Source: Diplonema japonicum (taxonomy: Eukaryota; Protista; Euglenozoa: Diplonemea). From it: a DNA stretch of 64,000 nt. Made by a program: the position numbers and the translations under genes. The notes beneath the pieces were generated by a model. That model had not been told where the DNA came from. It did no database searches and worked only from the letters and a program-made list of their open reading frames with translations. Shown one piece after another: positions 1 through 64,000 of this stretch; the first letter of the stretch is position 1; each line of letters starts with the position of its first letter. The stretch spans positions 429,232-493,231 of the forward strand of contig OZ025716.1 in NCBI GenBank assembly GCA_964019335.1. Reading direction: 5' to 3'.

Positions 1-631
1 GAACCGAAGTGGAAGCAGGAACGTATGAAGAAGACCACCGCACAACACAACAACAACAACACTACAGAACGGCCTGGCAATCCATTCCTGCGGCCGGACC
101 CCTGGCAGATGAGTGATGAAGGGAGAGACGCCAGCAAGAAGTACACAATGGAAGAGATGCAGGAGCGTTACGGTGAGGCACCGCACCCCAATCCGTATGC
201 CGTGATTTTAAATTAAACTCACATAATAATTCCCCCAGGACCGACGATGGGTATCTGCCTGTGGACAAGGTGCCTGATTTGTACAAGTTTGGTCAGGAGG
301 TGTGAAGAGAATGAAAAGAAAAAAAAGAAGAAACACACACACACACACACAACAGGGAGATAAAATACCCGGCTTAGTAATCATGAAAGACCAGCAAACA
401 CCCGTTATAAGAAAGCTGGAGGACTACCCTGGAATCTGGTACTTTCTTGACGGTCACAACACCCACCGAGCGATCCAGGACTGGGAAAAACAGGCCGAGA
501 CAGGGAACATGCTTCCTTGGGACAACACATTCCGTCGGCACAAGCTGCACTTCCGTCTGAGGTACAAAGCCATTGCCATGTCATACGGCCCTGCCGGGCC
601 CAAGAAGAGCAAAACAAAGCGTGGGAAATAG
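1..631 (+). CDS. Intron-containing gene (start uncertain, possibly 5'-partial); possible mitochondrial ribosomal protein mL54 (L37-like)
   Basis: GT-AG introns at 195-238 and 300-355 join the frames of ORFs 25..216 and 302..631. The segment IPGLVIMKDQQTPVIRKLEDYPGIWYFL resembles the mL54 motif GLNIxKxxxDPxxxxxxEYPxWLW. Confidence 0.45.
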
Positions 632-1012
632 TGATCAGCACGCGTATAACAGGGGGGGGGAGATCGAGTGTTCTTTTTTTTTTTTTTTTTTTCCTTCATT
701 TTATTATTTCGTTCGTATTTTTCTTTTTCTCGGTTTTTGCACCCCCTCTTTTTTTTTTTTTCCCGCTGATCTCTTTTCTTAGGTTGTTTTTTTTGGGGGG
801 GGGTGGCTCCAGTTCGACTACCGCCTGAAGGCTTTTGCATTCCTGAGAACGACAGAAAAATGTTCCTCGGGGCCAGGCGACGCACATACGCACCTTAAAA
901 GCGTACAAGGACGCTTCGCCCATGTCAGGCGAAAGCCCCAAGTTTTTAATAGAAATTCCAAACGTAGTTTTTACCCATCTCGCATAAAAGGAAGAAGAAG
1001 AAAGGCAACTAA

Positions 1013-1384
1013 ATGTCGTCGCTCACACAGAGGTTCGATGCCCTCGAAGAAGCCAAGAGCAACATGACCGCGCAGGAGTACAACGAAGCTGGGACACTGC
1101 TAATGGAGAAACATGGCTTTTGCAGCGAAAACTGTTTGCAGCTTGCCAGGATGGGTGTGCTGGAGGGCGTGGAGGCGGAGCTGGAGAAGATCGCGCAACA
1201 GAACCCGAAAGACAAGCACGAGGCATGTATGCAACTCGCTCTATCTCTTGTGAGCTGCCCGTCCTCCAAGGAAGCCTCGGTTACATCAGCTCTTCACAGC
1301 ATTGCGAGACTTGCCCCCATACTTTCCCAAGAGACGCTTGCCTCCGTTAGGAAGGAGGTCCTTTTCTCAGTTTGTGAAAAATGA
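1013..1384 (+). CDS. Hypothetical helical protein (123 aa)
   Basis: ATG-started ORF with coding-like composition between AT-rich spacers; no motif recognised. Confidence 0.55.
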   Translation: MSSLTQRFDALEEAKSNMTAQEYNEAGTLLMEKHGFCSENCLQLARMGVLEGVEAELEKIAQQNPKDKHEACMQLALSLVSCPSSKEASVTSALHSIARLAPILSQETLASVRKEVLFSVCEK

Positions 1385-1540
1385 AACTTTGTGGCGCTTT
1401 AACAAGCTGCCCCTCTTCGTTTTCCTTTTGAATCGTCGATTGTATAATACTCATTACTCATTGCCGCTCCGGTTACTTTCTCTCAAATCAACTTTTAACT
1501 TTTTTATTGTTGCATATGACTCATCGCACTTGTGCAGGAT

Positions 1541-1903
1541 ATGTCTAGCACAGAAGATTTGTCGGAGGTGAAGATCCTCCTCAGCCACATCATCCACCCG
1601 TCCCTCAAGGGCGGGTCAATGGTCCCCTACACCTACCGTGCCTACGCATTCGACGATGTCCCCGGTGCGGGGCTCCTTACACTCGTGTCCCTGCTGGCTG
1701 GGATCGCTGGGCTTATTGCCCGAAGCAGCCTTTGCTCGTGGCTCGCCTTCTTCAGCATCTTAAGTAGTGTTGTGGACACCCGACAGTCCGAACGCGACAT
1801 GAAGCTCATCTGCATCTGCAGCACACTGGCAGTCATGGGGCTCGTCATTGACTATCTGCTGGCCTGGCCTGAGTTCGTGTGGTGGCCTTTGGTGGTATTG
1901 TAA
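1541..1903 (+). CDS. Asterix/WDR83OS (UPF0139)-like small membrane protein, PAT complex subunit
   Basis: Three hydrophobic segments. The pattern LLAGIAGLIARSSLCSWLAFFSILSSVVDTRQSERDMKLI matches the Asterix layout (GLxxKxKxCxW..FxNxxxxExDxKQ). Confidence 0.6.
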   Translation: MSSTEDLSEVKILLSHIIHPSLKGGSMVPYTYRAYAFDDVPGAGLLTLVSLLAGIAGLIARSSLCSWLAFFSILSSVVDTRQSERDMKLICICSTLAVMGLVIDYLLAWPEFVWWPLVVL

Positions 1904-2019
1904 ATAAGAATGGGACAGGATGAAGAAACATACGATATGAAAATAAGGTTATACGTTTTGATTTTCTGACGCTTGTATTTTTATCATCACAACAACAGGT
2001 CTTGCACCACAACAACACC

Positions 2020-5000
2020 ATGCTTCTCGTCACGCTGGCTGCCGTGGCCGGGATCCCTCTCTTGAATATCACAACGGGGTCGAACTGGCCTGCCCCCAAC
2101 GGGGGCCTCTTCCCGGGTGACGTGCGGGCGAAGGTGGTTGTCCCGAAGAGCACCGGCGGAAAGGTGACGAGCCAGGTGCAGGTGTGGTGGCGGAGGTCTG
2201 ACGCGGGCCCCGACAACAAGGGGGTGATGGTGATGGACAGCAGCAACAAGGCCCTCGAGGTGACGGTGACGTACGCCACGAGGGACTGCGGGGTGATGGA
2301 TGTGACACACGAGGACGACGGGACCCCCTTTTACGTGTACTGGCTTCCCCACTACCAGTCGGGTGGCGGGGCCAACCTCCACTTCCACTGGTACAACTGC
2401 ACGGAGCAAACGAGGGCGTGCGTCTTGAATTCCGAGCCGACGACGACCGCGACGTGCAGTGCGGTGACACCTGGGGCCTCGTTCGTGCAGGGGATCGAGA
2501 ACAGGCCGAACAACAGGGCGTCTCGGGACCACACCCCGGATGGGCACGCCTTCCACGGGTTCACCCCTCTCGAGCTGACCGCGACGGCACAGGAGATGGA
2601 GGCCCACCACAGCTGGCTTCGGGAAGCAGGCACGACGGTGTCGCTGTTCATGGAGAGCAGGAGGAACCATGCTCGCCTCTTCAACTACCTCCCCGCTCTG
2701 TGGGCCAGAAAGAACAACCAGACCAGCTTGGTGGTGAGCGCTGCCCCCGGGGAGTACCTCACCTACCAGGTGGGGTTGTACTCTGCCCAGGGGACCGTGA
2801 ACGTGACCGGCGTGACCTTCTCTCCCCTCACCTCCTCTGGTAGCGCTCCCACCATCCCCTCCTCCGTGCAGACCTGCTTCAACCTCGGAGGAACAAGTCA
2901 AACAGGTGAACCGTTCAAAAAGCAGTTCTTCGTGAAGGAGCAGAAGGTTGGGGTGATGTGGATGGGGGTACAGATCCCGACAACCGCAACCGGGTCCTTC
3001 ACGGGGACGGTGCAGGTGAGCACGGGCGGGGGCAGCCCCCTCCCTCCCTTGTCCGTGACCGTGAAGGTGGAAGGGCAGGCTGTGGATGACCAAGGAGACA
3101 GCGACATCTACGGGATGAGCAGGCTGAGGTGGCTGGACTCCACCCTGGGCCACGACGACAGCGTGACCTCCCCGTACACACCGATGACGTACACGACGAA
3201 CGCTTACGGCATCCTCCTCAGCCTCCTGAACAAGCAGGTGCAGGTCGGTGTGGACGGGATGCCCATGCAGGCGACGGTGACGACGGTGAAGACGCGCCTT
3301 GGGAAGCAGGTGAATGTTGAGACGATGGCGATGGCCTCCCCGATGAAGTTCGTGGTGAAGGACACAAACGGTGTTTCTCTGAAGCTGAACGCTGGGGGCG
3401 TGAAGGTTGTGAGCCACACAGACGCGGCTGTGGCGTGGGAGGCGACGATGACGGCGACGGCGACGAGCGGAAGCGTGAACCTGGTTGTGAGGGGAACGGC
3501 ACACTTTGACTCCTACATCGAGATGTCGATGGTGATCTCTGGGACCGCTGCTGTCGGGGACATCCAGCTCCAGGCGGCTCCCAAGGATGCAGGGTACATG
3601 GCCGGTTGGGGCTTGAGCGGGACTACCTTCCAAGACCTTGAGTGGCGGTGGACGACCGACAAACATGACTGCGCGGTGTGGGCGGGCGGCGCCGATGCAG
3701 GGTTCATGCTCAAGATCAAGGGGGCTGGTGACGAGTGGAACAACCCCTTGTACAGCAAGGACCAGCCGGAGATCCCTTTCATCCCCACCTCGTGGGGTGG
3801 TGCGAACTCCACGAACGGTGCCTACGGAGCAAATATCACGAACGGGGTCGCGGTTGCGTTCAGCGGCCCCAGGCAGTCGCTCAGCAAGCCCGTGACATTC
3901 TTGTTCGACGTCGCCTTCACGCCTGCTAAGCCCTTCAACATCACGACACACTTCGGCGAGAGGTACTTCCAGGTCGGCTACGGGACGCAGTACATCTCGC
4001 CGCAGGATATTGCCGCCAAGGGCGCCACCGTTGTGACGCTTCATCAGGGAACACCCGATGTGGTGAACGACACCCTTGTGAACCCTTACATCAACTACCC
4101 CTTTGTCCCCGACACCGTGGAGCTCATGGAGAACTACTCCTCGCAGGCACACGCTCTGGGAATGCGGATGAAGTACTACTACACAGTGAGGGAGCTGAGC
4201 AACCACGCTGTTGAGTTGTATGCTTTGATGTCCCTGCAAGGGGAGATCCTCACCGACACTGACCCGTACGTCGAGCCGCAGTCCGGGTACTGCCAAGATT
4301 GGGATTGCCACGGGGGAGACGTGTACCTCCACGAGCACCTGGGAACGAACTACACCTACTGCTGGCAGCAATCCCTTTCGAATGGGGACTGGGACGCGGC
4401 CGTGTGTGACAAGGGCTCGACAAGGTGGTTCAACTACTACATCGAAGGCTTGGCGTGGGCTGTGAGCAAGGCCCCGCACGTAGACGGCGTTTACTTCGAC
4501 GGGATCAACTTCGACCACAAGTCAATGAGGAGATTCCGCAAGGTCCTTGACAAGTCAGCCACGGGGAAGCAGTTCAGCCCTCTCGTCGACATCCACACGG
4601 GGAACTTGGGGCCCAAATCGCCCCCTTCGTGCCTGTACATCGCTTACTACGCCCACGCCAACACCCTGTGGAACGGTGAAGGCTTCCAGTTCAGCAACGG
4701 GGAACCGTACTGGTTCGCCGACTACTCTGGCGTGCCGTTCGGTGTGGCGGTCGACAGGCTTGGGGGCAGCACGAACGACAACTTCCGTGGGATGCTGTAC
4801 GGGACGACACAGAGGAACACGGGGATCGCGTCTTCTCTGTGGAGCTTCTGGGACACGTACAAGATCCAGGAGACGGCGATGTTCGGATACTGGGAACCTG
4901 CAGCAGACCTTCCCTTCACGCTGGACATCCCGGCAGGGACGCAGATCAAGGTGACAACGTTTCTGAAGTACTCCGAGTTCGCGATTGTGGTGGTGGCTTC

Positions 5001-5181
5001 ATGGGAGGGCGGCGATGTGGATGTGAAGGTTGTCGGAAACAGCACCGCACTGGGCGGGAGCCCTGTCACGGCGGTCGCTCCTGCTATCTCGGGGCTGCAG
5101 TCCCAGGCGGCGCACGGGAACCTTGCGGCACCCATCAAGGTGGCGGGCAATGCAGGTGTCATCTTGTACGTCACGTTGTGA
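2020..5181 (+). CDS. Secreted DUF6067 / GH123-like glycoside hydrolase, copy 1
   Basis: ~1053 aa intronless ORF with signal-peptide-like N-terminus. Motifs WRRSDAGPDNK, RLRWLDSTLG, NPYINYPF, KYYYTVRELSN, DGVYFDG and VDIHTG are characteristic of bacterial DUF6067 proteins. Confidence 0.75.
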   Translation: MLLVTLAAVAGIPLLNITTGSNWPAPNGGLFPGDVRAKVVVPKSTGGKVTSQVQVWWRRSDAGPDNKGVMVMDSSNKALEVTVTYATRDCGVMDVTHEDDGTPFYVYWLPHYQSGGGANLHFHWYNCTEQTRACVLNSEPTTTATCSAVTPGASFVQGIENRPNNRASRDHTPDGHAFHGFTPLELTATAQEMEAHHSWLREAGTTVSLFMESRRNHARLFNYLPALWARKNNQTSLVVSAAPGEYLTYQVGLYSAQGTVNVTGVTFSPLTSSGSAPTIPSSVQTCFNLGGTSQTGEPFKKQFFVKEQKVGVMWMGVQIPTTATGSFTGTVQVSTGGGSPLPPLSVTVKVEGQAVDDQGDSDIYGMSRLRWLDSTLGHDDSVTSPYTPMTYTTNAYGILLSLLNKQVQVGVDGMPMQATVTTVKTRLGKQVNVETMAMASPMKFVVKDTNGVSLKLNAGGVKVVSHTDAAVAWEATMTATATSGSVNLVVRGTAHFDSYIEMSMVISGTAAVGDIQLQAAPKDAGYMAGWGLSGTTFQDLEWRWTTDKHDCAVWAGGADAGFMLKIKGAGDEWNNPLYSKDQPEIPFIPTSWGGANSTNGAYGANITNGVAVAFSGPRQSLSKPVTFLFDVAFTPAKPFNITTHFGERYFQVGYGTQYISPQDIAAKGATVVTLHQGTPDVVNDTLVNPYINYPFVPDTVELMENYSSQAHALGMRMKYYYTVRELSNHAVELYALMSLQGEILTDTDPYVEPQSGYCQDWDCHGGDVYLHEHLGTNYTYCWQQSLSNGDWDAAVCDKGSTRWFNYYIEGLAWAVSKAPHVDGVYFDGINFDHKSMRRFRKVLDKSATGKQFSPLVDIHTGNLGPKSPPSCLYIAYYAHANTLWNGEGFQFSNGEPYWFADYSGVPFGVAVDRLGGSTNDNFRGMLYGTTQRNTGIASSLWSFWDTYKIQETAMFGYWEPAADLPFTLDIPAGTQIKVTTFLKYSEFAIVVVASWEGGDVDVKVVGNSTALGGSPVTAVAPAISGLQSQAAHGNLAAPIKVAGNAGVILYVTL

Positions 5182-5839
5182 GCAAGAAACAGCGGCACAG
5201 TGTTCTTTTCTTTTTTCGAATGCACGATCCCCTCGTTCATTGTGCGTCTTTCTTCTTCTTTTTTCTAACGTCCGGCGAAGATGCTGATACATGGGAATCA
5301 AGAACCATTTGGCACATGATAGCTTTTCTTGTCCCTCTCCTCCAATCTTCCCTCTTTTTCATAATGTTCCGACGTTTTGTTTTTTATCGTTTTCTTTCTT
5401 CATTCATTCATCCTCGTTTTTTTGTTAAGAAAAGAATCTGTTATTACAGTCGAAGTTCTTTGCTTTGCCGCAGTTATCCCTGTTGGTCCACCCTGAGCAA
5501 TGGATGATACGGTGGCTTTGAAGAATACAGGCTAGAAGAAACTATGTTATTCCATTTTCTTTGGGGTTCATCAGGCTTTAAGATTCCTCGATCAAGTGTT
5601 TTTTATGTTTTTGATGTGTTGATTGTTTCCTTTTTTTCCACCCCTTCCTCAAAGCAAGGGAGAGAGGACTTAAAAGATGGCCCCCAAAGAGCCAAGGTAG
5701 CTTTGCTTTTCTTCGTAGTCGATCCTTTTCCAGACTAGCGGACGCGAGACCTTTCTTTTGTGGTTGTGCTCCATTTCGTTACTTTGTCAGCTCTACATTT
5801 CTTCCGGGCAGCATTCTTGCAGGTTTCCACAAAAAGAAG

Positions 5840-7072
5840 ATGAGGGAGATTGTCACGATTCAGATCGGTGGATGCGGTGTAAGGATGGGGTCGAGGTTCT
5901 GGGGGGAGGTCATAGAGGAGCGGGGCATCACGCGGGATGGAGAGGGCTTGACCAGCATGGAGAACGGGAGGCTGTTTGAGGAAGGAAAGAACGGGCGGTT
6001 GGTACCGAGGAGCATCATGCTGGACACAGACCCCGCCACCATCGACATCCTGGAAGGGTGTTCGCTGGGTTCCCTGTTCAGGCCTGACTACAACATTCGG
6101 GGCAGTGGCGGGACGGGGAATTTGTATGCTGTGGGACGGTATGAGTGCTCGGATGTGAGGGATCAGGCACTGGATGTTCTTCGGAGGCAGGTTGAGACTT
6201 GTGATCGGTTGGAAGGCTTCCAGCTGTGCCACTCGCTGTGTGGTGGAACAGGGTCTGGAGTGACGCATGCGTTGCTCGAGGACCTGAGGCAGTGCTACAG
6301 TGACAAGGTGGTGACGACGTACACACACACCGACGCAACCCCGAGGGAAGGGTGGAGCACTGTGCAGACCTACAACATGGTGCTTGGGACAAATCCGCTG
6401 GTGGAATATGCAGACATGACAGTGTACCTGGATGGTGTGTTGATGAGGAACCAGGCGGTGCAGCAAGGGACGAAGTGCTTCGCCCCAGCAGGCAAGCTCA
6501 TCAACACGGTCTGCTCAGCCGACACCAACATGAGGAAGATCGCAACGAATTTGATCCCCTTTCCGAGAATACACTTCTTGACCCCCAGCTACTCCACACC
6601 CGCACCTCACGATGACAGCTCTTGTGACACCCTCATGCACAGGGTGGCTGCGAGGCAGAGTTTCCTATTCCCCGGGGCCGATAACTGTGCCACCACAGCG
6701 GCTGTGTTCTTGAGGGGCCCTGACGTAACCGCCCACGATCTGGCTTGCGCCAGCAGGTATACGAGATCACAGGTGAACAGTGGTGGGGCAGGGTCGTGGC
6801 TTCCTGACAAGATCTATGCCGCGTCTGGCAAGGCGGCCACCATGTCAGCCGCGCTTCTTGTCAACGAAGGACTGGCGGCCCGCACCCATATGTCAGCCCT
6901 AAGCTCACAGTTCTTCGCGCTCTTCCGCAGGAAAGCCTTTCTCCATTGGTATACTGAAAAAGGGATGGATGTGATGGAATTCGTAGAAGCTGAATCCAAC
7001 ATGAATGACACTGGCTCAGAGTACAACTGCTATCTTAACTGTGGAGACTGGAGCTCCGATGATGATGAGTAA
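5840..7072 (+). CDS. Divergent beta-tubulin-like protein, copy 1
   Basis: MREIV start, VPRSIMLD, EGFQLCHSLCGGTGSG, NLIPFPRIHF, FRRKAFLHWYTEKGMD..EAESNMND, acidic tail. Confidence 0.85.
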   Translation: MREIVTIQIGGCGVRMGSRFWGEVIEERGITRDGEGLTSMENGRLFEEGKNGRLVPRSIMLDTDPATIDILEGCSLGSLFRPDYNIRGSGGTGNLYAVGRYECSDVRDQALDVLRRQVETCDRLEGFQLCHSLCGGTGSGVTHALLEDLRQCYSDKVVTTYTHTDATPREGWSTVQTYNMVLGTNPLVEYADMTVYLDGVLMRNQAVQQGTKCFAPAGKLINTVCSADTNMRKIATNLIPFPRIHFLTPSYSTPAPHDDSSCDTLMHRVAARQSFLFPGADNCATTAAVFLRGPDVTAHDLACASRYTRSQVNSGGAGSWLPDKIYAASGKAATMSAALLVNEGLAARTHMSALSSQFFALFRRKAFLHWYTEKGMDVMEFVEAESNMNDTGSEYNCYLNCGDWSSDDDE

Positions 7073-8319
7073 GAGACGTCACAGCGATACGTGGTAAAGT
7101 CAAAAAGGTATATGAATATGAACCCCCCCCGATATTTTCTTCCAACTATTTAAGACATCTTGTTCTGCAAGTCTTCCTTTGAATACTCCTGTAGGTCAGG
7201 CACCTCCGAGTTTTCCACTCTTCGATACTCATTGTTTACTCCTTCTTCTTTTTTTTCTTGTTTCACGCCTTGTAACTCTAAAACCCGTCAAGCAAAGTCC
7301 GGAATGTTCTCTAGAGGCTATAGAAAGAACTTCCGAAAGACTTCCTTAAGTATTTCTGAAGATTTTAGAAAAGCATGACATTGAGGCATTCATTGGAGGA
7401 CCCGTCTGATTACATTTCGTAAAGCAGATTTTGAAAAGGAATTTGCACTCCAACTGCTCAGAGGAGTTTTTCATTTTTTGGTGGGCTATTGCTAACCACT
7501 TCGTTCTGAATTCTTTTTGCAGTTCTCTTGCATGGTGCCTTATAGAACCTTTCAACATCCTACTCCACGGATCTTGGTGGAGCAGCATACAGCCCTGTAA
7601 TACTGCGGTTCAAGTCCGGGGTGCTGCAGTTATAAGAAAACAGATCGATATTGCAGGCGATTTTGTATGTGCGCAACGATTTGAGTTCATTCCCGCCAGC
7701 AATTTTCTCAGTTGAAAACAGGTTTTAGATATGAGGCTTATGTTAACATTTCTAGTGATTACGCAATGACGGCATTTGTTAGGGTAGAACGACGCTTGTC
7801 GTGTTGACAACGGAGCACCAAAATTATTTTCTTTTTTCTTTGGTGGGTAGTTGCTTTACACATTCTTCCCCGTATTTACGAATCCTCTTTCCTGACCCTA
7901 GCCTTGTAGTGACAGCACACCGCCGTTCTTGCGTGTTCATGTCGTATCTCAGGTTCCTATTATTTATTACGCTCCATATTCGCTAAGTGACCCGCCCAAT
8001 GTCCCAAAGGGGTTATAGGGGGCTATAGGGGAAAAAATGTCAAAAATGCCCAAAGGTTCATTGAATTTTTTTTCCAAAAATTCCATATGTCGAACATGAA
8101 AGAACGGTGAGTTCCAAGGAAGTTCCAAAAAAAATTTTCCAAAAAAAAAATATTGGGGGCCAACCAAAATGACCTTGGAAGTCGCCATGTTGGGTTTTGG
8201 CCATTTTTGCCAAACTTTTGCAACTGGGCACTTTTCCCTTTGAAAAACATGGTTAACAGGGTTCGATCCCAGAAGCCAGCATCTTCCTGACCAGTAGTTC
8301 AGCCGAAAATATTTTCGAA

Positions 8320-8398
8320 GGTGTAGTAGTCTAGTTGGGGGGGCTTTGCCCTGTACCAAGGCGAAGCGGGTTCAAGCCCCACTCCAGCGGATTTTTTT
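8320..8398 (+). other. Degenerate tRNA-like Pol III unit inside TIR element
   Basis: A-box-like TAGTCTAGTTGG (8327-8338), stem-loop TTGCC-CTGTACCAA-GGCGA, B-box GGTTCAAGCCC (8369-8379), then a T-run. Confidence 0.4.
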
Positions 8399-9766
8399 AG
8401 GCCCCCCACAGGGGAGAAACGGCAACCTGAACCGGTGTTTCCGCAAAAGCTTTTCGTAAGCTTGTGGGAGTCTAGTTGAAGAAAAGTGCAGTTTTGAGGG
8501 AAGGACAGCTCTTAACATTGTAAGATTGTTAGTTGTTAGTCAGTAAGCATAACAGTCCTGTCCTCTGCACTTCGGCCGTAATCACCAAATACAAATGGGT
8601 GGAGATGACGAGAAGGTCAAAGAGGGTTCCATAAGGGAGTTTATAGTTGAAGAGACAGATGCGCGTCTACGCCGTCCACCACAGGGCAACGTACAGTCCA
8701 AATGGAATGGCATAGTCATTTGAAAGTGACGTTGCCTTTGGGGCAGAAGTTATTTCTGCTTGGAAGGTACTTATGTGGGAATTACACCGATCACCGGTCA
8801 CGTTTGCGTTGGAAGATCCTTGACCTGCGTGCCCTGGTTTGATGACCAGCCTGAACGGAACGGAGACTATGAAACAAGCAGTGACGACGACCGGAGAATA
8901 CTTCCTACCTGAGAGCACACGGGCAACTCGAAGGGAAAGACCAAGCAAACCCTTCCAGCCAGCAGAGAGCCTCAGACAACGAGGACTCCAGATGGACAGG
9001 ATCGCGATAGCGGAGTACAGCCACAAGGAGCTCCACTACCGGGTCCACTACACAAAAGAGGGCAAGAAGTGAGATCTCAGAGCAGACGGAGTGGAAGTGC
9101 CATATGCAGGCAAAAACAAAGGATGGCACCCCAGCCTCATCTTGTACAAGAAGCACAAGACCGAGGAAGCAGGGGAGGGCCACCCGAGGCACAACAGAGG
9201 ACATGGACAACCTCCCCAACGCAGCAGCAACAACAGTAACAGCAGCAACAGCAGTAGCAGCAAAGACAGTAGCGACAACAGAAAGTAAAGAAGAAGACAT
9301 CAGTATCTCCTCTCCCTTCCTCCTCCTTCTCCCCTTCCTGCTGTTCTACTTCGGGTGGATCAAGCGTCTGAAGAAACAACAGATTTGACCCCTACTCTTC
9401 AGTGTACTAGAAACGTACACGACGCACCCCTGGAACAGAAACGGAAGGAAACGCTATGCACACCACCTGAGTGGTAGCTCAGGAAGCTACGACGGACCGA
9501 GGAAGACGACAGTCACCACAATAACTCGTACTAGACTTCGAGAACAGGGAAAGGGGTAGATAAGTAGAGATAAGTAGACAAGGACGTTCCAGAACAGGAA
9601 CCTCCTTTAGCTCATCTCTTATTCTGTGTTTATTTCATCACAGTGTTGATGGACTGAGGCACGTCGTGAGTGTGTATCGCAAGGATATCTGGTGTGAAAA
9701 GAAGGGAACCTACTCCACCCACTATGCCGGATGCGTGAGTAAAGATGGGGGGTCAGAGTTTTGAAT

Positions 9767-9842
9767 TCCTGTGTGGTAGAGTGGTTACCGTGCTCCCTTG
9801 TTCCAGGAGTCGCGGGTTCGAATCCCGACGCAGTGGTTTTTT
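9767..9842 (+). other. tRNA-like (pseudo-tRNA, GTT at the anticodon position) inside TIR element
   Basis: Folds by eye into a near cloverleaf: D-stem GGTA/TACC, anticodon arm CTCCC-TTGTTCC-AGGAG, T-arm GCGGG-TTCGAAT-CCCGA, followed by T6. Several stem mismatches. Confidence 0.55.
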
Positions 9843-10127
9843 CATCAGGGTTCGAACCCCACTTGTGCCGTGTTTTTTCCACCGGAGCTGCTTCATTTTG
9901 TATAGTACAAAGTAAGGCAAATCACCAAAAAAAATTTTATTACAAAAAAAAATTCCATATGTCGAACATTGGGCCCCGGACGCAAATAAATCCATTCCAA
10001 CCCTAGAAAAAGCAATTAGAAATTTTTTTAGCTCTTCAAAATGCGGTTTCTGGTGGGTCACTTAGCGAATATGGAGCGTTATTCTTTTTCAAATTCACAT
10101 TTTCCATGTACCACAGACACTTACACC

Positions 10128-13100
10128 ATGCTTCTCGTCACGCTGGCTGCCGTGGCCGGGATCCCTCTCTTGAATATCACAACGGGGTCGAACTGGCCTG
10201 CCCCCAACGGGGGCCTCTTCCCGGGTGACGTGCGGGCGAAGGTGGTTGTCCCGAAGAGCACCGGCGGAAAGGTGACGAGCCAGGTGCAGGTGTGGTGGCG
10301 GAGGTCTGACGCGGGCCCCGACAACAAGGGGGTGATGGTGATGGACAGCAGCAACAAGGCCCTCGAGGTGACGGTGACGTACGCCACGAGGGACTGCGGG
10401 GTGATGGATGTGACACACGAGGACGACGGGACCCCCTTTTACGTGTACTGGCTTCCCCACTACCAGTCGGGTGGCGGGGCCAACCTCCACTTCCACTGGT
10501 ACAACTGCACGGAGCAAACGAGGGCGTGCGTCTTGAATTCCGAGCCGACGACGACCGCGACGTGCAGTGCGGTGACACCTGGGGCCTCGTTCGTGCAGGG
10601 GATCGAGAACAGGCCGAACAACAGGGCGTCTCGGGACCACACCCCGGATGGGCACGCCTTCCACGGGTTCACCCCTCTCGAGCTGACCGCGACGGCACAG
10701 GAGATGGAGGCCCACCACAGCTGGCTTCGGGAAGCAGGCACGACGGTGTCGCTGTTCATGGAGAGCAGGAGGAACCATGCTCGCCTCTTCAACTACCTCC
10801 CCGCTCTGTGGGCCAGAAAGAACAACCAGACCAGCTTGGTGGTGAGCGCTGCCCCCGGGGAGTACCTCACCTACCAGGTGGGGTTGTACTCTGCCCAGGG
10901 GACCGTGAACGTGACCGGCGTGACCTTCTCTCCCCTCACCTCCTCTGGTAGCGCTCCCACCATCCCCTCCTCCGTGCAGACCTGCTTCAACCTCGGAGGA
11001 ACAAGTCAAACAGGTGAACCGTTCAAAAAGCAGTTCTTCGTGAAGGAGCAGAAGGTTGGGGTGATGTGGATGGGGGTACAGATCCCGACAACCGCAACCG
11101 GGTCCTTCACGGGGACGGTGCAGGTGAGCACGGGCGGGGGCAGCCCCCTCCCTCCCTTGTCCGTGACCGTGAAGGTGGAAGGGCAGGCTGTGGATGACCA
11201 AGGAGACAGCGACATCTACGGGATGAGCAGGCTGAGGTGGCTGGACTCCACCCTGGGCCACGACGACAGCGTGACCTCCCCGTACACACCGATGACGTAC
11301 ACGACGAACGCTTACGGCATCCTCCTCAGCCTCCTGAACAAGCAGGTGCAGGTCGGTGTGGACGGGATGCCCATGCAGGCGACGGTGACGACGGTGAAGA
11401 CGCGCCTTGGGAAGCAGGTGAATGTTGAGACGATGGCGATGGCCTCCCCGATGAAGTTCGTGGTGAAGGACACAAACGGTGTTTCTCTGAAGCTGAACGC
11501 TGGGGGCGTGAAGGTTGTGAGCCACACAGACGCGGCTGTGGCGTGGGAGGCGACGATGACGGCGACGGCGACGAGCGGAAGCGTGAACCTGGTTGTGAGG
11601 GGAACGGCACACTTTGACTCCTACATCGAGATGTCGATGGTGATCTCTGGGACCGCTGCTGTCGGGGACATCCAGCTCCAGGCGGCTCCCAAGGATGCAG
11701 GGTACATGGTTGGTTGGGACTTGAGCGGGACCACCTTTCAGGATATGGTGTGGCGGTGGACGACCGACAAGCAGAACTGCGCGGTGTGGACGGGTAACGC
11801 GGACGCTGGTATGCTGTTCAAGATCAAGGGGGCTGGTGACGAGTGGAACAACCCCTTGTACAGCAAGGACGACCCACTGATTCCTTTCATCCCCACCTCG
11901 TGGGGTGGTGCGAACTCCACGAACGGTGCCTACGGAGCAAATATCACCAATGGGATCATCACTGCATTCAGCGGCCCCAGGCAGTCGCTCAGCAAGCCCG
12001 TGACATACTTGTTCGACCTTATCTTCACGCCTGCTAAGCCCTTCAACATGAACGAACACTTCGGCGAGAGGTACTTCCAGGTCGGCTACGGGACGCAGTA
12101 CATCTCGCCGCAGGATGTTGCCGCCAAGGGCGCCACCGTTGTGACGCTTCATCAGGGAACACCCGATGTGGTGAACGACACCCTTGTGAACCCTTACATC
12201 AACTACCCCTTTGTCCCCGACACCGTGGAGCTCATGGAGAACTACTCCTCGCAGGCACACGCTCTGGGGATGCGGATGAAGTACTACTACACAGTGAGGG
12301 AGCTGAGCAACCACGCTGTTGAGTTGTATGCTTTGATGTCCCTGCAAGGGGAGATCCTCGCCGACACCGATGCGTACGTCGAGCCGCAGAAGGGGTACTG
12401 CCAAGACTGGGACTGCCACGGGGGAGACGTGTACCTCCACGAGCACCTGGGAACGAACTACACCTACTGCTGGCAGCAATCCCTTTCGAATGGGGACTGG
12501 GACGCGGCCGTGTGCGACAAGGGCGCAACGAGATGGTTCAACTACTACATCGAAGGCTTGGCGTGGGCTGTGAGCAAGGCCCCGCACGTAGACGGAATTT
12601 ACTTCGATGGGATCAACTTCGACCACAAGTCAATGAGGAGATTCCGCAAGGTCCTTGACAAGTCAGCCACGGGGAAGCAGTTCAGCCCTCTCGTCGACAT
12701 CCACACAGGAGACCTTGGATCCAGGGCTCCGCCTGCACCTTCGTACCTACCATACTACGCCCACGCCAACACCCTGTGGAACGGTGAAGGCTTCCAGTTC
12801 AGCAACGGGGAACCGTACTGGTTCGCTGAAGTGTGTGGTGTTCCCTACGGTGTGGCGGTCGACAGGCTTGGAGGCAGCACGAACGACAACTTCCGTGGGA
12901 TGCTGTACGGGACGACACAGAGGAACACGGGGATCGCGTCTTCTCTGTGGGGCTTCTGGGACACGTACAAGATCCAGGAGACGGCGATGTTCGGATACTG
13001 GGAACCTGAAGCAGACCTTCCCTTCACGCTGGACATCCCGGCAGGGACGCAGATCAAGGTGACAACGTTTCTGAAGTACTCCGAGTTCGCGATTGTGGTG

Positions 13101-13289
13101 GTGGCTTCATGGGAGGGCGGCGATGTGGATGTGAAGGTTGTCGGAAACAGCACCGCACTGGGCGGGAGCCCTGTCACGGCGGTCGCTCCTGCCATCTCGG
13201 GGCTGCAGTCCCAGGCGGCGCACGGGAACCTTGCGGCACCCATCAAGGTGGCGGGCAACGCAGGTGTCATCTTGTACGTCACGTTGTGA
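10128..13289 (+). CDS. Secreted DUF6067 / GH123-like glycoside hydrolase, copy 2
   Basis: Paralogue of 2020-5181 (offset 8108). ATG at 10128 follows a pyrimidine tract and CAG acceptor; the ORF-track extension back to 10041 lies within the transposon end. Confidence 0.75.
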   Translation: MLLVTLAAVAGIPLLNITTGSNWPAPNGGLFPGDVRAKVVVPKSTGGKVTSQVQVWWRRSDAGPDNKGVMVMDSSNKALEVTVTYATRDCGVMDVTHEDDGTPFYVYWLPHYQSGGGANLHFHWYNCTEQTRACVLNSEPTTTATCSAVTPGASFVQGIENRPNNRASRDHTPDGHAFHGFTPLELTATAQEMEAHHSWLREAGTTVSLFMESRRNHARLFNYLPALWARKNNQTSLVVSAAPGEYLTYQVGLYSAQGTVNVTGVTFSPLTSSGSAPTIPSSVQTCFNLGGTSQTGEPFKKQFFVKEQKVGVMWMGVQIPTTATGSFTGTVQVSTGGGSPLPPLSVTVKVEGQAVDDQGDSDIYGMSRLRWLDSTLGHDDSVTSPYTPMTYTTNAYGILLSLLNKQVQVGVDGMPMQATVTTVKTRLGKQVNVETMAMASPMKFVVKDTNGVSLKLNAGGVKVVSHTDAAVAWEATMTATATSGSVNLVVRGTAHFDSYIEMSMVISGTAAVGDIQLQAAPKDAGYMVGWDLSGTTFQDMVWRWTTDKQNCAVWTGNADAGMLFKIKGAGDEWNNPLYSKDDPLIPFIPTSWGGANSTNGAYGANITNGIITAFSGPRQSLSKPVTYLFDLIFTPAKPFNMNEHFGERYFQVGYGTQYISPQDVAAKGATVVTLHQGTPDVVNDTLVNPYINYPFVPDTVELMENYSSQAHALGMRMKYYYTVRELSNHAVELYALMSLQGEILADTDAYVEPQKGYCQDWDCHGGDVYLHEHLGTNYTYCWQQSLSNGDWDAAVCDKGATRWFNYYIEGLAWAVSKAPHVDGIYFDGINFDHKSMRRFRKVLDKSATGKQFSPLVDIHTGDLGSRAPPAPSYLPYYAHANTLWNGEGFQFSNGEPYWFAEVCGVPYGVAVDRLGGSTNDNFRGMLYGTTQRNTGIASSLWGFWDTYKIQETAMFGYWEPEADLPFTLDIPAGTQIKVTTFLKYSEFAIVVVASWEGGDVDVKVVGNSTALGGSPVTAVAPAISGLQSQAAHGNLAAPIKVAGNAGVILYVTL

Positions 13290-14051
13290 GGTGGGACTAG
13301 CATCAGCAATACGTATTGAGGGCTTCGACAGTAATAGTTTTTTTTTTTTTTTTCTCGCGTTGTTATCTCACGCCTCATCTCTTGAAGTGCATGAAAGCAC
13401 ATGAGATGAGCCGTAACCATCTAAAAACTCGCATTTTTTTAGATAGCTAACTGCCAACGTAGGAAGGCGAGGGACGAAATGATTCTGCGCACATGGAATG
13501 GAGCTCTCCTCCATGTGCATGTGTGTGCATCGAACTCAGTCTTCCCCCTTTTGTGCGAACCATTCTTTAAATCGGTGATCCCCATACCACACTAGATTTA
13601 CTGGATTTTAAGATCAGAATACGCGGCCAAGGATCGATGAAAGTGCCGGCATTCAAACCCGTCACAAGACCACAGCACTGCTGTTGATACCATTCAGCAG
13701 TTGGGATGTGCAGTGATCTTCGATTTTGGTGGTCGCATACTAGGTCGCATCATTTTACTTTTCACTACCCCCCAAGACTCTTTTTTTTTTCCTTCTCTTT
13801 TCTATGCCTTCTAGGATTGCCGCGCAGGGAGCGTGACGTCCGTAGAACCGATTGGAAGAGATTATAGTTTCATTTTTTTTTTTTTTTTTCCGGTTTCGAC
13901 TTTTGGTGCGTGCCCAGATTTTTTCCGATTTTTCTTTTTCCGTGTTTTTATTTTACTTTTTTTTACGTTCTTCCCCTCCCATGATTTTCATAATGTTAAA
14001 TCTTTTTAAAAAAAGAAAAAGGTCTTTTCTGCAAACAACACTTACTACAAA

Positions 14052-14952
14052 ATGTCGGACGAGATTGCTGCAGCTAGGGCGAACCTGAAGAAGAACAAGG
14101 TCGACGGCAGTGTCCCAACTCCTTCCCAGAACGACACCTTCATCGCAAAGAAGGGACCCGCACAGGCAGCCGGCGACGTTCGAAAGGAAAGCAGGCTTGC
14201 CAGCAACGGCCTCGACAGGGAGACAGAGGACAAGAACGCGGTCAGCGATGCCCACGACTTTGCCAATCTGAGGGCGGGTCTCAAAAAGGTATATCATGAA
14301 AAGTTTAAAAAGAAACGGAAAAAAAAAAAAAAAAAAAAAAAAAAAGACGGGTTCGTCACCTGCTGTGAAGAAGGACACCAAGATCGAGAAAGAAGGCAGG
14401 CTTGCCAACAACGGCCTTGACAGGGAGGCGGAGGACAAGAACGCGGTCAGCGATTCCCATGACTTTGCCAATTTGAGGGCGGGTCTCAAAAAGGTGTGTA
14501 CTCCCCCTTCCCCCATTTTCCTTTTATAATAATAATAATAGACCGGTTCTTCACCTGCTGTGAAGAGAGACGCGAAAATTGAGAAAGAAGGCAGGCTAGC
14601 CAACAACGGTCTTGACAGGGAGGCGGAGGACAAGAACGCGGTCAGCGATGCCCATGACTTTGCCAATTTGAGGGCGGGTCTCAAGAAAGCTGGTTCGGGA
14701 GACAAGAAGACCAGCGAAGCAAAGCTCGAGGCTGCCAGGGCAAGAACTGGTCATGACCCTAGTGAGGTGAAGGTCAGCAATCAGATGTTCGTGAGCAAGA
14801 AACAAGCACCGCAAGCCGCCGGTGACGTAAGGAAGGAAAAGGACGGAAGGCTCACCGAAAATGGTATGAACAGAGTGGCGGAGGACAAGAACGCAATCGG
14901 CGACGAGCATAACTTCGCTAATCTGAGAGCAGGCCTCAGGAAGACAGCATAA
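14052..14952 (+). CDS. WH2/actobindin-like repeat protein (putative actin-monomer binding), 3 exons
   Basis: Exons 14052-14288, 14347-14493, 14542-14952 joined by phase-0 GT-AG introns. Four repeats end HxFANLRAGL(K/R)K, plus N-terminal ARANLKK (LKKT-type WH2 motif). Confidence 0.6.
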
Positions 14953-15783
14953 CACCGAAAGAATGGAAAAGAAGAGGTGATTTCATATTTTTTTTTTCTA
15001 ATAATCCCTCATAAGCGTGGTGTGTTTTAGTTTTTCTTTTTTATTCCACTCGTTATGTGTCCCTTTCACCCCCGATTCTGAGACGGTGGTTTATTTTACT
15101 CTATATTTTCTTAATTCAAAAAATGGAAACCACAGAATTACTTTATCATTATCGATAAGGGCACACCTCCTTTTTTTTTTTTTTTTTTTTTTGCAAGAAT
15201 GAGTCCTTGACTTGTCTAAACAAATGGGGAGCGTAAGCGGCACGTACAAAACAACGGCTAGTTCCTCTTTTTTTCCCCCCCCTATAGTATACCTTTCCCC
15301 CCCCTGCGGGATTTTCTTGCATTGGGGAAATTACTTTTTTTTAGGGTATCTATTTCCCTCTTTTTTTACACTCACTTTATAAATGCTTAATGCATGTGTG
15401 CTCCCTTGACCCTGTTTTTTTTCTTCTTTATTTGAGAGAAAAGAAAGAAAAGTAAGAAAAGAAAAGTTGCTTTTTTGAGTCTTTCCATATTTTCTTTTTT
15501 CTAGGTTTGGAACAATGCTGTTTTCTTTTCACCTGGAATTAATCCAGCCAGCATCCCTCCCCCAGCAAGAGCTGTGCTGAGCCTTTTCTCCCTTATGTTC
15601 TTTTTCTTTTTTCCCTCTTTTTTTTTCTCCCTCCCTTCTTTTTTTTTTTATTTCTCCCCCTCTCCCCTCTCCCCTCCCCATTCCTGTTTTCTTTTTTTCT
15701 TCTTGTTCTTTCCCGTCAGAAGGAGACAAATCAAAATAAGAAAAAGCAAGGTTCAAGGACATTATAATAAAAAGAAAAAGAAA

Positions 15784-16368
15784 ATGATGAGGGTAAAGCT
15801 AGCAACGGGGAAGAAAGAGAAGAGCGCGAAAGAAAAGAAGGCGAAAAAAGAAAGAAAAGTGAAAAAAGAGAAAAAGGTGAAGAAGGAAGGAGTGAAGAGG
15901 AAAGGGAGATTCATCATCGCCAACTACAGCAAGCACGTGCGCATAAAGAGGAAGCGACTAGTGGGAGTTCGGGAGTACGTCGGTCAAGTGAATGAGAAAT
16001 CCGTAAGAAGTTCAAAGGTAGGAAAGGGGTCTCTCAAGGTGGAGGACTGCATGAGCTCCAGAGGGATCGAAGGGATGCTCTACCAGATCCCTGAAGGCAC
16101 GGCCATCATCACCCGGAGCGAAAAACCAGCCTTCAGCCAGACCACAGCCATCCACATCGACAAGCCTGGGGTGTCAAACCCACATTGTGCCTTGTACCAT
16201 ACACAAGACTCCTTCTGCCTTACGGATCTTGGCAGCACGAATGGCACCCTCATTAATAGCTCTCGATGTCGGCCTTATGAGGAGTACCCCATCACCAACG
16301 GTGATGTCATTAGGTACTGTGGGGAAAGAAGAAGAAAAAAAAAAAGATTTTTTGGTGGGCAACTCTGA
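15784..16368 (+). CDS. FHA-domain protein with Lys-rich N-terminus (3' end probably spliced)
   Basis: VSNPHCAL...LTDLGSTNGTLIN...ITNGDVIR are FHA signature motifs. Confidence 0.7.
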   Translation: MMRVKLATGKKEKSAKEKKAKKERKVKKEKKVKKEGVKRKGRFIIANYSKHVRIKRKRLVGVREYVGQVNEKSVRSSKVGKGSLKVEDCMSSRGIEGMLYQIPEGTAIITRSEKPAFSQTTAIHIDKPGVSNPHCALYHTQDSFCLTDLGSTNGTLINSSRCRPYEEYPITNGDVIRYCGERRRKKKRFFGGQL

Positions 16369-16797
16369 AATTACTTCACCACGAGGGGGCTAAAGGGGTG
16401 ACGGGTTTTCGACATTTCGAGTTTCCAGGGGTTGGGGAGGTGAAAGTTGTGAAAAGGTAGAAAATATAGGCCAACTGGACTGATCCTAGCATACCGAGGC
16501 TATTATTATTAGCCCCTGAGTGCGTGAAGTAGTTTCAGCAGGGTGAAATAAAAAACTATGAAATCACAGTTTTGGAACGCTTTGTTGTAAGTATTCTGTG
16601 AAGGAGTGACGAGGAGGGGGGGGTGACAATCCTTTTTTTTTTAAAAACGGGTTTGCGGGCGGGTTTGCGGGTAAACTCTTTTTTCTTTTTGTTTTTTGCC
16701 TGAACAAGAAAAACAATATATTGATAATGAATTGTTATTGCTAATAGAGCAGTGGGAGTAAGGGCGAGGAGAAGGAACACAAGAAAAAAGCAAAGAA

Positions 16798-17778
16798 ATG
16801 TTCCGCTGCTGCCGACGGTCGCTCTGCACTACGGTGATGAGGAACACGATGCCGAACGAGACATCGCGCACAAGGGTGGGGATCTTCGTCGATGCGGAGA
16901 ATGTGGATAAGAGCTGCAGGGAAGAGCTCAAGGCTGTGGTCAACAAGTACGGGAGGGTGGTGACGTCGCTATGCTACGGCGGGCTTCACACGCTAGACTG
17001 GAGCGAAGACGGGCAGCTTGGCGGCATGCAACACGTCTTAGTAGAGCCAATGGACGAAATGGCGGACATGCGGTTGGCCTACGATGTGGTCACAAAAGTA
17101 CAGGCTGGCAACCTTGATTTAGTAATGCTTGTGACAGGGGACTCCGACTTCGCAGAGCTAGCAAACTACGTAAGGTCACAAGGTGTGGTAGTCCACGCAT
17201 TCGGGTTCTGGAGCGAGACTAACAATGCTTTCAAGTTTGCAGTGGACACGTTCCACACCAGAACAGACTCGTTCAACAGGAAGGTGAACATCTCAGTCGT
17301 GACTGGTCGCGAGGCTCCGGAGCTATGGCTCAAGAACGAGACGACCGGCGAGATGGAATCTGCGCCCCCCCCAAGCAAGGGCTTCCCGTCTCCTCTGCAC
17401 GAGAGGTTCGCCATGTCGATGTACGACGTCACGCCACTCCCCTCATACACCACTCCAGACGGTGTCCCTCTTGACGAAGCGGCACAAGCCCGAGTTCAAC
17501 CCCAGTTCATCAGCAGAAAAGCAACTAGCACATTACCCGTATTCCGCCCGCCCGCACCAACACCCAAAAATGTCGCTGTTCCCGATCAAAACACCCGAAG
17601 GATGGAAGAGGCCAAGCGACTTCATAATAAACTGCTCTCCGAGGTGCAAAGTGAGCTTGAGGAGCCGCGGGAACGAGAGAAGGAACGTGAGCCACCACGC
17701 CGGGAGGCACCCCCACCCCCTGCCAGGTCGTCGTCGGAGACCTTCGCGAAGCTGTCTGGCATGCAGAATCCATTTTAA
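16798..17778 (+). CDS. NYN (LabA/DUF88, PIN-like) domain protein, possible mitochondrial presequence
   Basis: IFVDAENV, ADMRLAYD, LVTGDSDF...RSQGVVVHAFG; Arg-rich N-terminus MFRCCRRSLCTT. Confidence 0.8.
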   Translation: MFRCCRRSLCTTVMRNTMPNETSRTRVGIFVDAENVDKSCREELKAVVNKYGRVVTSLCYGGLHTLDWSEDGQLGGMQHVLVEPMDEMADMRLAYDVVTKVQAGNLDLVMLVTGDSDFAELANYVRSQGVVVHAFGFWSETNNAFKFAVDTFHTRTDSFNRKVNISVVTGREAPELWLKNETTGEMESAPPPSKGFPSPLHERFAMSMYDVTPLPSYTTPDGVPLDEAAQARVQPQFISRKATSTLPVFRPPAPTPKNVAVPDQNTRRMEEAKRLHNKLLSEVQSELEEPREREKEREPPRREAPPPPARSSSETFAKLSGMQNPF

Positions 17779-17965
17779 GAAGTGGTCACTTTTCTTTTAT
17801 TGAGGTGAGGATAACATGGAGATATAAAGAAGCATCAGACGTGTTGTTCGCTGTTGACCTCCTCGTAGTAATCACCGGTAGCACCAACACTGGCCTCCCT
17901 CTCATCTCTTATATTTATTGTGATTTTTTCCCGTTGCATCACATTGACAGTCTGCATTACACACC

Positions 17966-18466
17966 ATGGACGACGATGATGACGATGACAAGGTAACCGC
18001 CAGGTACAAAGAAGTGAAGCGGCGGTTGGGGATGAGAACAGTTACTGGTCTGAGTGATGAACAGATAGCGAGGATATGCTGCGAAGAGGAAGACGACAGA
18101 ACTGTGTTGGAATACCAGGCAGTGTACCAAGTGGACATGTGGAATGAACGACTGGCTGGTGAGCTGCAGCATCTGCAGAGAAGACAGGATATTAAAGAGC
18201 TTATTGCAGAAGAGAAAGCAGAGCAGTACACCATGGACAAGATGCTGGCCTTTGAGATTGAATGCGAGGAGGCGGCCATTGGTGCAATGAAGCACATTGC
18301 ACCCCCCCACGTTGAGGCACTTGCCATATCTGAGGAAGAACAACGCATTCAACTGGAGCGTCTCTGGCAGCACACCACCCAGACACACCTCATACACTTT
18401 GTGAATAGGTACCACTCCCTTCATGACACCGATCACTGGATGGATATTTTATTGAGTCCTGTGTGA
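17966..18466 (+). CDS. Hypothetical coiled-coil protein (166 aa)
   Basis: ATG ORF with E/Q-rich helical composition. Confidence 0.5.
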   Translation: MDDDDDDDKVTARYKEVKRRLGMRTVTGLSDEQIARICCEEEDDRTVLEYQAVYQVDMWNERLAGELQHLQRRQDIKELIAEEKAEQYTMDKMLAFEIECEEAAIGAMKHIAPPHVEALAISEEEQRIQLERLWQHTTQTHLIHFVNRYHSLHDTDHWMDILLSPV

Positions 18467-18983
18467 TGTGATCTTGAGAAAGGCCACATTGTTTTCTTTC
18501 TTTGATTAGTTGTGCCACGGGGGACAACAGATTTCCAAAGAAGTTTCAACAAGAAAGAACAAATGTCGAAGCTTCAGAAGGGAGTAAGATGGGCGTCTCA
18601 GGCGTCCCCTAGTTCTGTAAGCCAATGACGGTACGACGCTTCTCATGAGGCTGTGCCCCTTCAATATTTCGTCTGTGATCACGCAGAGCTGACCTGCGCC
18701 ATGGGCGCCGAGAGAGATATTCAAATGCCCACAGATGGACCTGCAAGCATAGGTTCACCGTACGTCGCAAGACAGATCAAGGCAGCTAAGGTGTCCATCA
18801 ACGCGATTTAAGAAGTAGAACGAAATATCTAGTCCCGCAACCGCGATGAAGACAATACGTTGTTAAAGTACAGCAGGAACAAGATTTATCGGCCGCAGTG
18901 TGACGACTCATTTGTGAATAGAAAAGAAGTAGGAATAAAATGAATAAGGTTTGAACATACTGCACAATTGACTAGGTTTCAAC

Positions 18984-19534
18984 ATGGCATCCATACCCAC
19001 GACACCAGGCAGAGACAGCACACCCAGGAGGGGGCGGGACTCCGTCCGGAGCCCGTCTGCCTCTAAGAGAGGTTATTCGACTGCTTCCGTTGAGGCAAGA
19101 CGTGCGTCTGCGCCGCTGCATAAACCTAAGAGGACAGCAGAAAAGTTTGAGGTGAAGACCCTGGCTGACAACAGGGCAAGAGAGCAGGCACGGAAATCTG
19201 TACACGCAAGAAAGCAACAGGCTGAGGCGCTAAACACACCCCCCCTGTGCCCACACCCAACAGGGGCAGATTAGAGGAGATGAGACTAAAGCGAAAACTA
19301 TTGCAGCTTGAAGCAGAGAAGTCCGAAGAACCGGCAGCATCTGTGAAAAAGTCTCTTCAGTTGAGAAGAGATGAGCTTAAGCAGAAGAAAGGCACCGACA
19401 AAAGTAGCCACCAGGTATGAAAGCACCAGCTGAGACTCCACCTCACATCAGACCACACGGTACCACGACCTTTTGAAGGAGACAAAGCGGCCGAGGCTCT
19501 CCGTTCCGATCGTAAGCGTCAGCACTAGCTCCTA
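18984..19534 (+). CDS. Hypothetical basic protein, probably spliced
   Basis: ORF 18984-19274 plus a downstream frame (GRLEEMRLKRKLL...) and a GTATG...CAG intron near 19415-19451. The first junction could not be resolved with a canonical GT donor. Confidence 0.3.
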
Positions 19535-20087
19535 GACAATTGTAATTAGAAAACTAAGTTGCCTGACACTGTTCTGTTTCTTTTTTGTGGCACTATTTTA
19601 TTTTCTAACTTAGGCTGACCCCGCAGCTCCGGGAATGGTGAGCAGATGCTGGTTGGCTGCTGTGCGGTGGCGGAGGAGGGAACGTCTGTATCCGCGATCG
19701 AGTTGGCGATTAATTTTAAACAGATAGACCCCCCTCCTCCCATAGGGCGGCCCTCTAGCGGGGGGCTTGTCCTGTACTTTGATTTTTAAATGCGAAGAAG
19801 ACGTTGGGGTCAACGTAAACACCACGATTGGCATAGAAGGCGGTGAGGATCAAGCGAGATTGTCCCCACAATCCAACACCACATCGAAGACCATGAAGCC
19901 CCCGTAGCCAGGTAGGCAGTGTTGTAGTCGACAAAGGTGTTCCCTCTTGGTAAGCCAAGTTGGTGTCCACAGAACCGAGCAGTACATGGGGAGAAGGGTT
20001 GCTGAAGTCGATGATGTTGGTCACAGGTAGCACCGAATGACATCCGCAACCGGTGCACGTCCTTTAGGGGACCGTGCAGCTCCCTCC

Positions 20088-20237
20088 ATGAAGGTAGAAG
20101 GGCAGGCTGTGGATGACCAAGGGGACAGCGACATCTACGGGATGCAGGCTGAGGTGGCTGGACTCCCAGCCTCCTGAACAAGCAGGTGCAGGTCGGTGTG
20201 GACGGGATGCCCATGTAAGCGATGGTGACGACGGTGA
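20088..20237 (+). pseudogene. Decayed fragment of the DUF6067 glycoside hydrolase gene
   Basis: Matches ~3062-3141 and ~3218-3290 (GGGCAGGCTGTGGATGACCAAGG..., CAGCCTCCTGAACAAGCAGGTGCAGGTCGG...) with an internal deletion and frameshifts. Confidence 0.8.
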
Positions 20238-20375
20238 CTCGCCTGCACTTGAAGGACAGTTTGACCGCTATCAGACTTGCGGACGAAACTTTTCTTTGGA
20301 CGGCCAGGGTGTAGTTACTTTGTCAGCTCTACATTTCTTCCGGGCAGCATTCTTGCAGGTTTCCACAAAAAGAAG

Positions 20376-21629
20376 ATGAGGGAGATTGTCACGATTCAGA
20401 TCGGTGGATGCGGTGTAAGGATGGGGTCGAGGTTCTGGGGGGAGGTCATAGAGGAGCGGGGCATCACGCGGGATGGAGAGGGCTTGACCAGCATGGAGAA
20501 CGGGAGGCTGTTTGAGGAAGGAAAGAACGGGCGGTTGGTACCGAGGAGCATCATGCTGGACACAGACCCCGCCACCATCGACATCCTGGAAGGGTGTTCG
20601 CTGGGTTCCCTGTTCAGGCCTGACTACAACATTCGGGGCAGTGGCGGGACGGGGAATTTGTATGCTGTGGGACGGTATGAGTGCTCGGATGTGAGGGATC
20701 AGGCACTGGATGTTCTTCGGAGGCAGGTTGAGACTTGTGATCGGTTGGAAGGCTTCCAGCTGTGCCACTCGCTGTGTGGTGGAACAGGGTCTGGAGTGAC
20801 GCATGCGTTGCTCGAGGACCTGAGGCAGTGCTACAGTGACAAGGTGGTGACGACGTACACACACACCGACGCAACCCCGAGGGAAGGGTGGAGCACTGTG
20901 CAGACCTACAACATGGTGCTTGGGACAAATCCGCTGGTGGAATATGCAGACATGACAGTGTACCTGGATGGTGTGTTGATGAGGAACCAGGCGGTGCAGC
21001 AAGGGACGAAGTGCTTCGCCCCAGCAGGCAAGCTCATCAACACGGTCTGCTCAGCCGACACCAACATGAGGAAGATCGCAACGAATTTGATCCCCTTTCC
21101 GAGAATGCACTTCTTGACCCCCAGCTACTCCACACCCGCACCTCACGATGACAGCTCTTGTGACACCCTCGTACGCAAGGTGATAACAAAGAGGGACTTC
21201 CTCTTTCCTTGTAAGTTTGACAGTACCTACACTACAGCTGTGTTCTTGAGGGGCCCTGGTGTCACAACTTGTGATGTGGAACAGGCAAGTGGGTTTATGA
21301 AGAATACGATAAATTTCAGACACACTTCATGGATACCTGACAAGATCTATGCCGCGTCTGGCAAGGCGGCCACCATGTCAGCCGCGCTTCTTGTCAACGA
21401 AGGAAGCGGTGTACGCGACTACAGCAAAGCCCTCGGGGATCAGTTCACGGCGGGCTTCAGACGTAAGGCCTTTCTCCATTGGTATACGGAGAAAGGGATG
21501 GATGAAATGGAGTTCACTGAGGCTGAATCTAATCTAAACGATCTGTTAACTGAGTACTCCTGGAGTTGCTGCTGGGTGCACACAGAGGAGGAGGAGGGGA
21601 GCTTTGATGAAGAAGAAGAAGAAGACTAA
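20376..21629 (+). CDS. Divergent beta-tubulin-like protein, copy 2
   Basis: Paralogue of 5840-7072 (offset 14536); same motifs, longer acidic tail EEEEGSFDEEEEED. Confidence 0.85.
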   Translation: MREIVTIQIGGCGVRMGSRFWGEVIEERGITRDGEGLTSMENGRLFEEGKNGRLVPRSIMLDTDPATIDILEGCSLGSLFRPDYNIRGSGGTGNLYAVGRYECSDVRDQALDVLRRQVETCDRLEGFQLCHSLCGGTGSGVTHALLEDLRQCYSDKVVTTYTHTDATPREGWSTVQTYNMVLGTNPLVEYADMTVYLDGVLMRNQAVQQGTKCFAPAGKLINTVCSADTNMRKIATNLIPFPRMHFLTPSYSTPAPHDDSSCDTLVRKVITKRDFLFPCKFDSTYTTAVFLRGPGVTTCDVEQASGFMKNTINFRHTSWIPDKIYAASGKAATMSAALLVNEGSGVRDYSKALGDQFTAGFRRKAFLHWYTEKGMDEMEFTEAESNLNDLLTEYSWSCCWVHTEEEEGSFDEEEEED

Positions 21630-21912
21630 TATGACTGCTGTATGCCCTAGCCCATGCGATAACAGCTTTTACACTTTGCTTCGCTGTATTATGTCTTATC
21701 GGTTTTTATTTCCTCAGTTTGGGGGTTTCTTTTTTTTTCTTCCTGGGAGGTACATGTTCCCACCAGCTTCGGGAAATCAGGTACTTTCCGGGTAATAATA
21801 TTACAACAGCAAGATCCCCCTTTGAAAATCTTATATATCGAATTATTGTATTTTCCTTTCGTATTCAGAGAATTTCCTCCAGTTTCAATTTGCAGGTCTT
21901 AGCCTTGGTCGC

Positions 21913-22632
21913 ATGGACAAACCAATGAAAAGAAGGGATGTAGCGAAGGTGCTGAGCGCGATGCTTGAGCAGCGAATTGGTGGCGCGCAGCCGGAGAAGA
22001 ACAAGCAGCTCGAAGAATGGGAAAGGGAGGGCAGAGTAGGGGGAGAATATGGAGCATATAAATATACTATGAACAATGGGGACTGCATTACTATAAGGGA
22101 AGGTGTGCATGAGCTGGGGCACAGAGTATGGGACACGTGCATACAGGTGTGCAAAATGCTTGAGAAAAACGAGGGTCTTGTGAAAGAAAAAGTGGTGCTA
22201 GAACTAGGAGCAGGCTGCGGCCTGCTTAGTGTGGTAGCGGCACGCATGGGCGCACGGAAGGTAATAGCTACAGACCTGCCGGTGGTCCTTGATCACCTGA
22301 AGGCAAACACGGTAGGTGAGAGCTGCGTCATTGTGCAGGATCTGAGGTGGGGCGAGCAGGCCGACGTTGAGAGGCTCCCCTCCACGGCGTACGACCTTGT
22401 AGTCGGTTCAGACGTCACCATCACCCCCCACGCCGTGCCTAGCCTTGTCAAAACCCTGACTGCACTAACAGCCAACACTGTTATCATCACAGGCCCCAAC
22501 CACCGCGAGGGCTGGCGCACCTTCAAAAACGAGGCCGCGAAGCACTTTACTGTCACTGACATCCCTAGCAGCGACCTCAACCCGGAGTATGTCAGCAAGC
22601 GCGTAGGCATGGTGTACCTCAGTAGGGTTTAG
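21913..22632 (+). CDS. METTL21/Methyltransf_16 family lysine methyltransferase
   Basis: GHRVWD, VLELGAGCGL, VIATDL, LRWG, YDLVVGSDV. Confidence 0.85.
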   Translation: MDKPMKRRDVAKVLSAMLEQRIGGAQPEKNKQLEEWEREGRVGGEYGAYKYTMNNGDCITIREGVHELGHRVWDTCIQVCKMLEKNEGLVKEKVVLELGAGCGLLSVVAARMGARKVIATDLPVVLDHLKANTVGESCVIVQDLRWGEQADVERLPSTAYDLVVGSDVTITPHAVPSLVKTLTALTANTVIITGPNHREGWRTFKNEAAKHFTVTDIPSSDLNPEYVSKRVGMVYLSRV

Positions 22633-22813
22633 ATGTGTTCTTTCTTGCACGGGCGGGTTTATGTAGTTAACGTAGTTTCATTCCCTTTTTCATGCTTTAT
22701 TGTGATCGTCTTTGTCGCTTACCCGTACAGGTGGGCATGGAATTCATTCTGAACCATGATCTGAGTCGTGGAAATAGTGGCCAGCCAGCGAATAGAAGGT
22801 ATGATCTTCGGTG

Positions 22814-23131
22814 ATGTGTTGTAACGAAGACAGCCGCTCGAACGACAAAATTACACCGAAGATTTCCGAAGCGCTGTCTGCAGTGCAGGCCCCACAGCAG
22901 CCACAACCACAGGTGCAGCCACAGCTTCAGTACCATAGCTACCCTCCACCGCAACCGCCTATGGAGCAACATGTTGCACCAAGGCCGGCGCATATTTCCT
23001 TTGCTTCATCTGCGCCTGGTTTCGCCCCTGTCAATGTGCCGGAAGACAGCAGCTGGGAGTCAGCTCACGCTCAGCTGCGGTCAGGGATGGACACAAACCT
23101 TCAACGGTCACGGACGTCATACATGTATTGA
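22814..23131 (+). CDS. Hypothetical Pro/Gln-rich protein
   Basis: Short low-complexity ORF; start uncertain. Confidence 0.3.
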   Translation: MCCNEDSRSNDKITPKISEALSAVQAPQQPQPQVQPQLQYHSYPPPQPPMEQHVAPRPAHISFASSAPGFAPVNVPEDSSWESAHAQLRSGMDTNLQRSRTSYMY

Positions 23132-23223
23132 GATGTGTTCTGTGCTGTCCATACCTTCTTTATTACCGCTTCCCTTTTGATACAGTTTGTTGCACTCATT
23201 GGTTAGGTTATTCACACATTTTA

Positions 23224-25239
23224 ATGCTACGCTCCCTCACACGGATATCTCAGGTCTCCTCTTCAAGGTTTAATATAACACAAAGATTTCTCATGACCCC
23301 CACCTGGAGACAGACCGCAGGCGACCCTTCCACCTATGCCAACATAAGCGAGGTCGTCGTGAAGCACATGTCATTCGACTGGCGCGTGGACTTTGATCTG
23401 AAGGAGATCCAGGGCTCTGCAGAGCTTAGTGTGGAGGTTCTGAAGGACACCGATAAGGTGGTTTTAGACTCACGAGACCTGAAGATTCACCAAGTCACTG
23501 TGGGAAGCACTGCTGCCAGCCACACTGCAGGTGAGGCCACAGAGGCCTTTGGTTCGGCTGTTACGGTTCACGCGCCTGTTCCCTTGAAGGCTGGTACTAC
23601 GACAAGCATCCGAATCACATATCAGACCGAGCCTCAGTCCACTGCCCTTGCCTGGCTCCCTGCCGAACAGACAGACAGCGGCAAGCATCCTTATCTTTTC
23701 TCTCAATGCCAGGCCATTCATGCCAGGTCACTGTTCCCTTGTCAGGACACACCAGGCGTGCGTGCTACTTATGATGCAAAGGTAACCGTCCCAAAGGAGC
23801 TTCGCGCTCTCATGTCGGCGCTGCTTGATACAACAGAAGTAGTAGGTGACTCCTGCGTCACCACTTTCAAGCAGCCTGTTGCCATCTCGTCCTACCTAGT
23901 GGCTCTTGTTGTTGGGAATCTCGAGAAGCGTGACATTAGCGATAGAGTGGCCATCTGGTCCGAGCCGCAGGTAGTGGAAGCTGCCGCCTTCGATTTCAGC
24001 GATACCGATAAGTTTGTCAGCGCTGGCGAAGCCCTCGTAGGCCCTTACGAGTGGACTAGGTACGACGTGGTGTGCCTCCCTGGGTCCTTCCCTTACGGTG
24101 GAATGGAAAACCCCTGCCTTACGTTCGTGACCCCCTCACTGCTCACAGGGGACAAGGCGCTCTGCGACGTCATCTGCCATGAAGTGGCTCACAGCTGGAC
24201 GGGGAACTTAGTGGGCCCGAAGACATGGGAGGACTTCTACCTGAACGAAGGCTTCACGATGTTTCTGCAACGCAAGATCATGTCCAGGCTGTACGGGGAG
24301 GAGTATTTCGACTTCGATGCCATCCAGGGATGGGACGACTTGAAGAACTACATGGAGCTTGTAGGGAAAGATCACGCTTACACAGTGTTGCGCCCTAATC
24401 TAGAGGGCGTGGACCCCGATGATGCGTTCTCGGTGGTGCCGTATGAGAAGGGCTTCAACTTCATCTGCCACCTGGAGTCTGTGGTGGGGAACAAGAAATG
24501 GTTCGAGCAGTGGCTGCACGAGTACATACAGACCTTCAAGCACCAGGCAATCACCACGAACGATATGGTGAACCACCTTGTTCAGTTCTTCAGCCACGAA
24601 GATCATAAGGCAGACTTTTCAAAAGTGGACTTCGTGGCGTGGTTGGACACCCCTGGCATGCCGCATGCCATTCCTGGGTTCAGCTCCAAACTGCTAGATG
24701 ACGCAGTTGACCTGGCGCAGAGGTGGAAGAGCGTCGCTGAAGGCACTGCGAAGGAAGTTTCTGAAAATGATATTAAAGGTTGGTCCAGCTCGCAGATCTG
24801 CTGCTTCTTGACGCGTGTTGGTATGGTGCCGAGGACATCTTCATCTCACACAGATTTCCCGATGCCCGTCGACTCTCTCACGCTCATGGACACCCACTAC
24901 AAGTTCAATAGTTCAAAGAACTGTGAGGTGCTCTTCTTGTGGCTCAAGCTGTGCATTAGGTATGTTTCCAACAAAGACCCAGAAACCGCTCACAGAAACA
25001 ACTGGACATCTCACGAGCCCGTGTTGCGTTCCATGCTCGCTCGCATCGGGCGCATGAAGTACACCAGACCCCTGTACCGTGAGCTCGGCAAGGTCGACCA
25101 CGAGAAGGCTATTGCGATCTTCAAGGAGAACAAACAGAAGTATGCTATTTTCTTTTTTTTAAACAACCTCATTACTCCATCCAACAGCTACCACAGTATC
25201 TGCCAGAAGATGGTTGGGAAGGACCTTGGTGTGGAGTGA
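23224..25239 (+). CDS. LTA4H: Leukotriene A4 hydrolase-like M1 aminopeptidase
   Basis: DPSTYAN, FSQCQAIHARSLFPCQDTP, GGMEN, HEVAH-x18-E (NEG), PYEKG, GRMKYTRPLY. Three probable in-frame introns near the 3' end. Start at 23224 or 23293. Confidence 0.92.
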   Translation: MLRSLTRISQVSSSRFNITQRFLMTPTWRQTAGDPSTYANISEVVVKHMSFDWRVDFDLKEIQGSAELSVEVLKDTDKVVLDSRDLKIHQVTVGSTAASHTAGEATEAFGSAVTVHAPVPLKAGTTTSIRITYQTEPQSTALAWLPAEQTDSGKHPYLFSQCQAIHARSLFPCQDTPGVRATYDAKVTVPKELRALMSALLDTTEVVGDSCVTTFKQPVAISSYLVALVVGNLEKRDISDRVAIWSEPQVVEAAAFDFSDTDKFVSAGEALVGPYEWTRYDVVCLPGSFPYGGMENPCLTFVTPSLLTGDKALCDVICHEVAHSWTGNLVGPKTWEDFYLNEGFTMFLQRKIMSRLYGEEYFDFDAIQGWDDLKNYMELVGKDHAYTVLRPNLEGVDPDDAFSVVPYEKGFNFICHLESVVGNKKWFEQWLHEYIQTFKHQAITTNDMVNHLVQFFSHEDHKADFSKVDFVAWLDTPGMPHAIPGFSSKLLDDAVDLAQRWKSVAEGTAKEVSENDIKGWSSSQICCFLTRVGMVPRTSSSHTDFPMPVDSLTLMDTHYKFNSSKNCEVLFLWLKLCIRYVSNKDPETAHRNNWTSHEPVLRSMLARIGRMKYTRPLYRELGKVDHEKAIAIFKENKQKYAIFFFLNNLITPSNSYHSICQKMVGKDLGVE

Positions 25240-25454
25240 GGTGGTTTTCTTATTTCTTAATAACGTATTAGTGTAATAGAGGACCGTACACAAATCTAAA
25301 AAAGAGAAAAAGGCTACCAGATTCTTTCTTCTTTTTTTGTTTGGGGGTAAGTGGCAAGAAGAGAGAGACTAAGGGGGTTTTCTTTTTAACTATTTATTTC
25401 TGCCGAGGCCCTAGGGCATACATAATTGTAACCCATCAGGTAGTAGACACCCAA

Positions 25455-26042
25455 ATGACGCCGCATCCGCCGAAGAGAGACGTCACGACGACGGAGAAGA
25501 TCAGTGACAAAGATGTGCTGGTGACGAAAGTTATACGAGACCATGACGAGCTTGGGAAGCATACGCACACAGAGACAGTCGACAGAACATGCCCCATGGG
25601 GGAGACGCACACTGTGGTGTCGGACATGGAACAAGGGAACGAGACGGTGCATCGTGAAGTGAGTGACAGGGTAACGAAGAATGGTGAGGTTGCGCACAAC
25701 GAGGAGACGGTGACTGAGAACGATCAGGGCGTTACAAGGCTAGTGGTCAACGACACGAAGAAGGGCAATTTCCACACAAGAACGGTGCTAAGCACAATTC
25801 AGTCCTCAGGCACCTCTGAGGAGAATATTGTAACCACTACAGACGACAAGCTCGTAGACGGCTCCGAGGTCAAGACGGAGGTTATCGAACAAACAAGAAC
25901 AACTCCCAACCTTACCACCACCGTCATCGACGAGACAGTTACCACCACCTCCAAGGACGGTGCCATCTCCACCGCAACATCGCACGAAGAATTCAGCAGC
26001 AACCCTTCTAAAAAGCGGAAGATCGAGCAAGCGAGGGAGTGA
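25455..26042 (+). CDS. Hypothetical Thr/Val/Glu-rich repetitive protein with C-terminal NLS-like PSKKRK
   Basis: ATG ORF with beta-strand-like T/E/V periodicity. Confidence 0.55.
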   Translation: MTPHPPKRDVTTTEKISDKDVLVTKVIRDHDELGKHTHTETVDRTCPMGETHTVVSDMEQGNETVHREVSDRVTKNGEVAHNEETVTENDQGVTRLVVNDTKKGNFHTRTVLSTIQSSGTSEENIVTTTDDKLVDGSEVKTEVIEQTRTTPNLTTTVIDETVTTTSKDGAISTATSHEEFSSNPSKKRKIEQARE

Positions 26043-26199
26043 AACTTTATCTTGCCACCCCCCCTTAGACCTCCCCTTCAGGCTCATGAGATGTTGTAAG
26101 ACGCTCATGATTTTATCTCCCCTCTTTTGCCTCCTCCTCTCTTTTTGTTTTTGCTATTTTTTGTCGCGTTGTCACATATTTTGTAACCAGTTCCAGATA

Positions 26200-26562
26200 A
26201 TGAAGCGTCAGGCAGACGGCATTGAGAAGGGGCCTACTGCGAAGAAAGCAAAGATAAAGCAGGAAAAGGAGAACGTGAGGCCTTGCGATGTGTATGTGAG
26301 CGGGAAGAGCACTGTTCATGGTGTGAAGAAGACGGTATTGAAAATGCTTGAGAGTGGTGGAGGTAAGGTGGTGATTCACGCAACCGGAAAAGCTATCGAG
26401 ACTGCTTGCAGGGCAGCTACCGACGTGCAGCTAGAAACCCTTGAAGAGGTGTCAAGCAAAGTGGAAGTGGGGACGTCTGTGGTTAAGTCAGGAAGCAGTG
26501 ATACCTCAACACAGGAAGCAGGCAGATCACACATCCAAATTACGCTTAGTCCTATTAAATAG
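26200..26562 (+). CDS. Alba-fold protein, RNase P/MRP Rpp20 (Pop7)-like
   Basis: DVYVSGKS...VVIHATGKAIETA...VGTSVV...SHIQITL follows the Rpp20 pattern. Confidence 0.65.
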   Translation: MKRQADGIEKGPTAKKAKIKQEKENVRPCDVYVSGKSTVHGVKKTVLKMLESGGGKVVIHATGKAIETACRAATDVQLETLEEVSSKVEVGTSVVKSGSSDTSTQEAGRSHIQITLSPIK

Positions 26563-26602
26563 CCATCCCACCTACTCCATTCTAGACATCCATCAGGTCA
26601 TC

Positions 26603-26905
26603 ATGAGCATAAAATGGCCTTACGACGTGCGGCAGACCGACACCGACCTAACAGTAGTGATAGATCTCCCGCCTGGCGTGAAGGCTAAGACATTGGAAAT
26701 CAGAATAGAACCCACTAGGCTCTACATCGCAGTGAAGCGGTCTGCTGTACCTGAGGTGGCGTTCGATGTAAAGCTCTACAGTGTTGTGGCAGTTGACGAG
26801 AGCACCTGGACCGTGGAAGACGGGAAGCTGGAGGTTCTTCTCGAGAAGCACAACCCAGACCCAACGCAGTCCAGGTTCTGGCCCAAACTGTACGGCGAGC
26901 AGTAA
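26603..26905 (+). CDS. CS (p23/NudC-like) domain protein
   Basis: YDVRQTDTDLTVVIDLP...VDESTWTVEDGKLEVLLEK...WPKL. Confidence 0.8.
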   Translation: MSIKWPYDVRQTDTDLTVVIDLPPGVKAKTLEIRIEPTRLYIAVKRSAVPEVAFDVKLYSVVAVDESTWTVEDGKLEVLLEKHNPDPTQSRFWPKLYGEQ

Positions 26906-27312
26906 GAAGGTAGTCGTAGGTTTTTTTTGTATTTCCTTTTGCTGCCTAGTGCATGCTGTTCAAGGGCTATGGGCGCATGGTAACCTGCTAGATGGTGGGT
27001 ATATGGACGAACCAGCATGGTGGGAGGGAATCTGCAACTTCAATTTTGTCAGGACGTTCTCAGTCAGCATTGTTACATCCTGCCCGACCTGATCCATGTT
27101 GAGGTTCTTTCTTGAGGTTGCTACACTGAAATCAGCAGGGAAGCAGGGTCCGTCGCGTCCATCTTCAGCCACACTGTCCAGTGATGGAAGTTTGAAATAC
27201 GTTGTGTCTTTGGGTGTTGCACCTTTGTTTTTTTTTTTTTTTAGTATTGGGGTCACAAACTAGTTTCTTTTTATAGATCCTGCGTTAGCCTTCTCTACTC
27301 ACAGGACACACG

Positions 27313-27512
27313 ATGCCTCGGTGGAGCAGCTCGGCGGGCTTTTTTGGAGCCATCAGCGCCTCGTTCCTTGTAGTGACGTTGCCGCATACCGTGAGTACTT
27401 ACTTTTACGGAAGCATGAACAAGCACACAATGGTATGTCAAAGACCCTTTTTACGGATATTTTGCAGGTGTGGGAGAAAGAGCAGGAACGCAGAGTGAAG
27501 CTTCAGGAATAA
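27313..27512 (+). CDS. Small single-pass membrane protein (spliced, ~54 aa)
   Basis: Intron 27433-27467 (GTATG...TTTGCAG) joins the hydrophobic exon to VWEKEQERRVKLQE*. Confidence 0.35.
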
Positions 27513-27702
27513 AGGCAGTCCTGTAAAGGGACTGCGGACCTTGTCCTGCTAAGAGACTTGGTCACACTTCGTTTCATTTTCGCTAAAAGAAGCCATTAAA
27601 GCTTTTTTTTGTGGGTCGGGATGGGCTTCCACCGCAACTATCTCTAGAGACCTTGCTTTTCGTTTTATTTCAATTGAGCCAGCCGTGAATCTTACATAGT
27701 AT

Positions 27703-28416
27703 ATGTCTGTGTCACTTCAAGTGCGGCTGTTAGGTGACACGGTGGACTTGTTGGCCAATGCAGGTGAGACGATACGCTCACTGAAGGAAAAGATTAAAGG
27801 CTTAACAGAAGTCGATATCAAGAGCTTTGAACTTGTGTTAGACGGCCAAGTGCTTGATGACTGTGATCAGGTAGGTGAGTGTCCTTTTCAAGATGGAGAC
27901 GAGGTGGTGGCTGTGGTGAGCAAGAAGTGGTCGGCACGAACATGGCTTGCAGACCAGGGATTGAAGGGGAAGACGGCGGAGCATGTTGCCATTCAGATCA
28001 GTACAACCCCCCCCGACAAGCTGGACAAGGCGGACGAGTGGTGGGCTGGAGTCTTAGACATGATGGCTGAAGCGGACCTGTGTGGTGACATCAGCGCAGT
28101 TGCGAAAGTCTTTTCCCGTGCCGCTTCCCATAACCTCTTCCAGTGCAGTGCCGTGTTGCTTCAAAGAGGACTTATCGATGTGAACTACTGCTTGCGCCCG
28201 GAAACCTGTGAAACAGCCCTGCACTATGCTGCCTTTGCTGGGAGCGACGACGTTGTGCAGCTCCTGCTGAAGTACAACGCTGACTGGGAGCTGAGAGATG
28301 CATATGGTATATTAGTACTTACCTACCACCACACAGGTGAAACAGCTTTGGACAACGCGTACAGAGAAGATAATTTTTCCACTGTTCGTCTTCTGAGTAG
28401 CTGTGGGGAAAGATAA
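27703..28416 (+). CDS. Ubiquitin-like + ankyrin repeat protein 1
   Basis: N-terminal Ubl (LQVR...TIRSLKEKI...LVLDGQVLDD), ankyrin ETALHYAA...LLLKYNAD; probable 30-nt intron 28307-28336. Confidence 0.8.
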   Translation: MSVSLQVRLLGDTVDLLANAGETIRSLKEKIKGLTEVDIKSFELVLDGQVLDDCDQVGECPFQDGDEVVAVVSKKWSARTWLADQGLKGKTAEHVAIQISTTPPDKLDKADEWWAGVLDMMAEADLCGDISAVAKVFSRAASHNLFQCSAVLLQRGLIDVNYCLRPETCETALHYAAFAGSDDVVQLLLKYNADWELRDAYGILVLTYHHTGETALDNAYREDNFSTVRLLSSCGER

Positions 28417-29049
28417 CCATTGAGGGGCGACAGGGGAAAGACGAAACGAATTTAAAAAAAGAAAAGAAAACTACGCCCCATAAAACCCGTCTAGTCAGTC
28501 AAACTTGCTCTTTGGGAGCTGAATTTTGGGAAAGTTTCGAATAATCTTCCAGAGTTGGCTGAGAATTCCAGCGTTCAAAATCATACGTTCCGGGGAGTGG
28601 AGTTTTGTAAGGACCTTGGGGAAAAGCTATTTTGTGGTTCACTCCAAACCCTCGTTCCAACATTCCTCCCGGAGAATGATAAAAGAATCAATTGTCAAAA
28701 GAACACCGTATTCAAGAGAAAGTCATTGAAGAGAACCATGAAGAGAACCATTGAAAAATAGCAAATTTTCTGTGTCCTCCTAACGGAAGGGACCCAGACG
28801 GGTTTTAAAGATATGTGTATGAGGCGTTAACCGATCACCCGTTCTCAACTTCGACACGTTGACGCTGAAACACATCCTCGTGGAAGACTCCGGAAGGCGA
28901 TCCCACCACACCGGCGTAGCAGAATCAAACAAGGCAGCCGAGGAGAAAAAGGCCCCCAAAGTACTCTTTCCCCACCCCAATAACGTGATATTAAAAGAAA
29001 GGACACTGCCAAATCAGAATAAGAGAAAAAAGGGAGCTACCGAAGACTA

Positions 29050-29873
29050 ATGTCGTTGACGCTACAAGTGAGGCTCCCATCCTCGATTGTAGTAGTAGTG
29101 GATGTTGAGGGAAGTGACACAGCAAAGGTGTTGAAGGCAAAGGTTGCGTCGTCTGCTGGGTTGGATGCTGACCTTTTTTCGCTCATTTTTGAAGGCTCTG
29201 AACTAGAGGAGGGGAAAAAGATCTGCGAGTTTCCTTTTGAAGATCAAAGCGAACTGTTTGCAGGTTTTAGTAAGAAGCAGGTTGCAGCTCAGCACATGAA
29301 GGATCTTGAGTGGAGTGCACCGTGGGAGGGTGCCTTTATCGACTGGCTTGTTGGGTTCGAGGGGGATAAACAGGACATTGAAGAGTGCGATGCGAAGTAC
29401 GTTAAGGTGCTGCAAGTGATGCACGAGGCCGACATGTGTGGAAACAGGGAGTTTATGAGCGAGATGCTAGTCGATGCGGCTGGTGCAGGCTTTACGAAAT
29501 GCGTAGAATTCCTGCTTGTTGAGGAGCTTGCTGATCCAAACTCCACCATTGGGAGCAGTGGAGGTTCAACTCCCCTGCACCGTGCCGTAGAGGAGAATCA
29601 TATTGGTGTAACTCAAGCTTTACTCAGATACAATGCTGACCCTAACAAGTCTGACAACTTCGGGGACACGTCTCTGCACTCGGCTTGCATGACAGGGAAC
29701 AGGACGTGTGCCACCATGCTCATTGCGAGCAACGCGGACATAACAGCTTTGAACCATCGTGGTATGCAGCACTTGCGCACAGGCAAGCAACCCACCCAGG
29801 AATGACACCAAACGATTGGATCTTGCCAAGGCCGGTTACTTATGTACCTAAGCTCAAGGAAGAAGGAAGGTGA
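29050..29873 (+). CDS. Ubiquitin-like + ankyrin repeat protein 2
   Basis: Ubl (TAKVLKAKV...LIFEGSELEE), ankyrins STPLHRAV, GDTSLHSA; probable intron 29762-29799. Confidence 0.8.
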
Positions 29874-29969
29874 TACGTTTCTACAGTTTGTCCATTAACG
29901 GAGTAGAGCGCTTGATGGGCCTGTTTCAAAAGCGTAAAGCGTAAAACTATTCATTACAGTGAAGCCTAC

Positions 29970-30903
29970 ATGTCGTTGACACTACACGTGAGGCTCCCAT
30001 CCTCGAAGGTATTGGCGGTGGAGGTGAACGGAAACGACACAGTAAAAGTGTTGAAGGCAAAGGTTGCGTCATCTGCTGGGTTGGATGTTAACCTTTTCTT
30101 ACTCATTTTTGATGGCTCTGAGCTGGGAGCAAATGAAGCAGAGTGCGAAAAGGAAGTGTGCCAATATCCTTTCCAAGATCAAAGTGAGCTGCTTGTAACA
30201 ATAGACAAAAGGTACGTTGCATCCCAGAAGATGAAGGAATTAGGGTGGGAGGAGCCGTGGGGCCAGTCATTTGTAGAAGAGGTGCGCGGGGCTCTAGGTG
30301 ACATGGAAGAGGGCGGTGCTGAAGAACTTGAAGAATGCGATGCAAGGTACGCCGCGGCGCTTCAGGTGATGTACATGACAGACATGTGTGAGGACAGGGA
30401 TTCTATGAACATGGTACTAGCGGAGGCAGCTAGCGAAGGTCTCCTCAGGTGCGTCGACATTCTGCTGGAAGCGGGTGTGAGTGACGTGGACGCCCCGATT
30501 GACGCCCATGAGGGCGCCACTGCCCTACACCTTGCTGTGGAGGCCAACCACATGGACGTGGCACACACATTGCTTGCACACAATGCAGACCCCAACAAGC
30601 AGGATAGCAATGGCAGCACCCCTATGCACGTGCTGGATGCAGTGACGCAACGAATGCTTCTTTCTTTCGGCGGTAAGACGGACATGCAGACTAAGGATGG
30701 GAACACGCCTCTGCACCTTGCCGTGATTGAGAACGACAAGACATGTGTGCAAGTGCTGCTTTCTCACAACGCAGACAGAACCTTGCTGAACTCTCGTGGT
30801 ATGTTCACCGCTTTCTTCACAACACAGCGCAGGACGCACTCCTCTTGACTGCGCAAAGTATTTCAAGCATGCGGAACTTGTGAGCGCGCTTGACTCCAAC
30901 TAA
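29970..30903 (+). CDS. Ubiquitin-like + ankyrin repeat protein 3
   Basis: Ubl close to that of the previous gene; ankyrins GATALHLAV, GNTPLHLAV. An intron from 30799 restores GRTPLDCAK...LDSN*. Confidence 0.8.
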
Positions 30904-31106
30904 GCTTGATTTTTAAGATACGAATTAATCGAGGAGGGTAACCTTTTTTGTCATGCATGCCATCCATGACCGAAAGGTAGTGACCAAGTTTTCTAGCCTT
31001 TTGTGCGAATACCGATGTGCGTGCGGGAGATGGTAAAGGTCATCGCTCATTATTTACGTACCGTTGGCAAGGCATAACTGAACACCATATTCCAGAATTT
31101 ATCACA

Positions 31107-31679
31107 ATGAAGATGCTTGCTATGTTGTGCTTGGTGGGTGCTGCTTCTGCACTGGTGCCTGCGACGCTGATCGAGTGGCAGGGCTGCCCTGATTGCACGA
31201 AATATGGTGATGGACTGGTGACGGAGGGGCTGAACAAGAAGCTTGGGCCGTTGATGAACCTTACAGTGCTGTACATTGATGGGCACCACCCTGGGGTGAA
31301 AGCGGACCCTATGTTCAGTCCGTTCGCTGCATGTGCGCAGTACGTGCGCGCCACGGATGTGAACTACAAATGGTACGCCGTTCTTGCGTGCGCGAACCCA
31401 GGAAAGACAATTGAAGAATGCGAAATCTCCACCGGGTTCAACCCCACTCAGTCCGCAATGATCAAGCAGTGCACTTCCAACACAACTCTTTCAAGCAAGC
31501 TTGTTAGTCAGATGCACACCAAGGCTTCTTCTATGGCCAACGACTTCCCCTGGGCCATTGTTGCCGGAAAGACGATGCCCGAACCTGACACCCACAATGA
31601 CAACATCAAGCCCTTCATTGATGCCGTTTGTGAGAACGCCCCGAAGAGCGCTGCTGCTGCAACCCCCGCTTGCCACTAA
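31107..31679 (+). CDS. Secreted GILT-like thiol reductase (thioredoxin fold)
   Basis: Signal peptide, CPDC motif, several downstream Cys, FPWAIVAG segment. Confidence 0.6.
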   Translation: MKMLAMLCLVGAASALVPATLIEWQGCPDCTKYGDGLVTEGLNKKLGPLMNLTVLYIDGHHPGVKADPMFSPFAACAQYVRATDVNYKWYAVLACANPGKTIEECEISTGFNPTQSAMIKQCTSNTTLSSKLVSQMHTKASSMANDFPWAIVAGKTMPEPDTHNDNIKPFIDAVCENAPKSAAAATPACH

Positions 31680-32422
31680 ACCCTTTTTTCGAGTGTTCAG
31701 AAACTGTAAAGAGGGACACAGCATCTTTCTTTATATTCCCAGCGTGTATTTCTTGAACTTGCAGTTTGCATCTTTTTCATTTTGGCTCTTTTTGAGGCGG
31801 CCTCTTCCTCTGCAGCATGTCCTCCCGGATGCATCGCAAGAAGGAGCTACGCGTAGAAAGAAAATGAGTGAAAAGAATGAACGAAAAGAGTTACCTGTTA
31901 AACGTTTGTAATTTAGCATTATTTACTTCTGATTTCCACTCGTCAGCATAGGCAAATGAACCTGACACGCTAAGCACCTGTTCTGATGTTGAGGGCGGCA
32001 CTCGTCACATGAGGCGTACCGATATGGAAACGAATGATGTGAGACACTTGAGCTTCTGTGGGTTCTGACAGTACGATACGACTACTTGGAAGAGGATTTT
32101 GGGAACATTGGTGGTGGCTGCATGTTGAGAACATCTTGCAGGACGGATAGAAAGATAGTGCTCTTTGCGGCAGTCCTGTTGCCGCACTACGCCTCTGGCT
32201 TCAGGTTTCTGGAAGGACCTCCGTATCGTAATTGCTGCATCTGTTGGAGTCTAACGGTATAAGAGATAACTTTATCGTAGCGCTTATTTACTTCTAGTGC
32301 AGGCTCTTTATAGTGCTTCGGTTTTTTAGCTCACATTTTAATTTGCATACCCACCTGTGCTTGAGATGAATTTACCCTTCAATTCAAAGAAGGTTGGAAT
32401 AGGTTTGAAATAAAAAACAGCA

Positions 32423-34636
32423 ATGTCCGATAACTCGCAGTTTCCCGAGGCTATCGATGACCTAGCTACTGTCAACGACACCTTCTTTGTACACCTGCGC
32501 GGATTCATGGAGAATAAACATGACCTACAGAAAATCTGGGCGGATGAGGTTCCTGAGGAAGGGAAGGAAAGAGTTATGGGAATAGAGGCGTTCGATGTAG
32601 TTCCCGACGGGGAGGGGGCACGGACTAGCGTACGTGGCCGTCCCGTGGAGAGTGTGGGGGACGTATATGAGTCGGCTGAGCTAGTGAAGGGGTTTTTCCA
32701 CGAGGCAGTGGAGAAGGTAGGTGTACGTTGCGGGGTGGAGACCAAGGTCCCACAAGAGCTGAAAGCACGTTTAAGAGCAGAGGAGAAAGTAGCAAATGAC
32801 TACAACGACAAACCGCTCCCTCCCGCCTCTTGGCTCTTCGATGTTTTGAGGTGCTCGCTGCTGCCACAGACTCCTATGGAGCTTTTGTGCGTCCTAGATG
32901 ACCTTAACTCGTCGCCTGACTTCAAGCTCTTGCGCCTCAAGAACCGTTTCAACCCACCTTTGCCCAACGGGTATCGCGACTTGCTCATCCTTGCTAAGGT
33001 GCAGCCGGAGGGAACAGAGACTGTACACATCTGCGAGATTCAGATACATCTCGCTTCGTTGTACTCCATCAAGAGTAACTCACACGGACATTACAGATAC
33101 TTCCGTGACTATTTCAAGGGGGCGGATTCGGTGGCCGTCGAAGCACGTCTCACTGCCCTACGTGATGTGTACCAGTCCGGTTCGGAGTCACTTCAAGACA
33201 TTTTAAAGAGAACAATCGCCGCGAACGACCCTGACACAATGTGGTCCCTTTCCACTGTGCTTCTTGACCTTGAGGAGTATCGCGCCGTGCGATCAGTTCT
33301 CTTAGCTCTGGAAAACGTTCTTGGCGCATCGGAGGGGAAGAGCTCAGAAAACTACCTCAGAACTGTGAAAGAGCTGGCTGATCTTTACACTCTGCACCTG
33401 CCGACATACCACCACGAGGCAGAAGAGATGTACCGAAAGATATTAGCAGTTAGGGACGACATGGACACGGAGGAGTCACTTGCCAATTTGCTGGACAACC
33501 TTGGCCGTCCCGATGAGGCAAAGATTCTTTATGAGAAGCTCGTCGATGGCAACACAAAGGCATACGGTGCTAATTCACGGAAGACTGCCCTCACGAAGTA
33601 CAACCTGGGACACTGTTATGCAAAGCTTGGCACCTACGAAGAGGCAAAATCGATGTACAAGGAAGCGGAAGAGGTGTTCGTGAGTATTGGAGAGTCGAAT
33701 CTGGTAACGAAAACGATGGAGGGCACGGCGATCTGTTTGGACTACCAAGAAAAATACGCGCAGGCATTGCCCATCTTCCGCAAGGTCGTAGATCACCAGG
33801 AGCGCTTTTCTGGAAAGGAGTCTATCCACGTCTCTAAGGCTCTGCAGAACCTTGGAGTCTGCTGCACGTTCTTGGAACTCTTCGACGAGGCTGAGGAGTG
33901 TTTAACACGAGCACTGGGAATCAAAGAGCACATCTTCGGGGAGGTACACACTTCGACAGCAGTGGGGTACCAAGCCCTAGGAAAATTATACACAAGTTCG
34001 GGCAAAGCCAGGGAGGCAATTGAAGTGTTCCAGCGCTGCGTTGACATTCGGACAGAGCTGCTGGGTGAGATGAACATGGATGTTGGTACAGCCCTTTTTT
34101 CTCTGGGAGGTTGCCAGGAACAGATTGGTGAAGTTCATGAAGCCATAGAGTCATACATAAAGGTGGTAAAAATACGCGAAGCCGACCAGACGGGTATACA
34201 GGACCTCTGCCACAGTTATCAGCGTCTTGCAGTAGCGTACTCCAAGGTAGGTGACACTGCGAGCTCCATCCGCTATTTCACTCTCAGCCTCGGACACACG
34301 AAGGACCCCATTCAACTATCGCAGTCCTACCACAATCTTGGGCTCCTCAATCTTCAGGTCGGAGCTCCAGATGACGCACGTGATGCCTTCACCCAGGCAT
34401 TGGCCTTGCGCCGCACTTGCTGCCCCGATGGTGCACCCCAGATCCTCCATACAGTCGAGCAGCTCGCCCTTCTTGCCGATTCAACCGGAGATTACAAAGA
34501 GGCCTTGTGCCTTGGGGACGAAGTAGTTAGCATCTTAGAAGAGGCTTTGGGAAGCGAGCACGAGCTAACAGTCTCCAAGAAGGAGTGGAGGGACACCGTG
34601 AAGGCGAAGATCGCATCGGAAGAAGTTTCTATGTGA
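32423..34636 (+). CDS. RelA/SpoT synthetase-like nucleotidyltransferase domain fused to TPR repeats
   Basis: LKARLRAEEK...DVLR...RLKNRF...NGYRD...EIQIH, followed by about 9 TPR-like repeats (NLGHCYAKLGTYEEA, NLGVCC...EAEECLTRAL). Confidence 0.75.
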   Translation: MSDNSQFPEAIDDLATVNDTFFVHLRGFMENKHDLQKIWADEVPEEGKERVMGIEAFDVVPDGEGARTSVRGRPVESVGDVYESAELVKGFFHEAVEKVGVRCGVETKVPQELKARLRAEEKVANDYNDKPLPPASWLFDVLRCSLLPQTPMELLCVLDDLNSSPDFKLLRLKNRFNPPLPNGYRDLLILAKVQPEGTETVHICEIQIHLASLYSIKSNSHGHYRYFRDYFKGADSVAVEARLTALRDVYQSGSESLQDILKRTIAANDPDTMWSLSTVLLDLEEYRAVRSVLLALENVLGASEGKSSENYLRTVKELADLYTLHLPTYHHEAEEMYRKILAVRDDMDTEESLANLLDNLGRPDEAKILYEKLVDGNTKAYGANSRKTALTKYNLGHCYAKLGTYEEAKSMYKEAEEVFVSIGESNLVTKTMEGTAICLDYQEKYAQALPIFRKVVDHQERFSGKESIHVSKALQNLGVCCTFLELFDEAEECLTRALGIKEHIFGEVHTSTAVGYQALGKLYTSSGKAREAIEVFQRCVDIRTELLGEMNMDVGTALFSLGGCQEQIGEVHEAIESYIKVVKIREADQTGIQDLCHSYQRLAVAYSKVGDTASSIRYFTLSLGHTKDPIQLSQSYHNLGLLNLQVGAPDDARDAFTQALALRRTCCPDGAPQILHTVEQLALLADSTGDYKEALCLGDEVVSILEEALGSEHELTVSKKEWRDTVKAKIASEEVSM

Positions 34637-34743
34637 TATTGCACCAACCCGTGGGAACAGTGTATTTTTCAGTTTTATATTTTAGCAACATTTATCGGAC
34701 CTCCAACCTCCAGGTACCATTTAAAAAAAGAAAAAAAGAAAGA

Positions 34744-35613
34744 ATGATGACAACATACGAGTCCATCCCGAGGATGGCTTCGCACATGTTGCAGCATGAT
34801 CCATACGTCGTGAGGAGTGAGTTCCGCCAAGGGATAGAGGCTCTAATTGAAAAAGGGGACCTCACAGGTGTGGGGAGGCTTCACTTTCAGGAATGCATCA
34901 GAAGCATGCACACCGGAAGGGTCCGGGAGTTCGTTGAGGCGTGGATGACAGAAGACGTAGCGTACACGTCTGAAGGACTTCCGTTTGGCATGAATGTTGA
35001 TGGAAGGGAGGAATACCTAAGAAACTACAACGAGGTAATCACAGGGCACTACGGGTCGCCCGATGCGCATATGGTCTTCAGGCTTGACGGGTTGGCAAGG
35101 CTTTCGGAGAAGGACCTAAGGTTAGACATGACGGTCACGACGAAGGGGAAGCGGGATATGGTGGAGAGGATACGGATGGACTTTACGTACAACGACATGT
35201 TCCAGCTGTGCAGGGCCATGGTAACGACGCCAGATCATGTCAGCCCCACGCTTTCCATTTGTGGGGCAGCCATCAAGCCTGTATGCTCAAAGCCTATAAA
35301 GAAGCTGAAACCAACCCGCAAGCCCGTGCCATCTCGCGTCATTGAACCCTCCACCATTGTCCAGGCCCCTTCCTTCGACCGCCCTTGCCTCCACAACCTC
35401 TGGGACTCCGTCAGGACCAAGAAGGGTATTGCTTTGCTGCGCTGCAGAACCTGTGTGTCGCAATGGAAGCTCGTTGCCTCCGACATCATGAAGTGCAGGA
35501 GGTTCCTCTCCGAGCAGGGGTGCCCGTTGGGTACGCTTTGTGACAACCTTCATATCCATGCAAGAAAGAAGACCTTTGAGGACAGGGTTGTCAAGGATAC
35601 GGAAAGCCCATGA
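34744..35613 (+). CDS. SnoaL/NTF2-like + Cys/His domain + CCCH zinc finger protein, paralogue A
   Basis: CLHNLWDSVRTKKG...RCRTC...W and C-x7-C-x5-C-x3-H; paralogue at 39414. The SnoaL-like call is tentative. Confidence 0.6.
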   Translation: MMTTYESIPRMASHMLQHDPYVVRSEFRQGIEALIEKGDLTGVGRLHFQECIRSMHTGRVREFVEAWMTEDVAYTSEGLPFGMNVDGREEYLRNYNEVITGHYGSPDAHMVFRLDGLARLSEKDLRLDMTVTTKGKRDMVERIRMDFTYNDMFQLCRAMVTTPDHVSPTLSICGAAIKPVCSKPIKKLKPTRKPVPSRVIEPSTIVQAPSFDRPCLHNLWDSVRTKKGIALLRCRTCVSQWKLVASDIMKCRRFLSEQGCPLGTLCDNLHIHARKKTFEDRVVKDTESP

Positions 35614-37207
35614 GTTATGTAAGTCCCCTTTTGTCACGCAGTCGTTCGGAAAGCACCTCTAACTTGCAGAATGAAGAACAGAAAGAGTGACAACACGGGT
35701 TAGAACGCCGACTGTTTTTTTTTTTTCTTTGATGCCGTTTCTTTTTAAAAAAACGGGATTGTCCTTCACTTACGAGAAAAGAACGGAGAAAAAGAAAAAA
35801 GACTTTCGGTATGCCGCCTCTCGCATATTCCTCTCGCTTTTTTTTTTTTTAAAGTTCGTTTTTTTTTTTTTTTTGCTTACGTTGAATAAGGTCCAACGAA
35901 GCACAGAGAAACAATTCGATTCCTCCCTTTTGCTTACATGAGCCATTTAAGGCTCCTTTCGTCCGGTCCTGATCTCATCGGGGTGTGGCGGGAGAATTTC
36001 TTTGACAGCAGTAACTTTCTATTCCTCAACCAGTTTACTTTTTTCTTTTTTGCATGTGATAGTGATACCATGGCAAAGAAGTATAATTTATCTTGATACG
36101 TAGAAGGGCATACAAACACCAAGATTTTTATAGTGAATGAAACTTTCCTTTACTCAGAAATCGCTTCCAGAGGCGGAGGGTCGACAGCGTCGAAAAAACC
36201 CACGAGTCTGAGAAAGTTTACACCCCTCTGCGAACCCCCATATTTTCCTCTTTTTCTTTTTTAACTACCAGCTATCTCCCCGTACCAGCAGCATGATTAC
36301 CTCTTTTTTTTTTTGTTACATTTTTTTTAACATGGTGATTAAGAGCAGATTATATACAAAAAGAAATCCATGGAAGAAAGACAGACATGAAAAAAAGAGA
36401 AAGAAAAGAGAGAAAGGGTGCAAAACATCGCCAAACCATGCTGCAAACTAACTCTGTGCGTGTTTTCTGCCTTCTTTCTTGTTTCTTTTTTAATACACGT
36501 ATAGTTTCCACGATTTCTCATTGTTCTTACCTGCCTTGCGTTAATCTTTTGTCTATTTTAAAAAGAAAAACGCCTTTTTACTTCCTTTCACATATATTTC
36601 TTTCCTACTCCGCCGTTTGGTTTGAGAAGAAAGGTACAACTCAAAGCACACAAGCCCGAGACATGAAGTCTCAAAGGGAAAAAGTTATTCTGAGTAGTAA
36701 TTTCTTCCTCCCTGTATTACTTTATTTTCTGGGTGGGCCGTTGCTATAGTGAATTTTTCTTCCCTTTATCTTTGCACCTCTAGCACCCCTTCAAATTAAC
36801 TCTTCTGGTTGATTGGCTGCTGCCCTTTGCTTTTGCCAGATTGCTTGTGCGCCGTTGTCCACCTTCTCATGAAGATCTTCTCGCAGCTTGTTGCACCAAG
36901 CAAATTGAAGCTACAGAGATATATTAGAGGTGAGGAAACAAGATATATTACCTCGGTGGTTGAACGCGGCGTCCTCGTGGATCGTCCTGCTGACTTAGTA
37001 GTCCAAGCTTCAGGTGGATGATTCCGAACCTGACTTGTCGCAGTGACTGACGCTTGTGCGCGGCAGCAAGTCTTACGGCGTGCCACAGCTGCTTTTGTAC
37101 GTCTGTGGGAGTGTGAGACTTAATTAGAAATGAGCAGATGAGAAGGATTTCCTTTGAATGCCTCTTCATTTTTACTGCGTTTGAACACCAACAGGAAGGA
37201 CAGAACC

Positions 37208-39328
37208 ATGAGCAGAGCTTTGTTGGAAAACTTGCAAAAAGTGCGCAACAACACCCAATGGGGGCAAGTACTGAAGGAGTTGTCGAAGAATAAAGGTGAA
37301 TGGAAGGGAAGGGAAGGGAGAGAGATCATGCGGAGGGCGGGGCAAGGCGTGGACTGCAGGGAGTTGAGAGGACTTGGGTTGGTCTTGGTAAGCATGGGAA
37401 GAATGAAATATGTCGACGATGGTTTCCTTGCAAGGGTGGTGAATGGGGTGAGGCGCGACGGGCTACTTGGGAGGGATCCTACTCAGGTCGGATGGCTGTG
37501 TAGTGGTCTCTCTTGGCTTGGCACACGTGATCCGTACCTCACTGAACAGATAACCGAGACTCTTGCGAGATGGTGCCTCGCTGATTCCCCAAGAGAGAGT
37601 GAGCCAGTCATGGCACTAGTTACAACTTTGTCCCGAATGAGGCCTAGTGAGAACAACCACCTTCCTCTTATCCTCAACCGGATCATCACCAGCCCACAAT
37701 TACCCCCCAGGTCTGTTTGCGCCATTCTGTCATTCGCGAAGCGGCTTCAATACCGTCCACCGCCTGAAGTAATCAACAAGATAGTAAAGGTGTTCTCAAA
37801 GACAGAACAACCATGGGAGCGATACATCCCACTATACTTGCACGAGAGAAGTTTCCCTGCTACCGGTGTGGGTAGGTTTGTGGAAAAGAAACTATTGCAA
37901 GGGATGGTACAGAATAAAGCTCACTGGTGGGTAGGCATTACCCGCTGGGCGAACGAGCTGCTGTTTTTAGCAAGTAAGAGCATAGAAGGACGGACAATTA
38001 TGAAAGAGGAATTGTTGCTGAATCACACCGTAGTAAAGGCACTTACCCAAGTGGTTGGTTCGGAAGTTGACATCGGAATGCTGACGCAGGCGGTGTCAAG
38101 GGTTGGGGATGAGGACAGTTTAAAGGTTTTGCAAAGCTTGATAGAAGCCGAATCAGACCGATTGGCAAAATCACCACAGTTCATAGTGAGCTTTCTCTAT
38201 GCCACAGCCATAAGGAACGAGAACTGGATGATGGAGTTTCTAGATAAGTATTATGTCCCGTCTTGTATTCCCCCGGGTTATGTTCTCGCGACAATAGGCT
38301 CCTTGCACTCCCTGGGGTTGCATGAGAAGGTGTCCGAAGCTGTCAAGCTTCTTTTTTCGCTAAGAGCCTTCCCGTACCTCTCAACACCCGATGTTCACGC
38401 TATACTTCAAGTGCAGCGGGCTGTACCCGACAACAGAGCCATTACGTCGCTCTTGCAAAGGATCATCGAGCTTATGACTAAAACAGATGAGGAGAGTGTG
38501 GCGTGTGTGCGAATGATATTGAAGGAAAACCCGAGCATGTACAAAACGGCAGAGCAGTACGTAGGGCGGGACAAGCTGGACGGGCAGATCCAATTTGCAA
38601 GGCTTCTCGTTGGAGACTGCGATGCGTATGAAACAGTGATGGCTTTAGACAGGACGACGTACGTGGATGTGTTTTGCCACATGCACATGTTTGAAGGTGA
38701 CGTAGAGCAGGGCATCATTGCAGGAATCTGCGATCGCAAGATTGATGAACTTTCAGCCAGTGAGTGCATAATATGCCTAGGGGCTTTGACGAAGGGAACA
38801 GATTTCATGGTACTCCAGCTTTTCGACAGTCGCTTCACGCGAGAAGCATTGTCGAGGACAGTCACCCCTGAGCAGCTCTGTCGGGTTTTATCGTCATTCG
38901 ACGCTCTGCATTCACGGCCTGAGGCACTACTGGACCTCATTAATAAAAACACGCAAAGGCATCGCGACATGTTCTCCACGTTGTACAAAACACGCCCTGT
39001 CCAGCTCTTAGATCTGTGTTTCAGCCTTCAGAATCTTCGCGTTCCAAGACACCCAAGTTACAAGGCACTTACTAGTTACGTTAGTGCATTTCCCAGCACG
39101 CCAACTATGTTCAACACCTGCAAAGCGATTTCTGCGATGTCGCGCTCCACCTGTGTCACCCCTTCTCTTATTCCCTGGATCGAGACAGAGCTTCAGACTA
39201 AGCTCACACGGAGCAACATAGGCACCGACACGATTGCCAATGCCATTAAAGATCTCGACGCCGTAGGCGTCGTGCCTCCAACATGCCTAGTTGAGGCTCT
39301 GGAGTTACGCAAAAAACCGAACGATTAA
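37208..39328 (+). CDS. Hypothetical alpha-helical repeat protein (~706 aa)
   Basis: Long uninterrupted ORF with Leu-rich helical pattern; no firm family. Confidence 0.65.
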   Translation: MSRALLENLQKVRNNTQWGQVLKELSKNKGEWKGREGREIMRRAGQGVDCRELRGLGLVLVSMGRMKYVDDGFLARVVNGVRRDGLLGRDPTQVGWLCSGLSWLGTRDPYLTEQITETLARWCLADSPRESEPVMALVTTLSRMRPSENNHLPLILNRIITSPQLPPRSVCAILSFAKRLQYRPPPEVINKIVKVFSKTEQPWERYIPLYLHERSFPATGVGRFVEKKLLQGMVQNKAHWWVGITRWANELLFLASKSIEGRTIMKEELLLNHTVVKALTQVVGSEVDIGMLTQAVSRVGDEDSLKVLQSLIEAESDRLAKSPQFIVSFLYATAIRNENWMMEFLDKYYVPSCIPPGYVLATIGSLHSLGLHEKVSEAVKLLFSLRAFPYLSTPDVHAILQVQRAVPDNRAITSLLQRIIELMTKTDEESVACVRMILKENPSMYKTAEQYVGRDKLDGQIQFARLLVGDCDAYETVMALDRTTYVDVFCHMHMFEGDVEQGIIAGICDRKIDELSASECIICLGALTKGTDFMVLQLFDSRFTREALSRTVTPEQLCRVLSSFDALHSRPEALLDLINKNTQRHRDMFSTLYKTRPVQLLDLCFSLQNLRVPRHPSYKALTSYVSAFPSTPTMFNTCKAISAMSRSTCVTPSLIPWIETELQTKLTRSNIGTDTIANAIKDLDAVGVVPPTCLVEALELRKKPND

Positions 39329-39413
39329 ATGTCAGTTTTCTGAAGTCATTTTTTTTTTTCTTTTGCATATTTCCTTACGAGTTTTTCAAAGTGCCACCAC
39401 AGGACCGATAAAA

Positions 39414-40232
39414 ATGACAGAACCCGTCCAAAACCAGTGCTTGAGCAGCGGGTACCGCCGTCAGATAGGGTCTTTGGTCGTGGATGGGGATCTTGTGGGG
39501 ATACAGAAGCAGTTTGTTCAGGAGTATATGAACAGCATGAGTACTGGAAAGCTCCAAGAATTCGCTGAGGCATGGTACTCAGCAGACGTGGTGCACAGGT
39601 CTGAGGGACTTCCGTTCAGCTTCCAATCCGATGGGAGGGAGGGTTACCTGAAAAGTTACAACGACTTAATCACAGGGCACTACGGGTCACCCGATGCGGA
39701 GATGCTGATAGCAGTCGACGGCATGGCAAGACTTGCAGAAAAGAATACAAGGTTAGACATGACGGTCACGACAACAGGGAAGCGGGATATGGTGGAGAGG
39801 ATACGGATGGACTTTACGTACAACGACATGTTCCAGGTATCCAATGTGATGATCACCACACCTGACAGTACCAGCTCCGTGTACTCGGCTTGCGGGGCTG
39901 TCATAAAGCCTGTGACAACTAGACAAACCAACCAGTCCTCAAGGAAGTCAGCCCGCAGGTCCCAACCAAGGGAGCCCTCTACTATTGTCCAAGCACCGAG
40001 CTTCCACCGCCCTTGCCTCCACAACCTCTGGGACTCTGTTAGGATCAAGAAAGGTGTCGTCTTGTTGCGCTGCAGGACTTGTGTATCGCAATGGAAGCTT
40101 GCTGCCTCTGAGATTGTGAAGTGCAAGAGCTTCCTCTCCGAGCAGGGGTGCCAGTTGGGTGCGCTTTGTGACAACCTTCATATCCATGCAAGAAAGAAGA
40201 CCTTTGAGGACAGGGTTGCAGAAAGCTCATGA
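39414..40232 (+). CDS. SnoaL/NTF2-like + CCCH zinc finger protein, paralogue B
   Basis: Shares ITGHYGSPDA, GKRDMVERIRMDFTYNDMFQ and the zinc-finger tail with 34744-35613. Confidence 0.6.
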   Translation: MTEPVQNQCLSSGYRRQIGSLVVDGDLVGIQKQFVQEYMNSMSTGKLQEFAEAWYSADVVHRSEGLPFSFQSDGREGYLKSYNDLITGHYGSPDAEMLIAVDGMARLAEKNTRLDMTVTTTGKRDMVERIRMDFTYNDMFQVSNVMITTPDSTSSVYSACGAVIKPVTTRQTNQSSRKSARRSQPREPSTIVQAPSFHRPCLHNLWDSVRIKKGVVLLRCRTCVSQWKLAASEIVKCKSFLSEQGCQLGALCDNLHIHARKKTFEDRVAESS

Positions 40233-40618
40233 GGCGTAAAACGAATTTTCGTCATGAAAAGGTTTTGTCAAATAACTGATTCATTTCTGTAAAACGAATT
40301 CAGATAAATGAGAACAAGGGAGCGTCTGGCATCCTTTTACTCATACCCTTTTCCCGTCACTTTTTCTTGACGAAGGTTTTTGTTTCACAGTATTGGGAAG
40401 GCAAGATTCGAAGGAAAGGAACAATCCAAACATTTTGCGGCCTGAAGTTTTCCTTACGGACGTTTCTTCCTTCAAGGCGCATCTTCTACAGAGTTGCTAC
40501 AGTGCTAGAGTTCTTCTTAAGCGACAAGACGGCCACGCCCTTTTTAAAGCTCTAGTTCAACTTGGCTCGGGAGACGACTTCCCCGTGGCCGCATCGTAGG
40601 CACGTTTCGCTAAGAAAC

Positions 40619-40621
<3 letters not shown>

Positions 40622-40663
<42 letters not shown>
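40622..40663. repeat. (CT)n microsatellite / polypyrimidine tract
   Basis: About 21 CT units upstream of the Mpv17 gene. Confidence 0.95.
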
Positions 40664-40667
<4 letters not shown>

Positions 40668-40733
40668 CTTACTCCTCAGTTTATACTTTTTCCCCCTCTC
40701 TTTTTAACCGACACTCCTCTCAAAAGGCCCGGC

Positions 40734-41306
40734 ATGAGTTGGGTATGGCGATTCATCGATAAGAGTACGATACGGTATCCATTACAGACTAAGGTGCTGG
40801 TGGCGGGATGTCTTACATGTGCTGCGGATGTTTGTGTGCAGAAGTGGATCGAAGGGAGTGATGTAGAAAAGGAACGAACGGGTAGAATTGTGGCGTGGAG
40901 GATGTGTCTGCACACGCCCCTGGCGCACTATTGGTTCAACTACCTCGACAAAGCGTTCGGTGTGTCAATGGCACCTAGGGTGGTCGTCAAAAAGATCTTT
41001 CTTGATCAATGTGTAGCCTCTCCCCTCGTACACCTCCTCTTCCTCCCCTTCATGTCTCTCCTTGAAGGTGCTACTATTGACGATGCTTTTCGGAAGCTTT
41101 CTTCATCTTACATCGACATCATGAAGGCTTCTTTTTACTATTGGCCTTTTGTTCACCTCCTTACTTTTGGGGTCGTCCCTCTCCGACACCGGGTCTTGTT
41201 CACAAGCTTTGCCGGAATGATTTGGATGAGCGTCCTCAGCAGCATGAACCAACGAGCTGTCGATACCCTTCATGGCGAGGCCAATGTGCAGCTTGGCCAA
41301 CAATAG
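40734..41306 (+). CDS. Mpv17/PMP22 family membrane protein
   Basis: YPLQTK...ADVCVQ...HYWFNYLD...KKIFLDQ...YWPFVHLLTFGVVPLRHRVLF. Confidence 0.9.
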   Translation: MSWVWRFIDKSTIRYPLQTKVLVAGCLTCAADVCVQKWIEGSDVEKERTGRIVAWRMCLHTPLAHYWFNYLDKAFGVSMAPRVVVKKIFLDQCVASPLVHLLFLPFMSLLEGATIDDAFRKLSSSYIDIMKASFYYWPFVHLLTFGVVPLRHRVLFTSFAGMIWMSVLSSMNQRAVDTLHGEANVQLGQQ

Positions 41307-41422
41307 ATATATCCGATTTTCGATTATCATTCTCATTTTATTTCAGCAGAGTGCAATGGTTCTTTTGTTGTTTTCTTTTGCTTTTGTCTTTGTTTCTCAT
41401 AACACAGGGGGTAAAAGAAAAC

Positions 41423-42343
41423 ATGAGCATCGTTTTATTTATAAAAGCTCCCTCCATGGAGGTGCAGCAGATAGAAGTTGGCGGAACTGAATCATTGAAA
41501 GAGCTCTATAAAAAGGTGTCTGTTGCCACGGGGATCACACAACAATTCACTTTGCTACATGAAGGCAAGGCGTTGGGGGCTTCAGAGAGTGCAGTGAACG
41601 ACACAAACTTGGAAGAGGGAAGCGAAGTGAACCTGGAGCGGGTGGTGTGTCGTGTTCGCGTAGAAGATTTAAAAGAAGAAAGAAAGGAGATCCAGCAACG
41701 TGTTGCTGAGCAAAAGGGTCTTGTGCTTGAGATCGTAGTGTCGGGAAGCATGCTCGAGATGGATGGTGGGGACATCCCAGAAGGTGTGGAGCACGTTGTT
41801 ATTACCGATCCTGACAACACGGTGGTTGCAATTAAAAGCAGTTTTCTAAGCTACAGCAACATCAAGACCCTCCAGCTGTGCTTGGGAAGCGTGAAGCACA
41901 TAGAAAGCTATTTTTTATCAAGTTCCACAATCACATCCATCGACGTCGCCTCCATGACAGGCGTCACAGTGGTCGACGGATATTTCCTTTTTCAATGTGA
42001 GGAACTCACGTCCTTCACCACACCCTTCAGCCTCCGCAGCATTCCGAGCTACTTCATGTTCCAGTGTAGCGCGCTTGTTTGCGTGGATTTCTCCTCTTTG
42101 ACGGATGTTGCCACCATCGGCAACTGCTTCCTCAGCAATTGCAAAGCATTGAAGAAGATTGACATCACCCCACTTCGCAAGTTGCAAAAGGTGGACAGCT
42201 TTTTCTTAGCAAATTGTTACGCTCTTCACAAGCTGGACTTCAGTCCTCTGAATGGCACCGTCGTATCGGATGAAGGGTTCTTGGACGCGACACGCGTGCC
42301 CATCGAGGAGCGCAATTTGATGCTCTTAGGTCCGAACGTCTAA
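41423..42343 (+). CDS. Ubiquitin-like + BspA-type leucine-rich repeat protein
   Basis: Ubl (IVLFIK...ESLKELYKKV...LLHEGKAL), then repeats such as VATIGNCFLSNCKALKKIDI. Confidence 0.8.
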   Translation: MSIVLFIKAPSMEVQQIEVGGTESLKELYKKVSVATGITQQFTLLHEGKALGASESAVNDTNLEEGSEVNLERVVCRVRVEDLKEERKEIQQRVAEQKGLVLEIVVSGSMLEMDGGDIPEGVEHVVITDPDNTVVAIKSSFLSYSNIKTLQLCLGSVKHIESYFLSSSTITSIDVASMTGVTVVDGYFLFQCEELTSFTTPFSLRSIPSYFMFQCSALVCVDFSSLTDVATIGNCFLSNCKALKKIDITPLRKLQKVDSFFLANCYALHKLDFSPLNGTVVSDEGFLDATRVPIEERNLMLLGPNV

Positions 42344-43658
42344 TCTCGGAAAGAAATAAAGGAAAAAATATAAAAGGAAGAGAAATGGAGAACGAATTTT
42401 GACCCCTTTCATATGAACGATTTCCTTACTTGCTTTAAACCCTTTTTCATGACGGAATCCATGTCTGTAAACTCACAACTATCCAGAAAGGTGAAAACAA
42501 CAGCGGGGACCTGTGGGTAAAGATAGAATATGAGTAGGATAACAGTGTTCGTGAAGACAGAAAATGGGGTTCACGATATGGAAGTGTCCTCACCCTAAGT
42601 TGTTTTGGAATTGAAGCTCGTTGACGTGGGGCTGCTTCTGGTGGAGGTGGGGAGCAACGTCGGTGCACTCGTGTTTTAAACGAATTTTAATACTAACATC
42701 ACCTGTGTTCCCAATTACTTCTTGTCGGGGTGCACCTCCCATCAGGACATCGACCTCGCACCACTTATAGGCGCCCGTAGTACTTACTTCTTGCACCTCC
42801 CTAAGGACTGTCGATGCTTCTCACTGGTTGCCTAAAAAGATGAAGAAAGTTAGGAAAGGAATGGAAAACTGAAAGGAAAAAGGAATCCTGGGCGCTGCTT
42901 GTTTATTTTTCGGGCGGCACCTAACCGAAACAAGTACCCTAGAATGTGTAAACGTGTCGTCCAGCGATTATGTTTCACCGCTGCCGTGATACAGTTCAAG
43001 TATCACGGAGGGATGTTCATCTCGAGGCACAGGTGTTGCACGTTAGACTCTGGGTCTTCGAGTATTCAAGTCGTGTTTTCAAAATCTTCTCGGTTAGTTT
43101 AAGGATGCAAAGATTGCTCGTGAGGTAGAGTATATGGGGCAGTAGCTTCTATTGTGTGATCTGTTTTTTGTTCGGTTTCGGCAGTGGCCTTGCGCAATTC
43201 TGCGGAACGTATTCGTCCACCCGTGCCTCGCCACCATGAGGTTGTGCATCCTTCAGCAACATCCCCAAGAGTGGAAAAGAAGTTGCTACGCCAGGCGGCA
43301 ATTAAGTTCATTCTTCTTCTTTATTGGGTGGTGGGGATAACACAGAAATGTGGAAATATAAAGAAGTACATCAGATGTGTTGTTCGCTGTTGACCTCCAT
43401 GTCGGTCATCACCGGTGGCGCCCGAGTGGAAGAACGTACTGATGCTCAGGATGACGAACACAGGCAGCAAACTGCACTGGATCAGAATCTTGGTTACCAG
43501 GGGCACCCTGGCTGGGGTTGAGTTGCACACCCACGCACGACGCGGACGCAGAAGAAGCTATAGCCTAGTGCCCCTGTTATCCTGTTATCAAGTAGACGAT
43601 GCTTGAGCAGGGCGCCCTGCCACATACTGTGGCACCCTTAAATAATCTCTTTTTTTTA

Positions 43659-45955
43659 CGCTCTATATTCGCTAAGTGACCCACCAGAACCCGCATTTTG
43701 AAGAGCTAAAAAAATTTCTAATTGCTTTTTCTAGGGCTGGAATGGATTTATTTGCGTCCGGGGCCCAATGTTCGACATATGGAACTTTTTTTTGTAATAA
43801 AAGTTTTTTTGGTGATTTGCCTTACTTTGTACTACACAAAATGAAGCAGCTCCGGTGGAAAAAACACGGCACAAGTGGGGTTCGAACCCTGATGAAAAAA
43901 CCACTGCGTCGGGATTCGAACCCGCGACTCCTGGAACAAGGGGGCCTGACAGGTGAGCACGGTAACCACTCTACCACACAGGAATTCAAAACTCTGACCC
44001 CCCATCTTTACTCAGGCATCCGGCTTAGTGGGTGGAGTAGGTTCCCTTCTTTCCACACCAGATATCCTCCGCATACACACTCACGACGTGCCTCAGTCCA
44101 TCAACACTGTGATGAAATAAACACAGAATAAGAGATGAGCTAAAGGAGGTTCCTGTTCTGGAACGTCCTTGTCTACTTATCTCTACTTATCTACCTCTTT
44201 CCCTGTTCTCGAAGTCTAGTACGAGTTCCATTGCGGTGACTCGTCTCGGTCCGTCGTACTACTTCAGATTCCTGAGCTACTTGATAATGTCTTCTCCGTG
44301 TTTCATCATCAGGCTCCCGCTCACGTGCTTCCTCAGCTCCTACCACTCAGGTGTGCATGAGCGTTTCCTTCCGTTATCTGTTCCAGGGGTGCGTCGGGTA
44401 CGTTTCTAGCATTCTCTTGTCCTGGAGAAGCCGGTCTCGTTTTGCCACCATTTCCAGCAAGTTGCACTGCGTCTTCCTCAGCCGGTGTTGGTGTGATCGG
44501 TGACCAACACAGAATAATGATGAAAAGAAACTAGTACACTGAAGAGTAGGGGTCACCAGAAAAATCTGTTGTTTCTTCAGACGCTTGATCCACCCGACGT
44601 AGAACAGCAGGAAGGGAGGAGGAGGAAGGGGGGGGAGGTACTGATGTCTTCTTCTTTACTTTCTGTTGTCGCTACTGTCTTTGCTGCTGCTACTGCTGCT
44701 GTTACTGTTGTTGCTGCTGCGTTGGGGAGGTTGTATGTCCTCTGTTGTGCCTCGGGTGGCCCTCCCCTGCTTCCTCGGTCTTGTGCTTCTTGTACAAGAT
44801 GAGGCTGGGGTGCCATCCTTTGTTTTTGCCTGCATATGGCACTTCCACCCCGTCTGCTCTGAGATCTCACTTCTTGCCCTCTTTTGTGTAGTGGACCCGG
44901 TAGTGGAGCTCCTTGTGGCTGTACTCCGCTATCGCGATCCTGTCCATCTGGAGTCCTCGTTGTCTGAGGCTCTCTGCTGGAAGGGCTTGCTTGGTCTTTC
45001 CCTTCGAGTTGCCCGTGTGCTCTCAGGAGTAGGAAGTATTCTCCGGTCGTCGTCACTGCTTGTTTCATAGTCTCCGTTCCGTTCAGGCTGGTCATCAAAC
45101 CAGGGCACGCAGGTCAAGGATCTTCCAACGCAAACGTGACCGGTGATCGGTGTAATTCCCACATAAGTACCTTCCAAGCAGAAATAACTTCTGCCCCAAA
45201 GGCAACGTCACTTTCAAATGACTATGCCATTTGGACTGTACGTTGCCCTGTGGTGGACGGCGTAGACGCGCATCTGTCTCTTCAACTATAAACTCCCCTA
45301 CGGAACCCTCTTTGACCTTCTCGTCATCTCCACCGTTTGTATTTGGTGATTACGGCCGAAGTGCAGAGGACAGGACTGTTATGCTTACTGACTAACAACT
45401 AACAATCTTACAATGTTAAGAGCTGTCCTTCCCTCAAAACTGCACTTTTCTCAACTAGACTCCCACAAGCTTACGAAAAGCTTTCGCGGAAATACCGGTT
45501 TAGGCTGCCGTTTCTCCCCTGTGGTGAGCCTAAAAGAAATCCGCTGGAGTGGGGTTTGAACCCGCTTCGCCTAGGTACAGCCCCCCCAACTAGACTACTA
45601 TGCCTTCGAAAACATTTTCGGCTGAACTACTGGTCAGGAAGATGCTGGCTTCTGGGATCGAACCCTGTTAACCATGTTTTTCAAAGGGAAAAGTGCCCAG
45701 TTGCAAAAGTTTGGCAAAAATGGCCAAAACCCAAAATGGCGACTTCCAAGGTCATTTTGGTTGGCCCCCAATATTTTTTTTTTGGAAACTTTTTTTGGAA
45801 CTTCCTTGGAACTCACCGTTCTTTCATGTTCGACATATGGATTTTTTGAAAAAAAAAATTCAATGAACCTTTGGGCATTTTTGGCATTTTTTCCCCCTAT
45901 AGCCCCCTATAACCCCTTTGGGACATAGGGCGGGTCACTTAGCGAATATGGAGCG
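43659..45955 (-). mobile_element. Non-autonomous TIR DNA transposon, copy 2 (inverted, longer)
   Basis: TIRs at 43659-43682 (one mismatch) and 45932-45955; TTA at 43656-43658 and 45956-45958; colinear reverse complement of 7970-10078 with extra internal segments. Confidence 0.85.
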
Positions 45956-46002
45956 TTAAAATTTCTTTTTTTTATGGGAAAAACACTGTTCACGGTAAGC
46001 AA

Positions 46003-47960
46003 ATGTTTTCCACAACCAATGGAATCCTTCAGGGATGCCCGATTTCAGTGGTACTCATCAACGCGCTGTTGGCGGAGAACGACACAGGGGTCCGCTCGCT
46101 GTCTTACGCGGACAATGCATACCTCTTGGCACGGCTCGGTGCGGCGTTGCAGGAAGGCGTAGAAGCGGTGAAACAGGTGGGGATGAAGCTCAACACCAGG
46201 AAGACCAAGACCTTTGCAGTGAACAGGAAGACACCGGAGGTGAAGGTGAAAGGCGAGGAACTGCAGCCGACACGGACAGTAGGAGTACTGGGAGCCAAGC
46301 TGCGGACAGACGGCAGGCTGCAAACCAACGGCGACAGGACGGCGGAAGCACTCGGGACGCTGAGCAGGCTGGGAGCAACGCCGTTGTCCTTTCAGCAGAA
46401 AGCGAAAATCATCAGCAGCACGATCCTACCGAGCTGCCTCTACGACTGCCCATTCTCACCCCCGAAAACGGGACAAATGGCCACGCTGGTGAAGGAGACC
46501 ACGTACGCGCTCTGGGGGCAGAAGTACTGCACCAGGAACCCAGGCACAGTACTATCGGGACACACGAGCCACCCACAGGTGACAGCTGCGTACAGAGCAC
46601 TTATGCTCCTATACAGAGCCTGCAAGAAGGACGACAAGCTGTGGACACGCTGCGACGCCATTGCCAAACGGTACAGCGGGAAGAAGATACCGCTGGGGCC
46701 GGTGGGCATCATGATGGAAAGGTGGCTGCCTCAGATCAAGTTAAGCTGGGCACAGCTGAAGGACACCCACGCCCGAAAAGGAGCCCTACAAGCACTACAT
46801 CAGGGACCGACTCAGGCGGGCGGGAGCACAGGAAATCATGAGCAAACGGAGCACCATGGCGGGCATGGAAGCTGCGGCAGCAGCGGAGACCAACGCGCTG
46901 TGGAGGAAGCTGGTGGTGACGGACCCGATTGCAGCAAGGGACATGCGAAGAATCATCTCAGGGGCGGTGTTCTACATCAACCCACGGGGATGGCGCACGG
47001 ACACGGTGGAGCACATCCCGATGGCGGAAGGAGAAGAGGACGAGGATGAAGACGACGCTGAAGATGACCAAGAAGAAGAAGAAGAGGAAGGACAGGACAC
47101 AGAAAAGTGGCTGATTGCGGAGGCGAGGAAGCAAGAAGCGAAGCAAGCCGAACCCACGACGGCACACTGCGACATCTGCGGTCAGGAGCAACAGCTGCCC
47201 AACATGCTGGAGCACGCACTGTGGGAGTGTGGAAAGGCCAAAGAAGTGCAACGACGGGAGGAGCACGAAGGAATGACGCGCACGGGGCTGGAACCGTGTA
47301 CCAAGCATCCTGCCAAGGGGAGCCTCGAAGGAACGCAGAGGAACCTGCTGGCGGTGGTGGGGGAGCGGGACGCAGCCCTGCAAGCGAAGAGGCAAGAGGT
47401 GTACCACACACACCAGTAGCTGGAGATCACGCAAGGACAAGAACACCCAGTACCATCGGACAAGGACTTCGGCAAGCTACCGGCAGGGGATGTCCTACGG
47501 GAGTACACGAAGGTGCTGAGGTGGATGCGGCAACCGCTGGTATGCAGGCAGCAGGAACACGTCAGTGTCGACGGTGGAGCTGGCACTGGATTTCGAGAAC
47601 GTGACCGGGAAGACCCTGGGAGGGAAGCTGGGGGATCTCGCAGAAGTACAGCAGAAAGCGAGGAGATTGCATGGATTGATGAAGAAGATCTGGCACACAT
47701 GGGAGCTAGGAAGGGTACTGAAGAAGGTGAAAGGAAGGAGGGCCTTCCCAGCTGAGCCGTGCACAAGGGTGCACACACTACGATCCATCGGGAGGACAAA
47801 GGCGGTGATCGGATGGAACAGGAGGGCGATATTTGCATCACGGCGTTGAAAGGACAATGGGCAAGAGAACGAAGAGAAAGAGCGGCCAGGCTGGGGAGAA
47901 GGCCGGCAAGACCACCAAAGGAGGAGAAACCGCTGCTGAAAGGGGATAGGTGCAGGTAGA
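46003..47960 (+). mobile_element. 5'-truncated, decayed non-LTR retrotransposon (RT C-terminal half + CCHC knuckle)
   Basis: NGILQGCPIS, SYADN (YADD degenerate), GMKLNTRKT, VLGA; later CDICG...EHALWEC; frameshifts and stops. Confidence 0.8.
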
Positions 47961-48237
47961 GGAAGAGAACAAGGGGGCGTCTCACAAAGACTTCCTTTAA
48001 CTCATATATTTTTTATTACGTTTATACGTTTTTTATTTCCTCTTTTCATTTCTCGTTTGCAGGATTTCTTGCTTTTCTCCTTTTTCGCCTTTGAACTTAG
48101 AAAACAGCTGACTCCCTTTCTCACTTAAACTCTTTCGTGGTTTTTTCAAAAGAAAATACCCAATCGGCCGGGCTTCTCACAAAGACCTCCTTACTCATTT
48201 GTAACTTTTTACGTTCTAAGGGTGACAAAGAAAAAGA

Positions 48238-49299
48238 ATGGACATCTTTATTAAAGCTGGTGACCAGACACTCCCGTACACCCTGCATACCGACGACGTG
48301 GCAAGTACCGTGTTGTCTTGGGTCGAAGGTGAGACTGGGCTGCATGCCGACCTGCTCCATGTGGAGCACGAAGGGGCAATAGTCGCGAACAAAAGCCCTC
48401 TTGCTGGGTTAGCTATCTGCGGTGGCGACACACTACACGTTGCGGTGAATAAGGACAGGCTGGTACCGTTTGTGAATGAGGGGATGGTCAGGGTGCAGTT
48501 GGATAGCTTGGACCCGCAGACGGACGCCGTTGCTCTTCCCATCAGGCTGCAGTACACAGCTGAGCGCGCTGCAAGTTCTGCAGTGCAGCATTTCTTAGAA
48601 GGAGGGAATTCCGCCGTCATCATCGCAGGGTGCGACAACACGCATGGGACCAGGTGCTTCCGGGAGATACTGGAGCAGGTTTGCGAAAAGACCGGTCCCG
48701 GCAAGGAAGTCATGATCGTTACCGTTCGTGGTTACAAGCTTGTGGACATGGTGAAGTGGGGCCTAGGGTCAGGGGAGAACGATGTAAAGATAATAGAAGA
48801 TCCGGCCCGGCGGGTCACCTTGCGGGGTTGCAGTGTGCACAATAGTGAGGATGTGCTGGACGTGTACAGCCATTGTGCCAAAGAGTTGTATATACACACC
48901 ATCAGCATGAGCCATAGGCCGGGCGGCGAGACAAAAATCGCGATTTTCACCGACCGTAACTGTGACCCCCCGGCGGTTCTCACCCTTGCGCAGATGAGAT
49001 GGGACCACGCGGAAGTTGCCAATCAGCAGAGGGTCTTGCGATCCATCATAACTTCCTACCCACGTAAGCGGCACCACCCTTACCGCGATTCTCGTTTCAC
49101 ACGTCTTCTTCAAAACAACCTGTCTGACCCTACATCCTACACAGCCCTTGTCGGGGCTGTCTCGGCTTCTCCTGACCGCATCGAGCAGACAGCCGACGTC
49201 ATCGAAATGCTACGTGACGCGACGCAGTGTGGCAAGGCCTCTACGACAACAGACGAAGGGGAGAGAGGTGGGCTTGGCAAGCGAGCAGGATGTGTCTAA
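48238..49299 (+). CDS. Ubiquitin-like domain fused to a degenerate kinesin motor-like domain
   Basis: N-terminal Ubl (MDIFIKAG...HEG...GGDTLHV); FLEGGNSAVIIAG, KIIED, HHPYRDSRFTRLLQNNL...ALVGAVS match kinesin motifs; P-loop not conserved. Confidence 0.65.
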   Translation: MDIFIKAGDQTLPYTLHTDDVASTVLSWVEGETGLHADLLHVEHEGAIVANKSPLAGLAICGGDTLHVAVNKDRLVPFVNEGMVRVQLDSLDPQTDAVALPIRLQYTAERAASSAVQHFLEGGNSAVIIAGCDNTHGTRCFREILEQVCEKTGPGKEVMIVTVRGYKLVDMVKWGLGSGENDVKIIEDPARRVTLRGCSVHNSEDVLDVYSHCAKELYIHTISMSHRPGGETKIAIFTDRNCDPPAVLTLAQMRWDHAEVANQQRVLRSIITSYPRKRHHPYRDSRFTRLLQNNLSDPTSYTALVGAVSASPDRIEQTADVIEMLRDATQCGKASTTTDEGERGGLGKRAGCV

Positions 49300-49752
49300 A
49301 ATTAAAAGACAGGAAGAAAGAAATAACAACGCGGTGTGGGCGGAAGAAAAAGCTAGTGGGTAGAAAACCATTCTATTAAGTCGTGTATCCCACAAAACAC
49401 CCCAGACCTGTTGTCTGGGGACAGAAACGCAAAACAATAAAAAAAGAAAGAATGAACGATATGACAGTGTTCGTGAAGTAACCTAGTCCTGCACACCAAG
49501 TCGCAGGACGGGCAGACCCTCCCGCGGGTGGTCAAGACTCCATCCATGGCCCATGGAACAGCTTGGTTCGTTCTGTCCGGGCGTTCTTAAAGGCAACGTT
49601 TTCCCACTTTACTGTGCAAATTACCGATCTTTTTTTTTTAAAGACCTATAACTTAGTGTCCTTCCTCTTGCTTTTTCTCGCTTTTTTTAAGTTGTCTTCT
49701 TTTAAATCTGCCGCTGTGGAGAAACAAAAACTGTCAAAACTTAAGACCTCAA

Positions 49753-49766
49753 CCCATACCATACCT

Positions 49767-49852
<86 letters not shown>

Positions 49853-49861
49853 GCCCATGCC
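49753..49861. repeat. (CCATAC)n hexamer microsatellite
   Basis: About 18 units with degenerate ends. Confidence 0.95.
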
Positions 49862-50547
49862 TAGCAATGCAGTAGCGAAGGTAGTGATTGATCAGAGCGT
49901 CGACAAAAAATGTGGGGGCGGCTGCAGGATTTGAGTCTTGCTGATACGTACGTGCCGAACGTGACAAAAGTTCAATTTGTATGATGGGAGTAGGAGCAAG
50001 CAGGTTGGTGTTCCAAGGGGCTAAGGACAATGACCCTTTACAGGAGACAGTGACAGAATGGGAGGAGAAATCGAAAATTGTTCTGAGGCTCCACAAAGGA
50101 TCAGCCATCTCCTTTCTCTTTCTTATCGCGATACCCAAACCCCAACACGAACTGATGTGACTTTCACCATGTCTTATACACCACCTTGTGGTTGTGCTGG
50201 AAGCTTCATTGACCCCCTCCTGCGCGGGATCATCGCTCATAAAATTCAGCAAGTCGGAAACAGCATGGCTGAGTACTACCACAAGAACACGTGATTATCT
50301 TTCTGTTGTTGTTGGTCGTGAGCAAAATAGGAACCCCGAATGATACGGGATCAACATATCGAAAAGTTTGACTACAGAACCCACTACTTGATAGAGCCGA
50401 CTGTGGTGGTCGTGCACCGCCGTTTGACTTGGTACCTTACCATGTTTTCTTTTTTACTACGGTAAACGATAATCTTTGTTTCTCCTGTTTTTTTCTTGAA
50501 TGCAGCTCATAATAAGATCCACCATTCAGATTAAAAGAAGTTTAAGA

Positions 50548-51810
50548 ATGAAGTCTCAGACTGCCATCATGATGCTCCTGGTTTGCAGTCTCATTGCGGT
50601 GACACGGCGAAAGTTCGAGAACGACAAAAAACTATCGCTTTTGATGATGGAGGTTGAAAGTGGGAATGCAACAGAGCCATACGGCAGCCCTGCGCAGAAC
50701 ACGACGAAGGCCTCTACTACCGCTGAGACAGACGAGACGAGGAGGATGGCGTTGTACCATCGCTGTGTCGACGCGATAATGCACAACGGGAATGTCACAG
50801 GGTGTCCTCGGAAGCCTGTGAAACCGACACGGCTCCTGCTGCTCATTGGGGACAGCACGGCGCGTGAGTTGGGGCGAGGCATGGACAGCGCCTACACTAC
50901 AGAGACGTATACTGTTGGGGTGCGTGTTACAAAGCTCTTGCTGTTCAAACGCAAGCTTGTGACATACGAGGACGGGGTGGAGGTCACAACTACCATAGTG
51001 CTGATCGGACTGTGCAAGATCGACGACATCCGCGCTCAGCTGCTGAAGTCCGTAGAAAATGTTCTGGAGAAGTACGGCAATCCCGATGTAGTGTACATGT
51101 CGACGGGAGGGCTCCACGAGTGCACGTGGCCTTGGAGGAACTCGGACCCACTGTACGCGTCGGTGCTGCAGAGAAAGATCCCCGACACCTTCGAACAGGA
51201 CTGGGTAAGGAGGCAGCAGGGGTTCGCAAACAAGCCCATCCTTTCGGTGGCGGTAGACGAATATGTTGAGATGCAGAGCCCTTGCTTCATGGAGACGATT
51301 AGAAAGACGAGACTTATGATGCCGGAGGCAGTGATGGTGTGGCGGCCATTTATCAACGCAACGGTCCTCCGCACAGGCGGTCTCGTGAGGTCGCAACGCT
51401 TTACCCCAAAATTCTGTAGGAGGAACCAGTTCTGGTCAGAGTATCGCCTGCAGGTCTGTGGCCTCGTCCATGAAAAGCACAAGGGCTTCGCGAAAACCGT
51501 CCGTGGGATGGGGATCGCCATCTTGGACAACACAGCATACTACCCGGAGCATTGCACCTCGGGAGACTCCCTCCACCTCGACCACGACTGCCAGCGCATC
51601 ATCGGCAGCATTGTGACAGACATTCAGAGGCTTGGGCAGCAGGTTATTCCCGCTGCGATGAAGGCAAATGTGAATGCTGTGTGCGCTCCTGGCTATTTTA
51701 ATGAAAAGCTGAAGGCGGTCAAACCCCTGCGCCCTTCGGAACACCCCCCTGCAGAAGACATAGACGGCAGCATCGAGCAGTGCCGCAGGCTGCGCGGCTC
51801 TGGGAAGTGA
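50548..51810 (+). CDS. Type II membrane SGNH/PC-esterase-like protein
   Basis: N-terminal hydrophobic anchor, LLLIGDSTARE (GDS), GGLHE, DSLH (DxxH). Confidence 0.7.
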   Translation: MKSQTAIMMLLVCSLIAVTRRKFENDKKLSLLMMEVESGNATEPYGSPAQNTTKASTTAETDETRRMALYHRCVDAIMHNGNVTGCPRKPVKPTRLLLLIGDSTARELGRGMDSAYTTETYTVGVRVTKLLLFKRKLVTYEDGVEVTTTIVLIGLCKIDDIRAQLLKSVENVLEKYGNPDVVYMSTGGLHECTWPWRNSDPLYASVLQRKIPDTFEQDWVRRQQGFANKPILSVAVDEYVEMQSPCFMETIRKTRLMMPEAVMVWRPFINATVLRTGGLVRSQRFTPKFCRRNQFWSEYRLQVCGLVHEKHKGFAKTVRGMGIAILDNTAYYPEHCTSGDSLHLDHDCQRIIGSIVTDIQRLGQQVIPAAMKANVNAVCAPGYFNEKLKAVKPLRPSEHPPAEDIDGSIEQCRRLRGSGK

Positions 51811-54082
51811 GAACTCAGGCACACAGGTCATGCCAAGGACCTTCACCCTCTTGTGTTTGTTTCTCCTTCCTTCTAACTTTTCTTTCCCTTATTCGCCACA
51901 CTTCCCACCCCTTAAACCCTTTACCGTTAAGTTGAGAAATTGAATCTTCTGTGTACTTGGGTTCCCCTCCCCTTTTAGATAAAGAAGAGGTACATCAGAT
52001 GTGTTTTGCTTGTCGGTGCACGAGCGCAGAATCTTGGTTACCCGGGGCACCCCGGCTGAGCTGTTCTGCACACGACGCGGGATGCAGAAGCTCGGCCGAG
52101 GCGCCCCGTAATCAAGTGGATCAAGTTCTTGTGCGAACACCGGCCTCCTTTATCTCTCTTATTTTATCTTATTCTCACCCCCTTTCCCCCCGCCATTTTT
52201 GTTTTATACCATTCGCAATATCAAAACTTAACTTTCATTGTGCACCAAAGAAGTAACTACTTGGCGTTCCTCTTTTTTCTTTTGGATTAAAAAGAAAAGG
52301 CTGCTCAGTTTCTTGGAAGAACAAGAAAGAGTTGTGGTGGCATCAGTACTTTCTCAGCTGTTCCGTGTGCAAACAAATGCAATTGAGTGCCACTCTATTT
52401 TGTAACATTTTGTCACTAAAGATCATTCGAGGCAGCACAGTTCTATCTTTTTCTATAGGTTTCTAATAACGCACCCCGTGCTATAAAAACTTTGTCTCTA
52501 CCTATTCGTTTGCATGACCTGTCCGCGAAGTACCCAAAGCCAAGGGAGACACAACTAGAACTTCCAGACAATTTTCTTCTTTTTGTCATTAATTTTTTTA
52601 TTAGCTTTGCCTGTGCAAATAATAAAATGAAGAAAAATAATGAGAATTCTCCCTTCTGACAACTTGCTTAATGCATGAAACAGATCTTTGTGTTGATATT
52701 CTTGACTTCGGTTTTCGCTGCAACAGTTTAAAAAGGAAATGATACCTTTTGCACTTTTCTAATCTTGTAGTCAGTTCAGCCAGGGTGACTAGTGCTCGGC
52801 AGAGGCAGTCAGTTATTCCACTACCAACCGGCAGAGCAACTGTCACCTAGGCACAGACTGACCTTTTAAAACACAAAATGCCCCCCCTACCTTAATTCAA
52901 CTTGACATTATACTAATCTTTTTTTGTTTTTCAGAAAATAGGAAAAAGACAGTTAAGTAAGGGCAAACCCGAGGGGGGGAAAAAGGAAAAAGAAAGGACT
53001 GTATCGAGTCATCAATAGGAATTGCAAGACGAACTCCGGAGGAAAAAAGAACCCCCCCCTCCCCCCATCCCAAGAAGAATGAAGGGAACCATCGAAGAAG
53101 AAGCGGGCAAAAAAGAAAGAAAACCGACAAATCACTTACTGCAAATCTCTCAAGGTTTCTAGGGGAATGTAAAAGGAGGAGAAGGTTCCTCCGACACTTT
53201 TCTTTTTTTTTTTTTGCTCGAACAAAGAAAAACAATAGTCTGTCTTTAAGTAAGTTGATTATCAACAGAAAGAATGGTGGACAGCTGCCTGTCGAAGCTT
53301 TTATCGAATTTCTTTTTCCTCATTCTTTTTTCAGAATTGCACAATAAACGAGTAAGAGAACTTGAAAGAATTCGTCTGTCTTTGTCCCTACTTTAGGTGA
53401 ATACGGTTATCCTTCTATAGGTGAATATCAGCTGACTCTTTTTTGCTTTTTTCCGTTTGTGTTTTTTGAAGAAAGAAAATAAGAACAAAGGAAGAGGAAA
53501 GGTCAATACCGCAAGACCTATTTATTCTCTGACTTTGAATTAAACCAAAAGACTCTCTCCGCTACCCGTAATTTCAAGCTTTTAGCTGTTCTCCTCTCTA
53601 GTTTTTCTTTACTACTTTCTTCCTCTCGCGTACCCTTGCTTTCCCGCGTACCTGCTTTGATTTTCTTTTTCGTTCTCATCCCAGATGAGAAAAAACGGTA
53701 CTACATTGCTCTCACAAACACAAAAGGTGGAACTATGGGACAGTAAGGTAGTGGACTGTTGTGGACAGTTGATACGGTTGAAAGAAACTGAGATACATGT
53801 GAGTTCCTTGCTTGAACTATGGTACGTGTACTGCCGTCACTAAGACTCCTGTGCAAGTTGTTGATGCATGGACAGGTAAGGCTGCGGTTGCTTCGATGAC
53901 ATACCTTAGAGGACATCCTATCGCTCTTCGGGGGCTCTGTCACAGTTGCTGACTTTTCGAATGTTATTCTTGAGGCGCTGGCGGATTACACAAACCCGCA
54001 CGAGAAATAAAGCAACCTCTTGGTTTTTTAAAGTTGGAAAAAAAAAAAGAAGAAGAAAGAAAAAGTTCCACTGGAGGTGGCT

Positions 54083-55153
54083 ATGGCTGGCCAGATTGGT
54101 ATCGCTGGACTTGGATACATGATGGTAAAGCAGTACTTCGCAAGCTTGGAAGGTGGGTCGGACGGAGAGCGCCGCAGCCGCATTGTGGGTTGTGAGGTGC
54201 AGAAGTCGGAAACATACCGCGAGTTCGAGTTCCCGAGGACGGTCCAGGATTTCCAGATCACGTACGCGTGTGGGTGTTCGGCGGTGCAACCTGTTCGTTT
54301 CAAGGGTGGCGTGCTCAAGGGGACTCTGGAAACGGCATGGAGGGTGGTCAAGTTGCAGACCCGGGGGTGCAGACACCACCCGACACCGGGGAAGGAAGGG
54401 GTAGTGGGCATTGCGGCGGGAGCCGGCGCTACCAAGGTGACACTACGTGAGTTCTTGGAGAGGTGCGACGCAAGGATAAGGGCCCCAGTGGGAAAGGTCA
54501 AGGACCTGATCAAAGTGAAGGCGTGGGTGAGGGATGGAAGGAAGGTCACCCTCGACGTCTACGAGGGGAGGGGGCCCTGCGAGAAGGAGACGAGGCGCAC
54601 TGTCCAAGACCATCTGCGGAAGATGGGTGTTGAAGAGGTCGACCTGCAGTCAGCGGTGGTGACGGTCCCGGGGTTGTTCGAGGACGTCTCCTTTGAGAGG
54701 TACCTTGGGCTGTTGGCCCGGAAGAAGGAGGAAGACAGGGAGAGGCGGCCTGAGGTGGTTGCCACGGACCTCCCCACCCTGGAAGAGCTGAAGTGGAGCA
54801 AGAAGGACAAGAAGCGGGCCCGGGCCCGATCGGCCAGTACTGACTCGGATTGTGTGGAGGGTGGCTACATCTATCTGAAGGGTACGGGGGCGGATGGCAC
54901 CGTGGTCGAAGCCAACATATGCAGGGGTGAGCTCAAGGGGATGACCGGGCCCCAGTTCAAGTTCTTGGCGGAGCACAGGTTGATGGAAGAGCTGGGGAGC
55001 GACGACCTGGTGCGGGACACGGTCAAGGTGCGCAACAGGGAGAACTGGGCCCCGGTGAACAGTGCGGTGGCTTGGCTGCAGCTCGAGTCGGGGAGGGCAC
55101 GGGTGGGGCCCATACCCCACAAGAAGAGGTCCAAAGGCTCGCTGGCCAGATAG
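54083..55153 (+). CDS. Hypothetical protein (~356 aa) with G-rich, retroelement-like codon usage
   Basis: Uninterrupted ORF, no recognisable domain; composition resembles the adjacent retrotransposon. Confidence 0.6.
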   Translation: MAGQIGIAGLGYMMVKQYFASLEGGSDGERRSRIVGCEVQKSETYREFEFPRTVQDFQITYACGCSAVQPVRFKGGVLKGTLETAWRVVKLQTRGCRHHPTPGKEGVVGIAAGAGATKVTLREFLERCDARIRAPVGKVKDLIKVKAWVRDGRKVTLDVYEGRGPCEKETRRTVQDHLRKMGVEEVDLQSAVVTVPGLFEDVSFERYLGLLARKKEEDRERRPEVVATDLPTLEELKWSKKDKKRARARSASTDSDCVEGGYIYLKGTGADGTVVEANICRGELKGMTGPQFKFLAEHRLMEELGSDDLVRDTVKVRNRENWAPVNSAVAWLQLESGRARVGPIPHKKRSKGSLAR

Positions 55154-55857
55154 GCCAGCGGGGGTGTGGGGGGCTGGTCCCCCCCCCCCCCCCGCCATAG
55201 GAAGATGTGAATTTTTTTTTTTTTTCTGAGAAAAAAAAAAAGGGAAAAATAAAAGAATAGGGAACAGGTGCTACAACGGCCAGGCTAGATAGAACCACTT
55301 AGATTTTTTTTTTTTTTTTTTCCTTTTTTTTTTTTCTTTTTGTTTTTCTTTTTGAAGTGGAACCATCTCGGTCGACGTTTTTTTTTTTTCTTTTTTCTTT
55401 TTTCTTTTGTGGTGATGTGTTTTTCCTGTTTTTGATTTTCTTCTTCCCCGCTCTATGCTTTTTCGCATGGACATTGGTCACTCTGCCCCTTTCCCCTTTT
55501 TTGATTCTCCCTCTTTCCCCCTCCTAAATTTTACCCCCTGCCCCACTCATTCCTCCCTAGTATGTTTTTGAATTTGCCTCTTCTTCTTTTAAGCCTTTTT
55601 TGAGATTTTTATTTTTGAATTTTTATCATTTGGAGTTGCTTCTTCTTCTTCCCCTCTCCCTCCCATAAAGAAAAAGAGAAACCCATGCCTTCCTCCCAGG
55701 TTGGAACTTGATTGTCTGTTTTGGAATATTTTTATTTTCTCTTAAGGTTTATCGCGCCTTGTGTGTCTTTTGAAGGAAAAAAAAAAAAAAAAAAAAAAAA
55801 AAAACATTCTCAAGTCCCCCTTTTTATTTATTTTCTCAAGTCCCCCTTTTTAAAAAA

Positions 55858-55896
55858 AACCAACGATTCTAAAGCTACAGTTTCTGTACTTTATTG
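55858..55896 (+). ncRNA. Spliced-leader (mini-exon) sequence, 39 nt, diplonemid type
   Basis: AACCAACGATTCTAAAGCTACAGTTTCTGTACTTTATTG followed by GT. The 39-nt length and 3' CAGTTTCTGTACTTTATTG match kinetoplastid/diplonemid SL exons. Confidence 0.9.
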
Positions 55897-56037
55897 GTCG
55901 TCTGTGTTTTTGTTGGTGCCTGCTGCGTCCGCTCGGTGTCCGTTCGTCGTCGTCTGGGGGGGTTGTTTCGGCCCGGCCCGCCTGCCGTTTAGCAAAGGAT
56001 CCCCTCCCCCCTCAACACAAAAAAAAAAAAAATAAAA

Positions 56038-57114
56038 ATGGACCCTAGACGAAACGTCGTCGGAGACCGCCGCCCGCAGGAGGAACGCCTACGAGAGACG
56101 CCGACCAAGCCGACCACCCGACCAGACCGAAATCTGGCCGGGCAGTATGACCCCTCCCCTCCCCTTAGATCCCCTCTAGATGTCGTCAAAAATAATAAAA
56201 AACATAAAAAAATAGAACCACCCGCAGCCAGCGCGCCCGCTCCCGATTCCGCAGCCGCCACCGCCACCCGCCTGAAGACTGAGAGGGGGGAAAAAAAGAA
56301 AGAAGGAGGGTGGGTGCTCACGGGAGGGGACCACCCCCCGGGCTTAAGAACAGGCCCAGCTCCCACCCACCCAGAGACCTTGCTCTCGGGGGGGTGGGAG
56401 TCCATTTCGGGGAACAAAGGGAGGGAAACCCTCCAATTTGGTTTCAGGTGGGTGGGTCCCCGTGCCAAAGTGCGCCGCACCACCCCGATCCCAGAGGGGG
56501 CCAGGGGTTGGGTGGCGGAGGTGGCCACCGCAGCGGGGCTGGGGATCACCCCAGACCAGGTGCTCGTAAATCGATACGAGCCTGGGTGTGGAATCGCCCA
56601 CCACACCGACGACGTGAGGTTGGGGCCAGTGGTCCTCATCCTCTCGTACGGTGCAGAGACCACGATGGTCCTGAAGAAGGGGTCCAGGGTATCGAAGTAC
56701 CTGGTGCCTCCCTTCACCTGGGCCATTCTGGAGGGTGAGGCCCGCTACGAATGGACCCACCACATCCCCGAAGGGTGTTCTTCGGGCTCCAGGGTGTCGA
56801 TCACCCTGCGGACGGTTGGCTGCCCCGTGCCCCTCCCCTCCCCCTCTGTGTCCTCTGTTGAGGAAATAGAAAAAAAAAATACTGTGTTTGTGGGGAGAAG
56901 GAAAGAGAGTGCGAAGGAGGTGTCCCCGAGAGAGGGAGGCGCCCCTTCCCCCCCTTCCTCCGCTTCTTCTTGTTCTTCTTTCTCTTGTTTATCTGTCCCC
57001 CCTCTTGTAAATTCCCCCCTTGTAAACCCCCCCATTGTAGATTCCCCCCCCTTTGTTTCTTCCCAGGGGGAGGACAAGAAAAAAATAGGTAAGGGTGCAA
57101 AAAAAAATAGGTAA
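56038..57114 (+). CDS. Element ORF A: stand-alone AlkB-family 2OG-Fe(II) dioxygenase
   Basis: RETLQFG, DQVLVNRYEPGCGIAHHTD (HxD), LSYG, GEARYEWTH (distal H), RVSITLR (RxxxxxR); domain ~56308-56817. Confidence 0.85.
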   Translation: MDPRRNVVGDRRPQEERLRETPTKPTTRPDRNLAGQYDPSPPLRSPLDVVKNNKKHKKIEPPAASAPAPDSAAATATRLKTERGEKKKEGGWVLTGGDHPPGLRTGPAPTHPETLLSGGWESISGNKGRETLQFGFRWVGPRAKVRRTTPIPEGARGWVAEVATAAGLGITPDQVLVNRYEPGCGIAHHTDDVRLGPVVLILSYGAETTMVLKKGSRVSKYLVPPFTWAILEGEARYEWTHHIPEGCSSGSRVSITLRTVGCPVPLPSPSVSSVEEIEKKNTVFVGRRKESAKEVSPREGGAPSPPSSASSCSSFSCLSVPPLVNSPLVNPPIVDSPPFVSSQGEDKKKIGKGAKKNR

Positions 57115-57226
57115 GGGTGCAAAAATGGTAAGGGTGCAAAAAAAATAGGTAAGGGTGCAAAAATGGTAAGGGTGCAAAAATGGTAAGGGTGCAAAAAAAA
57201 TAGGTAAGGGTGCAAAAAAAAATAAA
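57086..57226 (+). repeat. Seven tandem GGTAAGGGTGC-A(n) units between ORF A and ORF B
   Basis: Units start at 57088, 57110, 57127, 57148, 57165, 57182 and 57203. Confidence 0.9.
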
Positions 57227-57227
57227 A

Positions 57228-60200
57228 ATGGACCCTAGACGAAACGTCGTCGGAGACCGCCGCCCGCAGGAGGAACGCCTACGAGAGACGCCGACCAAGC
57301 CGACCACCCGACCAGACCGAAATCTGGCCGGGCAGTATGACCCCTCCCCTCCCCTTAGATCCCCTCTAGATGTCGTCAAAAATAATAAAAAACATAAAAA
57401 CCAGGCAATCTGGTTGGGCACAGAGACCGCGGTTTTGACCGCCGCTGCTACAACCACGGCCGCCCCAGCCACCCTGAACGCCGCAGCCGACCCTGCCGCC
57501 CTAATCGCCGCAACTGAGACCGCCGCAGCCGCCCCTGCCGCAGCCACGACCGCCGCGACCACGACCCCTGCAGCCGACCCTGCTATTGTTGAAGAGGGAA
57601 GAAAAGAGGGAGAAAAAAAGGGGTGGGTACTGGTGTATGGTGAACACCCTCCCGGGTTGAGGACGGGCCCGGCCCCTGCCTTCCCGAAAGCCCTGCTTTC
57701 AGGAAAGTGGGAGGCCCTGTCTGGGAACTCAGGGAGGGAGACCCTCCAATACGGGTACCGGTGGGAGGGGACGAACGCCAAGGTGCGCCCCACCACGGGG
57801 ATCCCAGGGGGGGCGGAGGGGTGGGTGAGGGAGGTGGCCGCCGCCGCAGGGCTCGAGGTGGTCCCCAACCAGGTACTTGTCAACAAGTACAAGTCTGGTT
57901 GTGGGATTGCCGCCCACAAGGACGACGCGAGGCTGGGACCGATTGTCCTAGTCCTCTCGTACGGAGCCGAGACCACAATGGTCATGAGGAGGGGGGACAG
58001 GGTGGCGAAATACCTGGTGCCCCCCTTCTCATGGGCATTGTTGGAAGGTGAAGCGAGACACCAGTGGACGCACCACATCCCGTCCGGGATGTCCACTGGT
58101 GTCAGGGTGTCGATCACCCTGCGTGCGGTAGGCCCCAAGCTCACCCGCACACCCCAGGAAGACCCATCCCCTGGGTTAACAGACGAACCCCCTTTTTTAG
58201 ATCCCCTTTTTTGTGGGCAAGGGGGGGTGGCACTCCCAAGAGAGGATAGTGCCCCACCCGCCCCCCTTTTTTTTTTAGAACCCTCTTCGGAGGAAAACAG
58301 ACCCTCTTCGGAGGAAAATAGAGAGAAAGGGGAAGAGGTGGCACTCCCGAGAGAGGGTGGTGCTCCTCCCCCCCATTTGTCCCCCCCTTTTTCATTTTTA
58401 GAGCCCTCTCCAGAGGAACCCTCCACGGAGGTAAAAAACAGACCCTCTTCGGAGGAAAAAAAGGCAGAGGGAGAGACAGCACGCCCGAGAGAAGGTAGTG
58501 CCCCTCCCTCTCTGCCCCCCATTTTTTCTGGACCCTCTACGGAGGTGTACACCCTGGTCCCCAAGGGCCGGGGGCTTTTTTTGAGGGTGGAAGGGAAAGA
58601 AAAAAAAAAAACAAACAAGGAGGAACCTTTTTTCTTTTCAAACAACCAGGGGGACCCAGCACCCACCCCCACCGCCCGCCTAGGTGTGGTTGGGGCGGAG
58701 GCTGCGAGCGACGTGAGAGCACCACTGCACACCCTTGTGAGAAGACAGAAAAGAGCCCCCTGGATTGCCATGGGTGGCAGGGAACCTAAGCCAGCGCCCA
58801 AGCGGAAGAAGAACAGGAGGAGGCACAGGAGCGAAACGGCCCTTCAGAGGCGTCGGGAGAAGAGGACCAAGGCGAGGGAGGGGGCGAGGGAGGCTGCCAG
58901 ACAGGAGAAGAAAAGGCACCGTCGTGCGAGGAAAGAAGGGAGGAGGAGGGCCCGCAGAGAGGAACACGAGGCCGCCCTGGAACAGAAGCCAGATGACCCT
59001 GCAATGGGGCTGAAGCGGACCGAGGTGGGAACGCCTGGAGCCCAACCCCTGGCACCCAGAATCCCGGCACCTGGGGCTGCAACCGGCACAAGGAGGCACC
59101 GCAGACGGACGGGACACAGCAAGGAAGGGGTGAGATGGGAGCACCTGGGGGTGTGGGCCTGGGTCGCCCTGGTCTCCCTCTTGCTGATCCCAGGGGTGAG
59201 GCAGGTGCTGGGGGCGGGCATCGGGATGGCCCCCTCCTTCCTGCATGCGGCAGTGTTGTGGAAGAGGCCGGGGAGCGACAGGAGGACCACCCGCAGGTCA
59301 AGGGTACAGGTGGGGCCCCGAGGGGATGAATGGTCCGCCGGGGAGCTCGCTTGGCTAGCAGTAGGGGGCACTCTGGTGGGAAGCACTTCAGTTTGGATAG
59401 GGGGGCTGATGTCGCTCTGGGCCATGTCGGAAGTGATGGTGTGGAAAGCTGGTGCTGACCCGACCCAGAGATTCGGACCGGTAAAGCTGAGGAAGACAAG
59501 ACGCGGATCGAGAGGTCACTACCTGCCGGTGTACTTGGGCCCGCCTAGAAGCTCAAGACGCAGAAAAAAGAAGGAAGACGCCAAGCAAGCGGCGAAGGAA
59601 CGAGCCGAGACGGAGGATCAGGCCGAACACCTGGACCCCTTTGCGGACTTGACGCTGGCAGGGGACGCGTTGCAAGGAGGTGGTGACCCTCCCCCCATGG
59701 ATTTGGATGATGAGCACATGGAGGCGCAGAAGGAGGGGGAAAAAGAAGGATCAGACAAACATCAATGCCGGATGGAAGACTGCTCTTTCCGCACCAGTGT
59801 GGCAAGCTGTCTAGTTAAACACCTCAATGCGGTCCACCATCATTTTGTGAAACAAGAGCAGGCGAGGAGCATGAAGGTGAACCTCTGTGGAACGTGTGCT
59901 GCGGCGTGCTCGTCGAACCAGACGCACTGTGCACTACACAGGCAGCGGAATCTGTGGAACCCCGACAAACAACCCAGGGCCGGCAAGTCAGTGGACGAGA
60001 TCATGAAGAGCTTCAAGCTGACGAGGAGATCGACGGAGAAGGACGGGAACTGCATGTTCCACGCCCTGGCCGGTTCGCTCGGGGAAGCCTACGGCGACCA
60101 CACCCACATCAGGAGCGAGGTTGTAGAATGGATGAAACACCGGGAGGAGCACTATGCCCCGTTTTGCAGTGAGGGTTGGGACCGGTACTTGGAAGGGATG

Positions 60201-63200
60201 GGCACAGCAGCGACGTGGGGAGACCACTTGTGCCTGGCAGCCGCAGCACAAGCGTTTGGCCGCACGATACTCGTGGTTGCTGGGGGGAACAACCCAGTCC
60301 TGATGATAGGGGAGTACAACTCCGACCACGAGAAGGTGGTGGTGCTGGCGTACAACGGCAACCACTACGAGTATGCAGTCGGAGAGGAGGAGTCGATGAT
60401 GATGCTCCTTGATGAGTCCCAATCGGTAGCTCTACAAAAGGCAGGTAAGCAACCCTCCGAGGCCCCGGGTGAGGACATCGGGGAGTGGGACATAATAGAC
60501 CGTGCGATCCCTGGATACGGGAAGGCAGGGGTGTTGGACCAGATGGGGGCAAGGAACCAGCAATTCCTGTACTGTCCGGTGGCGAACTGCGCTAGGTCGA
60601 AGTGCAAAAGCACGACCCCGTTCAACTCGACAAGGGTATGGAAGTGTCACCTGGATGGGCACCTGGAGAGTGATGAGATCCCGGAGAGCGTTCTGAGGAG
60701 ACTGGACCTCGAGAGGTGCCTGGTGTGCAGGGGCTGTGTGTGGAAGGGTCAGGGGTGCCACGACGAGTGCAAAAAGGCGGTGCGAAGGGAAGGGGAATAC
60801 ACGACCCCCCCGCCGGCCCCGACGAGGACCGAGTTACCCAGCCTGGAAACCATAGCCGCCATGAACGTCACGACCATGGGGTCGATCCCGACGAGCCTTC
60901 AAAGACTGTGGGGGCTTACCCTTAAGCACACTCTGGGCCGAGCGGTGAAGGACAACACAGAAGAGGCTTGGCTGCTGGTGGCGATGCTCCCCAAAGCCTG
61001 CCTGTGGAAGAAGAGGGGAGGGAAGAAGCGGGACAAGGAGACGGAGCTGAGTGTCCAGGCCAGATTGGAGGAGTGGGAGAAGGGAAATTACATGGCCCTC
61101 TGGAATAAGCTGGAATCAGGTGAGAAGGGGGAACCTAAGAACGACGAGGTCTCTAAGGTCGCCAGGGCCACGGAACTGTGCAGCAAAGGGAGGTTCTCGG
61201 CAGGAAACGCGGCGCTTGTAGCCCAGGGGCTGGCGGAAGACAATGAGGATTGCTGGAGAGCGCTGCAGAGCAAACATCCAGAGCCACTACACCCCCAATG
61301 GGACAACCCGGCGAAGACGAAGGAAGCGGTAGAAGTCTTGCCAGAAGAAGTGCTGGACGCAATCAGGGACTTCCCGAGGGGGACTGCTGCGGGACCGACT
61401 GGTCTGAGAGCCCAGCACATCAAGGACGCGGTGGACGGAGCTTTTGAGTCTCAAGGCTGTTTGATGTCGGTGACGAGGGCAGTCAACGCATTAGCTAGAG
61501 GCACGGCCCCTAGGGAGGTGGCTCCGCTGATGGCAGGGGCGAACCTTGTGGCCCTCAAGAAGAACGACAGGGACGTGCGGCCCATAGCCGTTGGGGATGT
61601 GCTGCGTCGGCTGGTGGGGAAATCCCTTGTGAAGAAGATCGCTCCGGAAGTGGCCTCTTCGTACCTGAAAAGAAAGGCGGCCAGGTGGGGGTATCGGTCC
61701 CTGCTGGAATGGAGGCGGCTATACACACCATCAGGCAGTATGTGGACAGGGAACGGGGCAACAAGCAGGAAAACAAGGTGATCCTCAAGATCGACTACGC
61801 CAACGCCTTCAACAGTGTTTGTCGGAGGCAGCTGTGCTCACAGGCCTATGAGCAAGCGTCGGGGCTGTATGCGTGGGCCGATTGGTGCTACAGGGTGCCC
61901 TCCCAATTATACTACAACGGAAAGGTGATTAAGTCCCAGGAAGGGGTGCAACAGGGGGACCCGATGGGACCGCTGCTGTTCTCTCTGGCCATCCAACCCC
62001 TGGTGAACAAGATAAGTGAAGACTGCAACCTGGACATCCTCCAGTTCTACCTGGACGATGGCGTCCTTGTGGGGAATGTGGATGAAGTGAGAAAGGCGTA
62101 CAACATCTTGTGTGAGCTGAGCGGAATGATAGGGCTGAAAGTGAAACCCCAGAAGTGCGAGCTCATATGGGTTAGTGGCGACCTCCCCCAGACAGTGGAG
62201 GACACAGGCTTCGATGGCCTGACAGAAGAGAATTTCCACAAAGAGAGGAACTTCATGCTCCTGGGGGCGCCGATAGGATCGCCGGAGTACACGCAAGCCT
62301 TTCTGAACAAACGCTTGGACGCGCTGGAAGAGAACTTCGACATGCTGACCAAGGTGGGGAGGCAGACAGGGTACACACTTCTCCGGTATTGCAGCTCATA
62401 CAGCAAACTGGTGTTTTACATGAGAGTGGTCCCAGACTCGCATGTGGGAGGGGTCATGCACAGGTTCGACGAGATGGTGCGGAAGACGATGTCGAAGGTG
62501 TGCGGCATGCAGTTCGAGAACGGGTCGAAAGAATGGCAGCAGGCGAAACTGTCCGTAAAAGTCGGTGGGCTTGGGATGAGGAGCTGCCAGGAGCACCTGC
62601 GCGCGGCCAACATGGCTTCGAGGGCGTCGACGATGAAGCTGTGCAAGGAGCTGGATCCCAAATACGAACATGGGCTGGAAGGGGGTGTATGGGGGAGCTG
62701 GCTCGAGTGGTTCAACAGGACGAAGGGCGGCATGCAGATTACACCCGACATGGTGGCCAAGGCCCCCCACATCTGCAGCCAGAGGTGGCTCTCTAGGGTG
62801 CTTGATGAGAAGGCGCTGGAGGACCTCTTGGCGAAAGCAGATGCACGCTCGAGAGCGAGGTTGATGTCGGAGTCAATGCACTATGCGGGAGCGTGGTTGA
62901 CGGCGACGCCTGACTTCTACAACCAGCTGTCGGACAACGAGTTTGGGGCTCTGATCAAGTGGTGGTTGGGGGCTCCGGTCTACAAGCAGGGTGAGAGCTG
63001 CCACGACCCGAGGTGCAAGACTGAGGGGATGGACGTATGGGGTGACCATGCCCAGGGATGCGGCAACGCCAGGATTGCGAGGCACGACCGGGTGAAGGAG
63101 ACCATCCACAGACACTGTCAGTGGGCCGGGGTGAGCGCAACGATGGAGAAGACGGGGCTGATCCCGGGGTCGTCCCAGCGCCCGGCGGACGTGTTCTTCC

Positions 63201-64000
63201 CAGGTGGGGTGGGGGGTTCCCGCCCAATGGCTATGGACGTGGTCATCGTGCACCCGAGGAACGAGTCTTGTGTCAACCAGGCGGCGAAGACTGCGGGGTA
63301 CGCAGCGGCGAAGGCGGAACACTACAAGCGCCAGAAGTATGAGGCGGAGCTCGCCAAGACACGCGTGGCCTTTGTACCTTTCGCGATGGAGACCTTTGGG
63401 GGGTTCGGGGAGGCAGCAGTCTACCTCACGAAGAAACTGTCCAGGAGCATAGCTGCGCGGGCTCACGGGGACAGAGTCTCGATACACAGGCGTGTGGTCC
63501 AAGAGGTGTCAACGGCCATGATGAGATCGATAGCAGGGGCGCTGTTAGTCAAAGGGCCTGTACAGTTGGATCCAGGGCCCCCGGTACCGGACGGCGAAGA
63601 GGAAAAAAAGGACAACGAGGAAGCGAACAACGAACCCAACACTGAATCCAACACTGACCTCACAGAGGACTCCTTCGGCAATGAAAAAACCACCGAAGCT
63701 GAGGAGTCGTCCGAGAGGGAAGTGAAGGGACAGGGAGGCGGACCCCCAATCACGGTGGCCCACCAGCTGGATGCCCTTCTGGAGCAGACGAAGAAGGACC
63801 TGGACGCCCGAATGCAGCAGCAGCGAAAGGCGGAACCGGAGGAGGGTGGAACACAAGGGAACCCGCAAACCCGCAAACCCGCAAACCCGCAAACCCGCAA
63901 ACCCGCAAACCCGCAAACCCGCAAACCCGCAAACCCGCAAACCCGCAAACCCGCAAACCCGCAAACCCGCAAACCCGCAAACCCGCAAACCCGCAAACCC
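57228..64000 (+). CDS. Element ORF B polyprotein: AlkB - basic region - hydrophobic segments - C2H2 - OTU - C2H2 - RT - CCHC - RLE; one -1 frameshift near 61667; no stop in window
   Basis: AlkB 57621-58133; OTU DGNCMFHAL...WGDH...NHYE ~60012-60371; C2H2 fingers ~59760-59838 and ~60570-60665. The frame starting at 61667 contains QGDP (61952), YLDD (62048) and RPAD (63179) and stays open to 64000. Confidence 0.85.
63860..64000 (+). repeat. (AACCCGCA)n octamer tandem array, at least 17 units, cut by the window edge
   Basis: Perfect repeats from 63860 to the end. Confidence 0.95.

Follow-up and report, generated by a model that had tools for sequence, protein, structure and literature searches.

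A telomere-repeat-targeting non-LTR retrotransposon with AlkB-type and OTU-type domains at a chromosome end of Diplonema japonicum

The 64,000-nucleotide stretch of DNA analysed here (the window) closes with a region that encodes a reverse transcriptase (RT) and a nuclease together with AlkB-type and OTU-type domains, raising the question of whether the latter two belong to a retrotransposon and, if they do, what they might do for it. We find that positions 54065-64000 (all features described here lie on the forward strand) consist of copies, arrayed at a chromosome end, of a non-LTR retrotransposon that targets telomere repeats, has a restriction-like endonuclease (RLE) and is CRE/SLACS-like. 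The interest of the locus is that a telomere-targeting retrotransposon brings its own AlkB-type and OTU-type domains, a predicted demethylase and a predicted deubiquitinase, beside its RT and nuclease; in the literature we found no description of an AlkB and OTU layout for the RLE-type class of non-LTR retrotransposons.

A composite array at the contig end

Three pieces make up the array in the window. In order, these are the 3' end of a copy, 1.2 kb from the 5' part of an element of a second family (family 2), and a doubly truncated family-1 copy. The first piece (54065-55857) is the 3' portion of a 5'-truncated family-1 copy: its reading frame stays open over the last 358 codons of the polyprotein, as far as the stop at 55151-55153, and is followed by a T-rich 3' UTR with ...CCCCCTTTTTAAAAAAAA at its end. 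It matches five other loci at 98.4-98.7% identity, where its counterpart lies 685 bp past the point equivalent to 63861, and at L003, L007 and L049 this counterpart directly adjoins telomere repeats or poly(A).

The second piece opens with a 39-nt copy of the spliced leader (SL) exon (AACCAACG...TTTATTG; 55858-55896), which is the element 5' end, and with a 141-nt 5' UTR (55897-56037) common to the SL-headed copies L003, L005, L006 and L014. The coding part of this 3'-truncated family-2 fragment (56038-57099) holds the start codon, the N-terminus and one AlkB domain, whose core at 56308-56811 includes HxD (56593-56613), WTHH (56752-56769) and RVSITLR (56791-56811) and matches Pfam 2OG-FeII_Oxy_2 (PF13532; aa 128-258 of the ORF at 56038-57114, E 8.5e-11). 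Window positions 55852-57099 share 99.4% identity with the 5' end of two tandem family-2 copies on contig C24 (L030 and L031). The fragment ends within an 18-bp repeat expansion (about seven units of 17-19 bp, AAAAATAGGTAAGGGTGC; 57081-57218, Tandem Repeats Finder, TRF) that forms the joint of the two element fragments and in whose place family-2 copies have a single GGTAAGGGTGCA.

Beyond the joint, the family-1 copy (57214-63861) begins 14 nt upstream of the ATG at 57228, without an SL of its own, and over 6.65 kb it shares 99.7-99.8% identity with copies on contigs C92, C9, C105, C80 and C16. Telomere repeats interrupt it at 63861, where other copies continue for about 2.5 kb more. The telomere repeat (CCCGCAAA)n added to the broken element (63862-64000; 17.6 perfect copies by TRF) runs to the window end, which is also the end of contig C69; many contig ends carry this array as their cap. 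A sequence-only reading of this DNA had described 55858-64000 as one whole element encoding two AlkB domains. Both points have to be given up, as the two domains lie on either side of a junction between copies of different families and the second copy is cut by telomere repeats. The frameshift that it reported is real: a private 2-nt insertion at 61668-61669 (CTGAAAAGAAAGG as against CTGAAGAAAGG elsewhere) shifts the frame inside the RT, the extra AA is missing from 10 other copies, and the form without it is also present in contigs of runs X1 and X2.

Telomere repeats, the spliced leader and the apparent mRNA origin of copies

Where does the element insert? At L002, L019, L038 and L040 the SL directly follows telomere repeats, and at L003 and L049 such repeats come after the A tail; the target of the element is the telomere repeat (CCCGCAAA)n, and copies sit at chromosome ends. 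They are arranged head to tail, 3' end toward the chromosome terminus, in arrays that lose sequence from the chromosome end and then receive new telomere repeats as a cap. The element therefore differs from CRE1, SLACS and CZAR in that it sits in telomere repeats and not in the SL RNA gene, so the description "spliced-leader-associated" does not apply to it in their sense. What does hold of the earlier assignment to CRE/SLACS retrotransposons is that the element is RLE-type and CRE/SLACS-like.

The SL at the element 5' end is instead a copied trans-spliced leader fused to the 5' UTR. The copy at 55858-55896 has exactly the exon sequence of the true SL RNA genes (L010, L011 and L016); in those genes the exon is followed by the intron GTACCCAATC..., and in the element by its own 5' UTR GTCGTCTG.... 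Alternative SL junctions are found inside the element 5' UTR (for example after ...CGTTTAG in L002), as are relic SL copies from re-splicing at AG within the SL, and poly(A) runs at 3' ends reach at least 32 nt in L041 and about 55 nt in L007. By these sequence features, the copies look like cDNAs of mature mRNA, 5' trans-spliced and 3' polyadenylated. Among the matches listed, 50 of the 52 one-mismatch SL copies differ solely at SL nt 1; nt 1-4 vary in some copies, and nt 5-39 are faithful. In trypanosomatids, nt 1 and nt 4 of the cap-4 are base-methylated (PMC5491325); SL nt 4 in the organism of this element is C, not U. Other SL-headed sequence families occur at internal sites, with no AlkB match nearby.

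Domain architecture and its conservation

In a complete element of about 9.3 kb, the 39-nt SL exon copy and the 141-nt 5' UTR precede a single ORF of 2804-2990 aa, and a T-rich 3' UTR with an A tail follows it. This ORF encodes, in order, AlkB, a C2H2-like finger, OTU, a second C2H2-like finger, RT and CCHC-RLE, and no domain is recognisable in the last ~700 aa of the polyprotein. It is uninterrupted in L003 (1359-9770, 2804 aa) and L030 (727-9696, 2990 aa), both of which match PF13532, PF02338 and PF00078, and canonical copies have one AlkB each.

The family-1 copy in the window shows the same order. Its AlkB domain (57621-58136), predicted to be an Fe(II)/2-oxoglutarate dioxygenase, matches PF13532 (aa 172-305 of the ORF at 57210-61781, E 1.8e-13), with HxD at 57906-57926, WTHH at 58065 and RVSITLR at 58104. 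In a 112-sequence alignment H101, D103 and H153 are invariant and R164 and R170 are at least 90% conserved. The AF2 model of the domain (pLDDT 93) matched ALKBH6, ALKBH8, ALKBH2, ALKBH3, ALKBH5 and AlkB in Foldseek with probability 1.0, and NMAD-1 was also among the matches. The OTU domain (60042-60374, a putative cysteine protease or deubiquitinase; PF02338, aa 945-1050, E 2.8e-12) has DGNC at 60042 and NHY at 60354, and its best PDB matches are OTUD5 and OTUD3 (E 4e-6). The RT core (61566-62170; RPIAVGD ... FYLDDG, the latter at 62045) is broken by the frameshift; RVT_1 is found with E 1.5e-14 in the frame-3 continuation (61514-64000) and with E 2.8e-16 in the intact L003 (aa 1447-1650), and R2 proteins are matched in the PDB (E 8e-8). 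The CCHC zinc knuckle (C..C..H..C, 62996-63061) and PD-(D/E)XK nuclease together span 62996-63352, with RHD at 63077, E, RPAD at 63179, MDV at 63230 and K; the RLE motif order is that of the SLACS/CRE REL consensus quoted in PMC12857005, although some spacings differ. AlkB, OTU, RT and nuclease are thus all confirmed as read from sequence. Of the two C2H2 fingers the motifs stand, with no zinc-finger match to either in a Pfam search: HQCRMEDC...NAVHHH (59760-59843), whose N-terminal half is unconserved in family 2, and YCPVANC...CHLDGH (60570-60662), which with the CxxC...HxxC knuckle that follows (CLVCRGC...CHDEC; together 60570-60776) is kept in family 1, family 2 and Diplonema P0292.

Proteins of Diplonema papillatum annotated "SLACS 132 kDa" have the same collinear architecture. 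KAJ9442719.1 (P0273; AlkB 290-380, OTU 1047-1128, RVT_1 1510-1736) aligns collinearly with the element (34% identity across 1353 aa; AlkB region E 2e-14), and the Diplonema homologues have an additional, second deubiquitinase-type domain, UCH. The catalytic HxD...H and RxxxxxR of AlkB, the OTU Cys/His, YLDD, and the CCHC/RHD/PxD/D of the CCHC-RLE are retained in family 1, family 2 and Diplonema. An RT-RLE tree places the two families as sister group of the Diplonema sequences (SH-aLRT 95); the CRE/SLACS-like placement is suggested by motif architecture and by NCBI's automatic 'SLACS' names, not by this tree. Nearer AlkB-less relatives that were checked had neither OTU nor AlkB. Between families 1 and 2, AlkB is the best-conserved domain (71% aa identity, dN/dS 0.24), as compared with RT (54%), RLE (37%) and OTU (33%, dN/dS 0.59). 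AlkB dS is 0.92 vs 1.3-1.7 elsewhere and its first 66 codons are almost identical, and recombination could explain part of the higher AlkB identity.

Origin and possible roles of AlkB and OTU

A copy census bears on whether AlkB is foreign to the element, either picked up by chance from a host gene in one copy or joined to it by a chimeric assembly. The genome does hold about 8-10 internal host-type AlkB genes, and the window does contain a chimeric joint of two fragments. However, about 80 of the 98 PF13532 matches genome-wide lie at contig ends. The family-1 AlkB region has at least 42 matches (71-100% identity), 40 of 42 no more than about 45 kb from a contig end and pointing toward it, and 21 of 25 family-1 AlkB segments are intact. 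Every full-length copy examined carries AlkB, within uninterrupted ORFs at both L003 and L030, as do two families whose RTs are merely 54% identical and the D. papillatum homologues; the element is also present in public runs from 11 studies. The census refutes a chance capture or chimera, to which we give next to no probability, and with it the proviso attached to the sequence-only reading that AlkB might occur in this copy only. By these comparisons, both AlkB and OTU belong integrally to the retrotransposon lineage as conserved domains, and D. papillatum shares them.

The joint reading that we consider reasonably probable is that of a telomere retrotransposon array in which AlkB works on the capped RNA template of the element itself, with its SL, and OTU is a deubiquitinase. 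The RLE would nick the TTTGCGGG strand, and the TTT-3'OH of the nick would pair with the poly(A) tail and prime reverse transcription. AlkB, as part of the RT polyprotein, would demethylate bases of that template by oxidation. Most specifically, its targets could be the Watson-Crick-blocking kinetoplastid cap-4 methylations (dimethyl-A at SL nt 1 and N3-methyl pyrimidine at nt 4), whose removal would let the RT copy the leader. OTU, because of its OTUD5/OTUD3 matches and the UCH domain of the Diplonema homologues, would be a deubiquitinase shielding the element's proteins or RNP, rather than a processing protease. Four observations sit uneasily with the cap as AlkB substrate. SL nt 1 is miscopied in most retro-copies, so dimethyl-A, if it is the substrate, would often still be there when the RT arrives; the AlkB-less SL-headed families at internal sites mean that SL copying needs no AlkB in cis, with action in trans possible; SL nt 4 is C rather than U; and the closest solved AlkB relatives are ALKBH8 (top match of a PDB sequence search, E 2.2e-9) and ALKBH6, which counts against an mRNA-demethylase reading. 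ALKBH8 is a tRNA hydroxylase, not an mRNA demethylase.

The first two of these observations speak for a reading in which AlkB is unrelated to the SL cap and serves as a general epitranscriptomic eraser or RNA-damage repairer (m6A, m1A or m3C anywhere in the element RNA), a possibility that we hold to be real but unlikely. AlkB might then clear m6A from the poly(A) tail, the starting point of priming, or counter host control based on RNA methylation, a role proposed for the AlkB of plant flexiviruses and of orchid Ty3/Gypsy elements. In vitro precedent comes from a Gypsy-encoded ALKBH5-like protein that demethylates m6A RNA (PMC9289625), and flexivirus replicases carry AlkB then OTU, a parallel drawn correctly from sequence (PMC544882). 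The AlkB fold, moreover, matches the whole family about equally, ALKBH5, ALKBH3 and ALKBH2 included. Against this, the AlkB-bearing lineage is so far seen only in Euglenozoa among the RT relatives sampled, and the dinoflagellate and metagenomic ones sampled showed no AlkB. That AlkB instead acts on DNA, repairing or demethylating single-stranded cDNA or the telomeric target (e.g. N6-methyladenine or alkylation lesions) during target-primed reverse transcription, strikes us as improbable. The enzyme is tethered to a protein working at a DNA nick, and its structural matches include NMAD-1 along with ALKBH2, ALKBH3 and E. coli AlkB, which by their structure titles bind dsDNA or ssDNA with methyl lesions; yet ALKBH8 and ALKBH6 are the top sequence and structure matches, and the domain is compact (nearest relatives about 170-190 aa).

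Slightly more doubtful still is that AlkB, OTU or both are catalytically dead, or serve as structural or processing modules, with OTU a cis-acting polyprotein protease likened to the Ulp1-like proteases of NeSL and Utopia. Cysteine proteases have precedent in RLE elements (PMC4640811), a ~2800-aa polyprotein plausibly needs processing, and OTU is poorly conserved between the families. Such a role is at odds with the retention of all catalytic residues of AlkB and OTU in both families and Diplonema and with the low dN/dS of AlkB, and the UCH domain in the Diplonema copies points to ubiquitin chemistry.

Composition of the window and of the complete element

Along the forward strand, on which every long ORF upstream of the element in the window also lies, Pfam recognises an AlkB domain (2OG-FeII_Oxy_2, PF13532) in each of two ORFs (56038-57114 and 57210-61781), an OTU domain (PF02338; 47.7 bits, cut-off 23.3) at residues 945-1050 of the second ORF, and a reverse transcriptase (RT; RVT_1) in a third frame within the open stretch 61514-64000. 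A CCHC knuckle and RHD / RPAD / MDV endonuclease motifs follow at 62996-63250. The sequence-only reading had named these domains, and its inventory stands, for AlkB, OTU and RT by Pfam and for the CCHC knuckle and restriction-like endonuclease (RLE) by motifs; its claim of two AlkB domains in a single element had to be given up. BLAST comparison with other copies in the genome resolves the window into three joined fragments of separate copies, so that each element has one AlkB. These fragments, all on the + strand, are the 3' end of an upstream copy (54065-55857; the C-terminal 358 codons, a T-rich 3' UTR and an A run), a 1.2-kb 5' fragment of family 2 headed by the spliced leader (SL; 55858-57099, 99.4% identical to tandem copies on contig C24), and a copy of family 1 (57214-63861) that begins 14 nt ahead of its ATG and ends where an array of the telomere repeat, (CCCGCAAA)n, starts; the two families are diverged branches of one retrotransposon lineage. 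An expanded repeat of about seven copies of a 17-19-bp unit (AAAAATAGGTAAGGGTGC; 57081-57218, + strand) sits exactly at the joint between the family-2 fragment and the family-1 copy, and family-2 copies have a single unit. In canonical copies from the same genome, the SL and 5' UTR (55858-56210) are joined directly to the sequence from 57401 onward with no additional AlkB unit, and these copies extend 685 bp beyond the equivalent of 63861 and then into sequence identical to window 54065-55858.

The RT frame of the window copy is broken by an extra AA near 61668 that is missing from ten other copies; the form without these 2 nt is also found in contigs of two public runs. A programmed frameshift was considered and rejected, since the break lies inside the RT and is private to the window copy. 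Natural uninterrupted copies served for the ORF analysis: in family 1 the ORF has 2804 aa (L003:1359-9770:-, where L-numbers denote loci extracted from this genome), in family 2 it has 2990 aa (L030:727-9696:- and L031), and that of a further locus, L033, has 2827 aa. Full-length family-2 copies also form a head-to-tail array (G000:C24:7178-45984) with a period of 10,659 bp and SLs at 7178, 17837 and 28496, in which two copies have identical uninterrupted 2990-aa ORFs.

The domain order by Pfam is PF13532, PF02338, PF00078 in both families, and Pfam finds no other nuclease domain; an AP endonuclease is absent. When families 1 and 2 are aligned with the Diplonema papillatum homologues described below, a second C2H2-like finger, the YLDD motif, the CCHC-RHD-E-(R/K)PxD-D series and a CxxC...HxxC knuckle between OTU and RT are all kept. 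The finger belongs to a pair of C-x4-C...H-x3-5-H motifs at 59760-59843 and 60570-60662, neither with a Pfam zinc-finger match, of which the second is the one kept in family 2 and Diplonema. For the last 685-824 aa of the two families Pfam gave no match at E up to 10; the ESM Atlas returned nothing for the C-terminal 685 aa and generic RVT_1 clusters only for the RT-RLE region.

Copies of trans-spliced mRNA in telomere repeats

A search of the whole window against Rfam gave no match, and the SL was therefore recognised by comparison with SL RNA genes of the same genome. Those true genes (L010, L011, L016) lie in tandem units of about 350 bp with an intron, GTACCCAATC, and a T-run as terminator, and their 39-nt exon recurs unchanged at 55858-55896. 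The element's exon adjoins the element's own UTR (GTCGTCTG...) and not GTACCCAATC; the idea that the SL and the sequence downstream of it are an SL RNA gene acting as promoter was rejected on this difference. An insertion into an SL RNA gene, as the label spliced-leader-associated in the sequence-only reading would suggest, is likewise not what we find: the exon is fused to the element's UTR, and the copies sit in telomere repeats at contig ends. Other copies use alternative SL junctions deeper in the UTR (e.g. L002, after ...CGTTTAG), and at four loci (L012:516, L017:293, L018:300 on the - strand, L024:301) a full SL is followed by TTTCTGTACTTTATTG, the last 16 nt of a second SL. Such relic leaders are the product expected when a genomic SL-headed copy is trans-spliced again at an AG within its SL. 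At their 3' ends the copies bear A tracts of 7 to about 55 nt, longest in L007 and L041. Because the SL is joined without intron, at alternative and relic junctions, and because A tracts close the 3' ends, the element copies are cDNAs of trans-spliced, polyadenylated mRNA.

Genome-wide there are 207 SL copies at up to two mismatches. In 50 of the 52 listed copies with one mismatch, the sole difference is at SL nt 1 (T, C or G), and some copies vary across nt 1-4 (CCCC, CGCC, GGGG) while the other positions are faithful. SL exons also head several unrelated 5' UTRs or ORFs at internal sites (L015, L021, L023, L025, L027; L022, L024, L028, L029), L026 is a retro-copy of the SL RNA itself including part of its intron, and mRNA retroposition seems widespread in the genome. 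Slamovits and Keeling reportedly described in 2008 how SL-bearing cDNAs of dinoflagellates are recycled into the genome and leave relic spliced leaders. The likeness to the dinoflagellate case is that genomic retro-copies begin with an SL and that an internal AG is reused as acceptor in repeated rounds; the difference is that ordinary genes are copied there, whereas here an autonomous element is itself SL-headed.

The sequence (TTAGGG)4 is absent from the 62.5-Mb assembly. Contig ends instead bear (CCCGCAAA)n, oriented 5' to 3' outward; a 32-nt four-repeat pattern matches it 5,536 times, overlaps included. The telomere repeat of the genome, which is taken here as kinetoplastid-type, appears to be the octamer CCCGCAAA, with examples at L003:1-620, L007:4976-5441 and window 63862-64000, where the window and contig C69 both end; literature searches on this octamer returned nothing relevant. 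Near a contig end and pointing outward lie 40 of the 42 family-1 AlkB-region matches, the other two (C115, C64) being internal. The array stands directly 5' of the SL at L002, L019, L038 and L040 and directly after the A tail at L003 and L049. Repeats on both flanks, restriction to chromosome ends and a fixed orientation mark the telomere repeat as the insertion target.

Arrays further abut 3'-truncated copies, at no fewer than 13 distinct internal positions, usually with A, AA or CAAA microhomology and with variant 9-mers at the proximal array ends; the window joint at 63861, between ...GGGAA and CCCGC, is one of these. The possibility that (CCCGCAAA)n is merely a 3' tail of the element was rejected, since the arrays meet so many internal points. 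Because 3' truncation is impossible by reverse transcription, we attribute the joints to erosion or breakage followed by repeat addition to the 3' end. As CCCGCAAA reads 5' to 3' toward the terminus, the 3'-end strand is rich in C and A, whereas the telomeric 3' strand is as a rule G-rich. One TERT-like ORF is present (G000:C41:533974), and a telomerase RNA for this repeat would have the template UUUGCGGG.

Among known elements, the fungal relatives of CRE that target telomeres come close, namely MoTeR (Magnaporthe oryzae), FoTeR (Fusarium oxysporum) and Cnl1: they too combine RT and RLE, insert only in telomere repeats in a fixed orientation, form head-to-tail arrays and have truncated, re-capped ends (PMC12857005, PMC7367193). 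They have no AlkB, OTU or spliced leader, all three of which are present here. MoTeR and FoTeR also point their 5' end toward the terminus (PMC12857005), whereas all terminal copies here point their 3' end that way, so that the MoTeR/FoTeR/HeT-A-type orientation is not seen in them. In the integration scheme that we propose, the RLE would nick the TTTGCGGG strand and the TTT-3'OH of the nicked strand would then pair with the poly(A) tail; such priming would explain the outward 3' end, opposite to that of MoTeR and FoTeR. Chromosome ends in this genome are formed by telomerase repeats together with a retrotransposon; in the broadest reading, the elements and an unusual telomerase repeat with a C/A-rich 3' strand would build and buffer those ends.

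Age and conservation of the AlkB and OTU domains

PF13532 matches the genome 98 times, of which about 80 matches are element copies at contig ends and about 8-10 are internal host-type genes (among them G000 C4:41710, C53:354548, C38:471583, C27:546329, C81:84091, C5:214988, C62:280681 and C22:82756). Eight or more of these internal host-type genes outscore the element AlkB against PF13532. Between the two families the AlkB is the best conserved part of the polyprotein, with 71% amino-acid identity and dN/dS 0.24 (dS 0.92), followed by the RT (54%, dN/dS 0.26), the RLE (37%), the OTU (33%, dN/dS 0.59) and the C-terminus (23%). Only the 5' end departs from this divergence: over the last part of the 5' UTR and codons 1-66 the families are near-identical (pS 0.02; window 56024-56210 against 57214-57400), which suggests a recent exchange of 5' ends between them through recombination or template switching. 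Family-1 copies agree with one another over the AlkB core at 97.7-100% identity, 21 of 25 segments are intact, and the private variants (9 synonymous, 16 non-synonymous) are in a ratio expected of decay after insertion. Copy number and dN/dS, on which the sequence-only reading had let its view of the AlkB depend, thus come out on its side, and AlkB and OTU are integral to the element and under selection.

The AlkB is distant from catalogued proteins. A profile search of 1.84 billion representatives gave a best match at E 2.8e-20 and none at E <=1e-30, the nearest relatives being compact AlkBs of 170-190 aa; word-seeded protein search gave no match for the AlkB domain alone, or for the N-terminal half against long proteins. 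An AF2 model built from 112 sequences is confident (pLDDT 93, pTM 0.88; from a two-sequence alignment the pLDDT was 32 and the model unusable), and Foldseek places it at probability 1.0 and TM 0.6-0.75 with ALKBH6, ALKBH8, NMAD-1, Ofd2, ALKBH2, ALKBH3, ALKBH5 and AlkB. Together with the PF13532 score above cut-off, this predicts the AlkB-type double-stranded beta-helix fold. Across the 112 sequences the iron ligands H101, D103 and H153 never vary, and the 2-oxoglutarate-binding RxxxxxR keeps its R164 and R170 in at least 90%; HxD...H and RxxxxxR are present in both families and in Diplonema. The OTU likewise keeps its catalytic Cys (DGNC / GGDC) and His (xHY) in family 1, family 2 and Diplonema, and matches OTUD5 and OTUD3 in the PDB (E 4e-6).

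The Diplonema papillatum proteins were found only by exhaustive profile search. One of them (KAJ9442719.1, 2635 aa, named 'SLACS 132 kDa protein, partial') has AlkB at 290-380, OTU at 1047-1128 and RVT_1 at 1510-1736; it aligns collinearly with the element ORF across 1353 aa (34% identity), from the first finger through the whole RLE, and its AlkB region matches that of the element at E 2e-14. Two others (KAJ9439003.1, KAJ9464156.1) have an extra C-terminal UCH domain about 1,500 aa past the RT, a second deubiquitinase-type module. In a tree of 51 RT-RLE sequences, families 1 and 2 are sisters (SH-aLRT 99) and jointly sister to the Diplonema group (95), and the next relatives are without AlkB or OTU. 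The AlkB is older in the element than the split of the families, whose RT domains are 54% identical, and probably older than the split of kinetoplastids and diplonemids. The Diplonema genome paper lists both 'SLACS reverse transcriptases' and 'a dozen AlkB-type genes', each on its own and with no link drawn between them (PMC10161547); part of these annotated 'AlkB genes' and 'SLACS' proteins belong to one element.

Known relatives and a possible role of the AlkB

The element shares with the CRE clade (CRE1/CRE2 of Crithidia, SLACS of Trypanosoma brucei, CZAR of T. cruzi) a euglenozoan host, strict specificity for a tandem-repeat target, putative N-terminal zinc fingers, an RT and a C-terminal CCHC + RHD...E...(R/K)PxD...D endonuclease, with no AP endonuclease. 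The RT followed by a CCHC and PD-(D/E)XK restriction-like endonuclease, with motifs also in family 2 and Diplonema, fits that clade. The motif order is that of the SLACS/CRE endonuclease consensus quoted in PMC12857005, with several spacings different: C-x4-C (family 1), C-x9-10-H, RPAD for (R/K)PD, and 15 residues to the last D. The Diplonema homologues, at 34-45% identity, bear the NCBI name 'SLACS 132 kDa protein', and the RT-RLE tree consists of unnamed relatives only; against the PDB the RT finds R2 proteins only (E 8e-8). CRE elements insert at nt 11/12 of the SL RNA gene, whereas this one targets the telomere repeat, its 5' SL is a complete copy of the trans-spliced leader, and its ORF, with AlkB and OTU, is 2-3 times longer. 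The element is a candidate member of the CRE clade that has its endonuclease architecture and not its insertion into SL RNA genes.

Our literature search turned up no AlkB described in any non-LTR element, SLACS included, and no account of the AlkB-OTU-RT-RLE architecture; for AlkB the precedents that came up are RNA viruses of plants and a single young lineage of orchid LTR elements. In the latter, the Ty3/Gypsy 'paALKBH5-like' elements (PMC9289625), AlkB occupies a separate ORF2 and was recently taken from a plant ALKBH5-type gene, whereas here it is fused to a non-LTR RT polyprotein and is closest to ALKBH8, ALKBH6 and compact AlkBs. Flexiviridae and Closteroviridae also encode their own AlkB-family dioxygenase, as plus-strand RNA viruses, and in group 2 Flexiviridae replicases AlkB then OTU, upstream of the polymerase, is a standard module (PMC544882). 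The parallel with flexivirus replicases that the sequence-only reading drew is borne out, as the element has the same order, and the viral module has an independent retroelement counterpart. The RLE elements NeSL and Utopia likewise have an accessory cysteine protease of ubiquitin or ubiquitin-like deconjugase type N-terminal to the RT (PMC4640811), there Ulp1-like (C48) and without AlkB, here of the OTU superfamily and with AlkB. We favour a deubiquitinase role for the putative OTU protease because its nearest relatives are OTUD5 and OTUD3, with which the extra UCH domain in Diplonema agrees.

An AlkB that is old, fused to an RT and under purifying selection offers a natural experiment for asking what need an element that is copied by reverse transcription has of a nucleic-acid demethylase. 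The substrate would be the element's own RNA. The kinetoplastid mRNA cap is the most heavily base-methylated known, and N6-methyl, N6,N6-dimethyl and N3-methyl groups are all within reach of AlkB-family enzymes. In trypanosomatids the base-methylated positions of cap-4 are nt 1 (dimethyl-A) and nt 4 (m3U) (PMC5491325); both modifications block base pairing. If the template is a fully matured trans-spliced mRNA bearing cap-4, the AlkB would strip these Watson-Crick-blocking methyls (dimethyl-A at nt 1, an N3-methyl pyrimidine at nt 4) from the SL, and the RT could then copy the leader into DNA. Nearly all SL copies extend to nt 2, and their errors cluster within nt 1-4, a pattern that fits an RT encountering a modified cap and ties cap-4 chemistry to reverse transcription in a concrete way that can be tested. 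On the other side, nt 1 is mostly miscopied, SL-headed families without AlkB exist, and the cap-4 chemistry is taken from trypanosomatids and may not be that of this host. We therefore regard a cap-4 base demethylase that serves SL copying as possible and rather doubtful, and an AlkB that demethylates RNA in general deserves similar weight. If the cap-4 role holds, no earlier retroelement would be known to encode an enzyme that erases a cap modification. The combined picture, in which an ancient euglenozoan telomeric lineage uses a cap-4-bearing template, brings its own cap-4 demethylase and with the telomerase repeat builds and buffers chromosome ends, is a tentative one that we consider unlikely to hold in full.

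The element, or most of it, is also present in 18 public runs (X1-X18) from 11 studies under several organism codes, in all of them as contigs. One of the runs, labelled coral metagenome, contains a small share of the element.
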